A stretch of DNA of 64,000 bases, from assembly GCA_001771135.1 (NCBI GenBank), contig MESW01000008.1, positions 87,630-151,629 of the forward strand, in the 5' to 3' direction. Each line of letters begins with the position of its first letter. Positions within the stretch are counted from its first letter, which is position 1. This DNA is from a candidate division CPR3 bacterium GWF2_35_18 (GTDB lineage Bacteria > Patescibacteriota > CPR3 > GWF2-35-18). Below the pieces are notes generated by a model, which saw nothing but the letters and a program-made list of their open reading frames with translations, had not been told where the DNA came from and did no database searches. Shown in pieces: positions 1 through 64,000 of the stretch. The position numbers were made by a program, and so were the translations under genes.

Positions 1-282
1 TTGAATATAAAAGTATTTGACAGATAGTAAATTTTATTGTTAGACTAATTAGTAATAATCTTAATGAGATGAAAATGATTTCACTGCCCAACAATTCTTC
101 TCAGAAACTCTTTAATCCTTTTGGGTTTACCCATTTTAATTCTAATATATTTCTAGATTTATTAAATAACGCTACATATAGACATTGTGATGATTTTACA
201 TCAGGCAAAAAAGAATGATGCTATAGACGATACTAATTTTAATTATTAGAATAATTACCTTGGAAGGAGGTGAAAAATAAAC

Positions 283-807
283 ATGAAGAAATTTTTAAAG
301 AGCCGTGAAGGTTTTACCTTAATCGAACTTTTAGTTGTCATTGCGATTATTGGTATCTTAGCCGCTGTAGTTGTGCTCGCGATCAACCCAGTAGCTATGA
401 TGCAAAAAGGTCGTGATTCCAATCGTAAATCAGACTTGGCTACTCTCTCAAAAGCAATTGATATTTATATGACTCAAGGGGCGACAGCTGTTCCTGGTGG
501 TGCTAATGTAAATCAAACTTCTCAGGGTATGACTAATTGTTGTAGTGGAACAGTGTCTACATGTACTGGTCCTACAACCTCTACAACCGGAGGATGGATA
601 ATTCCATTCGCTGTTTCTTGTGGAGTTGACCTTTCACCATATATCGCCAAAATTCCTATAGATCCAAATAATACTGCGACCTTAAGATATCATTATGATA
701 CTAATGCAACAGGAGATCGTTATTGTCTTGAGGCTGATATGGAACATGCTGATAGCGGACCGAGTTACAAAGTAGGAAGTGATTTAACGGGATGTGCTAC
801 ATACTAA
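283..807 (+). CDS. Type IV pilin / pseudopilin (prepilin-type N-terminal cleavage/methylation domain)
   Basis: N-terminus MKKFLKSREG|FTLIELLVVIAIIGILAAVV is a class III signal peptide with Glu at +5. GGAGG RBS at 266-270. Confidence 0.8.
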   Translation: MKKFLKSREGFTLIELLVVIAIIGILAAVVVLAINPVAMMQKGRDSNRKSDLATLSKAIDIYMTQGATAVPGGANVNQTSQGMTNCCSGTVSTCTGPTTSTTGGWIIPFAVSCGVDLSPYIAKIPIDPNNTATLRYHYDTNATGDRYCLEADMEHADSGPSYKVGSDLTGCATY

Positions 808-954
808 AGATTAATAGATGACGTAAATTGCATGCATTTACTAGAAAGAGGGGTTCTCATGAAACCCCTCTTTTGTATTTTTATTGACACCTTAATTCTT
901 CTCCCCTACAATGAATATCTAGATAATTCGATTGAAATGTCTGGAGGTTATAAC

Positions 955-1590
955 ATGCTCAAACTGCCAAAATCTATAAGTAACCCACTTGGTTTTACCC
1001 TGGTTGAATTACTAATTGTTATAACTATTATTGGAATTCTAGCTGGGGTGGTTACTCTGAATGTTACAAGTACCATTCCAACCTCTCGTGATGGTCGTCG
1101 CATAGCAGATATTAAAGCCTTAGAGGGTGCTTCGGAGCAATATTTTTCCGATAATAAAGATTATGTTCGTGGAAATACTTGTTATAATGATACCGATCCT
1201 TATTGTAAAGAGAATAGTCAATCAAATTACGGTGTTCCCTTTCTCAATACCCTTTTGACTTCGGGTTATATCAAATCGGATACCAAAGATCCTCTTAATG
1301 ATGGAACGTATGCGTATTGGTATGGTACTCCTTACGCTCCCAATCCTCCTGACGAATACATTCTTTTTGCTAGATTAGAGAGAAAAACTTCTGGAGAAAA
1401 TATTTATCAGCTTTATAATACTTCAGGAGCAGCTGTTAGTCCGGCTGTTTATTATTACGCTGTTTTTTCTGATTACAACTATTGGTACAATAATTTTCGG
1501 GATAACTCTTCTGCAACGTCTTGTACGCATGCAGGAGAATGGGCACATATACTTGTTGGAACAGCCGGTTGTTTACATAAAACATGGTAA
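955..1590 (+). CDS. Prepilin-type pilin-like protein
   Basis: Internal start MLKLPKSISNPLG|FTLVELLIVITIIGILAGV with GGAGG about 10 nt upstream. The track ORF from 832 carries an implausible leader. Exact start uncertain. Confidence 0.7.
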   Translation: MLKLPKSISNPLGFTLVELLIVITIIGILAGVVTLNVTSTIPTSRDGRRIADIKALEGASEQYFSDNKDYVRGNTCYNDTDPYCKENSQSNYGVPFLNTLLTSGYIKSDTKDPLNDGTYAYWYGTPYAPNPPDEYILFARLERKTSGENIYQLYNTSGAAVSPAVYYYAVFSDYNYWYNNFRDNSSATSCTHAGEWAHILVGTAGCLHKTW

Positions 1591-2507
1591 TTATCTTTTT
1601 TCTTTTTATTCTAGGGATTTCGATTGGTTCTTTTCTGGATGTCATTATTTCCAGAGTTTATCTTGATGTTTCGCCTAAATTGTCTAAAGATATTATCTCT
1701 TCTCGATCGGCATGCGCTTCTTGTAAGTATACTTTAAATTTTTGGGATCTTATTCCTCTACTCTCTTTTTTATTTCTGCGGGGAAAATGTCGTTACTGCG
1801 GGGCAAAAATTCCCTTCCGTTGTTTTTTGATGGAACTTTTTACAGGTATTTTGTTTGCTTTATATGGAATATTTGTTTTAAAAGGGTTTTCCCCATCAGC
1901 TTTACAAAACTGGATGCTCATTTTGTACTCTCTTATCGTAATTAGTTGCTTGATTATAATTTTCCAAGTAGATCTGCATAAATACATTATCCCAAATCCT
2001 ATCATTTTTTCTTTAATTGGTTTAGGTTTATTACTAGAACCAATTTGGGGATTGTTAAATTTAAAACACCAAATGATTCCACTCAATCATTTTTTATTTG
2101 ATATTTACTGGTTAATAAAAAGTTTATTAACCAATTTTGGGATAGAAATGTCTTTATCATATTCGCAACTACCGGTAATTTCTCCTTTTTTGAATCCGAT
2201 ATTCAGTGCTTTTTTTCTGGGATTATTCTTTTATTTAATCGTTTTTTTGACACGTGGAAAAGGAATGGGGATGGGAGATGTAAAACTTGCTTTCTTTATG
2301 GGGCTTTTTTTAGGTTGGCCGGAGAGTATTTTAGCACTATACCTTGCTTTTGTCTCTGGAGCTATTGTATCATTGATAATGGTATTAATAAAAAAGAAAA
2401 AGCTAAAGCAAAAAATTCCTTTTGGTCCATTTTTGCTCTTTGGTTTTTTTTGCACTTGGTTCTGGAATGCTGAAATTATATCTATTTTTGCAAGAATTGC
2501 TCATTAA
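1584..2507 (+). CDS. pilD: Prepilin peptidase (A24 family, PilD-like)
   Basis: Polytopic membrane protein. N-terminal CASC...CRYC zinc-binding motif typical of prepilin peptidases. GMGMGDVKL matches the catalytic GGDVKL region. Confidence 0.85.
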   Translation: MVIIFFLFILGISIGSFLDVIISRVYLDVSPKLSKDIISSRSACASCKYTLNFWDLIPLLSFLFLRGKCRYCGAKIPFRCFLMELFTGILFALYGIFVLKGFSPSALQNWMLILYSLIVISCLIIIFQVDLHKYIIPNPIIFSLIGLGLLLEPIWGLLNLKHQMIPLNHFLFDIYWLIKSLLTNFGIEMSLSYSQLPVISPFLNPIFSAFFLGLFFYLIVFLTRGKGMGMGDVKLAFFMGLFLGWPESILALYLAFVSGAIVSLIMVLIKKKKLKQKIPFGPFLLFGFFCTWFWNAEIISIFARIAH

Positions 2508-2529
2508 GTAAAAAGTTTTAAACAAAAAA

Positions 2530-3123
2530 ATGCCCAAGAATTTTTCGTGTAAATATTTTATTTCTTCCGCTGGTTTTACCTTGGTTGAATTATTGGTTGT
2601 GATGGCGATCATTTCAATCGTAACTATTATATCATTTCCTTCTTTCTCAACTTTTTCTCGTCAGCAAATATTGCAATCAGAAGCGGAAAAAATGGCTTCT
2701 CGGATAAAATTGGCTCAATCAAATGCCAGGTCTGGAAATCAGGGAGAAGATGAAACTGAAGAAGTGCAAGGGTTTATGATTGACTTTATAAACGTTGATT
2801 CCACTAATAAGTATTATCTCAAAAAGCATCGTAACGATCTAACAAATCCCTATAGCTATGTGGTGACAGAAGATGAATATACGCTAGATCAAAGTATTAC
2901 GAATATTACTTTTGAGGTTGGAGGAACTGAAGTTACAACTAAGGTATTTTATTTTCAATCTTCTCGCGGATATCTTTCATGTCTAACTGCTGTTCCTGTA
3001 AACGGGAATGATCAAGCTGAATGTGTTGTGTCTCAATTCAAAATTACTTTATTAAATTCCCAAGGAGAGGCTAAATATGTCTATATTGAAAGAGGAGGAG
3101 CTGTTTATGCAAGCGATTCTTAA
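2530..3123 (+). CDS. Pseudopilin / minor pilin (prepilin-type)
   Basis: ...ISSAG|FTLVELLVVMAIISIV N-terminal motif. Confidence 0.7.
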   Translation: MPKNFSCKYFISSAGFTLVELLVVMAIISIVTIISFPSFSTFSRQQILQSEAEKMASRIKLAQSNARSGNQGEDETEEVQGFMIDFINVDSTNKYYLKKHRNDLTNPYSYVVTEDEYTLDQSITNITFEVGGTEVTTKVFYFQSSRGYLSCLTAVPVNGNDQAECVVSQFKITLLNSQGEAKYVYIERGGAVYASDS

Positions 3124-3679
3124 AAAAATTCAAAAAGAACAGTCCGGAATGTCAATTATTGAGATTCTTGCGGCCGTAACATTTTCAATAGTAACTTTAG
3201 GAGCTTTGATAACCTTGGGTATTGTAACTTCTCGATCTTCGGACGCAGCAAGAAAAAGATCCCAAGCGGTTGAATTCGCAAAACAGGGAGTTGAAGCTGT
3301 CAGAGCTATTCGTGATAATGTTTCTGAGTTTCAAGGTCAAGAGTTTGCGGTTTGTGGAGAAAGCTGTTCTCCAGCCTGTGCCGGTTGGGATTGGGTATTG
3401 ATAAACGCCTGTCCTTGGAGTAATGGAACTTCGAATATGACTTTCTTTTTAGGTAGTAGTAGTGATAAGTGGAATCTACAATATGTGAATGATGGTGGAG
3501 ACGATTTGCATACCAGCTATCAGATTCCTGCAGATACTAATTTCTATCGGAAAGTTATTGTTGTTGAAGGACCTAGTGCTGATGGAAGTGATAAAGAAAT
3601 CGAGGTGCGTATCTCTTGGAAAGTGAGAGAGCAAGTTTTTACAGTTTCGGAAAGAATTCTTCTTACTGATTGGAGATAA
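3107..3679 (+). CDS. Pseudopilin / minor pilin (prepilin-type)
   Basis: MQAILKKIQKEQSG|MSIIEILAAVTFSIV with Glu +5. AGAGGAGGAG RBS lies 6 nt upstream of the ATG at 3107. Overlaps the previous gene. Confidence 0.65.
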   Translation: MQAILKKIQKEQSGMSIIEILAAVTFSIVTLGALITLGIVTSRSSDAARKRSQAVEFAKQGVEAVRAIRDNVSEFQGQEFAVCGESCSPACAGWDWVLINACPWSNGTSNMTFFLGSSSDKWNLQYVNDGGDDLHTSYQIPADTNFYRKVIVVEGPSADGSDKEIEVRISWKVREQVFTVSERILLTDWR

Positions 3680-3689
3680 TATTTAAATT

Positions 3690-4253
3690 ATGAATTATAA
3701 ATTTAGTATTACGAAAAATGAACAAGGTTTTACATTGGTTGAATTACTTGTTAGTCTAGTTATTTTTAGTATTGTGATGGGTCTTGGAAGTACGGCGTTG
3801 CTTTCGATTATGCAAAGTAATAATAAAGCAAAGTTGATTAACCGTTTGCGTACTGATGGTAGTCGCGTGATTGAAGAGATTGAAAGAGAAATTAAAGTTG
3901 CAGATGAGGTTCAGGCTTTAACTTCATATAACCTTGATTACCGAAAAAACGGTAATGAATATTATCGTTACAGCATCATTGATAATTCGAGTACTGATAA
4001 CAATAATTCAATCGTAAAAACACAATGTACTGGTTTGGGAATAGGATGTACAACAAGTTTATATACCTTAACTCCTACTGATAATCAAAATGGTTTGAAC
4101 GTGGCTCTCCCTCCAAGCTCTAGTTTTACTTATTATGACTATGGTGAAGTGAAAATAATCTTTACGTTTGAACAACCAGTGGGTTTGCCGGATAGACAAG
4201 AATATCAAGGAAGTATTACTTTAAATAGTAGTGTTACCTTACGAGATTATTAA
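3690..4253 (+). CDS. Pseudopilin / minor pilin (prepilin-type)
   Basis: MNYKFSITKNEQG|FTLVELLVSLVIFSIV. Confidence 0.7.
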   Translation: MNYKFSITKNEQGFTLVELLVSLVIFSIVMGLGSTALLSIMQSNNKAKLINRLRTDGSRVIEEIEREIKVADEVQALTSYNLDYRKNGNEYYRYSIIDNSSTDNNNSIVKTQCTGLGIGCTTSLYTLTPTDNQNGLNVALPPSSSFTYYDYGEVKIIFTFEQPVGLPDRQEYQGSITLNSSVTLRDY

Positions 4254-4270
4254 TATAGTAAGATAACAAA

Positions 4271-4301
4271 ATTGTTATACTCGAATTAACCTATTTTGCA
4301 A
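4271..4301 (-). promoter_or_regulatory. Promoter-like element in antisense orientation within the pilus locus
   Basis: Minus strand TTTGCA-17nt-TATAAC. 29 of 33 nt identical to the rpsP promoter element at 14890-14920, including the spacer. Confidence 0.35.
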
Positions 4302-4404
4302 ATTGAAATGACAGTAATTCGGATATAACTACCTGCGTAGGCTCAACTACTTTCATTTTTAAATTCAAGGAAGTTGGGTATATAATTATTTCAAGGAGTA
4401 GTAT

Positions 4405-5346
4405 ATGTTTCAATTCACCAAAAATGAACGAGCCCATTTGTCCCTCAAAGAAGAACAAGGTCAAGCTCTTGTCCTTGTGATTCTGATTATGTTAGTAGCT
4501 TTGACTGTTGGTGTTTCTGTTTCGTCTCAAGCTTTGATAGGTTCCAAAGAAGCTGTCTCTGAAGAACAGTCAGCTCAAGCATACGCCGTTGCCGAATCAG
4601 GAGCAGAGATTGCGTTGAAGCACTTAAAAACTTGTACTGAAGGAGTAGATTGTCTGACAGCTTCACCAGTTACTGGAAGCATTGGAGGTTCTACTTATAC
4701 CTATACTATTTCTTCGGCTTCGCTTTTGGCTTCGAATATTTATGAAACTAGACTTCAAAAAGATGAGGTTGTTCAGATTGATCTTAGTAATATTGCGGGT
4801 CTTACCAGCTCCAATAACGATGTTAAAATATATTTTTGGAGTGATGATTCTGATAGAGGTGTAAATGCAGATACTTCAAGTAATACATGTAGCCTTCCTG
4901 ATATTCCTGATGCGGCGATAGAATTTATCTATTTAGCTTATGATACTGGTTCCAATCCTTCTTATTTTGTTCGAGAGAAACAAGTTTATGATAGTTGCAC
5001 TGTTAGGCCTACTTCGAACAATTTTTCCGCTAGTGTGACAGGAGGAGTTATTGGTGGATATGATTATGACTTTTATGCTAAAAAAAGCGCTTTAGAAGAT
5101 TATTCTTTCAAAATGAATACAGATGATGAACAACGATTACTCAGGATCCGATCTTGGTACAACAATACTTGGATAGCTGTCGTTCTACATGATGTAAGTA
5201 TTCAGTTTCCGAATCAAGGTTATGAAATCGTATCTTCTGGAACAACGGGTGAGAATAAGCGTACAGTAAAGGTCACAAAGTCGAATCCTTATTTACCGGC
5301 AATCTTTGATTATGTTTTATTTTCCGGTGGAGATTTGCAAAAGTAA
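4405..5346 (+). CDS. PilX-like minor pilin / pilus assembly protein (N-terminal hydrophobic helix, no Glu+5)
   Basis: N-terminus ...EEQGQALVLVILIMLVALTVGVSV resembles the PilX_N type. AGGAG RBS. Position after the pilins. Confidence 0.5.
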   Translation: MFQFTKNERAHLSLKEEQGQALVLVILIMLVALTVGVSVSSQALIGSKEAVSEEQSAQAYAVAESGAEIALKHLKTCTEGVDCLTASPVTGSIGGSTYTYTISSASLLASNIYETRLQKDEVVQIDLSNIAGLTSSNNDVKIYFWSDDSDRGVNADTSSNTCSLPDIPDAAIEFIYLAYDTGSNPSYFVREKQVYDSCTVRPTSNNFSASVTGGVIGGYDYDFYAKKSALEDYSFKMNTDDEQRLLRIRSWYNNTWIAVVLHDVSIQFPNQGYEIVSSGTTGENKRTVKVTKSNPYLPAIFDYVLFSGGDLQK

Positions 5347-5440
5347 GAAAAAATTGCCAGGGATATTAAAAATTGTTAAGCTGATACTTATTAAAATATA
5401 TTTTGAAATGATATCTAAAAACCATCTGAAGGAGCTATCT

Positions 5441-7540
5441 ATGAGCCGTAAAATTTTTCTCACAGCCTTGGCTGTTTTATTTTTGATTATTGTATCCCCT
5501 CCCTCGACTCAAGCGGCTTTACAATCTATTCACTATCAAGGGAGATTGAGAGTAATAAATGGAGCTCTTGTTAATGGTGTCACGAGATATTTCAAAGTAT
5601 CCTACTATAATTCTCAAGTAGGGGGAACACTCTTTTGGGCAGATGGTACATGTTATAGTTCAGCTGTCTCATATGGCAATTTCGAACTTAATTTAAGTAC
5701 CGCTCCTGCTTCTTTGGGTTATTTTGATGCGACTAATTATTGGATGACGTTACAGATGTATTCAAATAGTAGCTGTACAACACTGTTAGATACTTTTCCT
5801 CGAGAGCAGATATCAGCTTCCCCTATTGCGATAACAAGTTCATATTTATCGGGAATTAGTGGTAGCGGAACAAATATTTTAGGTGATGCCAGAATTGGAT
5901 ATGTGACTAATGATAATGGAAGTACGGTAGGTTATGGTAATAGACTCTATTTTTCTGGTGGAGATGATTGGGCATCTTGGGATAGCGATAATTCAGATTC
6001 TATATATATAAGTAGGTATAACTCAGGTAGTGATTATACTGAATTAAGAGTTAATATTGGTGATAACGCCAGTCAAGCAGCGGATAAATTTGTTGTAGGA
6101 ACGACTGATCCTTCTTGGACTCCACGTTTAACAGCGCAGATGAATGGTTATGTTGGGATTAATAAGGGTAGTCCAGAGTATCCTTTAGATGTAGCTGGTT
6201 CTGGAAGTAATTATCTTGCAAGATTTCAAAGTCCTGATGGATATTTATTGTTAGGTCCTGCGAATAGTGGATGGGCTCATTTAGCAACGGATAGAGCACG
6301 TTTTTATATGAATACTGGTCTTACCGTAGATACCGGGAATATTGGTAGTTATAACGAAAATTTAAGTTTGCAAACCTCGGGAACAACTCGTTTTACTATT
6401 TTGAATAGTAATGGAAATATAGGTATTGACGATACGACTCCATCTCATAAACTTGATGTTAATGGTGATATTGCAATGAAAAGCGATATGCGAATGAATA
6501 CTAGTTTTTCCGTCGATAACGGAACATTAAGCATTTTTAATGATAGAATTGATGATGCTTGGGATTATAACAATTTTAGGATTTGTGCTAATTCTAATTG
6601 TAGTTATGGATTTCAGATAGAAACTTCTCCTGCAGGTAATCCTACTCTTAGTGCCATTGGACAAGATTTTATAACTATTAACGATGCTTTGTGGCTAACT
6701 ACGGCGCAAACTAGAGTTATAAATCTGGGTGAATCTATTATATCTGATCTTTGGGGAGCCGATGGAACAGATGATTTTGTCATCCATGGTCCTGGATGGG
6801 ATGGTTCTTCAAATAATAACTATGGTACAGTCGTGGGAGGGCATTTTTATTCTTATGGTGGTATGGATATTGGTTCCGGAAACGGCAGATTAGCAGGACA
6901 AGGACAACTATACGTACAAGGATTATCAACTTTTAATGGAGATATTGTTGTTGGTGAATATAATAGTGGTGTTGGTATGTTAACTTTGTATGGAGATTAT
7001 GATGGTCAATATTCCGCTGCGGGGATTGATATGCATTTTGGTGACGGTGATCTTTGGCATCTGGGTGCGCGTGGTTCTTTAGATGCAGATCCAAGTAAAG
7101 CCATTAAGTTCTGGTTCTATGATGATCCAGATGCTCCTGATCCAGATAGTTGGTCAAATCCTCTTACAATAAATCCACCAGGAAATACTTATGTAGTTAA
7201 AGTAAATGGAGCGATGTATGCAACTTCATATGCTTGTGCTTCGGATGAAAATTTAAAGAAAGATATCGAAGGTATTGATGGCAAAACAGCAATAGAAAAG
7301 TTTAAACAGATAAATGGAGTGAACTTCAAATGGAGAGAAGGAGATGAATCATTACAGCTTGGAGTGATTGCACAGGATGTAGAGAAAGTCTTTCCAGAAG
7401 CAGTAAAAACAGATGAAAATACCGGGTTCAAATCAGTTAATTATGATAACTTAGTAGCTCCTTTAATCGAAGCGGTGAAAGAACAGCAAAGAGAGATTGA
7501 AGCATTACAAAGAGAAATTGAAGATCTAAAAAATAATTAA
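5441..7540 (+). CDS. Secreted fibre-like protein with C-terminal peptidase S74 intramolecular-chaperone (auto-cleaving) domain
   Basis: GAAGGAG RBS and ATG at 5441. Signal peptide MSRKIFLTALAVLFLIIVSPPSTQA. The last about 99 aa, SDENLKKDIEGI...NGVNFKW...GVIAQDVEKVFPEAV...VNYDNLVAPLIEAVKE...coiled coil, match the endosialidase/tail-spike chaperone domain. Confidence 0.7.
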   Translation: MSRKIFLTALAVLFLIIVSPPSTQAALQSIHYQGRLRVINGALVNGVTRYFKVSYYNSQVGGTLFWADGTCYSSAVSYGNFELNLSTAPASLGYFDATNYWMTLQMYSNSSCTTLLDTFPREQISASPIAITSSYLSGISGSGTNILGDARIGYVTNDNGSTVGYGNRLYFSGGDDWASWDSDNSDSIYISRYNSGSDYTELRVNIGDNASQAADKFVVGTTDPSWTPRLTAQMNGYVGINKGSPEYPLDVAGSGSNYLARFQSPDGYLLLGPANSGWAHLATDRARFYMNTGLTVDTGNIGSYNENLSLQTSGTTRFTILNSNGNIGIDDTTPSHKLDVNGDIAMKSDMRMNTSFSVDNGTLSIFNDRIDDAWDYNNFRICANSNCSYGFQIETSPAGNPTLSAIGQDFITINDALWLTTAQTRVINLGESIISDLWGADGTDDFVIHGPGWDGSSNNNYGTVVGGHFYSYGGMDIGSGNGRLAGQGQLYVQGLSTFNGDIVVGEYNSGVGMLTLYGDYDGQYSAAGIDMHFGDGDLWHLGARGSLDADPSKAIKFWFYDDPDAPDPDSWSNPLTINPPGNTYVVKVNGAMYATSYACASDENLKKDIEGIDGKTAIEKFKQINGVNFKWREGDESLQLGVIAQDVEKVFPEAVKTDENTGFKSVNYDNLVAPLIEAVKEQQREIEALQREIEDLKNN

Positions 7541-7560
7541 ATTAATTAGAGGTTTAAATT

Positions 7561-8238
7561 ATGCATAATAGAGTATTTATTATCTTAAGTATTTTGTTTT
7601 TATTATTAATTACAAGTTTAAATATTGGACCTGTTTTTGCCGCTTGTGAAACAAGTGGTTGTTGTCCTGCAGGCTCGCAAAATTCATGTTGTGGTGGTGG
7701 TGATGGTGGTGGTGGTTATACCTATGATTGTACTGCATGTGGTACAACTCCTAGTCCTACGGGTAAATGTTGTATGGAATGGCCAGATGATAGTTGTGGT
7801 TGTCCTTCAGCAACTCATTGTGGCGGTGGCGGGTGCGGTTATGGAGATACATGTGGTTGTACTATTGGAGCCTGTAGTACTGGGGATGATGATGATTGTA
7901 ATCAACCATGTGGTGGGTGTTTTCCTTGCGATGCTTGTGCAACGATTGGAAGTATCCCTGAAGAAAATCCACTGATGTTAAGTTTTACAGATGCAGAATA
8001 TGGAAAGACTACAGAAGAAGAGATAACTTCTTGTCAAAATAGTTTGGTTGGAACAGTAAATGCATCTTCTTCAGATAAAGAGGTTGTATTAAGCAGTCTG
8101 AATACTCCAATTTGGAAATTGGCAATATTCGATACGTATGATTGGATAGACAATAATAAGACTTTACTTTTAGGCGGTATAAGTGGTGTTTTAATTCTGA
8201 TTGCTGTTTCGTTAAAATTAATTTTTAGAAATCATTAA
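7561..8238 (+). CDS. Cys/Gly-rich secreted protein with C-terminal membrane anchor
   Basis: Signal peptide, then about 100 aa with about 26 Cys (CC, CxxC, GGGG runs), then a C-terminal hydrophobic helix LLLGGISGVLILIAVSL. Confidence 0.6.
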   Translation: MHNRVFIILSILFLLLITSLNIGPVFAACETSGCCPAGSQNSCCGGGDGGGGYTYDCTACGTTPSPTGKCCMEWPDDSCGCPSATHCGGGGCGYGDTCGCTIGACSTGDDDDCNQPCGGCFPCDACATIGSIPEENPLMLSFTDAEYGKTTEEEITSCQNSLVGTVNASSSDKEVVLSSLNTPIWKLAIFDTYDWIDNNKTLLLGGISGVLILIAVSLKLIFRNH

Positions 8239-8239
8239 T

Positions 8240-9511
8240 ATGAAAAAGTATCTGCTTTTTTTATCTCTAATTATTATCGGAGTTCTTTCAATCGTATTTT
8301 TTAAATATTATTCCGATGAGATTAATGAAAAAAATAAAACATTAACGACAAGAAATAGCCTTATTTCCCAAAAAAAGGAAAGTTTAAAAACTGAGGATTT
8401 AGATATTTTACTAGACGGTAGCATACATAGCTCTGGTGAATGGTTACTTCGTAATCAGAAGGCAGATGGTTCTTTCAACTATGAACGTGATGTGACTACG
8501 GGTGAAATTACAGATAGCGAGAATAATATAGTGCGTCAATCAGGAACTTTATACGGAGTGGCAAAACTTTATAACTATACTAAAGACACTAGATACAAAG
8601 AAACACTTTTAAAAGGTTTTAATTATTTTGATACACTAGCCGAAACTAAAGATCTAGAGGGAACGACAGTTAGATACTTTAAAGAAGGCGGTAGTGTTCA
8701 AGCAAATACCGTAGCTCTACAGATTTTGGCGTATTTGGAACTTGCGAAAGCTGATCGCGATTTACCCTCTGACTTAAGTACAAAATTAGAAGAAATGGTT
8801 AATTTCATTAAATTATCTCAGCAAAGTAATGGTGCTTTTCAGAACTATTTTTTAAATAAGATCAAGATTGAGTGTTGGGAATCAGATTATAACAATGGAG
8901 AATCCTTTTTTGCTTTAACTAGTTACTATAAATATTCATCCGATGAAACTTTAAGACCTCTTTTAGAAATATCCGCAAATTACTTTTTAGAAAAGTACAA
9001 AGACTTTAATATTGAATTTTACTCTTGGGGGATGATGGGTTTTTCGCAGCTTTATGAAATTACTGGAAATACTAACTACCGAGATTATATTTATCAAAAT
9101 ACTGATAATATGATAAATGTAGCTGGGACGAACTTTCTCGGGATTGGGGCGTATTTAAAATCGACAAATGAAGCAAATCCATTACCAGATTATAGTCAAA
9201 TAGTTCAGACAGAGGGACTGCTATATGTTTATAAAATAGCGGTAATGGATAATCCAGAAAAAGCTTCGACTTATAAGAATGCGATTATAAATAGTCTAGC
9301 GTTTCATGCAGTCTTTCAGTCCCCTTGGGAAGAAACTCTTCCAAACAGAATATATGATGTTGTCAAAGGTGGTTTTTGTAACCGTTCGGACTGTTCTATC
9401 CAAAGGATTGATATGGTTCATCATGCTTTAAGTGCATTTATAGATGCTCTTAATTTTATCGATAATAGTAACCTGCAACTTTCTGTTGCAAATAGTATAA
9501 ATACAAAATAA
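8240..9511 (+). CDS. Membrane-anchored protein with alpha/alpha-toroid (prenyltransferase/squalene-oxidase-like) repeats
   Basis: N-terminal TM helix. Repeated Q..(D/N)G(S/A)F motifs (QKADGSFNYE, QQSNGAFQNYF) typical of alpha-toroid repeat proteins. No LanC-type Cys/His motifs. Confidence 0.45.
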   Translation: MKKYLLFLSLIIIGVLSIVFFKYYSDEINEKNKTLTTRNSLISQKKESLKTEDLDILLDGSIHSSGEWLLRNQKADGSFNYERDVTTGEITDSENNIVRQSGTLYGVAKLYNYTKDTRYKETLLKGFNYFDTLAETKDLEGTTVRYFKEGGSVQANTVALQILAYLELAKADRDLPSDLSTKLEEMVNFIKLSQQSNGAFQNYFLNKIKIECWESDYNNGESFFALTSYYKYSSDETLRPLLEISANYFLEKYKDFNIEFYSWGMMGFSQLYEITGNTNYRDYIYQNTDNMINVAGTNFLGIGAYLKSTNEANPLPDYSQIVQTEGLLYVYKIAVMDNPEKASTYKNAIINSLAFHAVFQSPWEETLPNRIYDVVKGGFCNRSDCSIQRIDMVHHALSAFIDALNFIDNSNLQLSVANSINTK

Positions 9512-9513
9512 AG

Positions 9514-11487
9514 ATGTTCAGGCGACTTAAAGAATCAAAATGGAATAGATTTATAATCTTATACCTGTTTGCAATTATTTGTTTGATATCCCCTACTCTT
9601 TCTTATGCAAAATTGACTGGGACTACCTATGAGATTGAGGACGAACTTTTTGATAATGGAGGCGGAATGTCAACTGGAACTGCCTATCAATTAGATAATT
9701 CTAGTATTAGCCAATGGGTTCAAGGGAAGTTTACTGGCGGAAGTTATGATGCTCTTGTAGGTCACTGTTACAAAGATGTTACTTTACCTGTTTGTTCTGG
9801 AATGAGTTTTTATTTACCTGATCCAAATAATATTTTGCTGGTGAGAGTGAATTGGGGGGCGACAGATCAAAATAACAACGAGTTTGATACTGGAGTGTAT
9901 GGATATGATGTTGATTATCGTATCGATGGTGGAGCGTGGACTAACCTTTATCCAACAGTTAATAATGCCTATGGCGCAAATACTTCTGCAGATCTGGTTA
10001 TTAACCCCACCAGTACTTATACTTTTAGAGTTTGGGCTTTAGATAATGTGGGAAACGTGAACGTTCTTTGTGGGATGGATAGTGTTCAATTTGGAGCTTT
10101 GTGGTTTCAGGGAGTTGATGGATATGTGCGTGCAGAAAATAATCTCGTCTGTGATATCTCTTCTTTTTCAACCGATGGATATGTTGACTTTGATAGTTCT
10201 GGAGCAGGAGGGTTAAAAGGTGGTATTCCTTCTGCCGGAGGGAATATTGACCAAGGTTATGGAGATTTTTCTTCGCGTGGTAATAACGAAGGATGGAATG
10301 TTTCTCCAAACTATCTAATAGCTGAAACTAATCATTACAACTATGCTTGGTTTTACAGTAATTTGAATGGACAAGAAGCAGCGTTAGTTCCAGATGGTGG
10401 AGATGGGACTGTTAACGCCACTGAGCTAATTAATGCGATAAACAGTACCGTAACTACCAGAATTTTTGCCAGCGATACAGATGCTTTTATCTGGGGTCGT
10501 AGAGGAAGTAGTTATAATAGTTGTCGAAATACGAGTGGCGGTTACAACTCAAGCTCAACAACAAGCAGACTTGGTCAGTACGATGAAACATCGGGGCCAA
10601 TTGCTACTTATAATTGTTATAGATCCTATTTTGAGTTTGATACAGGTAATATTCCTGATGATGCCAGTGTTCTTGACGTGAAATTGGGACTAAAAGTAGC
10701 TACGGATCTTTCGACAGTAGACTTCGATGTACGTATTAATAAATTTGATTGGAATTCTCCTATGTCTGCAGCAAATAGAGAAGCAAATTATGATGCAGCA
10801 GGTACTGTTTTTGATCAAGTTTGGCGTAATACTTCTGGGATAAGCACGGGAGTTTATTATAGTAATACGACATCTCTAGATACAAATTGGATTAATAAAA
10901 CGGGAATAACTTCCTATCAGTTGCGTTCTTCAAGAGATGTTTCAGCGATCATTCCTACTACTGCAGAATTTATTGACCTGATGACGGCAGAAAGTACAGG
11001 GACTACGAACGACCCTTATCTAGATGTTACCTATACAAATACTGGAATTTATTATGTCGATGGAGATTTAAATATTAATGGAAGTATCAATGCCCTTCAA
11101 AATAAAAATGTAATTATTTTTGTAAATGGAGATATTACGTTTAGTTCAAACCCAGTTGTGCACAGTTCCAGTAATTTATCTTTTATTTCAAACGGAGATG
11201 TGACTATTAATAACGCTGTAACGCAGATTGATAATTCTTTGATTTTTACAGATGGAAATTTGGTAACCGCTTCTGCCTCTACAAACGCAAATCAACTTCT
11301 TGTTGATGGAAGTTTAATCAGCAAAGGAATATTAAATTTAAGCCGGAAACGAGATATTTCTATTCAGGAAAACTTAAGTTCTCCTACAGAAAAAGTGACC
11401 TTAAATCCGGATGCATATTTTACATTAGGTCTTAATGAAAATCTGTTGGGAATACCTAGAGTTATATGGGAAGAAGTGACTGAATAA
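9514..11487 (+). CDS. Large secreted protein; C-terminal region with beta-helix-like repeats
   Basis: Signal peptide ...ICLISPTLSYA. Repetitive NGD(I/V)T..N motifs near the C-terminus. Translationally coupled to the preceding gene. Confidence 0.5.
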   Translation: MFRRLKESKWNRFIILYLFAIICLISPTLSYAKLTGTTYEIEDELFDNGGGMSTGTAYQLDNSSISQWVQGKFTGGSYDALVGHCYKDVTLPVCSGMSFYLPDPNNILLVRVNWGATDQNNNEFDTGVYGYDVDYRIDGGAWTNLYPTVNNAYGANTSADLVINPTSTYTFRVWALDNVGNVNVLCGMDSVQFGALWFQGVDGYVRAENNLVCDISSFSTDGYVDFDSSGAGGLKGGIPSAGGNIDQGYGDFSSRGNNEGWNVSPNYLIAETNHYNYAWFYSNLNGQEAALVPDGGDGTVNATELINAINSTVTTRIFASDTDAFIWGRRGSSYNSCRNTSGGYNSSSTTSRLGQYDETSGPIATYNCYRSYFEFDTGNIPDDASVLDVKLGLKVATDLSTVDFDVRINKFDWNSPMSAANREANYDAAGTVFDQVWRNTSGISTGVYYSNTTSLDTNWINKTGITSYQLRSSRDVSAIIPTTAEFIDLMTAESTGTTNDPYLDVTYTNTGIYYVDGDLNINGSINALQNKNVIIFVNGDITFSSNPVVHSSSNLSFISNGDVTINNAVTQIDNSLIFTDGNLVTASASTNANQLLVDGSLISKGILNLSRKRDISIQENLSSPTEKVTLNPDAYFTLGLNENLLGIPRVIWEEVTE

Positions 11488-11572
11488 ATGAAGACAGTGG
11501 TTGACAGTAAATACCAGCTGCTTTACACTGGAATAATTATAGTTTTGATAATAATTTTTCGTAAAGGATAAA

Positions 11573-12613
11573 ATGGCAGATAATTTTTTAGGTCTTGATA
11601 TCGGTTCCAATAATATTAAAATTGTGGAGTTAAAAAGAACAAGTAACGGTTTATTGCTTCAAGCCTATGGGAGTATCGAAACTCCTAAGGGAGCCTCAAA
11701 ATCAGAGTCTCAAGCAGATCTGGAAGAGATTGCTACTGCTACCAGAAAATTGATGAAGGAAATACATGTAACTACAAATAAGGTAGTAGTTGGTCTTCCT
11801 GAATCAGTTGTTTTTACCAGAGTAGTAGAATTACCAGTAATGAGTGATCAAGAATTAAAAACGGCTATGCGTTGGGAAGCAGAACAATTTATTCCAATTC
11901 CTCTAAAAGATGTGAAATATGATTACGAGGTAGTAAAAAGACCTACCAAAGAGTCTAAAGACTCTAAAGATAAAATGAGTGTTTTTTTTGTAGCCGTTCC
12001 GAATACAACGATTGAGAGATATTTAAAGATTATGAAAGTTGCAGCTTTAGAGCCGGTGGCTTTTGAAACAGAACTTTTAGCCTTGGTTCGTTCTTTGTCT
12101 CCAGAAGGAAACGCTTCCCCATCAACTTTAATTATTAATATTGGAGCGGAAACAACAGATTTGTGTATTGTTTCTAAGGGAAATATTGCCTTTACACGTA
12201 GTATTTCTTCCGGTGGAAACGCTCTTTCAAAAGCAATCGCACAAGAGCTAGGTTTTGAGATGACACAGGCAGAAGAGTATAAAAAGAGTTACGGATTACT
12301 TGAAAATGAGCTTGAAGGTAAGATCCAAGAGATTATTAAGCCAATTTTTGATGTAATTGTTGGAGAGGTTGAGAGAGGTTTACTTTTTTATCAAACACAT
12401 CATCCTACTGACTCAGTTAAAAGAATTATTCTTTGTGGTGGGACTGCAAAACTTCCGGGAATTGTGATGTATTTAGCCGGTGCTTTAGACTTAGAAGTAC
12501 AACTTGGCGATCCATGGAATAACGTCAAAAAAGGATCACCAGATTTAGCCAAGAAACTCGAAGAACATGCCCCTTTGTACGCGGTGGCGGTTGGATTGGC
12601 AATGAGAGTTTAG
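11573..12613 (+). CDS. pilM: Type IV pilus assembly ATPase-like protein PilM
   Basis: N-terminus FLGLDIGSNNIKIVEL, actin-like fold signature of PilM. Size matches. Confidence 0.85.
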   Translation: MADNFLGLDIGSNNIKIVELKRTSNGLLLQAYGSIETPKGASKSESQADLEEIATATRKLMKEIHVTTNKVVVGLPESVVFTRVVELPVMSDQELKTAMRWEAEQFIPIPLKDVKYDYEVVKRPTKESKDSKDKMSVFFVAVPNTTIERYLKIMKVAALEPVAFETELLALVRSLSPEGNASPSTLIINIGAETTDLCIVSKGNIAFTRSISSGGNALSKAIAQELGFEMTQAEEYKKSYGLLENELEGKIQEIIKPIFDVIVGEVERGLLFYQTHHPTDSVKRIILCGGTAKLPGIVMYLAGALDLEVQLGDPWNNVKKGSPDLAKKLEEHAPLYAVAVGLAMRV

Positions 12614-12691
12614 GATACTTTCTAACTCCTGTTGCAAAAAAATAGAAAATGAGCATATAATTTAAATATACCTTAAAAATAGGAGTCTTTA

Positions 12692-13291
12692 ATGGCTGTC
12701 AATATCAACCTTCTCCCAGATATAAAGTCTGATGAGAAGAAAAAGAAAAAACTGCTCCAAACGATAAACATCGTTTCTTTGGCAGTCACAGGATTTATCT
12801 TACTCATTGCAATTGGGGTTTTTGTTATTAACCAGATTTTGAACTCAAATCTTAGTGAGATCAATGAAAGTATTTTGGCTCAGGAAAAAATCGTTGATGA
12901 GAATTTAGAGGCAGAAACGGTCTTAGTTGGTCTACAGAGTCGTTTGAGTTCCATTGACTCTATCCTAGTTACTCGAAAAAAATACTCTGTTTTCCTGACC
13001 AATTTTACCAGTTACGTTCCACAATCAATAATAATTAATGATATGACTGTTGGTTCTGATGGTAGTGTTTTAATAAACGGAGAAGCTCCTTCATATGAGA
13101 AGTTGGCGGGATTTGTTTTAGTGCTTTCTGGGGAGAATACTCTCGAGTCTACAGAAGAAGCTACCGTTGACGTTTCTTCAAATTCGATTTATAGCAATGT
13201 TTCTTTGAACTCGGTTTCACGTGGTGATGACGGTGGGAGTGTTCGATTTACAATCAGCTTTACAGCTAAGGAAGGAGCTTTTCATGAATAA
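12692..13291 (+). CDS. pilN: Type IV pilus assembly protein PilN
   Basis: N-terminal INLLP motif followed by a single TM helix. Follows pilM. Confidence 0.75.
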   Translation: MAVNINLLPDIKSDEKKKKKLLQTINIVSLAVTGFILLIAIGVFVINQILNSNLSEINESILAQEKIVDENLEAETVLVGLQSRLSSIDSILVTRKKYSVFLTNFTSYVPQSIIINDMTVGSDGSVLINGEAPSYEKLAGFVLVLSGENTLESTEEATVDVSSNSIYSNVSLNSVSRGDDGGSVRFTISFTAKEGAFHE

Positions 13292-13973
13292 TATACTTTC
13301 AAAAGTTAAAGAGTATCTTATCCTGATTATTTGTGGTTTCATTTCAGTTATTTCGTTAGTCATCATTATTCCAGGAATTCAAAGTATCTTTTCCACTAGA
13401 GAAGAGATGACTGCTAAGGAAAGAACTAGAGATCTTTACGATCAGAAAATTGATATTCTTTCAAGCCAAAATTTACCTGGGATCAAAAAAGATCTGATTA
13501 ATAGCTTATTAGCTTTGCCATCTTCTTATGATTCTCCAAGTCTTTTGAATGCTTTGGAAAAAATAGCCACGGCTTCTGGAGTTTCCATTTCAGGTCTACA
13601 ATTTTCTCAACCTTCTACTGCTGGAGGTGGTGAAGCCGTTACGACTGCGACCAAAAACACTTTTGCTTTATCTACAAACTCTGATTATGCTCATATAATC
13701 GCCTTATTTAGGAATTTTGAAAATACTCTACCATTATTTACAATTGAAAATATCGGGTTGCGTTCTGGAGGAGAAGGATCTGCTGATCTTTCTCTTTCTT
13801 TTGGAATTTCTTCTTATTATCAATCTTTACCAACTACTCTTGGTGATAAAACAACTCCGGTAGCTGATCTTGCAGTTTCTCAAAAAGAACTTCTTACGGC
13901 TTTGGAAGGATATAGTAACTATCCTTTAGTTCCTGATACATCCGGAGTCGGGAAAACGAATCCTTTTAAATAA
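13284..13973 (+). CDS. pilO: Type IV pilus assembly protein PilO-like
   Basis: AAGGAAGGAG RBS. Start overlaps the pilN stop. Single N-terminal TM. Position after pilN. Confidence 0.55.
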   Translation: MNNILSKVKEYLILIICGFISVISLVIIIPGIQSIFSTREEMTAKERTRDLYDQKIDILSSQNLPGIKKDLINSLLALPSSYDSPSLLNALEKIATASGVSISGLQFSQPSTAGGGEAVTTATKNTFALSTNSDYAHIIALFRNFENTLPLFTIENIGLRSGGEGSADLSLSFGISSYYQSLPTTLGDKTTPVADLAVSQKELLTALEGYSNYPLVPDTSGVGKTNPFK

Positions 13974-13998
13974 ACAGAATTTTGATTGTAATAAAAAA

Positions 13999-14030
13999 GG
14001 GTGAGACCTTTTATTAAAAGGTCTCACCCT
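13999..14030. terminator. Bidirectional rho-independent terminator between convergent pilO and KH-protein genes
   Basis: Perfect 14-bp inverted repeat GGGTGAGACCTTTT/AAAAGGTCTCACCC flanked by an A-run (13993-13998) and a T-run (14031-14034). Confidence 0.75.
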
Positions 14031-14050
14031 TTTTACGTTGTACTAATTTA

Positions 14051-14392
14051 TTAGACAGTCGGTTGTTCGGAAGTAATTTCTTGAGAAGGTTTTTCATTAA
14101 CAGGTGTTTCTTCGCTTGGGAAAACCTCTGAAGTATTATTTTCACTTTGGTTTGGGTTTCTTTCGTCAATAAGTTCAAGGCGTACATTTTCGCGATTTTT
14201 TAATCCCGCAGCTTTTAAAATGGTTCTTAAACTGGAAATTGTTTTACCATGTTTTCCGATAATCCTACCCATATCAGTGTTATCGACTTTAATGAAATAA
14301 GTTACCCCAATTTCGTTTTTTTCTTCAGTAATTTCGACACTTTCTTTTTTCTCAACTAAAGATTCAATGATTTGTTCTAAAATTTCTTTCAT
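14051..14392 (-). CDS. KH-domain RNA-binding protein (YlqC/UPF0109-like)
   Basis: IGKHGKTISSLRTIL KH motif. Conserved position downstream of rpsP. Confidence 0.8.
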   Translation of the reverse strand: MKEILEQIIESLVEKKESVEITEEKNEIGVTYFIKVDNTDMGRIIGKHGKTISSLRTILKAAGLKNRENVRLELIDERNPNQSENNTSEVFPSEETPVNEKPSQEITSEQPTV

Positions 14393-14414
14393 AGTTTTAC
14401 CTTTTTAAGAATTA

Positions 14415-14771
14415 CTAATTTTTAGGAGTTTCTTTAGGCTCTTCAGTGGCCTTTTCAGCTTCTGTTTTAGCAGGGGCTACTTCTTTTTTCTCGGCTAATT
14501 TTGCCTGTTTTTCCAAAACTCTTTTATTCTTTGAGTAATCTCTTTTCGGTTTTTCACCCAATAGTCTTTGAACCGTTTCGGAAAGTTGGGCTCCCTTTTC
14601 ACGCCACTGTTTAATTTTTTCGTTATCAAATTTCATCTCTTTAGTTTTAGGGTTAAAAAATCCTAGAATTTCAAGAGCTTTAGTGTTTCTTTTAGTCCTT
14701 GCGGGAACTAAAATAAGTCGATAGTGAGGGTTGTTTTTTGACCCTACTCTAGTAAGTCGAATCTTCAGCAT
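14415..14771 (-). CDS. rpsP: 30S ribosomal protein S16 with Lys-rich C-terminal extension
   Basis: MLKIRLTRVGSKNNPHYRLILV...LGFFNP matches the bS16 N-terminus. Confidence 0.9.
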   Translation of the reverse strand: MLKIRLTRVGSKNNPHYRLILVPARTKRNTKALEILGFFNPKTKEMKFDNEKIKQWREKGAQLSETVQRLLGEKPKRDYSKNKRVLEKQAKLAEKKEVAPAKTEAEKATEEPKETPKN

Positions 14772-14889
14772 ATTAAAAAACCTTTCTTATGTTTATCTTT
14801 CAATTTATATAAAAAACCATAAATGTCACATTTTTAAAATCGGATTATCAAATGAATTGGTGACATCTGATAGATCAACATGAAGTCTA

Positions 14890-14920
14890 TATTATACCCG
14901 AATTAACTTAATTTGCAAAT
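14890..14920 (-). promoter_or_regulatory. Sigma70-type promoter for the rpsP operon
   Basis: On the minus strand TTTGCA-17nt-TATAAT: -35 is the complement of 14914-14919, -10 is the complement of 14891-14896. About 110 nt upstream of the rpsP start. Confidence 0.55.
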
Positions 14921-14942
14921 AAAGCTTCAGGCTCAAAATAAG

Positions 14943-15644
14943 CTAATCTATTGTTCCAGGCCAAGTTGTTAGAGCATCTTTAGCAGCAATTTGTTCAGCT
15001 ATCTGTTTGCTTTTCCCCTCACCAATTCCAATTCGTTTTTTGTTAATAAATACTCCTACTTGAAACCATTTGTTGTGATCTGGCCCTTTTTCATCTAAAA
15101 CGTCATAATGTGGAGTTACATTAACTTTTTCTTGAGTGAGCTCCTGGAGTTCGCTCTTTGGATCTTTATATTCTTGATTAGCGATAATTTCCTCAAGTTC
15201 TGGTAACAAGAATTTATGAACAAATCCTTTCGCATTTTCCAAACCTTGATCCAAATAAATGGCGCCTAGAACAGCTTCAAAAGTATTTCCCAAGATATAA
15301 GGTCTTGTTCTTCCTCCACTTTGCTCTTCTCCCTTAGAAAGTAGTAGATATTTTCCAAAGTCTAGCTCTTTCGAGATTTTACTTAAACTCTTAGAACATA
15401 CTAAGGCCGATCGATATGCAGTTAGCACCCCTTCTTCTTTATCGGGAAATGTTTCATAGAGGTATTGGGAAACGATAAATTCCAGAACGGCATCACCCAA
15501 AAACTCTAATCGTTCGTTTGATCCCCCATTGTAATCTTTGTGTTCATTCAGATAAGAACGGTGCACAAAAGCATTGTGGATTAACTGGATATTTTTAAAT
15601 TTAATTTTTATTTGTTTCTCTAGGGGTGAAAAATCTTCTTTCAT
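14943..15644 (-). CDS. rnc: Ribonuclease III
   Basis: ERLEFLGDAVLE catalytic signature. C-terminal dsRBD (GEGKSKQIAEQIAAKDAL). Start chosen at MKEDFSPLEK by alignment logic. The ORF extends to 15683. Confidence 0.85.
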   Translation of the reverse strand: MKEDFSPLEKQIKIKFKNIQLIHNAFVHRSYLNEHKDYNGGSNERLEFLGDAVLEFIVSQYLYETFPDKEEGVLTAYRSALVCSKSLSKISKELDFGKYLLLSKGEEQSGGRTRPYILGNTFEAVLGAIYLDQGLENAKGFVHKFLLPELEEIIANQEYKDPKSELQELTQEKVNVTPHYDVLDEKGPDHNKWFQVGVFINKKRIGIGEGKSKQIAEQIAAKDALTTWPGTID

Positions 15645-15719
15645 AAAATTTTTTAAAAATTCTAATTTTAAAATACTAAACATTTTTCGAATTTTATTAA
15701 TATGTTTAGAGTTTAAAAA

Positions 15720-16172
15720 TCAGGATTTCGAATCTCCTTTTTCAACATTTTTTAAATGTTCTATATTTTTTAAAATAGTTCCTAAAACTCCATTAATAAA
15801 TTTACTTGAGGTATCGCCACTAAATTCCTTTGAGAGCTCTACTGCTTCATCAATTGAGACTTTGTTGGGAATTCCTTTTATATATTGTAATTCGGCACTA
15901 GCGATACGTAGAATCGTTAGGTCAATTTTTGATATTTGCGATATTGGCCAAGCTGGGGCTGCAACTTCTATTTGCAAATCAATTTTTTCTCTATTACTCA
16001 CAACATTACTTATTATTTCAGATAACAAGTTAAAATCTAGCTTATTATTATCAGTTTCTTTGATAATTCGATTAGCAATATCTTGAGGATTAGAGGAATG
16101 CATACTCCATTCAAACAAAGTTTGAAGAGCAATCTGTCTAGCACAGTGTCGAGGATCGGTTTTAGTTTTCAT
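15720..16172 (-). CDS. nusB: Transcription antitermination factor NusB
   Basis: [16 protein letters not shown]-terminal NusB signature. Size 150 aa. Confidence 0.8.
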
Positions 16173-16223
16173 ATTGCCTAGCGTTTAGCTTTACTACATT
16201 TTAAAGCTACTTGCTAATGAAGC

Positions 16224-16427
16224 CTATACTCTGGTAACTTTAGTTTCGGCTTCTTTTTTAATCACTTCTTTTCCCTTATAAAAACCACAATAAGGACATA
16301 CGATATGGGGTAGTATTTTTTTACTGCAGTTTGAACATTTTACTAATTCTGGAATTTTAACTCTCAGAGCCCCTTTTCTTTTACGGCTACGGGTTTTCGC
16401 CATTTTTTTCTTTGGTAGTGCTGCCAT
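16224..16427 (-). CDS. rpmF: 50S ribosomal protein L32
   Basis: MAALPKKKMAKTRSRKRKG...CSNC...CPYCGFYKGKEV: bL32 with a zinc ribbon. Confidence 0.8.
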   Translation of the reverse strand: MAALPKKKMAKTRSRKRKGALRVKIPELVKCSNCSKKILPHIVCPYCGFYKGKEVIKKEAETKVTRV

Positions 16428-16528
16428 AGTATTAGTTTTAAATTATTAAATCTTCTTTCTTAACGATTACTTAGTATACCGGCTCTAGTGTGCTTTTGTC
16501 AATCATTAGGAAGGTATTCTTTCACATT

Positions 16529-17068
16529 CTAATTCTGTAAGATAGTGATAAAACCAAAACTCAGTTTCGTTTGTGAGAGAGTTCTAAAAGGATAGAATGA
16601 GTTGGTAAAGGGTCTTATTAGTCGCAGTACAATAATACCGTGGATATTCATTTTGTTAATAAGCGCACGAATTACAGAAGGTGTTTGGGTGTAGGTAGAA
16701 TCAGGATCAATAAAGACAAAATCGTATTTTTGATAATTCTCTGTTATGTACGAAAGTACATCCTCTTTTTTCAAAGAACCTTTTCCTAAAAAGTAGCTAT
16801 GATTTAGATTGTGAGTTATGGCTTCAATGGAATACGGATGTTTATCAACAAAATCAACATGCTTTGCTCCAAGACTTAGAGCTTCTATTCCTAAAGCTCC
16901 TGTTCCCGCAAAAAGATCCAAACCAATTTTATCTTTGAAATCAAAATGGGTGTTTTTTTCAACGAGTTCAAATATTTGTTGTCTATTACAGGATAAAGTT
17001 GTTGAGAAATCAGGAATGAGAGGTTTTCGTAAAGAATGTCCTTTAGCTTTTCCGTGGGCAATTTTCAT
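16529..17068 (-). CDS. rsmD: 16S rRNA (guanine-N2)-methyltransferase RsmD-like
   Basis: LDLFAGTGALGIEALSLGAKHVDFVD SAM-binding motif and a DPPY-like FIDPD motif. Confidence 0.7.
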   Translation of the reverse strand: MKIAHGKAKGHSLRKPLIPDFSTTLSCNRQQIFELVEKNTHFDFKDKIGLDLFAGTGALGIEALSLGAKHVDFVDKHPYSIEAITHNLNHSYFLGKGSLKKEDVLSYITENYQKYDFVFIDPDSTYTQTPSVIRALINKMNIHGIIVLRLIRPFTNSFYPFRTLSQTKLSFGFITILQN

Positions 17069-17095
17069 ATATCCAACCTTTTTAAGACTATCAAA

Positions 17096-19174
17096 TTAAT
17101 TTGGAGAGATATCTTTTGCTTTGATATTATTTAGTTTATCACGAAGATTAGGATATTGGTCAAGTTTCGGATCCTGCTTCCAGATTTTTAGGGCAATAGC
17201 TTTTGTCTTTTTAATTAACTCGTAATCTGTTAAAGATGCTACTTTAAGGTTTGGAAGTCCATGTTGTTTCAATCCAAAAACTTCTCCGGGACCACGCAGA
17301 TTCAGGTCTATTTCCGAGAGTTTTATTCCCAAATACTCTTTTTCTAGATAAAAAAGGCGGTTAATTACTTGAGGATTATTTGAATCTGAAAAAAGAAAGC
17401 AGTACGACTCAATATCATTTCGTCCGATTCTTCCCCTCAACTGATGTAATTGAGCTAGCCCAAAACGATCAGCATGTTCAATGATCATAATCGTTGCATC
17501 AGGAATATCAATTCCAACCTCAACAACGGAAGTGGATATTAAAATTTGGATCTGTTTACCTTTGAATTTATTAATTATTTCTTCTTTTTCCTTACTTTTG
17601 AGCCTACCGTGTAGGAGTCCAATTTTCAGCTTTTGAAAACGTTTTTGTAGCTTTTCATATTCTGTCGTTGCAGCTCTGATATCTTTCATGGTTTCTGACT
17701 CTGACTCTTCAATCAGGGGATAGACAATAAAAGCCTGTTTTTTATAACCTGATTTTACAATTTCGTCTTCAATCCAGTTATAAGCTTTTTGTCTTTTTTC
17801 TTGGGGTGTAAAAAATGTTTTGATTTTTTTTCGCCCTTTTGGCATTTCATCAATAATTGATAGTTCTAGATCGCCATAAAAAGTGAGAGCCAGAGATCTT
17901 GGAATTGGGGTTGCCGTCATCGTAAGTACATGTGGAACTTCAGCGGCAATTTTTTCAGCCAAGAAAGTCCTCTGTTCTACTCCAAAACGATGTTGTTCAT
18001 CGATGATAATCAATCCGGGATTCTTATAAAGATTCTTTTTATAAAGCAAAGCATGAGTTCCAATAAAAATATTCGTTTTTTTAAAACTTTCATTCTTTAT
18101 TTTTTTACTCCCGGTAAGTAAGCTTGTCATAATTCCAAAAGGTTCTAATAATTTAGTTATAGTAAGATAGTGTTGCTGTGCCAAAATTTCCGTCGGAGCC
18201 ATAAAGATGGTCTGATATCCATTCAAAAAAGTAACGTAAGCCGCAATACAAGCTACGACAGTTTTTCCTGAACCAACATCGCCTTCGAGTAAACGGTTCA
18301 TCGGTTTTGTAGAAATAATATCCGTAAATATTTCTTTGATCACTCTCTGTTGAGCTTGAGTGAGTTTAAATGGTAAACTTGCAATTAATTTTGCAACTTT
18401 ATTATTATCAATCTGAAAGGGTTGTTGTCTTACTTTACTTTGCCATTCTGATTTTTTGTAAAAATTAAGAAGCTGAAGCATAAAGAGCTCTTCAAAAGCA
18501 AAGCGTTTTGCCGCATTTTTTGCCTCTTCTAGTCTATCTGGAAAATGGATTTTTCCCAAAGCTTCATTTAACTCAATTAAATTTTCGGTTTTTAATATAT
18601 CAGAAGGCAAGAACTCTTTTTGTTTATAAGTTTTTAAAGCAATTGAGATCCTTGATCTTAACCATTTTGATGAAAGTGAAGCTGTTTCAGGATAGACTGG
18701 AACTAGTCTGCCAGTATGAATGGTGTGTACTAGATCTTGATTTTTTTCTTTAATAATTTCGTATTCCGGTGAGATTAAAGTTTTCTGATAATTAAATAGA
18801 TCAATTTTTCCCGAAAAAGAAACGGTCATTCCTTTTTTTAAGGTTCGAGTCAAGAAATGTTGATTAAACCAAATTGCTCTTAAATTCCCATATTGATCTG
18901 AAACTATAGCTTCCGTGAGTCTTTTACGATTTTTGGTATAAATATTTTTAATATTGGTAATCGTTCCGATTACGGTTACGGTTTCCCCCATTTTGGCGCT
19001 AAAAGTATTTAAAACATTACTAAAATCGTTATAACGGGTTGGAAAGTGATAAAGAAGATCTGAGATAGTAAGGATTTCTAATTTAGCGAGTCTCTTTTGA
19101 TAAGATGGCCCTACTAAGGGAATTTTCGAAACCGATGATAAAGTCTCTAACATACAATTCTCACTATTGATCAA
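17096..19174 (-). CDS. recG: ATP-dependent DNA helicase RecG
   Basis: LLEGDVGSGKTVVA Walker A in RecG context. DEQHRFG motif II. Wedge-domain N-terminus. 692 aa. Confidence 0.9.
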   Translation of the reverse strand: MINSENCMLETLSSVSKIPLVGPSYQKRLAKLEILTISDLLYHFPTRYNDFSNVLNTFSAKMGETVTVIGTITNIKNIYTKNRKRLTEAIVSDQYGNLRAIWFNQHFLTRTLKKGMTVSFSGKIDLFNYQKTLISPEYEIIKEKNQDLVHTIHTGRLVPVYPETASLSSKWLRSRISIALKTYKQKEFLPSDILKTENLIELNEALGKIHFPDRLEEAKNAAKRFAFEELFMLQLLNFYKKSEWQSKVRQQPFQIDNNKVAKLIASLPFKLTQAQQRVIKEIFTDIISTKPMNRLLEGDVGSGKTVVACIAAYVTFLNGYQTIFMAPTEILAQQHYLTITKLLEPFGIMTSLLTGSKKIKNESFKKTNIFIGTHALLYKKNLYKNPGLIIIDEQHRFGVEQRTFLAEKIAAEVPHVLTMTATPIPRSLALTFYGDLELSIIDEMPKGRKKIKTFFTPQEKRQKAYNWIEDEIVKSGYKKQAFIVYPLIEESESETMKDIRAATTEYEKLQKRFQKLKIGLLHGRLKSKEKEEIINKFKGKQIQILISTSVVEVGIDIPDATIMIIEHADRFGLAQLHQLRGRIGRNDIESYCFLFSDSNNPQVINRLFYLEKEYLGIKLSEIDLNLRGPGEVFGLKQHGLPNLKVASLTDYELIKKTKAIALKIWKQDPKLDQYPNLRDKLNNIKAKDISPN

Positions 19175-19308
19175 GCGATAATTAACTAAAAATCAGTGGA
19201 AGTAACGAAGCCGCGATCAAACTGACTGTGGAGATTGCGGTAATAATTACCCAAACTTTTTTATGTTTACGAAAAAAATCCATAATGTTTCAATCTATAA
19301 ATACTAAA

Positions 19309-19791
19309 TTATAACTTGTATCCGATTTCCCGTAAAAATTCTTTTCTTTTTTTAACATCTTTTTCATTTTCAATTCCCTGAGATTTTCCGCCATCAATCA
19401 CACCCATAATTCCCCTACCCAGCTTCGTTTCTGTGATAATAACTTCTACCGGATTGGCGGTGGCGCAGAAAATATGAACGACTTCCGGAATTTCTTTGAT
19501 GCGTGGTAAGACATTAATGGGAAAAGAATCTTTTAGAAAAATAATAAAGCTATGTCCGCAGGAAAGCGTTTTCATATTTTCGATTGAAAGATCAGTAAGC
19601 TTTTGATCCGTTCCGCTGTAACGAATTAAACATGGTCCTGATGCTTCGGCAAAGGCTAATCCAAACTTAATCCCTGGGATACAGTTAACGAGGGTTTCAT
19701 GTAGATCCTCAACCGTTTTAATAAAATGTGATTGTCCCAAAATAAGGTTTAAAGAATTTGGATTTTTGATTTTAACAAGTTGAAGATCCAT
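19309..19791 (-). CDS. Hypothetical protein (about 160 aa; possibly DUF355/adenosine-specific-kinase-like)
   Basis: Clean ORF between recG and tyrS. The family assignment is weak recall only. Confidence 0.4.
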
Positions 19792-19807
19792 AGTATCTCC
19801 TTCAAGA

Positions 19808-20998
19808 TTACTTTAATTTTAGCTTTGCATAATTACGTTTTCCAGCTCTGATAATGGTTCCGTCTGAAATATTAATTTCTTGATGCCAATCGGAAATTAC
19901 TTTATCTTCTACCGTAACAGCAGATTGTTCTATTAATCTTTTAGCTTCCGATTTACTACTTACTAATTTACAATTCAGAATAAGATCCGTAATATTAGTT
20001 TTTTTGGTAGAAATTAAGCATTCCTTAATTTTATTCGGAATGCCTTTTTCTTGAACTACTCTTTCAAAAGTATTTTCCGCCTGTTGAGCTTCTTTCTTCG
20101 AATGATAAAATTCGGTAATTGTAAAAGCTAGTTTTTTCTTCAGATCCATCGGATTTTCTTCTCCACTCTGGAGTTTCTTTCTCATAACCTCAATTTTTTG
20201 AAGCTCTACATCTGTTAATAAAATAAAATAGTCGATGATCATCTCATCACTAATACGCATTAGTTTTCCGTACATATCCTTGGGATTTTCTGTTAAAGCA
20301 ACATAATTACTGTAAGACTTACTCATTTTGCGACCATCGAGTCCATTAATAATCGGTGTTGTGAGAACCCATTTTTTTTTGTTATGATAAAGTTGTTGTA
20401 GATTTCGTCCCATCATCATATTAAAAGTTTGATCTGTTCCTCCAAGTTCCAAGTCAACGTTCATAGCTACAGAATCATATCCTTGCAGAAGTGGATACAA
20501 AATTTCGTGAGTGAAAATAGGGAGATTTTTTTTAATCCTTTCCTGAAACATATCTCGCTCAATAAGTTGCTGGAGTGTAGTTTTGGCTGCAAGCTGAATG
20601 ATTTCAGGCATTGCTAGTTTATCAAGCCAGTCACCGTTTCGTTTAATCGTTATCTTTTTAAAATCGAGGATTTTACTAGCCTGAGACTTCCAGGTTTTAA
20701 AATTTTCTTCAATTTGAGCATCGGTGAGCATCGGTCTTGTAGAATCTCGGCCTGTCGGATCTCCGATTTTGACCGTTCCGTTTCCAATCAAAAGGATCAC
20801 TTCATGTCCAAGGTCTGCAAACTGTTTTAGTTTTCGTAAGACAACACTATGCCCTAGAGTCAAAAGTGAGCCAGTTGGATCTATTCCTAAATATAACTTG
20901 ATTTTTCTTTTTGCCATTAACTTTTTGAGAGTTTCTTTGTCGGGAAGAATCTGAGCTACTCCTCGAGTGAGGACTTCATCAATATTTATATTTTTCAT
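19808..20998 (-). CDS. tyrS: Tyrosyl-tRNA synthetase
   Basis: [13 protein letters not shown] (HIGH-type), KMSKS, C-terminal S4 domain. 396 aa. Confidence 0.9.
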
Positions 20999-21112
20999 TA
21001 TTTTCTCCTTTTTGAATCAGAATTAGTATATCACTAAATTAATTTTCTTTTAAGAATTTTGTTGTTAGAGCCATTTTGTTTTCATCTTTCAAATATTAGT
21101 TTAAAATATAGA

Positions 21113-21172
21113 GCAAGGGTAGGCACACGATACGTGTACGAGCGTAGTTTAATTGCCTACCCTTGCTTTTTT
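21113..21172. terminator. Hairpin between the unknown protein and tyrS (putative terminator/attenuator)
   Basis: 12-bp stem GCAAGGGTAGGC/GCCTACCCTTGC with a 30-nt loop. T6 follows on the plus strand and U-rich sequence on the minus strand. Confidence 0.4.
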
Positions 21173-21184
21173 GTCATTCCTTTC

Positions 21185-22375
21185 TTACATTCGTGAGAAT
21201 CTCGCGTGAGCTTCTTTAGCAAATTGACTCATGATTTTATAGTTTGCGTTATCATGAATTGAGGAGAGACCAAATGGAATTAAGGTTCTTCCTGTTCCTG
21301 GTTTGAGTAGACCAAACCAGATTTCGGGTGGAGAAATTATTTCCATTAATTTCCCTTGTTGTAATATTGTAGCGCATATCTGAGGTTTGATCACTGTAGG
21401 AATTGCTCCTACAGTCGATAACATCTTTTGTAAGCGAATGTTTTGAGGTTTATTTTTGAGGATAAACCGGATAAAACGAACGTTTTTGAAAAGGCGTTCA
21501 GAGATTTCCTCCAATGTTTGTAGATTAAGATTTTCTTGTGGGAAAACCTCAGCAAACTGGTTTCCATAGGTTTTGATTACGGTTTCATTTTGATTATGAC
21601 CGTTATTAATTGTTCTTGAGCTTATTTCTGGATAACTTTGGGTATTACTTAACCAGATGCCAGAAGCTAGAGTGGCGAGAAGATCGTTTTCGGAATCAAG
21701 ATAAAGAGGTTCAGAATACCACTTTAGAGCTTCAGAATTCCAGAAACGATATGAGATTTGAAAGAATTCTGTGAGAGGAACTCTTTTTGATACTTGCCAC
21801 GCAGTAGCGATGAGGGGTTCAAAACCAAAAGCTGTCATCATCAGATGGTTCATTGCGATAGACAGCATTTGCGGTCCTCCGGGGATAGTATAGCCATTGT
21901 TTACAACCGTGATTCCTGTACGAACTTCAGCCGAAAGTCCGATCGTGGTTTGCACTAGATTCGGATGTTCAAAGAGCTCCCTTATGCTAATGAGTATGGT
22001 TATAGAACCAGGAAAGTCCATAAATTGAGGATTTTTGGCGCAACGAACAACATCCCAGAATAGCTTATTTCTAGTAAGCTGAAAACTGGAAGTAGCAATT
22101 GGGGTATTGTCTGTTTCATCGTAGGAGATCCAGGTTAAGAGTTTCATTTCTCGCATTTCGGCTGCGATTTCTTCTGGTGTTTGTCCGGCCAGAATACCAT
22201 GTCCGTGATGTCCATAAACAGATTCAACTATTTGTTTATGATGAGAGGCAAAAAGTTTCAACTCCTGATTTTGAGTTAAGAGCTTGAGAGAGGAAACGGT
22301 ATGGAAATGCATTCCAGATGCGTTTGCTCTTTGAGTTAATCTTTCAATTTGAGTGGTTAAGATTCCAGTACCCAT
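21185..22375 (-). CDS. Hypothetical protein (396 aa) under T-box control; visibly higher G+C than its neighbours
   Basis: Uninterrupted ORF. AAGGAG RBS 8 nt upstream of the ATG. No family recognised by eye. Preceded by a canonical T-box leader. Confidence 0.6.
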   Translation of the reverse strand: MGTGILTTQIERLTQRANASGMHFHTVSSLKLLTQNQELKLFASHHKQIVESVYGHHGHGILAGQTPEEIAAEMREMKLLTWISYDETDNTPIATSSFQLTRNKLFWDVVRCAKNPQFMDFPGSITILISIRELFEHPNLVQTTIGLSAEVRTGITVVNNGYTIPGGPQMLSIAMNHLMMTAFGFEPLIATAWQVSKRVPLTEFFQISYRFWNSEALKWYSEPLYLDSENDLLATLASGIWLSNTQSYPEISSRTINNGHNQNETVIKTYGNQFAEVFPQENLNLQTLEEISERLFKNVRFIRFILKNKPQNIRLQKMLSTVGAIPTVIKPQICATILQQGKLMEIISPPEIWFGLLKPGTGRTLIPFGLSSIHDNANYKIMSQFAKEAHARFSRM

Positions 22376-22454
22376 TATCTTTCTCCTTTTTTTGTATGGG
22401 GATTGGTTTTTACTATCTCTTTTAGAGATAATGACTTTTGTAAATGTGCAAACA

Positions 22455-22870
22455 AAAAAGCTCGTCCTTAAATAGAAAATTTTCTATTTAAGGACGAGCT
22501 TTTAATGAACTCGTGGTACCACCTTTAATTTCAGGTACAAAAAACACTCCAATTATGGAGTGTCCTGCATTTAATCATTTTATACCTGCTTGTTGATTCA
22601 AGTGCTTGACTTTGCAGTGACACTTTAGCCTTTGATAACGGAGGCATTCCGTCCCGCATTTAGTGCGAGAAGCTCCAGAGGGTATTTCGATTTTTTTACG
22701 TTCTGCAGGTTTTCAGGATTCCCTTGCTTTCTAAAAGTTACCGTAAAATTCTACTATTTCTCTTTCATCGCTTTTATACCGAATTGACTTAAATTGAACA
22801 TCAAAATAACGTTAATTCGGAGATATCCAACTACAATCTTATTATTTAATGAAGTTGAATATATAAAATT
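22455..22870 (-). promoter_or_regulatory. T-box riboswitch leader (tRNA-sensing antiterminator) upstream of the 396-aa unknown protein and tyrS
   Basis: Minus strand AAAUUAAAGGUGGUACCACGAG (complement of 22510-22531) against T-box consensus AAUUAGGGUGGNACCGCG. The antiterminator is AAGG[UGGUACC]ACGAG paired with CUCGU-CCUU, a 7-nt bulge. The terminator GCUCGUCCUUAAAUAG/CUAUUUAAGGACGAGC (22460-22499) is followed by U6. The Stem I start GCGAUGAAAGAGAAAUAGUAG carries a K-turn-like GA motif and an AGUA S-turn. Confidence 0.8.
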
Positions 22871-22876
22871 TGAAAT

Positions 22877-22905
22877 ACTATATCGGAATTTTTTCAATAT
22901 GTCAA
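22877..22905 (-). promoter_or_regulatory. Sigma70 promoter for the T-box leader
   Basis: Minus strand TTGACA-17nt-TATAGT: -35 is the complement of 22900-22905, -10 is the complement of 22877-22882. Lies about 100 nt before Stem I, so a nearer TSS is possible. Confidence 0.5.
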
Positions 22906-23114
22906 CTTGTTAATATTTCAGAAATTTTTTAAAATAGATAATATCTAAAATTGTAACTAATATTTAGTAAATTCGTTGTATAGATAGTAGAATTGTATCT
23001 CGAGTATCAAAAGTGTATAATTTTATCTACATAAACAAGCTAGTAATTAGCTTTTTTGTTTTTATTGACGACACAAAATAATTCGAATTTTAGTTTAAAA
23101 AGCAATAAGATAAC

Positions 23115-25769
23115 ATGGGTTTAATCCCATGTGAGATTTATTATATGATTACTTCAAAAAGAGCCTGGAAACAAACTAAATATAAATTACAGAAGACTTT
23201 GAAACAGCTGTCGCCGATCGAAATTAAATACCGGCCATACAAATCGTATCGGAAAAAAAGTCATACTCGAGTACCTCAAGTATTGGCATTTTTAGCAACA
23301 GCCGCTTTTTTCTTATTCTTAATTGGGATTGTTGGTTCTGCTGGTGTTATCGCATATTTTTCTCGTGATTTACCTTCACCATACAAATTGACCAATAGGG
23401 ATATTGAACAATCAACAAAGATTTATGATCGTAATGGGAAATTACTCTATGACATCTATGGAGATGTTAATCGCACAATGGTGGACCTAGAAACTGTTCC
23501 GCCTGACTTAGTTAATGCGACTTTAGCAGTTGAAGATGCGGATTTCTATATTCATAAAGGTTTATCTATTTCGGGAATTATACGTTCTGCTATTTTGAAT
23601 CTAACCAGTCAAGGACTTTATGGTGGTTCAACCTTGACTCAGCAGGTTGTCAAAAATACTTTATTAACTCAAGAGCGGACAGTACCGCGTAAGATTAAAG
23701 AGATGGTTTTAACCATGCAGGTTGAGAAAAGATATACTAAAGACGAAATTCTAAAAATGTACCTGAATGAAGTCCCCTATGGAGGAACCTCTTATGGAGT
23801 TCAAGCCGCATCTCAACTTTATTTTAATAAAGATGTTAAAGATCTTACCCTAGCTCAATCAGCTCTTCTTGCTGGATTACCGCAATCACCTACGAACTAT
23901 TCTCCTTTTGGAGCTTATCCGGAAAATGCGAAAGCACGTCAGGAAACAGTTCTTAAATTAATGTACGAAAAAGGTTGGAAAGATAAAGACGGAAACCAAC
24001 AAAAAATAACTCAGGAACAGTATGATGCAGCTTTGATTGAAGAGATTAATTACGCTTCAGGAAAAACTCAGATTTTAGCTCCTCATTTTGTCCTTTATGT
24101 CAAAAGCATTTTGGAAGAAAAATATGGAACCAAGTTAGTTGAACAAGGTGGTCTTCAGGTAACAACTTCTCTTGATTATGAAATGCAGAAAATTGCAGAA
24201 GAAGAGGTACGTTTTCAAATAGATAGATTAGCTTCTCAAAATGCAAATGCGAGAAACGGTGCTTTAGTAGCAATAGATCCTCGAACGGGTGAAGTCCTTT
24301 CAATGGTAGGTTCTGTTGATTATTTTGATGCTGCGAATGACGGAAATGTAAATGTAGCTTTGTCTTTGCGTCAACCTGGATCTTCCATGAAACCAATAAT
24401 GTACGCTGCCGCTTTTGAAAAAGGTTATACCGCGGCAACTTTTCTATCGGATATCCAAACTACCTGGCCTGATGGTGCGGGAGGCTATACTCCAAAAGAA
24501 TCAGATGGAAGATACTGGGGGCCGATGTTGCTACGTGAAGCTTTAGCAAACTCTCGTAATGTCCCGGCGGTAAAGATGATGCAGCTTACCGGAGTTCAAA
24601 CTGTAGTTGATCTCTCTCACAAAATGGGAATTACCTCTCTAAATAATCCTGAAAAATATGGTCTCTCTTTAACTTTGGGTGGTGGTGAAGTTCAGCTTCT
24701 TGAGCACACCTCAGCATTTGGAACTTTTGCTAATAAAGGTATCCATCAACCTCATGTTTCAATTCTAAAAGTTGAAGATTCTAAGGGAAAAGTTTTGGAA
24801 GAATTTAAATCAGGTGGTGGTACAAAAGCATTAGATGAGAGCGTTGCTTATTTAGTAACTGATATTTTATCTGATAATCAGGCACGATTAAAACTTTTTG
24901 GGAGCGGAAACTTACTTCAAATAAAAGATTGGCGCGTAGCCGTAAAAACCGGAACTACAGATGATGGACGAGATGCTTGGACTGTCGGATATACTCCAAC
25001 CTTAGTTACTGGAGTTTGGGTTGGTAATAATAATAACGAACCCACGAATGGAATACAGGGGTCTACAGGTGCAACTCCTATTTGGCATTACTTTATGGAA
25101 AAGGTTTTAACAAACCGCGATCGAGGAGAATTTGTAAAACCAGAACAGAACTTCGTTTCTTTACAGGTTGACAGTCTTTCTGGAATGCTTCCTGGTTCAA
25201 GTTCAGAAGGTACACGATGGGAAATTTTTATTAAAGGAACAGAGCCTACCGAGCAAGATAACTTTCATTTAAAAGTAGATGTTTGTAAAGATCAAGGGTT
25301 GCTTGCAACTGAGATTGATAAGAAGTTAGGAAATGTAGAAACAAGGAATTTCAAACAGCTTATTGAAATAAATAGTGATTGGCAGAAATACACTGATGCT
25401 TGGATGAATGCTGTTGGTGGATACAGTAAGGCTCCAACTAAACAATGCAATCCTTATCAAAACTTTACAGAACCGGTGGTTATCATAAAAAGCCCAAATA
25501 ATAATCAAGCAGTACAAAAGAATTTTAGCGTTTCTACTGAAGTTTTTTCTCCCAACACGATCACCAAAGTAGAATTTTATTATGATGATACTTTATATAA
25601 ATCTATCTCTACAACACCATATAGCGTTGATTTTCATCTAGCTAGTGATATTTTGGGAATACATGAAATTATGGTTAAAGCTTATGATTCTAAGGGAGAA
25701 GAAGGACAAGCGAAGATTAATGTTACGGTGAGTACTTCAGAAGCTACTTCTTCCGCAAGCGAAGATTAA
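23115..25769 (+). CDS. Class A penicillin-binding protein (glycosyltransferase + transpeptidase, PBP1A-type)
   Basis: GT51 motifs EDADFYIHKG, GGSTLTQQ, RKIKEM. Transpeptidase motifs SSMKP (SxxK), SRN, KTGTT. N-terminal TM anchor. Confidence 0.85.
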   Translation: MGLIPCEIYYMITSKRAWKQTKYKLQKTLKQLSPIEIKYRPYKSYRKKSHTRVPQVLAFLATAAFFLFLIGIVGSAGVIAYFSRDLPSPYKLTNRDIEQSTKIYDRNGKLLYDIYGDVNRTMVDLETVPPDLVNATLAVEDADFYIHKGLSISGIIRSAILNLTSQGLYGGSTLTQQVVKNTLLTQERTVPRKIKEMVLTMQVEKRYTKDEILKMYLNEVPYGGTSYGVQAASQLYFNKDVKDLTLAQSALLAGLPQSPTNYSPFGAYPENAKARQETVLKLMYEKGWKDKDGNQQKITQEQYDAALIEEINYASGKTQILAPHFVLYVKSILEEKYGTKLVEQGGLQVTTSLDYEMQKIAEEEVRFQIDRLASQNANARNGALVAIDPRTGEVLSMVGSVDYFDAANDGNVNVALSLRQPGSSMKPIMYAAAFEKGYTAATFLSDIQTTWPDGAGGYTPKESDGRYWGPMLLREALANSRNVPAVKMMQLTGVQTVVDLSHKMGITSLNNPEKYGLSLTLGGGEVQLLEHTSAFGTFANKGIHQPHVSILKVEDSKGKVLEEFKSGGGTKALDESVAYLVTDILSDNQARLKLFGSGNLLQIKDWRVAVKTGTTDDGRDAWTVGYTPTLVTGVWVGNNNNEPTNGIQGSTGATPIWHYFMEKVLTNRDRGEFVKPEQNFVSLQVDSLSGMLPGSSSEGTRWEIFIKGTEPTEQDNFHLKVDVCKDQGLLATEIDKKLGNVETRNFKQLIEINSDWQKYTDAWMNAVGGYSKAPTKQCNPYQNFTEPVVIIKSPNNNQAVQKNFSVSTEVFSPNTITKVEFYYDDTLYKSISTTPYSVDFHLASDILGIHEIMVKAYDSKGEEGQAKINVTVSTSEATSSASED

Positions 25770-25783
25770 AATTAAAACTTTTT

Positions 25784-26860
25784 CTAGATAAATTGTTTTA
25801 ATTTACCGTCTTTTTTAAAGTATCCCACAACATCTTTTACTTTAGGTACCTGGTCGCGATGGACAACTACAAGAGCATCTTTAGTATTTACAATTACAAA
25901 ACCATCAAGACCAATTGTCGTCACAATTTTATTTTCATCTTCATTAATAATGATGGAATCTGTCGTTTCGTAGGCATAGGTTAGACCTTTTTCATAGTTT
26001 GAGTTTTTATCTTTTACTAAAGACTCTTTTAAGGCATACAATGTCCCGGGGTCAGCCCAATTCATATTGACAGTAATAACTACCGCTTGTTGAGCCGGGA
26101 CATTCTTGATAATGGCATCATCAAAAGAAATCGCCTCAATTTCAGGATAGATTTTCTTCAAGGTTTTTACTTCGTCTAATGTCCCCATATCAGCTCTAAT
26201 TATACTTAGTTTTTTATACATGTCCGGCTGAAACTTTTCATAGAGTTTAATTGTGGTATTTAGATCAACAATGAAATATCCAGGATTCCAAAACCAATTT
26301 CCATCTTTAAACATTTTTTTACATTTTTCTAATGGAGGTCGGTAATGCCATTCTAAAAATTTGTGAACTCCATCATATACTTTTTCTCCCACATGAATCC
26401 ATCCTAAATTATGATTAGGAAAACGTGGATTTTCTCCTATAAAAACAAGCTGTTTTGGATTTTTCGTAACCAGTTTTTTTCCTAATTTTAAGGCTTTCAC
26501 AAATTCATTGACATTAATCATCGTATGATCTGCCCACAGAATTGCAACCGGTCCAATATACCCAAGTTTTTGTAAACGCATAAAGTTATATCCAATAGCA
26601 GCCGCCACGTCTCGTTTTTCTGGTTCAGCCACAATATTTGAAGAAGGTATTTGCGGAAGCTGTTGTTTAACCATTGATACATAGCTTTCCTGAGTACTGA
26701 TATAGACATTTTCCGTATCAAAATCTTTTTCAACTCTTTCAACCGCTAATTGAAGTGTAGACTTTCCATTAAAGATTTGTCCGAATTGTTTAGGTGAATT
26801 TTTTCTAGACAGAGGCCAGAGACGAGTTCCAGTACCTCCTGCAAAGATGATGATTTTCAT
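25784..26860 (-). CDS. Sugar-phosphate nucleotidyltransferase (mannose-1-phosphate guanylyltransferase-like)
   Basis: N-terminus MKIIIFAGGTGTRLWPLSRKNSPKQF matches the GDP-mannose pyrophosphorylase signature. Confidence 0.7.
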   Translation of the reverse strand: MKIIIFAGGTGTRLWPLSRKNSPKQFGQIFNGKSTLQLAVERVEKDFDTENVYISTQESYVSMVKQQLPQIPSSNIVAEPEKRDVAAAIGYNFMRLQKLGYIGPVAILWADHTMINVNEFVKALKLGKKLVTKNPKQLVFIGENPRFPNHNLGWIHVGEKVYDGVHKFLEWHYRPPLEKCKKMFKDGNWFWNPGYFIVDLNTTIKLYEKFQPDMYKKLSIIRADMGTLDEVKTLKKIYPEIEAISFDDAIIKNVPAQQAVVITVNMNWADPGTLYALKESLVKDKNSNYEKGLTYAYETTDSIIINEDENKIVTTIGLDGFVIVNTKDALVVVHRDQVPKVKDVVGYFKKDGKLKQFI

Positions 26861-26884
26861 GTTTTGTTCTCCTTGGGAAATAGG

Positions 26885-29011
26885 TTACTCTCTAATTTGT
26901 GCTTGATATTCTTTTTTGAGAGTTTGGATAATCTTATGTCTAATAAACTGAGTTTCGGTATTATTTAATGTTTTTTTAGAATTGCGATATTCAATAGTAA
27001 AAGTAACCGATTTTTTGTTATTTCCAAATTTAACGGAATAAAAGGGTCTTTCTTTCAGTGTAACGTTCGATATTTGTTCGTCGACTTCATCGATCTTTTG
27101 TCTTAAAGTTTCCACCGGAAGATTTCCACTCACAATGAAAGATAAATCTTCAAAAAGAGATGGGTAACGAGATAAGGGATGATATCTATTCTTCTCCGGA
27201 ATATTAACTAGCAGTGACTCAAAATCAAGATCAAAAACAGTTGCACATCCATTCATAGAGAAATTGTTACGGACTTCTTTATTCAAGTTTCCAAGGTAAC
27301 CTAAAATGATTTCGGTTGGTTTTTCTTTTGCCATTTGAACTTTCGATTTATACAAATTCCCGGTAGTATTATAAATAAGTAGTTTAATTTGGGCACTTTT
27401 ATTGGGGTCTAAAAATGGTTGTGGATTTTCTTGTAACACGAACTGATAATTAGTAATATCTAGATGATTGAGTAATGTTTCTACGATGCCTTTTACTTTG
27501 TAAAAAGTTTCATTTTGATTCTTACTATAATAAATTCCTGATATTTTCTTTTTTTCTTCAGGAAGTTTTTTTAGTGATAAAGAATGAATTTCTTTTCCTA
27601 TCTCAAAAATTCCGAATTCTTCAAAATTGCGACAATTCACCTCGGCTTTTTCCAAAACTGAAGGAATAATACTATCACGAACATATCGAAGTTCAGGAGA
27701 AATCGGATTTTTAATTGTAAGCATTTTTTGATGGTCGAGTTGAGCTTTCCGGTATAAATATTCACTAACGAAAGAATACGAATAAATTTCATGAAGACCT
27801 AAGAAGGATAGAATCGAAAGAATATTGTTAGAATTTTTTCTTTCAAGATCTTCAGTTACGGGATTGATAGCACGGGTTGGAAGTTGCGGAGTGATTTTGT
27901 CATAGCCATAAATTCTCGCAATTTCTTCGACAAAATCTTCTTCAATCTCAATATCATTGCGGAAGGAAGGAACGGCCAATTTTAATTGATCATCTTTTTC
28001 TTCAACGATTTCAAACTCAAGTCTTTTTAAGATCTTTTTAATTTCAGTATCTTTAATTTCCGTTCCAATTCTTCGTGTGATTTTTTGAGTATTTATAACG
28101 ACTGACTTCTGCTTTGTCTTTTGTGGATAGATATCAATAATTGAAGATACCAGTTTTGCTTTTGCATATTTTTCCAAGAGTTGAATGACATAAACGATCG
28201 CTGGATAAGTCAAATTTGGATCCTGTCCTTTTTCAAATCTTAACGTTGCTTCAGTGTGTAATCCAGTGATTTTTCCGGTTCTCCTTATTGAATATTCGTT
28301 AAAGTTGGCAGATTCAATGACAATTGTTTTGGTATCTTCAGAAATTTCGGTATTCGCGCCACCCATAATTCCGGCAATTCCGATTGCTTTCTCTAAGTCA
28401 GCAATGACAATCATATCTTTTTTCAATTCTCTCTGAATACCATCAAGAGTCGTGATCCTTTCGTTTCGTCTAGCGAGCCTCACAATAATTTCTCGAGTGT
28501 TCCCTTTTTCTTTAATTTTTTCATAATCAAAAGCATGTAAAGGTTGACCCAGTTCCAGCATTACGAAATTCGTAACGTCAACGACATTATTAATCGGCTT
28601 TACGCCGCAAGCAAGTAGTCTTTCTTGAAGCCATAAAGGTGACGGATTTATGTGAATATCTTTAAGAATGACGGCCGTGTACCGTTTACAAAGATTATCT
28701 TCTTTCAAAGTTACTTGTAGTGGTAAAGTCTTTTTGGGAAAAGTGAGTTTTTTCTTATTCAATTTTTCTAAAGGATTTTTGAAGTTTAACCTTTCAATGC
28801 AGGCAATTTCTCGAGCGATTCCGATATGAGAAAAGCAATCAGGTCGATGCGTCAAAGCTTTGTTTTCAATTTCCATGACCACATCTACTCCTCGAAAATT
28901 CTCAATCTTTTCCACCTCAGTTAAAGATACGGATACTCGTTGCGCGAGCTCTTCGGCTTTTCTTTTATCGATATCAACAAATTGTCCAATCCAGTTTAAT
29001 GAAAGTTTCAT
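26885..29011 (-). CDS. pheT: Phenylalanyl-tRNA synthetase beta subunit
   Basis: MKLSLNWIGQFVDI N-terminus and B3/4 and B5 domain layout. Directly downstream of pheS. Confidence 0.85.
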   Translation of the reverse strand: MKLSLNWIGQFVDIDKRKAEELAQRVSVSLTEVEKIENFRGVDVVMEIENKALTHRPDCFSHIGIAREIACIERLNFKNPLEKLNKKKLTFPKKTLPLQVTLKEDNLCKRYTAVILKDIHINPSPLWLQERLLACGVKPINNVVDVTNFVMLELGQPLHAFDYEKIKEKGNTREIIVRLARRNERITTLDGIQRELKKDMIVIADLEKAIGIAGIMGGANTEISEDTKTIVIESANFNEYSIRRTGKITGLHTEATLRFEKGQDPNLTYPAIVYVIQLLEKYAKAKLVSSIIDIYPQKTKQKSVVINTQKITRRIGTEIKDTEIKKILKRLEFEIVEEKDDQLKLAVPSFRNDIEIEEDFVEEIARIYGYDKITPQLPTRAINPVTEDLERKNSNNILSILSFLGLHEIYSYSFVSEYLYRKAQLDHQKMLTIKNPISPELRYVRDSIIPSVLEKAEVNCRNFEEFGIFEIGKEIHSLSLKKLPEEKKKISGIYYSKNQNETFYKVKGIVETLLNHLDITNYQFVLQENPQPFLDPNKSAQIKLLIYNTTGNLYKSKVQMAKEKPTEIILGYLGNLNKEVRNNFSMNGCATVFDLDFESLLVNIPEKNRYHPLSRYPSLFEDLSFIVSGNLPVETLRQKIDEVDEQISNVTLKERPFYSVKFGNNKKSVTFTIEYRNSKKTLNNTETQFIRHKIIQTLKKEYQAQIRE

Positions 29012-29017
29012 AATAAA

Positions 29018-30058
29018 TTAAAATTGTTTTAAAAATCTTAAATCTCCGGCATGAAAGTGTCGGATATCTTCAATACCGTATTTGAGCATGACGAGTCTAT
29101 CTAAACCCATTCCCCAGGCAAATCCGGAATATTTTTTTGGATCTAACCCAGCCATTTCGATTACTTTTGGATGTGTGAGTCCGCAGGGAATTAGCTCTAA
29201 CCATCCAGAATGTCCACAGGTCGAGCAAGGAATTTTATCTTTTTCCCCTTTTCCATCACACATGACACAAGAAACCAAAAATTCCAATCCCGGTTCTACA
29301 AAAGGAAAATATGAAGGTTGAATCTTATAACGTAGCTCTTTCTGGAAATATTCTTGTAAAAATGTCAAAATCGTACCGATTAGATGGCTGAGGTTTATAT
29401 TTTCACCGATATATAATCCCTCAACTTGATAAAAGGTGTGTTCATGATGGGCATCTGTGGCTTCATGTCTAAAACAACGGCCGGGAACAATAACGCCAAA
29501 AGGAGGCGTTTTCTCTTTCATAGCTCTATTTTGCATTGAAGAAGTATGGGTAATCGGAATTAGGTCATTTTCGGTCCAGAATGTATCCCACATGTCACGA
29601 GCAGGATGTTGTGGAGGTAAATTCAGACTCGTAAAGACATGGTAATCATCATCAATTTCATTTGGATTTAAGATCTCAAAACCCATTTTTTGGAATATTT
29701 TTTCTACCTGAAGTCGTACTTGAGTGATTGGATGTAAAGTTCCAATGTTAAATTTTTCTCCTGGGAGAGTAATGTCAAAAAAAGAATTTTCAGAGTTAGT
29801 TATTTGTCCTAAAGTTTTCTCTTTTTTGTCAAAAGCAATCGTAAGGGCGTTTTTAACTTTATTAATTAAAGGTCCAATCTCTCTTTTTTCGGCAATTGAA
29901 AGATCTGGGATATTCTTCATAAGTAAGGTTAATTTACCTTGTTTCCGACCCATATATTCAACCCTTAATGCTTCAAGCGCTTCTCCATTTGTGATTTTTT
30001 CAATTACGCTTATGGCCTGATTGTATATATTATCAATTTCATTTTTCATAAGAGGCAA
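29018..30058 (-). CDS. pheS: Phenylalanyl-tRNA synthetase alpha subunit (with Cys4 insertion)
   Basis: Class II motifs. FAWGMGLDRLVMLKYGIEDIR is motif 3. Insertion CVMCDGKGEKDKIPCSTCGHSG. Confidence 0.9.
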   Translation of the reverse strand: MPLMKNEIDNIYNQAISVIEKITNGEALEALRVEYMGRKQGKLTLLMKNIPDLSIAEKREIGPLINKVKNALTIAFDKKEKTLGQITNSENSFFDITLPGEKFNIGTLHPITQVRLQVEKIFQKMGFEILNPNEIDDDYHVFTSLNLPPQHPARDMWDTFWTENDLIPITHTSSMQNRAMKEKTPPFGVIVPGRCFRHEATDAHHEHTFYQVEGLYIGENINLSHLIGTILTFLQEYFQKELRYKIQPSYFPFVEPGLEFLVSCVMCDGKGEKDKIPCSTCGHSGWLELIPCGLTHPKVIEMAGLDPKKYSGFAWGMGLDRLVMLKYGIEDIRHFHAGDLRFLKQF

Positions 30059-30063
30059 AAAGT

Positions 30064-30282
30064 TTAAAATATTAAAGTCGCAAGCGGGAAAATAATTGCC
30101 TGCAGAACTAAGGCAGATACAAATACAGCAAGATATGTTTTAAGATATTTTTCTTTAAATATTTTTTGGAAGACTTCGATAACATCGGGAGTCCGGGAAA
30201 ACTCGAGCAACGAAAATAGAACCATAAAAACAAGTGTAATTATCGTAGCATTTTTAAGAATCAGTTTTAGTGTATCTAACAT
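30064..30282 (-). CDS. Small hydrophobic protein (72 aa) between rplT and pheS
   Basis: Two predicted TM helices. Occupies the position of the pheM leader in E. coli. Coding status uncertain. Confidence 0.3.
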   Translation of the reverse strand: MLDTLKLILKNATIITLVFMVLFSLLEFSRTPDVIEVFQKIFKEKYLKTYLAVFVSALVLQAIIFPLATLIF

Positions 30283-30314
30283 TGTATTTTTAGAAATTAC
30301 ACACTACACAGTAT

Positions 30315-30653
30315 TTAACTAATTTTTTTTACAATTTTGTCGAACGTTTTTGGGTCGTTGATCGCAATCTCGGATAATATCTTTCGGTTCAATATAATTT
30401 TATTATCCTTTAGTTTTTTAATAAATAAAGAATAGTTTAATCCTTGTGATTTTACTGCAGCAGATAGTCTGACAATCCAAAGGCTACGGACATTTCTTTT
30501 CCTTTGTTTTCGACCGGCAAAGGCATTTTGCCCAGATTTTAATAGTGTTTCTTTGGCACGACGAACTAGCTGTCTTGATTTTGCAAATCCTTTGACACGT
30601 TTTAATAATTTAGTATGTCTTTTATGCGATGGTACTTTAGTAGTGGCTCTCAC
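30315..30653 (-). CDS. rplT: 50S ribosomal protein L20
   Basis: MRATTKVPSHKRHTKLLKRVKGFAKSRQ... matches bL20. Confidence 0.9.
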   Translation of the reverse strand: MRATTKVPSHKRHTKLLKRVKGFAKSRQLVRRAKETLLKSGQNAFAGRKQRKRNVRSLWIVRLSAAVKSQGLNYSLFIKKLKDNKIILNRKILSEIAINDPKTFDKIVKKIS

Positions 30654-30667
30654 TTTTTAGCTCCTTT

Positions 30668-30886
30668 TCATGAATAAGGTAATAATTTTTTGATTCTTTT
30701 AGTATCAGAGGGTGAGGTTATTTCATCTTTTGATTTACGTCTTCTGGTTCTGGATGATTGTTTTTCTTTAAGATGCGAAGTCGCAACGTGTTGTCTTTTG
30801 AATTTTCCAGATCCGGTGACTTTTACTCTTTTTGATATTATTTTTTTAGTTTTTAGCTTCAATTTTTTTACTTTTGCTTTTGACAT
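30668..30886 (-). CDS. rpmI: 50S ribosomal protein L35
   Basis: MSKAKVKKLKLKTKK...GKFKRQHVATSHL pattern of bL35. Position between infC and rplT. Confidence 0.85.
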   Translation of the reverse strand: MSKAKVKKLKLKTKKIISKRVKVTGSGKFKRQHVATSHLKEKQSSRTRRRKSKDEITSPSDTKRIKKLLPYS

Positions 30887-30904
30887 ATAAATCTTTCTTT
30901 ATAA

Positions 30905-31465
30905 TCAACTTTTAATTGCCGATTTTGCATTGGGACCAAAAATACAAATCATTATTCCACCTTGTTTTAATGGCGGTTTTTCGATTTGAATTTTATCCCC
31001 AAAGAAATCCAGAATTTTTTGCATTAATTCATAACCCAATTCTTTTTTAGTGTTTTCTCTACCACGGAAAAAGAGGCTGACCTTGATTTTATTTCCTTTT
31101 TTCATGAATTCTGTCATACGATTCAGTCTGATCTCTAAATCATGTGGAGAGATATTGAGTTTTAAACGGAATTGCTTTAATTCAACTTCTTTTTGTTTTT
31201 TCTTCGCTTTTTTCTCTTTTTGTTGCAATTCGTATTTGAATTTGTCTAAGGAGATTGCTTTACAAACAGGAGGGTTTGCATTCGCAGAAATTTCGATTAA
31301 ATCAAGCTCTCGAGAATAAGCATAATCTAAAGCTTCTTTTAATGAAACAACTCCGACTTGTTTGCCGTCTTGTCCAATTAATCTGACTTTATCTGCTTTA
31401 ATCTGCAGATTTTTTCGGAAAAATTGCTCTTTTGGTCTAATATTATAGTGAGTTAGTCTATTTAT
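30905..31465 (-). CDS. infC: Translation initiation factor IF-3, apparently initiating at a non-AUG codon (AUA)
   Basis: The track ORF begins at a TTG (31228) inside the protein. In-frame upstream sequence encodes an IF3 N-domain: ...NLQIKADKVRLIGQDGKQVGVVSLKEALDYAYSRELDLIEISANANPPVCKAISLDKFKYE. Between the stop at 31499-31501 and that TTG there is no ATG, GTG or TTG. The ATA at 31463-31465 has a GAAGGAG SD 8 nt upstream. Confidence 0.75.
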   Translation of the reverse strand: MNRLTHYNIRPKEQFFRKNLQIKADKVRLIGQDGKQVGVVSLKEALDYAYSRELDLIEISANANPPVCKAISLDKFKYELQQKEKKAKKKQKEVELKQFRLKLNISPHDLEIRLNRMTEFMKKGNKIKVSLFFRGRENTKKELGYELMQKILDFFGDKIQIEKPPLKQGGIMICIFGPNAKSAIKS

Positions 31466-31586
31466 CTTGTTTTCTCCTTCGCAAAAAACAGAGATATCTT
31501 AGCATAAACCCCTTTAATTCGCAAGGGTAAATTAGGTTAAAGGTTGATATACCAATAACAATATTCAAATTTAAAGGGATTTATGC

Positions 31587-31618
31587 TTCTGGAGGGTTAA
31601 GAAATGACCCTCCAGAAG
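31587..31618 (-). terminator. Stem-loop downstream of thrS and upstream of infC (putative terminator/regulatory hairpin)
   Basis: Perfect 11-bp inverted repeat CTTCTGGAGGG/CCCTCCAGAAG with a 10-nt loop. Confidence 0.4.
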
Positions 31619-31635
31619 ATATTTCCAATCAAGAA

Positions 31636-33414
31636 TTATATATTTTTCTTCTCTGAGATCTCTTTTTGGATCTTTTGAATAAATTCTTCAACTTCCAGAT
31701 CATTCATTTTCTCTCCATTACGAAGCCTTAGAGAGATTTTTTTATTCTGTACCTCCCTATCGCCTAAAATCATCATGTATGGTATTTTTTGTGTAACCGC
31801 ATCACGGATTTTGGCTTGCATAGTGTCATCACGGCTATCAATCTCTGATCTAAGCCTGTTTTTCTGTAACTCTTGCGCGATCTCTTGCGCGTATTCTGCG
31901 TGATTAGAAGATATTGGAATGATTTTCACTTGTATTGGAGATAGCCATACTGGAAAGGCTCCAGCATAATGTTCAATCAAAATTCCCAGAGTTCTTTCGA
32001 TAGAACCGGTTAATCCGCGATGTAAGATAACTGGATGCTGCTCTTTCCCATTTTTATCGGTGTAAACAAGTTTTAATCTTTTTCCCATAAATAGGTCAAG
32101 TTGCAAGGTGCTCATTTGCCATTCACGTCCCAAAGAATCTTTAACCATATAATCGATTTTGGGACCGTAAAATGATGCTTCTCCTTGTGCTTTGACATAT
32201 TTTAGCTTGTTATCTTTGATGATCTTCTCGAGGAGTTTTCCGGCCTTTTGCCAAGTTTTGCTGTCGGCAATGTATTTTACCGCATCAGATGGATCTGCTA
32301 GCGATAAACGTACATAATATTCTTTGAGTCCAAAAGCTTCGAACATTTTGGCAACCATTTTGATACAGCGGGCAAACTCCGATTCTATCTGGTCTTCAGT
32401 CATTAAAATATGTGAATCATCAATGGAAAGTGCACGTACTCGCATTAGTCCGGAGAGCTCTCCGCTTTTTTCATATCGATAGCAAGTACCAGGTTCGGCG
32501 ACCCTATAAGGTAATTCACGATAACTTCGAGGGCGGCTTTCAAAGATCATATAGTGATGTGGACAATTCATGGGTTTCAAAACATATTCTTCACCATCAA
32601 TTCCAAAGGGTGCATACATTACGTCTTTGTAATGTTCCCAGTGACCAGTACGTTTATAAATTTCGGAACTGGCTATATGAGGGCAAGTAACATGTTGGAA
32701 GCCGTTTTCAACTTCAAGTTCATACTCATAGTTCAGAATTTCTTTTCGAATAATCGTTCCCTTAGGGGTTAAAAGCGGAAGACCTTTACCGATTGAATCA
32801 CTGATGACAAAAAGATCCAGCTCTTTACCCAATTTTCGGTGATCTCTCTCTTTCGCTTCTTTACGAACATAGAGAAATTGATCGAGCTCTTTTTGTGTGG
32901 GGAAAGCCGTTCCATAAATACGAGTTAACATTTTATTCTTTTCATCACCGTGCCAGTATGCTCCAGCGATAGAAAGCAACTTGAATGGACCGATTTTTCC
33001 GGTTGATTCAACATGTGGACCGGAGCAGAGATCTACCATGGAATTTTTTTGTCCTTCTTTACCTGTCCAGTAAATAGTTATTTTGGAGCCTTTTTTGGCA
33101 ATTTCATCAATCCATTCCTGTTTATATGGATTATCTTCAAAAAGTTTTCGAGCTTCTTTTTCTGAAACCTCCATTTTGGTAATGGGTAGGTCAAGATCAA
33201 TAATCTCCTTCATTCTTTTTTCGATTTTGGGAAAGTCGGATTCGGAAATTTTGTAAGAAGCAGGATCAAAATCATTGTAAAATCCGTCTTCGGTGGCTGG
33301 TCCCATAGCAAGATGGACTTTTGGAAAAAGCTCTTTTACAGCTTGATGCATGATATGTTCTGCCGAATGTCTCATGGCTTGCAGTTCAATTGGATTTTGT
33401 TTTTTTACTGACAT
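31636..33414 (-). CDS. thrS: Threonyl-tRNA synthetase (lacks N-terminal TGS domain)
   Basis: DHRKLGKELDLF...KPMNCPHH...GLMRVRALSIDDSHI are collinear with E. coli ThrRS. Editing-domain RHSAEHIMHQA motif. 592 aa. Confidence 0.9.
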   Translation of the reverse strand: MSVKKQNPIELQAMRHSAEHIMHQAVKELFPKVHLAMGPATEDGFYNDFDPASYKISESDFPKIEKRMKEIIDLDLPITKMEVSEKEARKLFEDNPYKQEWIDEIAKKGSKITIYWTGKEGQKNSMVDLCSGPHVESTGKIGPFKLLSIAGAYWHGDEKNKMLTRIYGTAFPTQKELDQFLYVRKEAKERDHRKLGKELDLFVISDSIGKGLPLLTPKGTIIRKEILNYEYELEVENGFQHVTCPHIASSEIYKRTGHWEHYKDVMYAPFGIDGEEYVLKPMNCPHHYMIFESRPRSYRELPYRVAEPGTCYRYEKSGELSGLMRVRALSIDDSHILMTEDQIESEFARCIKMVAKMFEAFGLKEYYVRLSLADPSDAVKYIADSKTWQKAGKLLEKIIKDNKLKYVKAQGEASFYGPKIDYMVKDSLGREWQMSTLQLDLFMGKRLKLVYTDKNGKEQHPVILHRGLTGSIERTLGILIEHYAGAFPVWLSPIQVKIIPISSNHAEYAQEIAQELQKNRLRSEIDSRDDTMQAKIRDAVTQKIPYMMILGDREVQNKKISLRLRNGEKMNDLEVEEFIQKIQKEISEKKNI

Positions 33415-33587
33415 ATATAACTCCTTTAAAATTTACTTTATGTTTAATTAAAATAACTACAAATATTACCCCCAAAAGGGGTTGTGGCTGTTAAATGATA
33501 TATAGTTTTATTCAGCATTTTAAATTTGATCATTTTTCCTTTAGTATTGCGTCGTTTAGAAGTTCAGCATAAAAGCGTTCTATACGC

Positions 33588-33800
33588 AAAAACTCTCGTC
33601 TGTTTGCAAATAGCCTAAAAAACAAATTGTTAAAAGCTAATTTACAAAGAGACGAGAGTTTTTTCTCGTGGTTCCACTCTTTTTATTCTTGTACCTTTTT
33701 CCGCTGGGTAGCGGTCTCAAAGCAAATAGTTAAATGGTTTCGATTAAAATAAAGCTAAGAAAAGTTTGCATCTAAAAATACTTTTCCTCTCTTGTAGTTT
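33588..33800 (-). promoter_or_regulatory. T-box riboswitch leader of thrS, specifier ACC (Thr)
   Basis: Minus strand AAGAG[UGGAACC]ACGAGA is the antiterminator (complement of 33664-33681), pairing with UCUCGU-CUCUU. The terminator CUCUCGUCU.../...AGACGAGAG (33593-33658) is followed by U5. Stem I carries AGAGA and AGUA motifs. Specifier-loop context AAUCGAA-ACC-A gives ACC as the complement of 33736-33738. Confidence 0.75.
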
Positions 33801-33830
33801 TTTTAATCTACTTGTTTTAACGCTTTGATA

Positions 33831-34268
33831 TTAATTTTCAAGCAAAACTGTAAACTGGTCGTAATGTTTTTCTTCGTCCGTCAAAATATTGGCAAAAAGA
33901 AGTTTTGTAACGTAGTCTTTTTCGCTATCAGCTTTCGCTATAATTTCTTTATAAAAAGCGATGGTATCTTCTTCAGCTTTTGCGTCTTCATGAAGCATTT
34001 CTTCGAAGCCATGTCCTACTTTAATTGGAGCAGGCTTTGTTATTGGTTCACCGCCTAAGTAGTTCAATCTTTCTGCAATCATCTCAGCATGTTTCATTTC
34101 ATCGATGGAAATTTTTTTCAAAATCGGAGCGATTGAAGCTGATTCTTTTCCAACCATAGTAATATGTTGCCACATATACTGGATAATTCCTTGTAGTTCA
34201 CCGGCTAGAGCTTTATTTAACATCTCAATAAGATTAGGGTTATTTTTCTTTTGGTTATCTTTTGGCAT
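33831..34268 (-). CDS. Bacterioferritin / ferritin-like protein
   Basis: Collinear with bacterioferritin: ELQGIIQYMWQH...SIDEMKHAEMIAERLNYLGGEP...EEKHYDQF. Start placed at MPKDNQ, which has an AGAGGAG RBS. The track ORF extends to 34316. Confidence 0.7.
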   Translation of the reverse strand: MPKDNQKKNNPNLIEMLNKALAGELQGIIQYMWQHITMVGKESASIAPILKKISIDEMKHAEMIAERLNYLGGEPITKPAPIKVGHGFEEMLHEDAKAEEDTIAFYKEIIAKADSEKDYVTKLLFANILTDEEKHYDQFTVLLEN

Positions 34269-34719
34269 ATTCTCCTCTTTCTTTTCAACTTTTTGTTTTT
34301 TGAAGATAGTAATCATATTTTCATGTAAAATTTACTGACACTATTATACTCCATTAGAGCAAGAACGCCAAAGTACATCGTTGAACATGATGTATTAAAA
34401 GTATGATATATTCAGGATTCGTACCATTTTTGGGATGCAATATCCAAAATCCCCATATCCCCCATCCGTTTTTTATTCGGACTAATAATCCGGAAAGGAG
34501 AAAAAATATAAGAATACAATCTAACTGATTTTTGTTTTAGTTATAACTTTCTTGTACATATAAAACCAGGGACTATTCAAATTAAGAAAGGATTCAAGGC
34601 CATGACTCCGCAACAAAATTTGGGATTTATTTTTCTATTTGAACTATATTTTAAGATTGAAATTAATAAAGATTATTATTTTAACTTAAATTGGATGATA
34701 TTATAAGAGATAATAGAGA

Positions 34720-34796
34720 TGGTGGACCCAAGTGGACTCGAACCACTGACCTTTACAATGTCAATGTAACGCTCTAACCAACTGAGCTATGGGTCC
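34720..34796 (-). tRNA. tRNA-Val (anticodon GAC), CCA encoded
   Basis: Minus-strand sequence GGACCCATAGCTCAGTTGGTTAGAGCGTTACATTGACATTGTAAAGGTCAGTGGTTCGAGTCCACTTGGGTCCACCA folds as a cloverleaf. Anticodon loop TTGACAT. Confidence 0.85.
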
Positions 34797-34825
34797 AAAT
34801 TTGACAATAAATACTAATATAATAT

Positions 34826-35956
34826 CTATTTACTAGCGAGATCTTTTAAGCGCTGAATTGTCTTATCGCGCTGTAAACTGTATTTAATATAGACTTTTTG
34901 TTCTGGTTTTTCAAGCTCTTGTCTCATCTTTTCATCAGAAACAGTTGATAAAACTTTGTTGATATCTTCATCTGTAATCATGATATTTTCGGATTTGGCT
35001 ACTTCGCTTAAAGCAAATTCTAACTTTACACTTTTTTCAGCTTGTGGTTTCCATTCTTTTTTCAAATCGTCGCGAGTTTTTTTCTGGTGTTTAAGATAAT
35101 CATCAAAACTAACGCCAAGAGGTTTGAATTGAGCTTCCATACTCTGTTCCATCTCTTTTAGTTCCTGTTCAATCAAAACTTCTGGAAGATCAATGTTCGT
35201 CATCTTCACAAGCTGCTCCAAGATTTCATTTAAGAAATTTTTCTCTTCTTGATTAATCTTCTGTTCACTTAAAGATTCAGTTACTTTTATGTCGAGTTCT
35301 TCTCTTGTTTTGACACTATTGGCTTTTAAGAAATCTTCAAAGGTAAATTCTTCTCCCAGCTTAGAGATATCTAGGAAGTTATCATCTTTTTTATCTTCGA
35401 TTCCTTTTTGTTTTGCTTCAGAAAGACTAGAAGCGGTTTCGACCTTAATCTCATTTTTTTTCTTTTTCGCTTCTTTTTGTTGTGATTTCCAGCTTTCAAA
35501 AGAGGCCTCGATAAGGTCCTTAACCTCTTTTTCGTTAACTTTGTTTGGTTCCTTACGTTTTACCTTAATTTTTTGATAGTTACCGAGTTTCGCAGTCGGT
35601 CTAATGCTCACAATTGTTTTTACAACAAGGTCTTTATCTTTTGTCAGTTTTGCTTCTTTCTGGAGGTTATCTAATTTGAATTCGGGATAAGAGATAGGAT
35701 TTAAGTTGTGTTCTTTGATCGCTTGCCTATAAGATTCAAAAATCTCATCGTTTAAAGCTTCCTGTAAAATTCGGTCTCGACCTAATGAATCTTCAATTAG
35801 ATTTCTGGGTGCCATGCCAGGTCGAAAACCTTTTAAGGTCACACTTGGCGCCATTTTTTTATATTCTTCTTCATAAGCTGTAGCGATTTTTTCACCCTTA
35901 ATTATTAGTTCCAATTCTACTTGAGATTTCGGTAAGTTTTTTAGTTTTGTTGGCAT
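34826..35956 (-). CDS. tig: Trigger factor (short form)
   Basis: N-terminal ribosome-binding signature GFRPGMAP. Acidic/coiled C-terminal arm. 376 aa suggests a reduced or absent PPIase domain. Confidence 0.7.
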   Translation of the reverse strand: MPTKLKNLPKSQVELELIIKGEKIATAYEEEYKKMAPSVTLKGFRPGMAPRNLIEDSLGRDRILQEALNDEIFESYRQAIKEHNLNPISYPEFKLDNLQKEAKLTKDKDLVVKTIVSIRPTAKLGNYQKIKVKRKEPNKVNEKEVKDLIEASFESWKSQQKEAKKKKNEIKVETASSLSEAKQKGIEDKKDDNFLDISKLGEEFTFEDFLKANSVKTREELDIKVTESLSEQKINQEEKNFLNEILEQLVKMTNIDLPEVLIEQELKEMEQSMEAQFKPLGVSFDDYLKHQKKTRDDLKKEWKPQAEKSVKLEFALSEVAKSENIMITDEDINKVLSTVSDEKMRQELEKPEQKVYIKYSLQRDKTIQRLKDLASK

Positions 35957-35992
35957 ATTTAAAAAATCCTTTAAAAATAAAAAAGCTATGTT

Positions 35993-36022
35993 TAGGGTTT
36001 GTATTATATACTTAACTTCTTA
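35993..36022 (-). promoter_or_regulatory. Sigma70-type promoter for tig
   Basis: Minus strand TTGCAA (36017-36022) then a 16-18 nt spacer then TATATAAT (35993-36000). Confidence 0.45.
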
Positions 36023-36168
36023 AAATTTGCAATATATCCATCTTTATATTCATCTTTTTCTAACCTGTCTGATTAGTAAGGCGGATTTGTATAAATTGTT
36101 GATGGGTATTATTCAAATTAACATGATTTATACATAAAGAAAAGTAATTATTCGGATATAAAAAAACG

Positions 36169-36495
36169 TTAAATCTTCTGAGCTGAAATTCTTTGAGTTT
36201 TTCTTTTTACAAGAGCGTTTTTGATATTTGTTATTTCTGTTTCAATCTTGGTAATTCTTTCGTTAACTGTTAGTATTTCTTTTTTTGGTTCATCGACAAA
36301 GTAAGATAAAGGAATATTTGTCATTTCAGCAATTTTTTTTATCACGTATAAAGGAGGATTATTCCGACCGCGTTCATAGGATGAAATTGATTTTGCATCT
36401 AGACCTACGGCATCGGCAATTTTCTGTTGAGGCCATTCTAAATTTTCACGCACTTCTTTGATTTTTAGACCAATATCAGATTGTGTTTTCGACAT
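36169..36495 (-). CDS. XRE-family HTH transcriptional regulator with coiled-coil tail
   Basis: ...QQKIADAVGLDAKSISSYERG... HTH_XRE pattern. Confidence 0.7.
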   Translation of the reverse strand: MSKTQSDIGLKIKEVRENLEWPQQKIADAVGLDAKSISSYERGRNNPPLYVIKKIAEMTNIPLSYFVDEPKKEILTVNERITKIETEITNIKNALVKRKTQRISAQKI

Positions 36496-36498
36496 TGT

Positions 36499-36783
36499 TT
36501 AAACTTGTAAAAGTTTTTTGACTTCTGCAAGTTCCTGTTCAATTTTTTTTAGCTTAGTTTCAATCGTATAGTCGGGAGAGGATTCATCTGTAAAGAACGA
36601 TACAGGCTTTTCAACGGCATCAGCGATTTTTTGGAGAGCAGGAATGTTTGCTTTCAGTCTCCCTTTTTCATAAGCAGAAATTGTTTTATTGGAAAAGCCT
36701 GTTTCATCGGCGAGCTTTTGCTGACTCCAGCCCATTTCTATTCGAGCCTGTTTAATTTTTGCAGCGGGATCTTTAATCTCCAT
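36499..36783 (-). CDS. XRE-family HTH transcriptional regulator (tandem paralog)
   Basis: ...QQKLADETGFSNKTISAYEKG... HTH_XRE. Both end in a KKIEQE/ITKIETE coiled coil. Confidence 0.7.
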   Translation of the reverse strand: MEIKDPAAKIKQARIEMGWSQQKLADETGFSNKTISAYEKGRLKANIPALQKIADAVEKPVSFFTDESSPDYTIETKLKKIEQELAEVKKLLQV

Positions 36784-36868
36784 GATCTATGGATACTAGA
36801 ATTAAATCTACAATTAAATAGTAGCATGGATATTTTTCACTGACAAGTAGAAAAGATCTCTAAAAATA

Positions 36869-37948
36869 TCAGCTTACTTCTGGGATAAACTGTTCCAGAA
36901 TCTGAGCCATTTTTTCTAGAGAAGAGATAGTTACATATTCATTAGTTGCATGAGCGTTTGCAGTATTTGGTTCCGTCAGAATTACTGGAATTTTTTTGGA
37001 AGTAAAGAATCTGGCATCAGATGCTGCTGGATCACGAGTGATTGAAACTTTTCTTTTCAAAACTTTCTCAGCAATTTCATGATAAATTTTGAGATATTGA
37101 TTATTTTTATCGGTAAAAAATGGATTACCATCTACAGTTTCCTTAGGTTTTATTCCAGTTAAATTTGTAATTTTATTAAAAATTTCTTTTTTTGTGTATT
37201 TGGCTGGATAACGGATATCACATTCAGCTGATGCGTAATCAGCGATTTTGTTACTAGCCTCTCCTCCATAGATTTTTCCGATATTAAAAGAGATGCACCA
37301 ATCTTCTAAGCTTTGTGGGTTTTTAAAAGTTTTACGTAGTTTTATACAGGCTAACATTAATTTATCAATAGCGCTTTCTCCGAGGTATGGTCTAGAAGCA
37401 TGACAAGCGACTCCTTTGGTTTCAAGTGTAAAACTCAAAACTCCTTTTTCTTCAACGATAATATCGAAGTTATGTCCTCCGTCTGGAATAAAGGTAATAT
37501 CGGTTTTGTATTTTTCTTTCTCAAGGAGATATTTGACGCCGTCAAATCCGCCTATTTCTTCATCAGTTGTGAGCATTAGGGCAAAAGAAAGTTTGGGATT
37601 TTGTTGATAAAGTTTTTTCATGATGACCATCATGGTAGCGCAAGCCCCTTTCATATCACCAGCGCCTCGAGCGATCAGCTTATCCCCTTCAATTTTTGGT
37701 TTAAATTGATCCTTCTCTGCTTCGATGACATCAAGATGTCCGTTTAGAATTAGTTTTGGATGTTTTGTTTCTTTAGTTAAGATCATTACGGAGGGTTTAT
37801 CGTTGGAAACGTATTTTTTGATGATCATTTTGGTGTCTTTGAAGTAATCGGCAGCAACATCAACAACTTCTTTGAGTCTTTCAGGTTTACTTCTAATTGA
37901 TTCAATCTGAATAAGTTTTTTAGTTAATTCTAAAATTTCTTTTTTCAT
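36869..37948 (-). CDS. M20-family metallopeptidase (DapE/ArgE-like deacylase)
   Basis: LNGHLDVIEAE and ARGAGDMKGA metal-binding motifs of the M20 family. Confidence 0.75.
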   Translation of the reverse strand: MKKEILELTKKLIQIESIRSKPERLKEVVDVAADYFKDTKMIIKKYVSNDKPSVMILTKETKHPKLILNGHLDVIEAEKDQFKPKIEGDKLIARGAGDMKGACATMMVIMKKLYQQNPKLSFALMLTTDEEIGGFDGVKYLLEKEKYKTDITFIPDGGHNFDIIVEEKGVLSFTLETKGVACHASRPYLGESAIDKLMLACIKLRKTFKNPQSLEDWCISFNIGKIYGGEASNKIADYASAECDIRYPAKYTKKEIFNKITNLTGIKPKETVDGNPFFTDKNNQYLKIYHEIAEKVLKRKVSITRDPAASDARFFTSKKIPVILTEPNTANAHATNEYVTISSLEKMAQILEQFIPEVS

Positions 37949-38837
37949 AATTTTCTCCTTTAATTATTAGACATGCTCCAAGGCATGCTCCATGATCTAT
38001 GTTGGAAATTACGATATCTTTAAAATGGAAAAATTTAAAGGTATTTTTTTTATATTTTTCAATAGCTGGCGTCAGAAATTTTTCAGCTGATTTTTTCAAA
38101 GATCCATTAATAATAATTCTTTCTGGATTATAAAAATATGATACTATTTGAAGAAAATTATATAAATGCTCTGTAAAAATCAAAATCGCCCTTTGTGCAT
38201 CTGGGTCATCATTTTTACTTTTAAAAATTTGTTTGGCATCTTTATTTTGTCTGCTAATTTCTTGGTATATTTTTGCCAAACCTTTTCCAGATAAAAAACT
38301 ATCAATAATTGTTTCTTTGTCATGTAGCTCTGGAACTAAATATTTCATTTGGGATATTTCTCCCAGGTTATTTGAATAACCTCCAATAAGTCGTCCGTGT
38401 GAATAAAAAGATAATCTAATTCCTGTTCCTAAATTTATAAGTACAAAGCTTTCAGTTTTTTTCCCTAGTCCAAAAACTGCTTCTGCTTTTGCCATTGCGT
38501 TTACATCATTTTCTAAGATGATCTTTCTTCTAAATTTCTTTTCCCATTTTTTTACGAGAGGATAATTAACATATCCTCCCAAAAGAGAACTGTAGGTGAT
38601 TTTTCCCTTATTCACTACACAATTGAAACTAATGCCGATAACTTTTACTGAATCTTCAATTCTTTTTTGAATTAATTCTTCTAATATTTCTAAAAATTGT
38701 AGACTATTATGCTTAAATTGATCTGTTGAGATCTTCTCACTATCGATTAGATTATATCTATTATCAAAAGAACAGATCTCGATTTTTGTCCCACCAATGT
38801 CAATTCCAAGAAAATAGGGTTTATTTAATTTTTTCAT
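37920..38837 (-). CDS. ROK/BadF-type sugar kinase-like ATPase
   Basis: YFLGIDIGGTKIEI N-terminal ASKHA motif. Confidence 0.6.
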   Translation of the reverse strand: MKKLNKPYFLGIDIGGTKIEICSFDNRYNLIDSEKISTDQFKHNSLQFLEILEELIQKRIEDSVKVIGISFNCVVNKGKITYSSLLGGYVNYPLVKKWEKKFRRKIILENDVNAMAKAEAVFGLGKKTESFVLINLGTGIRLSFYSHGRLIGGYSNNLGEISQMKYLVPELHDKETIIDSFLSGKGLAKIYQEISRQNKDAKQIFKSKNDDPDAQRAILIFTEHLYNFLQIVSYFYNPERIIINGSLKKSAEKFLTPAIEKYKKNTFKFFHFKDIVISNIDHGACLGACLIIKGENYEKRNFRIN

Positions 38838-39954
38838 AGTAGAAAGGTTTTTTTTCTTTGTCGATATCTAAAAATACTTTTGTGAATTTTCCAAAAGATC
38901 TTTTTAAATCTATTAAATATTTTAAATCGAATGTATTGTTATTACTCAAAACTGGAACACTATGGTACGGTAGTTTATCAATATCTTTACGAATTGGAAT
39001 AATTCCTAGTCTATTGAATTTTGGAGATACAGATAAAGGTAAGCTATGTGGTACTGTTTTTTGAAGATAATCAATATCATCTCTAACCTTCAAATAAGCA
39101 AAATAGCTAAAGATACATTTATGTGTTTTTTCTTTAAGTGAATTTCTTATTTCTGAAGCCTTTGGAGAAATCTCATCGTCAGATAATTTTGTATTATAAA
39201 CATCCATTAATATTTTCTCTTCATTATCAGTAGTAAATACAATTTTATAAATTACCGGAAATACTGAATTGTATTTTTCTAAAAAATCTGTATTTCTATC
39301 TTCATAAAGTTTTTTGTATTCAGAGATTCTTTTATCCATTTTTTCAGAGAAATCAGGAACAGTTTTTTCCATCTCCGATAAATCAATAATATTCACACTT
39401 TTTGATAATTTTAATTGACTGTTTAATTCTTCTAAAAAAACCCTATATGCTATCCAGTTAGCTTTTGGTACTCCAGTAAATGGTCCAAACCCTCCTTCTG
39501 TAAAAAGTGTAATTCTAGCCCCATTCTTGTAAATATTCGTAATAAGTTTGGTGATAACTGAAAGTCTATGTAGAGCAAGGACTTCTCCCATGTCAGGAAA
39601 GATTCTATTGGTTTTCAATGGAACAGGGATTTTAAACGGAAAACCTAAGATTGTAAATTGTATAGGTAGATTTTTACTCGTAAAATATGAAATTCTTTCT
39701 ATCCATTTTTTAATATTAGAATTAATAAATTCCACTGGTCCAAAACGATAGTTTTCATCTTGAAATATTGATAATATCTTTTCTTCAATTGAAGTGCCTG
39801 TAATTTGGGGAATTGGAATTAATATTCTATTTTCTAGAAAATCTGCAATGTCATTGATACTGACTATTTTTTCTTGAATAAAATTGTTCCGTAAATTTTT
39901 ATTTGAAAGCTCTTCAAAGTCAATTGAAGGATAAACATGAGGATTTGATTTCAT
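38821..39954 (-). CDS. Hypothetical protein (377 aa); distant paralog of the 41664-42728 protein
   Basis: Shared core blocks with the other copy: PIQFTILGFPFKIPVPLK / PVPITISFAVGSRMPNLLK and GARITLFTEGGFGPFTGVP / GMQILLFDEATLFAGVIPG. Confidence 0.5.
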   Translation of the reverse strand: MKSNPHVYPSIDFEELSNKNLRNNFIQEKIVSINDIADFLENRILIPIPQITGTSIEEKILSIFQDENYRFGPVEFINSNIKKWIERISYFTSKNLPIQFTILGFPFKIPVPLKTNRIFPDMGEVLALHRLSVITKLITNIYKNGARITLFTEGGFGPFTGVPKANWIAYRVFLEELNSQLKLSKSVNIIDLSEMEKTVPDFSEKMDKRISEYKKLYEDRNTDFLEKYNSVFPVIYKIVFTTDNEEKILMDVYNTKLSDDEISPKASEIRNSLKEKTHKCIFSYFAYLKVRDDIDYLQKTVPHSLPLSVSPKFNRLGIIPIRKDIDKLPYHSVPVLSNNNTFDLKYLIDLKRSFGKFTKVFLDIDKEKKPFYYEKIK

Positions 39955-40733
39955 AAGATTTCCTTAAAAATATTATCTAAATTTTCTAAAACTATATCAG
40001 CTTTTTGTTTTACTTGTGAAGTGGCAGTTCTTAAAGCAACATTAAGTCCAAAATTTTTGTCAAAAATAGGCAGATCATCATCATCATGAGCAAAGACCAT
40101 GATTTCATTTTTTGAAATGTTTAAATGTGTTCCTAAAATAAAAGCCGCTTGTTTTTTAGAAACTCCAGGATTAACAAAATTAATGTTTCCATTGTCATGA
40201 ACAGCGTTTGATTTTATGGGAGGCTTAGGGTTATTAAAAGTTATAATGGCGATTTGAGAAGGATGTTTTCTATAAGCCAACTCAAAAAGATTCTCAATAT
40301 TTCGATAAATTTTAATCTTAATATTTGGAATTGATTCAAGAAATTCGTCTTTTCTATTAGGTTTAATAAATGCATAAAGTTGGGTGTGATTTGGATCCCA
40401 AAAGCCGATAAACTTGATTTCGTTATGATAACGATAAATATAGTTTTCGATTCTTTCAATCTCGATATTTTCTAGAGACGAAAAAAAGAGATTCTTTCTT
40501 TTGCTATCACAAATACAGCTGCCATCAGATATTATTAATGGAGCATTTAATTTTAGGTCATTTAGCTCATGATGAGTTGTTAAGAATCCTCTTCCTGTAG
40601 CTACAGTACAGTAAATTCCTTTATCTTGGATTTTTTTAATAATTTTTTTAGTTTGAATGTCAATTTTTACATGTTTTTGTTTTAAAGTACCATCAATGTC
40701 AAAAACACATAATCTAATATTTTTTTTATTCAT
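39951..40733 (-). CDS. HAD-superfamily hydrolase (Cof-like, subfamily IIB)
   Basis: Motif I LCVFDIDGTL. C-terminal cap and GDDDND-like motif. Confidence 0.75.
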   Translation of the reverse strand: MNKKNIRLCVFDIDGTLKQKHVKIDIQTKKIIKKIQDKGIYCTVATGRGFLTTHHELNDLKLNAPLIISDGSCICDSKRKNLFFSSLENIEIERIENYIYRYHNEIKFIGFWDPNHTQLYAFIKPNRKDEFLESIPNIKIKIYRNIENLFELAYRKHPSQIAIITFNNPKPPIKSNAVHDNGNINFVNPGVSKKQAAFILGTHLNISKNEIMVFAHDDDDLPIFDKNFGLNVALRTATSQVKQKADIVLENLDNIFKEIL

Positions 40734-41517
40734 AATTTATTAATTTTTCAAGAAATAGTGGCAAATCTTTCGGTCCTTCAATCTGTTCTATAGCCTGATT
40801 TTTCAGTTTAGTATTACCTTTTCCAACCAATACGAAATTTTCTGCAAATTCGGCCATGGAAAGATCGTTATCATCATCACCAAAAACCATGATTTCTTTA
40901 GTTTTAATTTTATAATTACTACAAAGTTTCTGAATTCCAGATTTTTTAGAAATATCCTTATTTACAAAGTTTAAAGTATCATCGTTATAAGTAGCGTTAT
41001 ATTGACCATTTAATTCCAACTTCTTTATGGTTTTAATAAATAGCAGAGATGGTTTATCTTTGGGAAGATCTTCAATAAAGCAATTATTATTTGAGTAAAA
41101 TTTATATTTTAAATAAGGATATTCTTTAACAAGATTCTCTTTTCCCTTTTCAGAAATAGCAATATGCAGTGTATGATCTTTAGGGTGCCAATAACCGTTA
41201 AAAATGATTGATTCTCTATATTTTTTAATGAAATCAGCTGCTTGTTCGACTATTTCCTTTTCTAAAGGGGAAATAAAAAGGGTATTTTTGTTATTATCAA
41301 TCATGCAGCTGCCATCCAGAATAACGTATGGAGCGCTATAAGTTATTTTTGATATTGCGTTAATAGTCGTATCATGTCCGCGTCCAGTGGCGACAGTATA
41401 GAAAATATTTTCTTTTTGTAGTTTGTGTATAGTTTCAATTAGCTTTTTTGATATCGGCTTTCCCTTTTCTTTCAAGGTTCCGTCAATATCAAAAACACAA
41501 AGTTTAATTTTATTCAT
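40726..41517 (-). CDS. HAD-superfamily hydrolase (Cof-like), tandem paralog
   Basis: MNKIKLCVFDIDGTLKE. FGDDDNDLSMAE motif. Confidence 0.75.
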   Translation of the reverse strand: MNKIKLCVFDIDGTLKEKGKPISKKLIETIHKLQKENIFYTVATGRGHDTTINAISKITYSAPYVILDGSCMIDNNKNTLFISPLEKEIVEQAADFIKKYRESIIFNGYWHPKDHTLHIAISEKGKENLVKEYPYLKYKFYSNNNCFIEDLPKDKPSLLFIKTIKKLELNGQYNATYNDDTLNFVNKDISKKSGIQKLCSNYKIKTKEIMVFGDDDNDLSMAEFAENFVLVGKGNTKLKNQAIEQIEGPKDLPLFLEKLINYE

Positions 41518-41565
41518 AATTACTTCTTTAACTAAAATATTAACATATTTAATTTTTTAGAGAAG

Positions 41566-41611
41566 AAGGGGATGAAGCTGCAATGTAAATACATTGAAGA
41601 TTCATCCCTTT
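41566..41611 (-). terminator. Hairpin downstream of the GC-rich 354-aa gene (putative terminator)
   Basis: AAGGGGATGAA/TTCATCCCCTT 11-bp stem enclosing a CAATGTA/TACATTG sub-palindrome. Confidence 0.45.
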
Positions 41612-41663
41612 ATGGGGGTTAGTCTCTCATCTCCTTCTTCTTGTTGAATCTCAGCAAAAAAAC

Positions 41664-42728
41664 TTACTTGCCGAGGTAATAAAATACGAACGGTACACCT
41701 TGTGTACCAAATTCGTTGGGAGAAATTCGAACCGGGATAGCGCCAGGGTGTTCACGTTGGAGCCGATATTCCGGAACAATATGGACGACGAGTCGTCCAT
41801 TCGCATCTCGATAAACCACTGGCATCCCATGATTAGTTAAAACCTTGGTGACATCAATGACCACTCTCTCACTTTTGTCGGTGATGCATGCGTTGATGTG
41901 GTTTTGGAAGCCGAGATCATTTAAGAGTCGTTCAAAGAGCCGGTTCTGTTTGCGGAGTGCCAGAGTGCGTAATACCCGTTCAGACAGAGTGATTGCCGTT
42001 TGCCATGTTTCTTCACCGATGAGCATTCGTAGTACAAGATAGTCTTTGGCTCGATTGGTATAGAGAGGATCCATGGCATCGGGATTGGTCATCCCTGGAT
42101 AACAGCAGGCCATGGCGTAGGTAATGGCATCATGACTAGACATGGGGATATGTTGAGCCTGTTCCCAGGGAAGCATTTCTGGAGTCATGGGGATAATGGT
42201 GATAGGCGCTCCGATTGCAGTTATGATTTGATTGAAATACTGAAGTTGTCTTTCAACATCTTCAGCTACAATTCCAGGAATCACTCCTGCAAATAGGGTT
42301 GCTTCGTCAAAGAGTAAGATTTGCATTCCAGGTTTATAGATTCTTTGGATCTTTTCGTTGATGAAGCGGAATACCCAAGCCATGTGGAGCCAACCTAAAG
42401 TTGGATAAGCAATCAGTTCTTTAAACTTGAGAAGATTCGGCATCCGTGATCCGACCGCAAAGGAAATTGTAATGGGTACCGGTTGCTGTAGATTAATTGC
42501 CTGTTGAATAACATCCCAAAGACGGATTTTTTCATCGTCGGAGAGTTTAATGCAATTTTCAGTGTGTCCGAGGATGATTTTTAGGACAGCCATAGCAGTG
42601 TCCGTTTCCTTGGGTAAATGGTATTGATCCATCCGCCAGCCAAGGAGACTTTCCAAAAAGGCAACTTCGGTTGCCAATGTGGTCATTCCATTGGTGTGCG
42701 GCAGTATGATGGATGGTCGAGCGTTCAC
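41664..42728 (-). CDS. Hypothetical protein (354 aa), GC-richer; paralog of 38821-39954
   Basis: GTG start with AGGAGGTG SD 5 nt upstream. Composition clearly differs from the flanking AT-rich genes. Confidence 0.55.
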   Translation of the reverse strand: MNARPSIILPHTNGMTTLATEVAFLESLLGWRMDQYHLPKETDTAMAVLKIILGHTENCIKLSDDEKIRLWDVIQQAINLQQPVPITISFAVGSRMPNLLKFKELIAYPTLGWLHMAWVFRFINEKIQRIYKPGMQILLFDEATLFAGVIPGIVAEDVERQLQYFNQIITAIGAPITIIPMTPEMLPWEQAQHIPMSSHDAITYAMACCYPGMTNPDAMDPLYTNRAKDYLVLRMLIGEETWQTAITLSERVLRTLALRKQNRLFERLLNDLGFQNHINACITDKSERVVIDVTKVLTNHGMPVVYRDANGRLVVHIVPEYRLQREHPGAIPVRISPNEFGTQGVPFVFYYLGK

Positions 42729-43733
42729 AAAACACCTCCTAAGGAATTAATGGTGAGCTAACTTGCCGCCCACCTGATCCGCAGGGGGCGGATTAGTGAA
42801 TTCCGTTATTAGCGGGATTTTCGAGGATATTTATTGCTATAGTACCTTCGTTGATTTTTACGCCCTCCTTCTTTGGGTCGTTTTGAATATCTTCCAATAC
42901 CTCTCGGGGCAATTTTTTTACACATTACATTCTCTCCAAATGGGGTTTTACTCTTCCAGATAGAGTATATAAAAGGCTTAAGGTTAGACTTTGCCATCAA
43001 GCATGTATTTTCGAGTATCTCTGGTAATACTCTAGTTATCTTTTTTAGGTCATAGCTGACTAGGCTGTATCAAAAGATAACGATTTTAATGTAAGTCGAT
43101 TCTCCTTTGGTCTATTGACCAGAATTTCCCTTACGGGTTCATAAAACAGGCCTCCATTTTTGGTGGGGGAAAAGATTTGGTAGCTAGAAATAGGTTTATT
43201 ATCTACCCTATCTTTTTCCCCACCAAGATAATTGCTTGATGGATTTTAAAATTTATTTTTTAGGTGCAAAAATTTTATCTTTCGAATAAAATGAGGAATT
43301 TATAATTATTTTTACTTCTCATTTTGTCTAAAGGATAAAATCCTTTATATTTATTTAGATCTAACTAAAAAAACCTCCATTTTTAGGGAGGTTTTAATTG
43401 CTTTTTTATTTAGTTTGTTTTAGTTCCTACATACCTCCCCAAAGATTAATGCCTACAAAAAGGACCATAATAAGGCAAATGATGACAAAAAGATAAGTCA
43501 TCCAATCAATGGATCGGACCTGGGTGGTAGCATTTATATGAGATGGATTTGATTTCGTGTTAGATGTCATTTTTACAAATAATAATAAAACCTGATGGGA
43601 CAAGCTTCTACATATTTTGCCAAAAGGTCTTTGATTTGTCAAGCAGAAATACTGTGAGTACTTTTTTATAAATATTAAATGAGGAGAGGCATTTTTAAAT
43701 TATATTTAAAAATGCCTCTTATAAAAGGCGGTG

Positions 43734-44171
43734 TTAATCTTGTTTATGTTGCAAGCGATAGCTGCGATGTTCGAAGGCTTTTTTTACTTCTAGAAGTAAC
43801 GATCGTTGATTGTAATATTGTCCCATAAACCAATGTATGCCCATTCCCATGGCTTCTCGGCCAATAGTCCAGTCTGTCCCGAATTCTGGATCAGTTGGTA
43901 CAACCGCTACTGTGAATCGATGTAAACCTTTTAGATCTGCCTTGATCTTTTGGAGCAGGGCGATTGTTTTTGGATGATTCATTTTTTCCACAATGATAAA
44001 GATAACGTCAGCTTTGCAGATGTCATCGTCCGTCATAGTTTCATAATGAACCATTTTTACGGTATGCTGGAATTCTTTCACAATGAGTGTTTCTAAGTCA
44101 TGTGCCAGCACACTTCGGTGACCGTGAAGTATCGTTATGTTGAGATGAGAGGAATTAACATTATCGTTCAT
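43734..44171 (-). CDS. Hypothetical small protein, receiver (CheY)-like topology
   Basis: 145 aa with an alternating hydrophobic-strand and helix pattern. Paralogous to the next ORF. Confidence 0.4.
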   Translation of the reverse strand: MNDNVNSSHLNITILHGHRSVLAHDLETLIVKEFQHTVKMVHYETMTDDDICKADVIFIIVEKMNHPKTIALLQKIKADLKGLHRFTVAVVPTDPEFGTDWTIGREAMGMGIHWFMGQYYNQRSLLLEVKKAFEHRSYRLQHKQD

Positions 44172-44202
44172 TTACGGAAATCCTTTCTGTCTGAAGTGGT
44201 TA

Positions 44203-44637
44203 TTAATCAAGGCGATTTCTTGTAGGTCTTGTTATTGCAATAAGGCGATCCATGGTTTCAAATGCTTCTTGAAGTTCTTGTTCTAATTCCTTTCCGGAAT
44301 AGGTCCCGATGAAATAATGTGCTCCGAAAGCAATAGCCTTTCGGCCTAAATTATAATCAATCACTTGTAGATCGTTAACATCAACGACGGCAATGATATA
44401 TCTGATCATGCCACGAACGATGGTTCTAATTGTAGTCAGTAATGTTAAAATTCGTTGGTTGTTGTTTTGAGGGGTGACGACCATAAAGACGTCATAGGCG
44501 ACTAATAGTGATGCAGCGATATTGTCAAACTGCATGATTGTAACGTGAAATCCAAAGGATTTTAATAAGGAGGAAAGTTCTTCACAAAAATCACAATGAT
44601 CTTCATGAATGAGAATTAGGTCTAGATCATAGTTCAT
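44203..44637 (-). CDS. Hypothetical small protein, receiver-like (tandem paralog)
   Basis: 144 aa. LDLILIHED...DVFMVV...IIAVVD pattern. Confidence 0.4.
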   Translation of the reverse strand: MNYDLDLILIHEDHCDFCEELSSLLKSFGFHVTIMQFDNIAASLLVAYDVFMVVTPQNNNQRILTLLTTIRTIVRGMIRYIIAVVDVNDLQVIDYNLGRKAIAFGAHYFIGTYSGKELEQELQEAFETMDRLIAITRPTRNRLD

Positions 44638-44985
44638 TGATTTTGTTCTCCGTTTGTCAAGGTTTGTTGTTTAATTCAATCACAACATCTGTTTCGATAG
44701 TCTGTCTCCTGTTTTGAAATATAACGAATACGATGGTTACCCAAATATTTATTCATTGGGGAAATTTAAAGCCAAAAATTAGTTTCAAATCCCCCCAATG
44801 AAATATTCAAGGTGCAAGCTAATTGAAAGATTTAACATCAGAGTTTATAAAAAAGGTTAGTCGAGAAATCCTATTGCTCAAAGAGATCTCAACTAACCTT
44901 TTTAAGGTCTCTCTCCTTTATTTATTAACTATTACCATTACAGTATTAGATTGTCAAGAATTTATTTTACATTAACGTATAGATA

Positions 44986-46251
44986 ATGAGTGGAAATTCT
45001 GATAAAATGATATTTCCCATCAGAGAGTTAAAATCCCCATTTTATTCAAAGACAGAAAGGAGAAGATCCAGAGACAAAGTAAACTTTGCTAGTTTTCAAA
45101 TATCAACCCTCAAAAATTTCGTTCATTCAGTTAGAAAGGAGACTACTGTGGCTGGAAAATTGCCTGATCAATCTTTGTATGGGTTCCTACCAGAAAGTGG
45201 ACAGTTATCACTTGGTCCTTTGTCTGTGATCCAAGGCATTCACTATTCACGATGTGTCTGGGGAGGGTTGACACTCGTTCCGCTAGATTCAACATGGACG
45301 AGATTTAATATTTTAGACGTCGTTGCTCCGGATGATCACCTCATGCGGCCGTTTTGGCACCCAATAATTCAGGATCTGGGAGTTTCAGGACATCTTCTGC
45401 GGTTCTGTGATTCCATGCTCAAGATGGGAATGGTAATAGATCCTCGATACACAGGGATTGATATTGATTACCATAATCCAGAATATTGGCTCCAAATGAT
45501 CTATTTTATAAAAGACCTTATTGAGAAGATGATCAAAGCAAACAAAGAAAACCTTCTCAACCTCAAAAATACATCATGGGATCGTGTTTATATTCGGCCC
45601 ATGGCCTTATGCCAAGCACAAGGAATTGGTCCAGTTCAACCAGACATCGCACATCCCACTATGGCTGATTTGTATCTCATAGCCCAAGCTTTCGCTGATT
45701 ATGGCAAAAGGGATGCGGTTTTGGTCCGTGCTCCAAGAGCTCTGGCCACGATTACCGGTACCATCAAGATGTCCGGTAACTACGGGTCATATCTGACGTT
45801 GAAGAAGATAGCTCTCGATGCTGCTAAATTAGTTGGCATTGAGGCCGATGACTGTTACCAGGTCAAGTACGACATTAATGGTAGATTAGTCCTCGGAGAA
45901 GCTAGTACCTGTGCCCTGGGTACAGTTTTTCAAAGAAAGTCGGGACCCAAGTTAATCGTTCCAGATCCACTATCCACGGATACCTTACCTAGCTTTACGG
46001 CACGATGGGTCATCAGACTAGCTCAAGAGCAACTCGGGATTAATGCTGGCTATGGAGCCATTCCAATTCGTCAATTTGAGGAAGAAGTTCTTGAACTTAT
46101 GCGATGCGGAAACGCTACACGCGTTAAACCTGTTAGTGCTATTGGCCGTCGTCCGTTAGTCACGGAAATCGGTAACCAAATCTCCGTATTATACGAAAAA
46201 GTTGTTCGCGGAGAACTTTATCCCGAACACTCAACTGTAATTCAAATTTAA
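44986..46251 (+). CDS. Fold-type IV PLP-dependent aminotransferase-like protein (BCAT/D-aaT/ADC-lyase family) with about 170-aa N-terminal extension
   Basis: C-terminal 250 aa collinear with E. coli IlvE: YIRP..., TIKMSGNYGSYL (against AAKAGGNYLSSL, with the Lys), DINGRLVLGEAST...IVPDP (against DVNGYISEGAGENLF...FTPP), LPSFTARWVIRLAQE. Confidence 0.6.
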   Translation: MSGNSDKMIFPIRELKSPFYSKTERRRSRDKVNFASFQISTLKNFVHSVRKETTVAGKLPDQSLYGFLPESGQLSLGPLSVIQGIHYSRCVWGGLTLVPLDSTWTRFNILDVVAPDDHLMRPFWHPIIQDLGVSGHLLRFCDSMLKMGMVIDPRYTGIDIDYHNPEYWLQMIYFIKDLIEKMIKANKENLLNLKNTSWDRVYIRPMALCQAQGIGPVQPDIAHPTMADLYLIAQAFADYGKRDAVLVRAPRALATITGTIKMSGNYGSYLTLKKIALDAAKLVGIEADDCYQVKYDINGRLVLGEASTCALGTVFQRKSGPKLIVPDPLSTDTLPSFTARWVIRLAQEQLGINAGYGAIPIRQFEEEVLELMRCGNATRVKPVSAIGRRPLVTEIGNQISVLYEKVVRGELYPEHSTVIQI

Positions 46252-46270
46252 CTTTCACTTTTTCACCTAT

Positions 46271-46307
46271 GGAGGGGGGACGTAACAAGCTTACTTGTTC
46301 CCCCTCC
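46271..46307 (+). terminator. Rho-independent terminator after the aminotransferase-like gene
   Basis: GGAGGGGG.../...CCCCCTCC stem with an inner ACAAG/CTTGT pair, followed by a T-rich tract. Confidence 0.6.
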
Positions 46308-46362
46308 TTGAAATTTTCATTTAATGTTTACTTATTACTGATTGTTATTCTATAATAAAATT

Positions 46363-47742
46363 ATGAATTTCTTAGACGCACTATCCCCTCTTGATGGTCG
46401 TTACTTATCTCTTACCTCTTGCCTACGTCCTTATTTTTCCGAAAAAGCTTTAATTTACTATCGAATTTATATTGAAATTTCGTATGTGGTTTCGTTAGTA
46501 AGATTTTTAAATGTTGAAAGAATCAGCAAGCAAGAAGAGAAAAAATTATTTGTCTGGGTAAAAAATCTTTCGGAACGCGATTTTGCCAAAGTGAAAGAAA
46601 TTGAGTCAGAAACTAAACATGATGTCAAAGCGGTTGAATATTTTATCCGTAAGAATCTCCCAAAATTAAAATTGCAAAAATTATCACCTTGGATTCACTG
46701 GGGAGTCACTTCTGAAGACATTAATAATTTAGCTTTTTCGCTAATGACTCAGAAAGCCAAAGAGGAAATCTTGCTACCTCAAATTAAAGAGATTATCTCC
46801 AAACTCCTAGAGCTTTCGGAAAAATATCTTGATGTTATGATGCCGGCCCGTACCCACGGACAGATTGCGGTTCCCACGACATTGGGAAAAGAGCTTGTGG
46901 TTTTTGCCTCACGATTAAGTTATTTTTATGAAAAATTAGTAGATTTGAAACTGGGTGGGAAGTTAAACGGTGCGGTTGGTAATTTCAATTCTTTTCAAAA
47001 ACTTTATCCCCAAAAAGATTGGGTGAATTTTAGCAAACAGTTTGTTGAGAATTTAAGTCTGAATTTTAGTTTAATAACAACCCAAATTGAACCAGCTACC
47101 AAATTAGTTTACATGTTAGACTTGATCCGACAGGTAAACAATGTTTTTTTAAATTTAGCCAAAGATTGTTGGTTATATATAAGCTACGATTACTTAATGC
47201 AAGAAGTTGTAAAAAGCGAAACTGGTTCTTCGACCATGCCACACAAAGTAAATCCTATTAATTTTGAAAATGCTGAAGGAAATTTTGACCTAAGCAATAG
47301 TTTGTTGTTTGCTCTTTCGAATAAATTTCCCCTCTCACGTCTGCAAAGAGATTTATCCGGAAGTACGGTAATGAGAAATATTGGAGTCGCTTTTGGATAT
47401 ATGGTGGTTGCTTTAAAAAATGTAATGCGTGGTTTACAAAAAATTTCTCCGAATAAAGAATTATTAAAAAACGAAATTATTGGCCATCCAGAGATGATGA
47501 GTGAAGCTTTGCAACTTTATCTTAAGGTTCATGGACAAGAAAAAGCTTATGAAAAAGTGAAAGAAAAAGTGAGAGGCAAAAAGATAACTTGGGAAGAGAT
47601 GATTTCTGGTTTACCAATAAAATTTCACAAGGAGTTAGAAAATTGGAAAGTAGAAAATTACTTAGGATTGGCGGATAAGATTACAAAGACAGAGATCAAA
47701 AGAATTAGGAAAATTTTATACTCGAATAAAAATCCTAAATAA
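46363..47742 (+). CDS. purB: Adenylosuccinate lyase
   Basis: N-terminus MNFLDALSPLDGRY. Fumarate-lyase signature GSSTMPHKVNPI. The track ORF begins at a TTG at 46342. Confidence 0.85.
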   Translation: MNFLDALSPLDGRYLSLTSCLRPYFSEKALIYYRIYIEISYVVSLVRFLNVERISKQEEKKLFVWVKNLSERDFAKVKEIESETKHDVKAVEYFIRKNLPKLKLQKLSPWIHWGVTSEDINNLAFSLMTQKAKEEILLPQIKEIISKLLELSEKYLDVMMPARTHGQIAVPTTLGKELVVFASRLSYFYEKLVDLKLGGKLNGAVGNFNSFQKLYPQKDWVNFSKQFVENLSLNFSLITTQIEPATKLVYMLDLIRQVNNVFLNLAKDCWLYISYDYLMQEVVKSETGSSTMPHKVNPINFENAEGNFDLSNSLLFALSNKFPLSRLQRDLSGSTVMRNIGVAFGYMVVALKNVMRGLQKISPNKELLKNEIIGHPEMMSEALQLYLKVHGQEKAYEKVKEKVRGKKITWEEMISGLPIKFHKELENWKVENYLGLADKITKTEIKRIRKILYSNKNPK

Positions 47743-47747
47743 TTTAA

Positions 47748-49085
<1,338 letters not shown>

Positions 49086-49091
49086 AAAAAA

Positions 49092-49583
49092 CTATTTTAT
49101 CACTTCTTTGGCTTTTTGAAGGAAATGGAGATCTCTTTTTTGGATAAACTTTCCTTCGTAATCAGTTGGCTGATCTTTTTGGAGTTGAGCGATCGCTTCA
49201 TCCAAGGTAATCCAGATTAGTCTGAAACCTTCGTCAATTTCGCTTTGTTCAAAGTGAGGAGTTCCTTTGCTGATAATTTTTCCATAGTAGCAGTGTGATG
49301 TTTGATGAAGGTTCCACTCTCCTCGATACTCAACGATTATCCCTATTTCACCGTTAACTTCAATTTCACTTCCGACCTCTTCCATCACTTCCCTTTTTAA
49401 AGCTTCAAGTACCGTTTCTCCTTTGTCGATTCCACCACCGGGTAGTTTATGGTATTTATATTTTGAAACATAAAGAATGGGAATTAAATTATTTCCATCA
49501 AAAAGGACAGCTCGTGAAGCGCTACGCTTTTTGACATTTTTAGCCGGAATCTCTTGGTCTTTAATTGTTTCGAGTAATTGCAT
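49092..49583 (-). CDS. NUDIX hydrolase
   Basis: Nudix box GGGIDKGETVLEALKREVMEEVG. Confidence 0.8.
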   Translation of the reverse strand: MQLLETIKDQEIPAKNVKKRSASRAVLFDGNNLIPILYVSKYKYHKLPGGGIDKGETVLEALKREVMEEVGSEIEVNGEIGIIVEYRGEWNLHQTSHCYYGKIISKGTPHFEQSEIDEGFRLIWITLDEAIAQLQKDQPTDYEGKFIQKRDLHFLQKAKEVIK

Positions 49584-49588
49584 GTAAT

Positions 49589-50350
49589 TTACTTTACTTT
49601 GTTTGTAATAAATTCGTACACTTTCTCGACCATTTCAGTCCGTTGTGGTCCTTCGGGAAACCAATGATCAGCACCTTTAATTTCATGTAGTCTACCGTTT
49701 TTAACTAAACCTGCAAACTTTCGGCTTTGGGTAACAGGAACGCAGGTATCATGATCTCCATGAACAATAAACACTGGACAATTAATTTTTTTTGCTACTT
49801 TGTATGGCTTATTAAACTCGATATCTTCATAGAGAGAATATTTGAGTTTGTGTAATTTACCGGCATCTTCAATTTCCGTAATCCCTTTTTCCTTCCACTG
49901 TTTGATTTTTTCTATCCCTAAACTTTGGATAAGCTCTTGTCTATAATCACAAACGGGACAACGCAGTGCGAGAAAAATTGCTTCTGGAAATTTCGAAGCC
50001 GCCATAATGCTGGAGATTCCACCGAAGCTACTGCCAAGCAAACCGATTTTAGTGTATCCCCTATTTTTGACAAGTTCGATTGCTTTTATAATGCCGTCAA
50101 CCGCCTTACTAACTGTGATATCCTCAAGTTTTCCGTAGCTTTCCCCGTGAGCAAAAAGATCAATCCTAAACGTGGCTATTCCTTTACCATTAAGTAATTC
50201 CACGAGGTTACCCCAGGATTTCGTATCTTTGCTGGAAGTAAAGCCATGTGAAATAATCACGATCGGCTTATCTGTAGAATCTGTGTTATTTGAAATAACT
50301 CCACACATCTTTTCGCCGTTTGAATTTTGATAATATATTTTTTCTTGCAT
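49589..50350 (-). CDS. Alpha/beta hydrolase (dienelactone hydrolase/esterase-like)
   Basis: GLLGSSFGG nucleophile elbow (GxSxG). HGDHD near the C-terminus. Confidence 0.7.
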   Translation of the reverse strand: MQEKIYYQNSNGEKMCGVISNNTDSTDKPIVIISHGFTSSKDTKSWGNLVELLNGKGIATFRIDLFAHGESYGKLEDITVSKAVDGIIKAIELVKNRGYTKIGLLGSSFGGISSIMAASKFPEAIFLALRCPVCDYRQELIQSLGIEKIKQWKEKGITEIEDAGKLHKLKYSLYEDIEFNKPYKVAKKINCPVFIVHGDHDTCVPVTQSRKFAGLVKNGRLHEIKGADHWFPEGPQRTEMVEKVYEFITNKVK

Positions 50351-50354
50351 AGCT

Positions 50355-50630
50355 TTAATACTCTTTCCATTTAAATTTTGGATGTCTTTTTTCGTATTCT
50401 GCTGTGGATTCTTTTATGGCTCGATGCCAAGGAATACCCTTTTTAGCTCCCACAATTCCGGCTAGAGCAGAACGACACAGAGTCGGGTCAACTTTAATAA
50501 GCAATTCTTCGAAAATTTCATAAAGATCACGAGCAATAAAATCGGTAGCAGTTTTGATTCCAATTTGTTCTAATTTCTTGATCGTTACTTTTCCAAGATT
50601 GGGTAAAGATTCCAGAGAATCTTTTGTCAT
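50355..50630 (-). CDS. Small HhH DNA-binding protein (TfoX C-terminal-domain-like)
   Basis: LESLPNLGKVTIKKLEQIGIKTATDF helix-hairpin-helix pattern. Confidence 0.5.
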   Translation of the reverse strand: MTKDSLESLPNLGKVTIKKLEQIGIKTATDFIARDLYEIFEELLIKVDPTLCRSALAGIVGAKKGIPWHRAIKESTAEYEKRHPKFKWKEY

Positions 50631-50631
50631 A

Positions 50632-51117
50632 TTATTCTATTTCTCCTACAATGACGGTATAGTTATGTCCATAAACTTTGGCGCATTTCGGGCAGGTTGT
50701 GTACCACATATACCATTTTTTAATTTTTTGTTTTTTCTCCTTCGCATATTTCTCAAAATCTTGACACCAAATACCGGTATCTTTGAAATTCCCATCATAG
50801 ACTTTGGTTAAAAACTTTCCCGAAATCGTCACGTTTTCCGCGTTAGGAACTTCCTTATCTACAGCTAGATATAGATCCATGTTCCATTTATTCGTGTGAT
50901 CAGAGAGGCACATCATTTCTGGCATTTTAGCTTGTGCTTTTTCAACTTTTTCAGTGACCCTTTTCATAACCGGACCGAAATTTACCGGCATATAAAAAAC
51001 CGTGAACACTTTGTCTTTTATAAATCTTTTATCTTTCCAAGTCAGAGTTTTTTCATCCCAAGGGGTTGGGTCAAATTTTGGGCAACAGCCGGTTTCCGCA
51101 ATTTCATTTTTGATCAT
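50632..51117 (-). CDS. Hypothetical protein (161 aa, CC and CPKC motifs)
   Basis: Clean ORF with the stop adjacent to the next gene's start. No family assigned. Confidence 0.45.
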   Translation of the reverse strand: MIKNEIAETGCCPKFDPTPWDEKTLTWKDKRFIKDKVFTVFYMPVNFGPVMKRVTEKVEKAQAKMPEMMCLSDHTNKWNMDLYLAVDKEVPNAENVTISGKFLTKVYDGNFKDTGIWCQDFEKYAKEKKQKIKKWYMWYTTCPKCAKVYGHNYTVIVGEIE

Positions 51118-51893
51118 AAAATTTCTCCTTTTTTATTAACAAAATCGATAACCATTGTATTAAATTTTTTGGACTCATACAAACACCAGGTATGATTACC
51201 GGTTAATTCCAAGAGCTTGGCTTGAGGAATTTTTGCTTTTAACTTCTTTATCTGTTCTGGAGTGAAGATTTCATCTTGCTTATTGGCAATAATCAAAGTA
51301 GGGACTTTTATCTTCTGAAAGTCACTAAAATCAGCATAAAGCAAATTAAAAACCACTTTACTTATTTGGTTAACCTTCTTTGATTTTTTGATTAAGCTGG
51401 TGAAAAAATCTTTGGCAATAAGATTAAAAACTCGGAGATCTTTATAGAATAGAAGGTCTTGAAATGTTCTTTTGAAAAAGAATTTATAAATAATTTTATT
51501 TCCCTTATCTTTTGTGGCGATTCCCGAAGAATTTACAAGAATTAGAAATTCGATTTGTGGAGAGATTGAGGTTAGATGTAAAGCAATTCCTCCTCCCAAT
51601 GAATGTCCGATTAATACAATATTTTTTGCTTTTAAGTACTTAATAAAATCGAGAAAGAAATGAGCATATTCTTTATAATTCCAAGAAGATTCAGGAACAT
51701 CAGAATCTCCAAAACAGGGAAGGTCAGGGGCGATCACGTGAAAGTTAAGAGATAGCTGTTTCAATAAGTTTGTGTAGGTTGAAGCTTTTACGCATCCGCC
51801 ATGAAGGAAAAGTAGTGTTTGACCTGTTCCCCCTTCCAGGTATTTGATTTTACAATCTTTGTTTTGGAAAAATTTAGTTTGGAAATTTTCCAT
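51114..51893 (-). CDS. Alpha/beta hydrolase fold protein
   Basis: LFLHGG oxyanion region and VLIGHSLGGGIAL nucleophile elbow. Confidence 0.7.
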   Translation of the reverse strand: MENFQTKFFQNKDCKIKYLEGGTGQTLLFLHGGCVKASTYTNLLKQLSLNFHVIAPDLPCFGDSDVPESSWNYKEYAHFFLDFIKYLKAKNIVLIGHSLGGGIALHLTSISPQIEFLILVNSSGIATKDKGNKIIYKFFFKRTFQDLLFYKDLRVFNLIAKDFFTSLIKKSKKVNQISKVVFNLLYADFSDFQKIKVPTLIIANKQDEIFTPEQIKKLKAKIPQAKLLELTGNHTWCLYESKKFNTMVIDFVNKKGEIL

Positions 51894-51902
51894 GTGATAA
51901 TG

Positions 51903-52178
51903 TTAATTCATTGTTTTCGAGTGATATTTTTCCCAAATTCGACGAAATACAGGTAATGTTAAGGTAGAAATAAAGAAACCTAGTGCCGGGACAATCGCGT
52001 TGATCCAAGGTTTTTCGATGTTGATAAAGTGAAAATAGATAGCGACCGAAAAATAGGTAAAAATAATTAATAAAATTCTTCTTAAGAAGCTTACTTCCCA
52101 AGCCTTTTCAATCTCTACTTTTTGGTTTCTCTGTTCAATTTTGATGATTCTTTTCTCAAGATTAGAAAGATCTGTCAT
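51903..52178 (-). CDS. Small membrane protein (2 TM)
   Basis: Hydrophobic segments ILLIIFTYFSVAIYF and AIVPALGFFISTLTLPV. Confidence 0.35.
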   Translation of the reverse strand: MTDLSNLEKRIIKIEQRNQKVEIEKAWEVSFLRRILLIIFTYFSVAIYFHFINIEKPWINAIVPALGFFISTLTLPVFRRIWEKYHSKTMN

Positions 52179-52191
52179 ATATAAAATATAA

Positions 52192-52542
52192 CTATTTTTT
52201 CGATGGAGGCAGTTTACTTAAATCGATCAGATCCATAAATAAAACTAATTTCAGAACTGGTTTTGTGGCAAAATAACTATAAGTAGCATTTGGAGGAATA
52301 ATTATGACATCACCTGCTTTTCCAATCGTTTTATCACCATTAACTGTAAATTCTCCTTCGCCATCGATAATGAAGTAAAATCTGGGTTTATCCCCAATTA
52401 CTCTCTGACCATGATCGCCTGTCACTTCCGCATAGATTATTGATCTTCCGTTATCTATGTTTGGAAATTGATAAAACCAGCCATCGTAAGCTTCGGTATT
52501 GTGGTTAACTGCTTCTTTTTGGGATATTTTTTGAATAGACAT
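52192..52542 (-). CDS. Cupin-domain protein
   Basis: Motif HGQRVIGD...FYFIIDGEGEFTVNGDK...AGDVIIIPPN. Confidence 0.65.
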   Translation of the reverse strand: MSIQKISQKEAVNHNTEAYDGWFYQFPNIDNGRSIIYAEVTGDHGQRVIGDKPRFYFIIDGEGEFTVNGDKTIGKAGDVIIIPPNATYSYFATKPVLKLVLFMDLIDLSKLPPSKK

Positions 52543-52612
52543 AATATTAATATTTTAACATATAATTATTTCCATTGGTAACGACGATTACTTCATTTTG
52601 TATATTTAGGAA

Positions 52613-53251
52613 TTAACCCAGATAGGCACGTACAGCGATCGTAAATTCTGTTTGGGAAGGCTGATATTTTTTCTCTTTTTCTTGAAAATTTTTATCAAAT
52701 TCTTCCGCTTTCTTCTCATCGAGATCATAAGCTTTGCTGTAGAAAAATTTCCACTTCTTTTTTCCAAAAAATCCCTTTTCCAGTTCCAGAACTAGTTGTC
52801 CGTAGGGGTACTTTCCTTCGCTATTACTTATCTGATAATCGATGCAGTTTTTGAATCCATGTTTACAATAGTTGTATGGACAACCGAGGACAATGATTGC
52901 TTTGACTTTATTCTTGATGGCGATTTCCTTTGTCTTATTGATGAGAGCCGTTCCGATCCCCTGTCTTTGAAAGGCGGGTAGAACGCACAGAGGCCCAAAT
53001 GTTAAAGTGTCGATTTTGTTATTTTCTTCATCAACAATATATGATTTTGTATACATAATACTGCCGACGACTTTATCATCGACAACGGCAACATAGTCTA
53101 ATTCAGGCACAAAATCCGGATGATCTCGCAAAATATGAGCAACGTAATGTTCATTACAGCCTGGCATGTAGAGATTCCAAAATGCTTCTCTGGTGAGTTC
53201 TTCGACTATGCGGTAATCTTTAGTTTTTTCGGGTCGGATGGTGAGGTTCAT
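52613..53251 (-). CDS. GNAT-family N-acetyltransferase
   Basis: LCVLPAFQRQGIGTALI motif A. Confidence 0.75.
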   Translation of the reverse strand: MNLTIRPEKTKDYRIVEELTREAFWNLYMPGCNEHYVAHILRDHPDFVPELDYVAVVDDKVVGSIMYTKSYIVDEENNKIDTLTFGPLCVLPAFQRQGIGTALINKTKEIAIKNKVKAIIVLGCPYNYCKHGFKNCIDYQISNSEGKYPYGQLVLELEKGFFGKKKWKFFYSKAYDLDEKKAEEFDKNFQEKEKKYQPSQTEFTIAVRAYLG

Positions 53252-53278
53252 GGTAAAAAATGTTGGTGAAGTTTGAAA

Positions 53279-54010
53279 TTATTTTATGAATTCCTGTAAT
53301 TTTGTTCCCGAAGTAGTTGTTTTCCTAGCTATTATTTCTGTTTTTTGATTATAATTAACACCAGAAGCACCAGAAGAAATACTTTGTAAATTAACATTCA
53401 GGGTTGGAAATTCAGGAATGTTTTGGATGTATTGATTAACATCTTGTTTAGTAGCTTGCAATTCATTTAACAATATTCTATATCCTTCAATAAACGAATT
53501 CTGTAGTTGTTGGTTTTTTTTATTAAGTGATTCGTTTTTTATTCTTTGATAAGTTTTTTGGAAATCAAGGTAAAAGCTTTTAATATCAATATTAAGTTCG
53601 TCATTTTGTGTTTTTGTAAGATTTCCTTTATTTCTTTTAGTTAACTGTATACCAAACTTTACTAAAAAAAAGTGAGCCGTTCCATTTCGAATGGTGTATC
53701 TAAATATCTTTTGTAAGCGCTTATCATTGTATTGAGAATTATCTTTTACAAAATAGTTATCCCAGAAATATCCGAACGCGTGTTCATCTTTTTTTCCCTT
53801 TGATAATACAATACCTAATAATTCCATTCCACATAAGATTGTATGTACTGAAGGATAACTAAGTCCACCTATTGGCATGTCTAGTACTTTATAGATCATA
53901 GTATTCAGGTCACCAATTAGATAATCGTCTAAAAGTCGAAAGAAGGATTTGATGATATCTTGATTCATATTGTCGAAGGTTAAACTAATAGATTGATCTA
54001 AAGCCATCAA
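53279..54010 (-). CDS. Hypothetical protein (243 aa) flanking the R-M/defence cluster
   Basis: Clean ORF. No family recognised. Confidence 0.45.
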   Translation of the reverse strand: MMALDQSISLTFDNMNQDIIKSFFRLLDDYLIGDLNTMIYKVLDMPIGGLSYPSVHTILCGMELLGIVLSKGKKDEHAFGYFWDNYFVKDNSQYNDKRLQKIFRYTIRNGTAHFFLVKFGIQLTKRNKGNLTKTQNDELNIDIKSFYLDFQKTYQRIKNESLNKKNQQLQNSFIEGYRILLNELQATKQDVNQYIQNIPEFPTLNVNLQSISSGASGVNYNQKTEIIARKTTTSGTKLQEFIK

Positions 54011-54245
54011 TATCCCTGGCGGGGAGGGAGCCCAACAAATTGTTCACTAACATTCACAATTTCCGAACCCTTGATCCGACGTTGTCGGATGGATTCTCAT
54101 CCGTATTCTATACTTCGACAAACTCAGATACTCTCGTACTGAGCTTGTCGAAGTACGGAGAACCGTTGACGAAGTTCGAACCTATTTTATGAAAAATTTC
54201 AATATAACTCTTGCCTCATCAACTATTTAAAATAGTGTAAGTTAT

Positions 54246-55199
54246 TTACTTCGTAAGAGTCCAGAGATCTGTGAGTAATAATTTTTGAAAATCTCTAACT
54301 TGCTCTGCAAGTTTAAGATTATTTGTCATCTCAGGACGAGGGTCGATATAATAAACACCATCAAGTTTATTTAAAGCAACCGTATATCCAAGGAAATGGT
54401 TGGTCTTGAAAGTCGAATTGATTCCAAAAATACTTTTTCCTTTTACGGCTCTCTGAACATCATGCAAAAAAATAGCAATAACTTTTATGTCTCTTCCTAG
54501 TAACTTTGATAATAGAAATTTATCTAAAAAAATCTTGTCTATCCTATCTTTACTTGTAGTTTTTACAGAACCAACTATTTCTGATGGGTGTATGAATTTT
54601 GTTTCAGATGTCAAAATTGCTTTATTTTTTGAAAAGACAAGATCCAACTCATAAGACATAGTGTAACCTGATTGATTAGGTATAGGGAGATTAACTGTGC
54701 GTGGTTCACATTCCATTCCCAATTCTTTGATTATCAACTTAATTAAAACTTCAAATAACATTCCAATTCTCTTTCTTGACTGATTAGAATTATCAAAAGA
54801 ATCTCCAATGCATCCAATAGTTTGTTGAATCGTATAAATTACACTATCTATTTCTCTAGACTTAATGTAATCATCGTATTTTTCATTACTTGTTATTTTT
54901 TCTCGTTGTTTCTGCAAATCAGACAGAAATGAAATAAATCTTTCGAATTTACTTTTCATCTCCTCCGGAAATTCAATAAAAAGATTGCTATTTAATGGAC
55001 GAGTTATCTTATATCCATCGCTCTTACTATATTGGTAAAAAATATAATTATTTTGAGAGGGAGATACTATTCTGGTTGGATTTGAATTTTGAAGATAACT
55101 TAAAAATGCCTTAGCCATTTTAAGATAGTCTCCGAGTTGAACAAAAGCGGATTTGTCTTGTACACTTGCTTGTAAATCGTGTAAATTTATTGTTTTCAT
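54246..55199 (-). CDS. Putative type II restriction endonuclease (PD-(D/E)xK-like)
   Basis: Start overlaps the methyltransferase stop (ATGA). Candidate catalytic YELDLVF...SETK. No other family signal. Confidence 0.5.
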   Translation of the reverse strand: MKTINLHDLQASVQDKSAFVQLGDYLKMAKAFLSYLQNSNPTRIVSPSQNNYIFYQYSKSDGYKITRPLNSNLFIEFPEEMKSKFERFISFLSDLQKQREKITSNEKYDDYIKSREIDSVIYTIQQTIGCIGDSFDNSNQSRKRIGMLFEVLIKLIIKELGMECEPRTVNLPIPNQSGYTMSYELDLVFSKNKAILTSETKFIHPSEIVGSVKTTSKDRIDKIFLDKFLLSKLLGRDIKVIAIFLHDVQRAVKGKSIFGINSTFKTNHFLGYTVALNKLDGVYYIDPRPEMTNNLKLAEQVRDFQKLLLTDLWTLTK

Positions 55200-56149
55200 C
55201 TTATTGATTTTCTACGATTAGTATTTTCATGATCAAATTTTACCCAACGATCAATAGACCACTCCTTTACCATTTCTACTCGATTTGCAGCCATTTTACA
55301 ATAGCTTCTTGAAAGATCGCATCCCTTCCATCTTCTCTTCAATTGCTCTGCTGTCGTAATTGTTGTCCCAGATCCCAAAAATGGGTCGAGAACCAAATCA
55401 CCTTCATGAGATGAGGCTAAAATGATCTTTCTTAATAACTCTTCTGGCTTTTGGGTTGGGTGAGATGTTCTTTCTTCAGCACCATTACTTATCGTTGGGA
55501 TTTCCAAAACATCACGTGGTTTTGCCCCTAAAGGATTTGGACTCCATAATTTCCCTCCGTTTTTCTCCTTTCCATATTGGCTCGTTACCGCCTGTGGATG
55601 AACGGGATATTTTAAAGTGTGATCACCATAAGGTATACGGACAAAGTCGACATTGAAAATAAAATCCTTACTCTTTCTCAAATGTAAGATGCTCTCATGT
55701 GATCTTCCCCAATCATTTCCTAAGTTGGCTTTATTCTTATAATGCCATATTATCCACCGACAACCTTTAAAAAACTTCATGGCAGGATGTTTTAAATCAG
55801 CTAAAATTTCGGAAAATCCACAAATGTAAAGAGATCCATTCTTCTTTAATATTCGAGACGATTCCTCAATCCACCTCAGAGACCATTCAATATACTTTTC
55901 TTGAGATTCAAAATTATCCCACTCTGCCTTCTTAATATTATAAGGGGGATCAGCGAATATAAGGTCAACTGACTCAGAATCTAGATCCTTAAGCCAGGTT
56001 TCTGATTTACCTAACCAGATTTCACCATGAGGATGTGTGTAGAATAAAATTGGTTTGCTTTGATTCGATAAATCATTATCAATTCTCTGGAATCTTCCTT
56101 TCCTTAATTCATCTCCGAACAAAGTTAGTGATTTTATATTTTTTTTCAT
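55196..56149 (-). CDS. DNA methyltransferase, beta-class (N6-adenine or N4-cytosine)
   Basis: Motif IV IFADPPYNI precedes motif I DLVLDPFLGSGTT, the beta-class order. Confidence 0.85.
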   Translation of the reverse strand: MKKNIKSLTLFGDELRKGRFQRIDNDLSNQSKPILFYTHPHGEIWLGKSETWLKDLDSESVDLIFADPPYNIKKAEWDNFESQEKYIEWSLRWIEESSRILKKNGSLYICGFSEILADLKHPAMKFFKGCRWIIWHYKNKANLGNDWGRSHESILHLRKSKDFIFNVDFVRIPYGDHTLKYPVHPQAVTSQYGKEKNGGKLWSPNPLGAKPRDVLEIPTISNGAEERTSHPTQKPEELLRKIILASSHEGDLVLDPFLGSGTTITTAEQLKRRWKGCDLSRSYCKMAANRVEMVKEWSIDRWVKFDHENTNRRKSIR

Positions 56150-56161
56150 ACTGTTATATTA

Positions 56162-59100
56162 TTACAAACCCCTTCTTTCTTCCTGAATCTTTTCATGTTC
56201 AATTTGTTTGTCAAGAGAATCTATCATTTCATCCAACCATCGCTTTACATTATCATTATCTTCATTTTTTTTAAAAGCTACTAACTGTTCCTTCTTTTGT
56301 TGATAGTGTAGGCTTGCAGGACCAGACCAGCCTTCGGTATAAAAGTTTGCACCCATTTCTTTCCGAACATCGTTCCTACCTCCATATCGTGCTAAAACCT
56401 CTCTTGCCCAACATATTTTTCCTTCCTCTCTGAAAAGGAGCTTCGGAACGAAATAGGCGACATACCAAGCTCTCTTTTTAACATTTGCATCTACCCACTT
56501 CCATACTTTTTTTGGTGGGAAAAACGTTAATGCACCTGACATTCCCGCTGGCGAATGTTCACTTCCTCTCAGCCATTCTTTTATATGAAATGCTCTTGAA
56601 TCAATTGGTGGACCAAGATATTTAGCAGCGATATCCCATACCTCCGAGGGGTGATTTCGTGCAATTCCATCGATTACCTCTTGAGTCTGCGAATGATATT
56701 CCCCTAAGATACTATCATCTTCGCCAAAATGTTCCAGCATTACTTCCGCTAAGGGCAAGCTCTTCTTTGGATAAAGCTCGATAAACTTATTTCCAATCTC
56801 TTTCCAGTGAAAGTCGTCCATTTGGTTTCGTCTACCTTCTGACGGTTTTTTAAACAATGAAGGATGTGTGAGAAGCTTTAAAGTTAGGGTATCTGGTAAT
56901 TTGTGCTGAGACTCTTTTCTTAGATAAAAGAACTGATATAAATCAAGAGCAATCGAAACAGCATAATCCTCTGGACATTCGAGCAAAAATTCTATCCACT
57001 TCTTAAATATGTCCTCAGACAGATCTCGAATAACACTTCCGAGACCAAATACACGAAAATGTCCAGGCGTGATTACTTTCTTTTTGGCTAATTCCAACAC
57101 TCTTAAAGCTGCCCTGTATGACATACCAGATCGCCAAGTAAGGTCGGATACCCAGCTAGCTAGTTTTTCGTCTTTTGTTAAATCGTCTAGCAACGACTCC
57201 CATTTCTCCTTATCTTTTTCAAACAATACTCGCAGATATCCACCGATAAAGTAATCGCTAGAGTTGGGCTGTCTACTTACCTTACGCTGTGCATCTAATA
57301 GCATTGGTAATAAGGAAAAATCTTTATCCAGTTGACCCAGTTCATTACCAAATCGATACCCGCTCTTTGCTTCATTTGTTACTAACCAACTAAGTTCTGG
57401 TTTAAGCAGCTTAGGATCATCGACTACCTGTTGTGCAAGTTTTTTTATTGGAATTTCTGCCTTATCTACCCTGTTCCCGTCTTCGTCGAAACTATCTTCC
57501 AGGAGATCCATTCCAACATATCTCCTCATGAGAGAACTAAAATCGCTACCTTCCAGATCATCTCTTAATTTCTCCCATTTTTGTTTCATCTCAGCTGGCA
57601 TATCTTTTCCGTCATAGTGGAGAATAGCAATCACTCTTTCTAGAATTTTTTCCTTGTTCCCATAAGGATTTTTTGATAATTCAGTGATGTTTGCAATTAT
57701 CATGTCTGTTAGCTTCGGAATCTTACCTAAACCTCTTGAGTTATCAAGAAGAACATCAATTGCCTGATCCTGCTCATCTTCTGGTAGGACTTCCAGTTTG
57801 CCATATAAAAGTTCCCAAACCTTCTGATAGGCATCCCACAATTCGTCATATGTTTTTGCTCTCCACAGTTGAGCTTCTCTTCGCACTCCCTGATACTCCG
57901 CACCTATCATACGGGTAAAATGTTGGGATTCTAGTGCCTTATCACACGCCCGAATAGCAAGTTTCCGTCCTTCTTTTGAATCAGAATTGAGTGCCTCCTG
58001 AAGGACAGGTAGCCTTTCTTCTGGTGGTGCTTCAGTTGATGAAAGACCTACAGAAAATAGGTCTGCGAAAGTTCCACTAGCGTTATTGGCATAAGTTTCG
58101 TTTTCAGCCTCACCAAGAGCAAGAAGCAATCTTGCAGCATCAGCAAATAACTCTCTCCATACAACTATCTTTTCTAAAGCCCAAACAACATTTCTACGAG
58201 CTTCCCTAAACTCTAACAGTTCTTTTTTTCCCCACTTACCAATTGTTTCTTGTAAAGTTGCCAATGCCGACTCAGGATCAGCTTCGGTCAATTTTAAAAA
58301 AAAATCTCCGCCGAGCTTGGTTTTTATAAGTGTCCCATCAGAAAACAAACCATCTTTACCTAAAATTGCTTTAGCAAAATCTTTTCCTTTTTCTGAGGTT
58401 GCGATGTAAGGTAAATGGTCAAAAAATCTTTCGAGAAGATCAGCTCTAAATTCTTGTGGGATACTTTCAATAAATTCCTCGAACTTCTTCTTCGTAAAAC
58501 CGTGAGATTCCCACCATTCTTTAAGCAAGTATATTCTCAGCATGAAGGGGGTGACATAAATGTAATGCTGTCCCTGGATAATTCCTCTTTTTCTTTGTTC
58601 AGTCACTGCGTCTTGAAAGTCTGCAAATTCTACGCCCATCGTTTGTGCGACCCACTCGGATTCCTTTGATAATTTCCCCTCATAGCCAACTTTGCTGAAG
58701 AGGGATAGTCCCTGCAATACCTTCTTTGTTTTTCTAAAATGATCAGTTGTAAGATCTCGTCCACCAATCAAGCGGTTCATTAAAGCCTCATCGCTAACAT
58801 CCAAAAAATCTTTTTGGTCATCGGTTTTACTGGCTAAATAACTTTCAGCTAGTAAAACGCCTATTCGTGGATAGCCGTCTGCAAATTGACTTAGTCTATC
58901 AATAACATCATTTGGCAAGGCTGATGCTTCGGCTTTTAGGATTGTTTTAATGGAATCTTGACTTAATTTAGTTACTTTAAGTGATAAGGAAGGAGATGGG
59001 ATATTTCCTATCTCATAAGACAAAGTGATCAAAGCTAGTCGATTTCCTCTGGAAGAGAATGAGCGGACAAATTCGTCGTGCTGTTGTAAATCGCATTCGT

Positions 59101-59950
59101 CTATAACCACAATGGCAGACAGGTTTTGGTCATTTTGCAAAGTTGTGAACAAGGATGACAAACGGAAAGCGTCCGCCTTGACATAAATAACCCTTTGTTT
59201 TAGGTCGTCGGGAGCTAAAGCTTCATAAACAAACCTAGTTTTACCAATTCCTGAAAGCCCAGTAATTCTGAAAACAACACATTGCCCGTTACAATTTCTC
59301 AGTTTATCCGATATCTCTTCGGCTAATTTCTTTCTCTCGTCATCAAACACAAACGCCTTTGGCAACTGGATTTCTCTGTTTTCTTCCCATGAGGAATACG
59401 GCAAACATTGGCTAAGATCGTTTTTGAACCAAGCAACTAAAGAAGGAAAGCGTTCAATAAAACCAATCAACTGAGTCGCCGTGTAAAGGCGGACTTTAGG
59501 ATTGGGGTAACCCAATCGAACAAGTTCGTCTTTAATGGCTTGCTCTCTTGGGGCAGTAGCTCTTGGACTTGTTATGTCGGCAAATAGAACGAGCGTATAA
59601 GTTCCGTCAGCATCAAGAATTTTTTTTATTTCTGGCTTCAGCGGTTGATTTAAATCGTTTCCTATATGAAGTTCTTTTTTACAGGCAGCTGGAATAAGGT
59701 CGGAGGATTTTATTTGGTATCCACTTGTTCCATTGGGAATCACTTCATCCAAAGTCGGACCTGCATCATTTACATAAGCATCAACTCCACCATCTCCAAC
59801 ATTAATACACTGAGGAACATTGATGATATTTTGCCCAACTCCCACTCTTCCAGCCTCTGCCCACAAGAGTCTTCTAAAGGAGTCAACGGCACGATCTTGA
59901 CCAAGATTGGTTAAATCACTTACCTGCAAGGTAAACGGTGTAGTTGTCAT
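56162..59950 (-). CDS. Large STAND-type NTPase with N-terminal nuclease-like domain and C-terminal helical repeats (Avs-like antiviral candidate)
   Basis: 1262 aa. N-terminal GDGGVDAYV...GYQIKSS is PD-(D/E)xK/Mrr-like. Walker A ITGLSGIGKTRFVY, Walker B AIVVIDECD. About 900-aa helical C-terminus. Confidence 0.65.
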   Translation of the reverse strand: MTTTPFTLQVSDLTNLGQDRAVDSFRRLLWAEAGRVGVGQNIINVPQCINVGDGGVDAYVNDAGPTLDEVIPNGTSGYQIKSSDLIPAACKKELHIGNDLNQPLKPEIKKILDADGTYTLVLFADITSPRATAPREQAIKDELVRLGYPNPKVRLYTATQLIGFIERFPSLVAWFKNDLSQCLPYSSWEENREIQLPKAFVFDDERKKLAEEISDKLRNCNGQCVVFRITGLSGIGKTRFVYEALAPDDLKQRVIYVKADAFRLSSLFTTLQNDQNLSAIVVIDECDLQQHDEFVRSFSSRGNRLALITLSYEIGNIPSPSLSLKVTKLSQDSIKTILKAEASALPNDVIDRLSQFADGYPRIGVLLAESYLASKTDDQKDFLDVSDEALMNRLIGGRDLTTDHFRKTKKVLQGLSLFSKVGYEGKLSKESEWVAQTMGVEFADFQDAVTEQRKRGIIQGQHYIYVTPFMLRIYLLKEWWESHGFTKKKFEEFIESIPQEFRADLLERFFDHLPYIATSEKGKDFAKAILGKDGLFSDGTLIKTKLGGDFFLKLTEADPESALATLQETIGKWGKKELLEFREARRNVVWALEKIVVWRELFADAARLLLALGEAENETYANNASGTFADLFSVGLSSTEAPPEERLPVLQEALNSDSKEGRKLAIRACDKALESQHFTRMIGAEYQGVRREAQLWRAKTYDELWDAYQKVWELLYGKLEVLPEDEQDQAIDVLLDNSRGLGKIPKLTDMIIANITELSKNPYGNKEKILERVIAILHYDGKDMPAEMKQKWEKLRDDLEGSDFSSLMRRYVGMDLLEDSFDEDGNRVDKAEIPIKKLAQQVVDDPKLLKPELSWLVTNEAKSGYRFGNELGQLDKDFSLLPMLLDAQRKVSRQPNSSDYFIGGYLRVLFEKDKEKWESLLDDLTKDEKLASWVSDLTWRSGMSYRAALRVLELAKKKVITPGHFRVFGLGSVIRDLSEDIFKKWIEFLLECPEDYAVSIALDLYQFFYLRKESQHKLPDTLTLKLLTHPSLFKKPSEGRRNQMDDFHWKEIGNKFIELYPKKSLPLAEVMLEHFGEDDSILGEYHSQTQEVIDGIARNHPSEVWDIAAKYLGPPIDSRAFHIKEWLRGSEHSPAGMSGALTFFPPKKVWKWVDANVKKRAWYVAYFVPKLLFREEGKICWAREVLARYGGRNDVRKEMGANFYTEGWSGPASLHYQQKKEQLVAFKKNEDNDNVKRWLDEMIDSLDKQIEHEKIQEERRGL

Positions 59951-60147
59951 TCTTCTTTTTCTTTGCTTTCTAATATTGTTTCAATATCTTTTGGATCGTA
60001 ACGTCTATCACCACGCTTGCTTACAATGATCGCTTTTAATCTGCCACTTTTATCCCATCGTCTTAGTGTTTCCACATGAACATTTAATATATCTGCTACT
60101 TGACGGATATTTAATAATTTTGGTAGGGACGTATTTTTCTTCTGCAT
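59947..60147 (-). CDS. Small HTH DNA-binding protein (excisionase/AlpA/MerR-like)
   Basis: LLNIRQVADILNVHVETLRRWDKSGRLKAI. 4-nt overlap with the STAND gene. Confidence 0.6.
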   Translation of the reverse strand: MQKKNTSLPKLLNIRQVADILNVHVETLRRWDKSGRLKAIIVSKRGDRRYDPKDIETILESKEKEE

Positions 60148-60392
60148 AACTCAACTTAATTATACATTATTTTTGTAAAAGATAAATTATTTTTATAGTA
60201 ACTTCGTTTGTGATTAAAAGCAGATTGTAATATAATCTATCTATAAAATTCAGCGGCGAAACAATGGTTTTTACAACCAGTCTCAAACCTAAAAGTGGGG
60301 CAATCCCATTGGGTTTGAGGCTTCGCCGCTGAAAAACACCAGGGGTTGTCCCGCTTTTCGTTTGGGCACCCCAACTAATAAATTAAAGGAGG

Positions 60393-60908
60393 TTGCTCAT
60401 GGAAGATAATCAAAATCAAAACACTCAGCCAATAATTGAAAAGAAATCGTTGATAAATAAAAAGAACGTAACTTTCCTCCTTATAATTATTGGTATTATT
60501 AGTCTTGTAGGCTTGTCTAAGCTATTTTCAGCAGCAAGTAATACACTTGACGATGCTAACGTAAGGAGACAACAGGAAGAGATACAAAAAGAAGCAGAGA
60601 AAGATGAATTTAATAGAAAAAGAGACCTACTACGTGCAAACCTAAAAGAAGTACTCTTACAGCAGGATAGTATATTTACGCAATTTCAAATGGAAACTAT
60701 AAGTGATTATGTTTCCCTGGAGTTAACCGTTTCTGATAGTTGGTATTATACTGAGAAGTATTTACAAGATAGAATTTTAGATGATGCTTTCCAAACGTAT
60801 AATCTACTTGCAGTCAAACATGGACTTAGAACTGAAGGCGATCTTGCGTGGCCTATAAACATAGTGGACGAATACGGTGTTGAATTAGCAAAAAAGGGTC
60901 GGCTCTAA
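60393..60908 (+). CDS. Hypothetical membrane-anchored protein
   Basis: AAAGGAGG RBS. One TM helix. Coiled-coil segment. Confidence 0.45.
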   Translation: MLMEDNQNQNTQPIIEKKSLINKKNVTFLLIIIGIISLVGLSKLFSAASNTLDDANVRRQQEEIQKEAEKDEFNRKRDLLRANLKEVLLQQDSIFTQFQMETISDYVSLELTVSDSWYYTEKYLQDRILDDAFQTYNLLAVKHGLRTEGDLAWPINIVDEYGVELAKKGRL

Positions 60909-60956
60909 ATTATATGATATTTGAAATCTACTAAGGCTTAGTCTCTCTATCATTGG

Positions 60957-61463
60957 CTACTCATTTTGGGACAGTAATTCTATAGCTTTATCTAAACACT
61001 TAGCAATTTCATCTTTATGTGGTGATTGTCTGATTTCGTTTGCAACTTCAGCACTAGAGAGATAACCAACTTTCGGTAAGAATATACCTTCATTCAATAT
61101 GCTGGGGTAAAGCTCTTTCTCGGCTTTGAACAGGTTTACGAAGGCAAGAATTAAGCGATAATCGTCAATACCGTTAAAATCTGTTTCAGATAATTTCGAT
61201 AATAATTTGTCAGTAATGTTTTTTATTATTTTAGTCTGTCTATTCCTAACTTCATAAATTGATAAATCTTGACTATCCAACACACTACTTTCAATTTCTT
61301 TAAGCCTTTTTTTTCTTTCTTCGAACCACATTTCTTTAGAAGCCTTGTCCTTCACCGTTCCCAAAGGAATATCATATTTTTCTGATACCATGGAGACGGT
61401 TATTGTTTCCGAAGAAAAGTAATATTTTTTTAGCGTTAGCCAATCAATAGTTGTTTTTGCCAT
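60957..61463 (-). CDS. Hypothetical protein (phage-like region)
   Basis: Clean 168-aa ORF. Confidence 0.4.
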   Translation of the reverse strand: MAKTTIDWLTLKKYYFSSETITVSMVSEKYDIPLGTVKDKASKEMWFEERKKRLKEIESSVLDSQDLSIYEVRNRQTKIIKNITDKLLSKLSETDFNGIDDYRLILAFVNLFKAEKELYPSILNEGIFLPKVGYLSSAEVANEIRQSPHKDEIAKCLDKAIELLSQNE

Positions 61464-61503
61464 TTTGGTTCAGTAAAAGCATGTCATTATGCTATTATAT
61501 GCT

Positions 61504-61532
61504 TGACAAGCATTACATACTAGTATATACTA
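61504..61532 (+). promoter_or_regulatory. Sigma70 promoter for 61556 gene
   Basis: TTGACA-17nt-TATACT. Confidence 0.4.
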
Positions 61533-61555
61533 ACCTAAATTTGAGGTCAAATAAA

Positions 61556-61888
61556 ATGAGCGATTTAAAATCCAAAGACGAGCTTAAAAGCTATTTCAGA
61601 AAATATAGTATCAAAAAAATCCAACTATTGAATGAGATTTCCAAAGGACTTTCTACCACATTTGGCTTAAAGGAAACTATAAAAATGGACGTTAAACCCT
61701 TGGGTGGACAAATCTCGTCTTTAGTAAGAACTCAAATTGATGGTGAGCCACTCATACAGCCAGTAGCAAGGGATGAAAAGTATGGTATTATCTGGAAATC
61801 TAATGACAGAATTGCTTCCAAAGAAACTATAAATCAGGCTACTAGCGAGATATTAAAAGAGGTTAACGAATGGCAAAAGAGCAAATAA
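61556..61888 (+). CDS. Hypothetical protein
   Basis: ATG at 61556 after the promoter. The track ORF from 61451 likely starts too early. Confidence 0.4.
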   Translation: MSDLKSKDELKSYFRKYSIKKIQLLNEISKGLSTTFGLKETIKMDVKPLGGQISSLVRTQIDGEPLIQPVARDEKYGIIWKSNDRIASKETINQATSEILKEVNEWQKSK

Positions 61889-62067
61889 AAACTCTCGGAG
61901 AACTATTTGAAGAATTGAAAACGGTGTCAGGAACATTTTCTCAATACATATGGCAACAACCTATTAGTCTCATCTTTGATGAAAATAACGGTAAGTTGTT
62001 GGTGTACGAAGGTGGAAAAGAATTAAGAAATAGACTTTTTATTCGAAAACTATCAAAAAATAAATAA
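61870..62067 (+). CDS. Hypothetical small protein
   Basis: Overlapping start. 65 aa. Confidence 0.3.
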   Translation: MAKEQIKTLGELFEELKTVSGTFSQYIWQQPISLIFDENNGKLLVYEGGKELRNRLFIRKLSKNK

Positions 62068-62402
62068 TTATTCTGAAGTATGATGAAGAGCCAAGAATTG
62101 AAATAAGGCTCTTTCTCTAAAGTGAATTGGAAAAGGCACGATTATAATATCGTGCTTTTTTTTATTTGCTTTGTCGTAGAGGGTCCGACCGTTGCGGATG
62201 TTTGGGCGACGTAAAACAAAATCAAACAAAGATTAACGGCGACCGACCGAAGCGACCGACGGTGATTATTAAAAAGCCAGATGGAAACTTCAGAGATAAT
62301 TTTCTATCTCTAAGAATACATCTAGATATAGATATCACCAGAGGGAGCGAGGGAGGGAAGGGATGAAAGTATTAGGGTATTCAGGAAAAGGCGGAGCCTT
62401 TT

Positions 62403-62558
62403 ATGAGTCGACAAAGTGACAACAAAAACACAAAACAGGTCCGAATTGATGCCGAACTGCATAAATTACTAAAGATTGAAGCAGCTGAGACTAGAAGCAC
62501 CATCAAAAGGCTAATAGAGTCTATTATTTTGGAATCGTATGACCCTACTACTAACAAA
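62403..62558 (+). CDS. Ribbon-helix-helix (CopG/Arc-like) DNA-binding protein, 51 aa (not in ORF track)
   Basis: KQVRIDAELHKLLKIEAAETRSTIKRLIESII is a beta-strand-helix-helix pattern. Its stop overlaps the next ATG (TAATG). Confidence 0.45.
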
Positions 62559-62758
62559 TGGAAAAAATAATGGGATTATCAAAACAAGCTGTAAGTGACT
62601 TTAAAAGTGCTTACTTTAAAAGGTACGGAAAAGTTATATCGGATACAGAAGCTCAGGAAAAAGGTCTGGAATTACTAACTTTTTTCAAAATTATTTACAA
62701 GCCAATCCGAACTAGTTCGAATAACGATTGGAAACAAATTGGAGGTAAAAATGAATAA
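62558..62758 (+). CDS. Hypothetical small protein
   Basis: 66-aa ORF coupled to its neighbours. Confidence 0.35.
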   Translation: MEKIMGLSKQAVSDFKSAYFKRYGKVISDTEAQEKGLELLTFFKIIYKPIRTSSNNDWKQIGGKNE

Positions 62759-63014
62759 ATATGAAAAATTAGTCAAAAACTTTGTTCAAAAAGCTAATAG
62801 TGGGATAAGGGTAAGTGCAACTAAAGCCATAAGAATGTACTGTTTAGATTGCATGGGATACCAATATAAAGAGGTTGATAGATGTCCCAGTCAATTAAGA
62901 TGCCCATTATTCCACTTTAGAAAAGGTAAAAATACTACAGGGATATCTAATACTAAAAAGAAGGTATCGGAAATTAGTCTTCGAAATTTATCGGAAAGAA
63001 AATCCAAAGAATGA
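62739..63014 (+). CDS. Hypothetical small zinc-ribbon protein
   Basis: CLDC...CPSQLRCP. Confidence 0.35.
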   Translation: MEVKMNKYEKLVKNFVQKANSGIRVSATKAIRMYCLDCMGYQYKEVDRCPSQLRCPLFHFRKGKNTTGISNTKKKVSEISLRNLSERKSKE

Positions 63015-63195
63015 AACGTAGTGTCAGTTGGAAGCATTATAAAAGAACTCGGTAATAAAACTGTATATTATTGACTTAGAAAACCTACTGTGTGATGATT
63101 AAGTCGTGCTCAACTTAATGAATCGTTTTTTTAGATGGCCGTCTTGGACAACTTGAAGCGATTCATGTTGAGCACAACCAGGGCGGCCTTTTAAG

Positions 63196-64000
63196 TATGA
63201 ATGACCAAACAAATCTACAACAATTAAAGTTTTTCATGTACTGTCGTAAAAGCACGGATAGCGAAGACCGACAAGTTGCTTCTTTGCCTGCTCAGATAAA
63301 AGAGCTCACAGAAATCAAGGATCGTGAGAAGCTAAATATTGTTGATGTATATCAAGAATCTCATTCTGCCTTCCATCCAGGTAGACCAATGTTTAACGAA
63401 ATGCTTGAGAGGATTGAGAATGGTGAAGCTGATAGTGTTTTAGCATGGGCTACCAATCGCATTGCAAGAAACTCAAAAGATTCAGGGGAATTCATTTATT
63501 TAATAGACCAAAAAAAAATAAAGGTTGTCAAAACGAAGGATCGGACTTTCTACAATAATTCTGATGATAAATTCACACTTAATATCGATTTTACAGTAGC
63601 TAAAAAATCCTCAGACGACTTGAGTGCTGTAGTTCAAAGAGGAAATAGAGAAAAGTTTTTCGAAAGACGCGAATGGGGTGGAGTGGCCAAGATTGGATAT
63701 TTGAACTATACAGATCCGATATCAAAAAAGAAGAAGGTAATTTCTGACTCTAGTAGATTCCAGCTTATAAGAGATGCTTTACACCTCATGATTTACAAAG
63801 GTTATACCCCTATGGAGGCTTTGGATGTTCTGAATAATGAATGGCAGTTTACCACCAGAAAGACACTTAAACTCGGCGGTAAACCAATGAGCCGTACCAG
63901 TTGGTATGACATTATTAAAGACTCATTTTATTTTGGTTTAATGGAAAGAAAAGTTGATGGGAAAAAGGAAACTATTATGGGAATTCATGAACCAATGATA
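63196..64000 (+). CDS. Large serine recombinase (partial, continues past window end)
   Basis: N-terminal catalytic motif FMYCRKSTDSEDRQVASLPAQ (the YxRxST serine-recombinase nucleophile) followed by a recombinase-domain region. No stop codon before 64000. Confidence 0.8.

Follow-up and report, generated by a model that had tools for sequence, protein, structure and literature searches.

A distant Avs8-family sensor-nuclease next to a type II restriction-modification cassette in a probable defence islet of a candidate division CPR3 bacterium

Avs8, first defined as the two-gene system PD-lambda-4 (Vassallo et al. 2022), binds the HK97-fold capsid protein with a Kd of 14-127 nM, degrades dsDNA in an ATP- and Mg-dependent manner and no longer confers defence when its nuclease active site is mutated; its second component, Avs8B, is dispensable in E. 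coli, where Avs8A, once activated, degrades DNA on its own (bioRxiv 10.1101/2025.07.02.662641). Capsid sensing by Avs8 has since been confirmed (bioRxiv 10.64898/2026.01.04.697583), and Avs families of similar architecture sense 13 different phage proteins (Lee et al.). The Avs1-4 or AVAST systems (SeAvs3 8dgc, EcAvs4 8dgf; Gao et al. 2022) differ in their sensors, those of Avs1-3 recognising the terminase and that of Avs4 the portal. In MADS, whose genes mad6-8 are mandatory, mad1 is a non-essential gene of the 'widespread regulator' type (bioRxiv 10.1101/2023.03.30.534895).

We analysed a window of 64,000 nucleotides from a candidate division CPR3 bacterium, in which four minus-strand ORFs lie in a row. 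Their positions, order and 4-nt overlaps, as given in a preliminary description of the same DNA, were confirmed from the ORF list and by reading the sequence, and the motifs quoted there for the 1262-aa protein were recovered in an alignment of 46 family sequences. In the direction of transcription, an HTH gene (59947-60147, 66 aa) ends with a TGA stop lying within the ATG of the sensor-nuclease gene (56162-59950, 1262 aa; ATGA, 4-nt overlap), which is separated by 12 nt from a methyltransferase (MTase) gene (55196-56149, 317 aa) that itself overlaps a gene for a restriction endonuclease (REase)-like protein (54246-55199, 317 aa) by 4 nt. The ATG at 59950 is taken as the true start of the sensor gene, since residues 4-8 (T-x-F-T-L) are kept across homologs in the family alignment.

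A putative promoter region of the sensor module (60148-60214, minus strand) was delimited by upstream DNA alignment, by sequence reading and by a consensus scan. It includes TGTATAAT at 60159-60166, inside the approximately 30 nt upstream of the HTH start that are shared with an 87% relative, and a promoter-like scan match at 60214-60186. Scanning of the sequence between the sensor and MTase genes revealed no terminator-like or minus-strand promoter-like site, and the genes may be co-transcribed. The 12-nt gap without an intervening site would also be compatible with a functional link between the sensor and the restriction-modification (R-M) pair. Just 3' of the REase stop, a repeat search detected an inverted repeat with 31-nt arms (54097-54169, minus strand), possibly the end of the transcription unit. 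A stable hairpin upstream of the HTH gene had no Rfam match (best E 0.049, below gathering) and was not conserved with the sensor module in the upstream alignment; we ascribed it to the neighbouring gene, which is divergently oriented. At 63.1 kb, about 3 kb from the HTH gene, there is a serine recombinase gene. A search for att-like direct repeats at the borders of the island gave only short pairs, probably due to chance.

The 1262-aa protein is identical to GenBank KKP70012.1, which is annotated as hypothetical. Its only PADLOC matches were to PD-Lambda-4_A (PDLC03991; E 1.7e-52, residues 6-1260 against 4-1278 of 1283), a model on which the reference Avs8A proteins of Enterobacter and E. coli (ECOR07, WP_000963924.1) score 1777 and 2518 bits, respectively. 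Consistently with this, BLASTP aligned the protein colinearly with Enterobacter Avs8A over aa 6-679 (24% identity, E 5e-27), and hhalign matched the family profile to Enterobacter Avs8A (probability 99.9%, E 3e-37, 1021 columns) and to canonical E. coli Avs8A (probability 100%, E 1e-39, 962 columns). The Enterobacter plasmid matches looked partial from the window protein and were recognised as true Avs8A through a query with the E. coli NTPase fragment. A sequence search of the PDB returned no match, and the protein was absent among the entries listed in the STAND seed table of Lee et al. Judged by homology, the protein is thus a full-length, distant member of the Avs8/PD-lambda-4_A family, with an identity to Avs8A proteins of only 22-24% (22% to E. 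coli Avs8A). This narrowed the Avs-like architecture of the preliminary description to Avs8; no AVAST match was obtained with PADLOC.

The predicted domain order supports this assignment. The N-terminal effector domain (59411-59950, minus strand, aa 1-180) corresponds in the model to an Mrr-type PD-(D/E)xK nuclease with intact predicted catalytic residues (E32, D57 and Q79-x-K81), of which D57 (GGVDAYV), Q79 and K81 (YQIKS) are invariant in the 46-sequence alignment, as expected from the Mrr-like module proposed initially. The middle of the protein (58511-59338, minus strand, aa ~205-480) is a STAND P-loop NTPase, in which the structure model shows a five-stranded P-loop core followed by a helical GxP domain and a winged helix. 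Walker A (GLSGIGKT; G234/G236/K237/T238) and Walker B (VVIDECD; D284), both already read as those of a STAND/AAA NTPase, are invariant in the 46 sequences, as is the GxP motif (G359-Y-P361). This domain aligned with residues 217-398 of E. coli Avs8A at the equivalent position (30% identity, E 2e-15), and Foldseek matched the module to Avs3, the STAND-TPR protein 6mfv, Apaf-1, SAMD9, Cdc6/ORC and plant NLRs; the Pfam model nSTAND_NTPase5 reached 18.5 bits, below its cut-off of 34. The remainder (56165-58510, minus strand, aa ~481-1262, ~790 aa) was modelled as an all-alpha solenoid (pLDDT about 90) and is the putative sensor. Of the roughly 900 aa of helical repeats described initially, the helical character stood, the C-terminal ~900 aa being almost all helical in a confident model (pLDDT 89). 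Pfam detected no TPR repeat by sequence in the protein, and Foldseek found HEAT/ARM likeness as strong as that to TPR.

With respect to E. coli Avs8A, the protein shares the length class (1262 vs 1283 aa), the colinear order of Mrr-type D-QxK nuclease, STAND NTPase and putative alpha-repeat sensor, and the occurrence in defence-island or mobile contexts. It differs in its intact GxP motif (GYPR, vs GNAR in E. coli), in Walker B (IDEC, vs LDNC), in a sensor C-terminus lacking a confident alignment, in the MerR/HTH_17 leader gene of its subclade, in the absence of Avs8B from the locus, unlike PD-lambda-4 as first defined, and in its CPR host.

Many STAND clades serve functions other than defence, and no Pfam domain exceeded its threshold in the 1262-aa protein, as might be the case for a signalling ATPase or a transcription regulator of the STAND class. 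Such a non-defence role is nevertheless exceedingly improbable given the invariant nuclease effector domain, the lack of a DNA-binding output domain, the homology over its full length to a defence protein validated by experiment and the defence-island or mobile contexts of its relatives. The protein was not placed in a non-defence STAND family, nor were catalytic residues missing from the alignment, the two outcomes against which the preliminary description had been set.

The extent of the homology bears on what the solenoid would recognise. Alignments to Avs8A extended to aa ~1019-1086 with hhalign, to the C-terminus with the PADLOC HMM and to aa 679 with BLASTP, so that some ~180-240 aa at the C-terminal end of the sensor lie outside the hhalign alignments. 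Together with the 22-24% identity, this means that the trigger could differ, and it is possible, though in our view doubtful, that the clade was retargeted and that its conserved solenoid recognises some phage protein different from the major capsid protein, as the diversity of proteins sensed by similar Avs families would allow. Against such retargeting, about 650 aa of the sensor are colinear with E. coli Avs8A by hhalign and the PADLOC alignment runs through the C-terminus; moreover, the family is present in bacteria and archaea and comprises 3994 representative clusters, a spread in keeping with so universal a target as the HK97 capsid fold.

Avs8B was not found at the locus. No neighbour gene matched PD-Lambda-4_B in PADLOC, and tblastn with a verified Avs8B (653 bits) gave no match, either in the window or across 95 loci. 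A 299-aa gene downstream of the sensor in the 87% relative was considered as a candidate and is not Avs8B according to PADLOC and tblastn, and two downstream genes of 147 aa, considered as a shared partner, were unrelated. Across 79 loci, no conserved upstream or downstream partner was found beyond same-genus or duplicate contigs; the neighbours of relatives included GmrSD, TIR, helicase-PLD, a helicase with a giant MTase, MazF/PIN/HEPN toxins, and integrases or recombinases. The preliminary description had regarded such systems as essentially uncharacterised in CPR-like lineages. This holds as far as experiments go, but characterisation of the family itself exists for E. coli, and relatives already occur in Saccharibacteria and Paceibacterota MAGs.

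The 66-aa protein encoded ahead of the sensor matched Pfam HTH_17 (1.1e-10) and MerR_1 (3.4e-10) as well as the PADLOC model of mad1 (1e-10). In two other contexts, genes for its orthologs (71-72% identity) immediately precede those of 87-88% sensor orthologs, so that the HTH-sensor pair is seen in three unrelated contexts, only within the subclade of at least 85% identity; at the loci of more distant sensor relatives the HTH gene was absent. The HTH gene upstream of the Avs8A homolog in E. coli STEC434, considered as a counterpart, was unrelated to the window HTH. The protein had been called Xis-like, and its fold, MerR/HTH_17, is indeed of the excisionase type. Its match to PHROG phrog_66 'excisionase and transcriptional regulator' (6.8e-10) and the nearby serine recombinase gene would fit a protein that serves the neighbouring element as an excisionase or recombination directionality factor and whose gene overlaps that of the sensor by accident. 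We consider this improbable, because the protein scored 21.5 bits on the NCBIfam excisionase model (TIGR01764), below the cut-off of 28.8, because its orthologs head the sensor orthologs in both other loci, whose flanks contain no recombinase, and because conservation of only ~30 nt upstream places the HTH gene at the start of the module. Since it falls below the excisionase cut-off and travels with the sensor rather than with the recombinase, the 66-aa protein is probably a regulator, a role suggested by where its gene lies, by its fold and by analogy with mad1.

The other two genes encode a recognisable R-M pair. The MTase matched PF01555 (E 1e-53, 183 bits vs a cut-off of 26.7) and PADLOC MTase_II (2.9e-65), and in the PDB it matched the beta-class enzymes M.MboIIA (1.2e-37) and M.RsrI. 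The order of its motifs in the translation, DPPY and then DPFLGSGTT, is that of the beta class, in agreement with the initial reading (DPPY before FxGxG), and the enzyme is thus predicted to be a beta-class N6/N4 DNA methyltransferase, with N6-adenine as the probable specificity. The overlapping gene, noted initially as a probable REase, matched PADLOC REase_II over its full length (2.3e-64). It belongs to a family of >2100 members, annotated 'hypothetical' everywhere and without a Pfam or NCBIfam model. A PDB search with the single sequence gave no match; only the family profile reached Kpn2I (6ekr; E 1.9e-5), a very remote likeness. The candidate catalytic residues, D186 and S211-x-K213, precede an invariant TTSKDR block. 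There, KTTSKDRI aligned with KITTRERI of Kpn2I, and the window protein has Lys where the R-(D/E)-R block begins with Arg. On these sequence comparisons, the protein is a type II endonuclease remotely homologous to Kpn2I. The two genes also occur alone on the Lactiplantibacillus plasmid NZ_CP035132 (MTase 56%, REase 40% identity), with gene order and overlap kept, which identifies them as an ordinary type II R-M cassette that would be independent of the sensor module.

The four genes had originally been described as a single defence cluster. They could form one system, in which MTase and REase cooperate with the STAND nuclease by shielding self-DNA or in a MADS-like manner, since they share a strand, are separated by at most the 12-nt sensor-MTase gap, overlap by 4 nt elsewhere, have no terminator- or promoter-like site at that gap and start with an HTH gene that matches mad1, likewise a small HTH gene at the head of a defence operon. 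This reading is largely refuted, and we give it very little weight: the 87-88% sensor orthologs retain the HTH gene and have entirely different downstream genes, the R-M pair stands alone on the Lactiplantibacillus plasmid, and activated Avs8A needs no partner to degrade DNA. MADS membership was also rejected with PADLOC, the sensor, MTase and REase matching no mad model; mad2-8 are absent from the locus, mad1 is a generic accessory regulator and its likeness to the window gene is that of the generic HTH_17 fold. As judged by gene context, HTH plus sensor and R-M pair are two separable modules, not one system. The region is probably a small defence islet, in which an Avs8-family HTH-sensor module and a type II R-M module lie beside an integrated mobile element.

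By analogy with E. coli Avs8A, the resting 1262-aa protein would be autoinhibited. Upon infection, its C-terminal solenoid would wrap a phage protein in monomeric form, the HK97-fold major capsid protein being the likeliest candidate, after which the STAND NTPase may bind or hydrolyse ATP and drive oligomerisation, probably into a tetramer. The oligomer would join the N-terminal Mrr-type D-QxK nuclease domains, leading to degradation of phage and host dsDNA and to abortive infection. The HTH protein most likely binds the promoter of its own module and keeps expression of the toxic sensor gene low, and the 4-nt overlap would couple the synthesis of both proteins. In the R-M module, the probable m6A methyltransferase would shield host DNA and the Kpn2I-like PD-(D/E)xK endonuclease would cut unmodified incoming DNA. 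An unlikely variant is that the Avs8B-less clade of ~1260-aa proteins, specifically its CPR/groundwater subclade, is a two-component system in which the coupled HTH protein is not a plain repressor but a functional partner (for instance a subunit that inhibits or tethers to DNA, or a switch that responds to infection), and/or in which the sensor C-terminus recognises a non-HK97 phage protein.

The 1262-aa protein is a further member of the already characterised Avs8 family, had no prior functional annotation, and its occurrence in a groundwater CPR bacterium is a real and largely expected finding that does not overturn current understanding. The assignment gives a concrete predicted function to a hypothetical 3.8-kb gene in a CPR genome of the ~1-Mb class, whose HTH-sensor unit moves as a module. 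If automated defence finders demand both PD-lambda-4 genes, the locus would be missed because Avs8B is absent. By the Avs8 assignment, capsid-type pattern-recognition immunity would reach CPR bacteria and archaea, carried by a large clade that has spread horizontally.

The preliminary description had placed a four-gene defence cluster here, and four consecutive minus-strand open reading frames (ORFs) were found: a restriction endonuclease (REase)-like ORF (54246-55199, 317 aa), a methyltransferase (MTase) ORF (55196-56149, 317 aa) overlapping it by 4 nt, the large sensor ORF (56162-59950, 1262 aa), 12 nt upstream of the MTase ORF, and an HTH ORF (59947-60147, 66 aa) whose TGA stop, read from the sequence, lies inside the ATG of the sensor gene. 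All the motifs it had quoted are present, and exact-sequence look-up matched the four genes to GenBank entries KKP70010-70013 of CPR3 bacterium GW2011_GWF2_35_18, which bears out the assignment to CPR. G+C is 0.39-0.40 across 56-60 kb (the sensor gene) versus ~0.33-0.36 around it and GC skew is strongly negative in that gene (56000-60000), a composition consistent with recent horizontal acquisition.

To general domain libraries the large protein was nearly silent, with a sub-threshold nSTAND_NTPase5 hit alone in Pfam (18.5 bits, cut-off 34) and no NCBIfam match. PADLOC, in contrast, matched residues 6-1260 to positions 4-1278 of the 1283 in its PD-Lambda-4_A model (E 1.7e-52), and to no other defence model. 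PD-lambda-4 is now named Avs8 (bioRxiv 10.1101/2025.07.02.662641). Using as first query the Avs8A NTPase-domain reference sequence from the seed table of Lee et al., we retrieved a genuine Avs8A from Enterobacter (1777 bits against the PADLOC model) and, from it, a canonical E. coli locus (A 2518 bits, B 653 bits). Against the E. coli Avs8A NTPase domain, in the matching position, the window protein shows 30% identity (E 2e-15); against Enterobacter Avs8A it shows 24% across aa 6-679 (E 5e-27). In hhalign, a 46-sequence family profile aligned to the Enterobacter (E 3e-37, 1021 columns) and E. coli (E 1e-39, 962 columns) proteins, each with a probability of 99.9-100%, a span that takes in both the nuclease and NTPase domains as well as ~650 aa of the sensor. 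For the final ~180-240 aa, hhalign gave no confident alignment to Avs8A. A sensor retargeted to a phage protein other than the major capsid protein is the less likely alternative to capsid sensing.

Across alignments of 46-106 homologs, the nuclease residues E32, D53-G-G-x-D57 and Q79-x-K81 and the NTPase residues G234/G236/K237/T238, D284 (VVIDEC) and G359-x-P361 are invariant. The predicted model of aa 190-1262 (pLDDT 89, pTM 0.71) runs from a five-stranded P-loop core through a helical domain and a winged helix to an alpha-solenoid of ~790 aa; Foldseek neighbours of the NTPase are Avs3, a STAND-TPR protein, Apaf-1, SAMD9, Cdc6/ORC and plant NLRs, and those of the solenoid are HEAT/ARM-type repeats. 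Given the invariant nuclease site and the near full-length PD-Lambda-4_A match, a STAND protein serving some role outside defence is a very improbable reading. By sequence and by structure, the large protein belongs to the Avs8A family, as a new, distant member of an already known kind.

The family is large and uniform: the 180 close matches are all ~1260 aa long, and 3994 representative clusters were found at E ≤ 1e-3, 1497 of them at E ≤ 1e-30. Carriers include Poribacteria, Dehalococcoidia, Omnitrophota, Brocadia, Nitrospirae, Saccharibacteria and Paceibacterota among bacteria, and Helarchaeota, Bathyarchaeia, Aenigmatarchaeota, Nitrosopumilus and haloarchaeal plasmids among archaea. Around relatives lie genes of the sort common in defence islands and on mobile elements: GmrSD, TIR, helicase-PLD, a DEAD helicase accompanied by a 1514-aa MTase, MazF/PIN/HEPN toxins, and recombinases of the tyrosine or serine type. 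In a comparison of 79 loci, no gene on either side of the sensor gene proved to be a conserved partner.

The 66-aa product of the leader gene carries a MerR-superfamily HTH_17 domain (Pfam). It scored under the excisionase model cut-off, and an excisionase is a quite unlikely identity. PADLOC matched it to the generic model mad1; the MADS leader gene of that name is not essential and is called a widespread regulator. Orthologs 71-72% identical lie 2 nt upstream of 87-88% identical sensor orthologs in two unrelated contexts, and the gene is absent from sensor relatives ≤70% identical. The upstream DNA shared with the locus of the ~87% identical ortholog is only ~30 nt, containing TGTATAAT. Because of this linkage and upstream conservation, promoter, HTH and sensor appear to form the mobile unit in this subclade, and the most economical reading of the HTH protein is a transcriptional, probably autoregulatory, role.

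The MTase scores above the PF01555 threshold (183 bits), shows its motifs in beta-class order and comes nearest to M.MboIIA and M.RsrI. Its partner is covered end to end by a PADLOC REase_II match (E 2.3e-64) and is one of a family numbering >2100, each ~318 aa long, all annotated 'hypothetical' and covered by no Pfam or NCBIfam model; members (homologs P0138-P0259 included) are 65-70% identical across distant phyla. The family profile matched PDB 6ekr (E 1.9e-5), which is Kpn2I (bioRxiv 10.1101/694703), whose K-I-T-T-R-E-R-I aligns with the invariant K-T-T-S-K-D-R-I block, a remote kinship; D186 and S211-x-K213 are also invariant. The family has the look of a widespread group of type II REases that has so far gone unrecognised. 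Lactiplantibacillus plasmid NZ_CP035132 carries the same overlapping MTase-then-REase arrangement (56% and 40% identity); the pair is accordingly a type II cassette that is mobile and independent of the sensor. Neither a terminator-like nor a minus-strand promoter-like site turned up between the sensor and MTase genes in consensus scans, and a hairpin with 31-nt arms lies downstream of the REase gene. Read-through co-transcription of the sensor with the R-M pair is plausible. A single system of all four genes would fit such co-transcription and not the separate occurrence of the pair, and is quite unlikely; we retain two independent modules.

Beyond the REase gene, a 243-aa ORF (53279-54010) without Pfam, NCBIfam, PADLOC or PHROG match is flanked by an imperfect 29-nt direct repeat (83%; 53262-53290 and 54165-54193). 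On the minus strand each copy reads '...F I K stop', and the upstream one is possibly either what is left of the 3' end of a displaced paralog or the scar of an insertion.

Right of the cluster are genes for a weakly terminase-small-like HTH protein (60957-61463), an Arc/Omega-like RHH repressor (62403-62570), a Cys-rich 91-aa protein (62739-63014) and a plus-strand serine recombinase (63122-64000; PF00239, E 1.2e-18) continuing past the window edge; because of these genes, an integrated mobile element probably adjoins the cluster on this side. A very stable, GC-rich hairpin at 60249-60345 (within 60225-60395; minimum free energy -59.6 and -63 kcal/mol, z -5.5 and -6.1, for the two strands) sits between a good plus-strand promoter match (60208-60236, 10/12) and the AAGGAGG/ATG (60399) of a divergent 171-aa membrane-protein gene, of which it may be a cis-regulatory leader; the window has a single copy, the 87% relative does not conserve it, and Rfam gives no match above gathering (best E 0.049). 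Elsewhere, a T-box leader (22487-22777, minus strand; RF00230, 100 bits, above gathering) precedes a 396-aa ORF (21185-22375).

Avs8A, which combines an Mrr nuclease with a STAND P-loop NTPase, binds HK97-fold major capsid proteins (Kd 14-127 nM), whereupon it degrades dsDNA, an activity that depends on ATP and Mg; nuclease-site mutation abolishes defence, and Avs8B, the second gene, is not required (bioRxiv 10.1101/2025.07.02.662641). Avs8 is also among the capsid-sensing STAND families in the independent listing of Lee et al. (bioRxiv 10.64898/2026.01.04.697583). Unlike the two-gene Avs8, the window locus lacks Avs8B, of which no homolog was found in the window or any fetched locus. With the Enterobacter gene as blastn query, E. 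coli homologs of Avs8A were present in 174 of 5426 complete genomes; B-less Avs8A occurs there too, since in STEC434 (L094, NZ_CP129383) the gene has no Avs8B and a gene for RNA-directed DNA polymerase comes next. In FEX669 (L095, NZ_CP065152) a canonical A+B pair adjoins an integrase and a DEAD helicase/DUF2290 pair. By analogy, the solenoid would capture a monomeric phage protein, most likely HK97 capsid, the STAND module would oligomerise in an ATP-dependent manner, and the D-QxK nuclease domains would come together and destroy DNA, the R-M cassette acting as a first, independent barrier. The finding is of value chiefly for annotation and for adding CPR bacteria and archaea to the range of Avs8-type sensing.

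Follow-up and report, generated by a model that had tools for sequence, protein, structure and literature searches.

The G+C-rich intergenic structure at 60249-60372 of the window (the whole 64,000-nt stretch of DNA that was analysed) is, in the reading that we favour with slightly better than even confidence, a cis-acting bistable leader RNA that opens the rightward transcription unit of the core genes at its 5′ end. The stem-loops flagged by a first-pass annotation are members of a family of promoter-proximal leader RNAs from integrative elements of ultra-small (CPR) bacteria; these RNAs probably gate the genes of their own elements, including that of a serine recombinase. The structure, its position after a promoter, its compensatory conservation, and the complementarity between a loop sequence (the tip) and a downstream sequence (the tail) are shown by computation, as are all results given here. 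In a sister group of leaders, type 2, selection acts on both alternative folds, and the two folds are equally stable.

A structured element between a promoter and the first core gene

The first-pass annotation had described a 12-nt inverted repeat enclosing two hairpins, followed by a third stem-loop, and this description holds. The repeat is exact, TTCAGCGGCGAA (60249-60260) against TTCGCCGCTGAA (60322-60333), and is the sole such pair in the 64-kb window, where 0.16 would be expected by chance. RNAfold folds the plus strand of 60240-60395 as a three-way junction, with the two hairpins inside the outer stem and the third stem-loop after it. The predicted energy is −61.2 kcal/mol vs. −38.0 ± 3.9 for 200 dinucleotide shuffles, none of which folded as well (0/200; z = −6.0). 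The minus strand folds less stably (−56.5, z = −4.5), and several G·U pairs in the plus-strand helices become A·C mismatches there. The G+C content was also correctly reported as elevated, at 0.48 vs. 0.34 in the surrounding 2 kb. The features of the region are as follows; state A denotes the long hairpin and state B the pairing of tip and tail.

60208-60236, plus strand: sigma70-like promoter TTGTGA-17-TATAAT, predicted start ~60243-60245
60249-60260, plus strand: 5′ strand of P1, the outer stem of the long hairpin (state A), from RNAfold and the inverted repeat
60265-60279, plus strand: P2, side hairpin UGGUU-UUUAC-AACCA, a variable and dispensable branch (RNAfold)
60280-60321, plus strand: P3, a 12-bp stem (60280-60291/60310-60321) with its apical region (RNAfold)
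60291-60307, plus strand: tip AAAAGUGGGGCAAUCCC at the P3 apex, complementary to the tail
60322-60333, plus strand: 3′ strand of P1, from RNAfold and the inverted repeat
60342-60358, plus strand: tail GGGGUUGUCCCGCUUUU, pairing with the tip (state B) or with 60364-60372
60342-60372, plus strand: further hairpin GGGGU.GUCC...GGGCACCCC (RNAfold)
60364-60372, plus strand: 3′ strand of this GGGG...CCCC hairpin (GGGCACCCC), a possible anti-SD once the tip holds the tail
60386-60401, plus strand: SD AAGGAGG (60386-60392) and start codon ATG (60399) of the rightward operon's first gene

Above its 12 bp, P3 continues through an AAA bulge into a 5-bp tip hairpin. Because the promoter ends at 60236, the structure begins about 5 nt into the predicted transcript, and it ends about 25 nt 5′ of the ATG at 60399. 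That codon, as called in all public copies, replaces the gene start at 60393 given earlier. The gene (60399-60908) encodes 169 aa with an N-terminal TM segment; the protein is an ORFan that matched only itself among 5.8 billion proteins, and it therefore offers no route to homologues. A separate, 19-nt imperfect inverted repeat (60374-60392/60476-60494, 79% complementary) sets the SD region of this gene against its own codons 26-32. The helix that tip and tail can form in the window (17 bp, loop of 34 nt) is followed by the U-run GCUUUUCGUUU, and a scan of 59800-61100 for intrinsic terminators called none.

The Rfam scan that had been suggested as a check returned, over the whole window, a T-box leader and a tRNA only. 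The T-box leader (22487-22777, minus strand; 100 bits vs. a gathering score of 93) is unrelated to the leaders at 60249 and 63106, and the tRNA is a tRNA-Val (34720-34796, minus strand). At 60249-60372 itself, neither ARAGORN nor Rfam gave a match, the latter even at E ≤ 10, and the best Rfam 15 score on 60100-60450 was 26 bits for sau-5949, whose threshold is 56. Searching phage and plasmid collections with 60230-60395 by blastn also gave no match.

The host is an integrative element with defence cargo

The leader at 60249-60372 is carried by an integrative element of candidate division CPR3, inserted at tRNA-Ser, with a large serine recombinase (LSR) and leftward defence cargo. This locus recurs in over 20 public contigs from MAGs of candidate division CPR3. 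In all 10 public contigs that encode the neighbouring HTH protein, the element is 99.6-100% identical, so these copies provide no covariation. Their sole difference over 250 nt is a G-to-T change at 60313 in one contig (L003 9835; GCA_001771165), which turns the C60288-G60313 pair of P3 into a C·U mismatch. The main parts of the host element, and the members of one protein family found across related elements, are listed here.

54246-60147, minus strand: defence cargo block comprising HTH protein, PD-Lambda-4_A homologue, type II methyltransferase, and restriction enzyme
62558-62758 (window), L036 5889-6071, L048 90-320, L059 3153-3335, L011 6053-6217: conserved 60-75-aa protein
L002 5149-5238, equivalent to window ~64910-64999: tRNA-Ser junction, overlapped by the LSR 3′ end

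The left neighbour, on the minus strand, is a 66-aa HTH_17/mad1-like protein whose stop codon overlaps the start of a 1262-aa protein. The latter matches PD-Lambda-4_A end to end (E = 1.7e-52), and the type II methyltransferase and restriction enzyme follow it. The HTH protein (59947-60147) had been labelled Xis-like; given its overlap with the PD-Lambda-4-like gene start and its match to mad1, the protein is more likely a regulator of the PD-Lambda-4-like gene than an excisionase. At the same position, related elements carry a type I RM system, an MmeI-like enzyme, an SNase-domain gene, or a 1530-aa helicase with its own HTH_17 protein.

On the right, plus-strand side, the genes that had been called phage-like belong instead to the integrative element: a run of small genes ends in the LSR gene, which starts at 63197 and continues past the window end. 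In longer contigs, its 3′ end overlaps an opposite-strand tRNA-Ser(UGA). LSRs that target tRNA genes are unusual. Among ~30 other LSR loci, most overlap a tRNA gene on the opposite strand in the same way (Ser, Gln, Met, Tyr, Asn, Gly, or Trp), and the conserved LSR C-terminus ...DSNPR is seemingly encoded antisense to the tRNA T-arm (GGTTCGAATCC). A tRNA-Ser fragment that would mark the left end of the element was sought elsewhere in the window and was not found. With defence genes running leftward and core genes rightward, the structure at 60249-60372 sits at the divergent junction of cargo and core.

The conserved 60-75-aa protein (motif ...LF..IY.PI) marks this family of elements. It has no Pfam domain and forms 15 clusters among 5.8 billion proteins; in the window and in L059, it is adjoined by a small Cys-rich protein (window 62739-63014, a Zn-finger protein). 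Either of the two could be a candidate for a factor that reads the leader; further candidates in the window are an RHH protein (62403-62570) and the HTH protein at 59947-60147.

Diverged homologues rebuild the stems

A profile search with the LSR provided 80 metagenomic loci, and the census of leaders covers loci fetched via the LSR and one small protein. From the window copy alone, a covariance model gave one significant match, at 766-915 of locus L036 (E = 7.7e-5), in which P1, P2, and P3 are all present, all with different sequence, and all changed compensatorily. Only two blocks were conserved in sequence: GGGGCAAC at the P3 apex, and GGUUGUCCC with a U-run after P1. A motif search with these two blocks found three more independent copies (L011, L048, and L059/L220), giving a type 1 set of five independent sequences with the window. 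The single-sequence model (R1) did not recover L011, L048, or L059 even with filters off. L011 was also one of two remote loci returned by an LSR query of genome contigs and was later found to carry the homologue. In viral contigs, the LSR profile found no relative and the strict DNA pattern no match; 120 matches to a loose pattern there lay in high-GC coding sequence without matching architecture, and we discarded them as chance.

All five copies lie after a −10 element on the LSR strand. In the homologues, this element, which reads TGTTATAAT in L036, TGTGTATAAT in L011, and TTGTTATAAT in L048, is 6-12 nt 5′ of P1. In the window, L036, and L220, the RNA heads the core operon opposite leftward cargo (PD-Lambda-4 and RM, type I RM, and an SNase-domain gene, respectively), and in L048 and L011 it is immediately 5′ of the LSR gene. 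All five elements share the conserved 60-75-aa protein, and some add a primase-helicase.

Conservation, whose absence would have counted against the first-pass description, is present in four independent, diverged homologues, with stems rebuilt by compensatory changes. P1 is 8-12 bp long in all five sequences and changes on both sides at 10 of 12 aligned pairs. For P1 and P3 together, 21 of 24 pairs change on both sides with no cell unpaired, a count which illustrates the pattern and is not a test of it, as the alignment was fitted by hand to the structure and then counted by script. The same alignment gives both-side changes at 7 of the 17 tip-tail pairs. P2 has an entirely different sequence in L036 and L220 and is absent from L011 and L048.

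Compensatory stems with G·U pairs indicate an RNA on the plus strand, and they bear on a reading in which the structure acts at the DNA level, as a site for attachment or packaging, as an origin or oriT, or as some other structure of single-stranded DNA. The nested inverted repeat, which lies between genes of a mobile element, invites this idea, and related elements encode primase-helicases. The structure, however, lies inside the element, with ~4.6 kb between it and the tRNA-Ser junction, and occurs once per element; no tRNA-Ser fragment was found elsewhere in the window. Pairing is kept where sequence is not, the G·U pairs work on the plus strand only, and in every case a promoter comes just before the structure and a start codon after it; the phage and plasmid collections likewise held no match. 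For attP, attL, or attR in particular, the crossover is the element boundary, and we rejected these candidates because the structure is internal and its stems vary in sequence while pairing is kept. The att or packaging site proposed in the first-pass annotation is therefore not supported, and the structure is not a terminal repeat, since contigs spanning window-equivalent 49947-70147 have one copy per locus. We regard any DNA-level role as very improbable.

Tip and tail can pair, to the exclusion of the long hairpin

In the window, 60291-60307 and 60342-60358 form 17 contiguous pairs. The corresponding helix is 16 bp in L048, 17 bp with one bulge in L011, 13 bp in L220, and 12 bp in L036. A tip-tail helix of at least 11 bp thus accompanies the long hairpin (24 bp in the window) in the four type 1 homologues, and also in 32 type 2 leaders. 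The tip core GGGGCA[AG]C is invariant in five homologues, and GGUUGUCCC followed by a U-run is invariant among the type 1 homologues. The flanks of tip and tail vary between elements with complementarity kept, and one G·U pair is invariant. The invariance of the core leaves room for a constraint other than pairing.

The tail begins 1-14 nt after the hairpin or P1, and from there it cannot reach the apex of a 24-29-bp hairpin; states A and B are therefore alternatives. In the five type 1 sequences, state A exceeds state B in stability by 4-20 kcal/mol, and in the window copy the values are −64.5 vs. −56.2, so that A is favoured by ~8 kcal/mol. Switching in cis would accordingly not be spontaneous in type 1.

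The tip-tail helix lies close to translation starts. It ends 1 nt 5′ of the AUG in L048, and the AUG directly follows it in L220; in L048, L220, L011, and the type 2 leaders, a start codon falls within ~15 nt of the tail and U-run. The window and L036 have the U-run as well, with the annotated ATG and its own SD 40-45 nt further downstream; this strong SD lies 30-40 nt past the tail. Short reading frames were noted in the same places. L011 has a 9-codon mini-ORF (9959-9988; AUG ACC UCA AGA AAA CCU AAC AAA ACC UAA) whose first codon lies 1 nt past the tip-tail helix and whose stop codon lies 2 nt 5′ of the SD-less AUG of the LSR, an arrangement which suggests that the two are translationally coupled. 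In the window and L036, putative short frames with a UUG start open 1-5 nt past the tail and run to just beyond the main ATG.

A sister leader precedes the recombinase gene

A generic scan for loops complementary to a downstream tail was too noisy under loose settings. Under strict settings, and with no sequence requirement, it revealed a recurrent element just 5′ of the LSR start in many loci, which we call type 2. The window has a copy of its own.

63071-63099, plus strand: type 2 promoter TTGACT-17-GATGAT (with TG)
63106-63196, plus strand: type 2 leader, immediately before the LSR start codon (63197); 85.9 bits with model R2
63106-63125/63159-63175, plus strand: stem S1
63137-63147, plus strand: type 2 tip GGCCGUCUUGG
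63178-63188, plus strand: type 2 tail CCAGGGCGGCC, followed by UUUUAAGU and then AUG

At least 37 copies were found in the 86 loci searched with the model, all but one of them immediately before the LSR gene and on its strand. The consensus over 32 leaders is nATAAT, exactly 6 nt, and then the first G of S1. In every type 2 sequence, S1 is 14-22 bp long and encloses the tip in its apical loop. The tail follows S1 by 1-2 nt, and after an AU-rich stretch the LSR AUG comes within 5-12 nt. Tips are CCUCC-like and tails SD-like (GGAGG, GAGGG, GGGGG), so that in sequence the two resemble an anti-SD/SD pair. The best Rfam score on 63040-63240 was 19.8 bits vs. a threshold of 70. One 12-kb contig (L063) has two type 2 leaders, at 226-352 (plus strand) and 8605-8731 (minus strand), with tails that differ at one position; it may hold two recombinase elements or an inverted duplication.

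Covariation was computed on a MAFFT alignment of 32 distinct type 2 sequences. S1a (8 pairs) is 98.4% paired, with both-side changes at 5 of 8 pairs, and S2, the tip-tail helix (18 pairs), is 94.2% paired, with both-side changes at 13 of 18. None of 500 shuffles reached the observed values for either, and slid controls were 31-53% paired. A third helix, S3, inside the S2 loop, is 92.9% paired with both-side changes at 5 of 6 pairs. The pair spectrum of column 119 (AU 15, GC 11, GU 5) is identical whether the partner is column 47 of S1a or column 101 of S3; a column with two covarying partners is the mark of a conserved structural switch. RNAalifold predicts S2 and S3 unaided. The energies of the two states are balanced, with dG(A) − dG(B) = 0.2 ± 4.1 kcal/mol, A being more stable in 17 leaders and B in 15; the window copy has −32.9 for state A and −32.8 kcal/mol for state B.

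These results weigh on the proposal that the hairpin is purely structural, a 5′ stabiliser or insulator without switching, in which tip-tail complementarity would be incidental or serve folding. The hairpin lies at, or a few nt from, the predicted start in all members, as known 5′ stabilisers do, and state A is thermodynamically dominant in type 1. The proposal leaves the conserved tip and tail and the compensatory changes in their flanks unexplained, along with the S2/S3 covariation and balanced energies of type 2, and we consider it quite improbable.

The many type 2 loci also inform the possibility of a small-molecule riboswitch, or of an RNA guide or cofactor for the recombinase like the IS110 bridge RNA. 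The location in the 5′ UTR of the recombinase gene or its operon, and the two conserved loop or tail sequences, are what such RNAs might have. Among the type 1 copies, however, junction sequences differ, there is no conserved junction or ligand pocket, and P2 is dispensable, being absent in 2 of 5; the proteins downstream of the leaders have no similarity to one another, and the conserved bases are those of tip and tail only, which pair with each other. As to a guide, tip and tail are complementary to each other and have no visible target. The tip GGCCGUCUUGG occurs beside tRNA-Ser, tRNA-Gln, and tRNA-Met, and tRNA-Gln is found with four tip classes; with tip class and adjacent tRNA gene uncorrelated over ~30 loci, a recombinase guide is unlikely. 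Both forms of this explanation have very little probability in our view. From the riboswitch-like leader that the first-pass annotation had considered, the leader part is kept (it follows a promoter, precedes SD and ATG, and has a conserved position), and the word riboswitch-like suits the alternative pairings alone.

The two types probably form one class

Model R2 scores window 63083-63213 at 85.9 bits and gives no significant match at 60249-60372. Its best score on a type 1 sequence is 13 bits (E = 5), in L048, which is in register from the −10 element to the AUG. Since the type 2 model does not match type 1, type 1 is a separate subfamily, tied to type 2 by architecture and context. Common to both are promoter spacing, CUCA(A/G) at the hairpin base, the tail start CCAGGG, the U-run, position, and the element family, and the two types substitute for each other 5′ of the LSR gene. 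In view of these shared features and mutual replacement, we treat type 1 as a divergent subfamily of one class. Homology of the two types is likely, though not proven, on the basis of shared architecture, context, and short shared strings.

A model of the leader as a two-state gate

In our model, the module would consist of the promoter and a leader with a long 5′-terminal hairpin (in the window, P1 and P3 with the optional P2) that presents the tip in its apical loop. In state A, the hairpin would leave the tail and start region free, and the operon would be expressed (ON); in the window, the tail would instead sit in the hairpin at 60342-60372. State B would bury the region up to the start codon under a G+C-rich helix of 12-17 bp that ends in the U-run, and the operon would be shut (OFF), presumably by occluding initiation, by terminating transcription, or by both. 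The balance could be set by an element-encoded protein at the semi-conserved hairpin base, by 5′ decay, or by co-transcriptional kinetics. In type 1, a cis switch would depend on a factor or on 5′ decay, unless the RNA acts in trans.

In the window, a tip that takes the tail may additionally free GGGCACCCC to pair with the SD. The computed effect is small, with the SD unpaired at a probability of 0.42 when the tail is free vs. 0.34 when it is blocked, and in L036 no effect was computed; this anti-SD relay is weakly supported.

Action in trans would lead to a different picture, in which the hairpin is released as an antisense immunity RNA in the manner of P1/P7 c4 and P4 CI, and its tip pairs with the tails of new transcripts, from the same or an incoming element, to shut the operon. 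As state A is far more stable than B in type 1, pairing within one molecule is disfavoured and loop-to-linear pairing between molecules is allowed. The order of promoter, structured RNA, and complementary site, all ahead of the first start codon, also agrees with it, as does the temperate type of the element, and a short RNA could end at the U-run after the tail or, in L036, at a small linker-tail hairpin with UUUUU. Against this stand the missing Rfam C4 match, the lack of evidence of processing, and a tip/tail core identical in five otherwise diverged elements, which is unexpected for a determinant of immunity specificity; the coupled covariation and isoenergetic folds of type 2 are typical of a cis switch. 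We judge a trans-acting RNA unlikely. The free-standing sRNA among the three earlier candidates is a minority rival; of the three, the leader of the downstream gene is the one that fits.

Taking the cis-acting leader further, we suggest tentatively, and as something rather doubtful, that tip-tail leaders are a new ligand-independent bistable RNA gate with its own near-consensus promoter, which times the LSR and operon and is widespread in defence-carrying CPR elements. Such a gate might work as a one-shot timer after cell entry, or as a switch whose reader is a protein of the element or the recombinase itself.

To our knowledge, almost nothing is known of how CPR/Patescibacteria regulate their genes or of the biology of their mobile elements, and these bacteria cannot be grown on their own. 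A leader with two equally stable folds, each backed by covariation, before a recombinase that moves defence islands would offer a concrete, easily mutated handle on the control of integration and excision genes. In a group for which few RNA families have been described, the leaders would be a new one, and they may be useful for tight control of serine integrases. For annotation, the family would explain a conserved G+C-rich intergenic block that is otherwise mistaken for an att site or a tRNA-like gene.

Comparison with known regulatory RNAs

We found no such motif in Rfam 15 or by full-text literature search, and several known systems share parts of the design. In P1/P7 c4 and P4 CI, a structured RNA is made just after a promoter of a temperate element, and its loops are complementary to a site before the first gene; this pairing blocks translation or causes termination. 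C4 antisense RNA undergoes RNase P-type processing to an RNA of roughly 70-80 nt. The leader resembles these RNAs (Rfam C4, RF01695) as a post-promoter RNA whose loop is complementary to a downstream site on the same transcript. Unlike C4, it has no RF01695 match at E ≤ 10, its long hairpin and tip-tail helix seem to be rival folds of a single molecule, and the type 2 energies are balanced.

The hok-family mRNAs of plasmid R1-type toxin systems use fbi and tac elements, coupled covariations, and mutually exclusive helices that decide whether the start region opens. The leader is likewise part of a mobile-element mRNA, with exclusive helices supported by covariation and one strand with two covarying partners. 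It differs from hok in that there is no toxin gene or antisense partner, the switch is at the 5′ end by its own promoter, and no 3′ processing is implied.

In IS10 and IS50, fold-back structures inhibit translation of the transposase, and in IS10 the inhibitory strand is present on read-through transcripts only. Here, too, the start region of a recombinase gene would be sequestered by an upstream leader segment. The leader, however, brings a near-consensus promoter of its own, and every transcript has both of the alternative strands.

The terminator/antiterminator attenuators read by a protein or a tRNA (RAT/LicT-BglG, T-box) likewise have a pair of alternative hairpins, of which the 3′ one is rich in G+C and runs into U residues. 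The 5′ hairpin of the leader has a semi-conserved base, G(U/A)GCUCA(G/A), which may be a protein site. In contrast to attenuators, the alternatives exclude each other mainly by topology, with a 3-nt overlap (S3/S1a), and not through a shared strand. A leader with alternative structures before a mobile-element gene is thus of a known kind, while the family described here seems new, as do its coupling to a promoter and its hosts.
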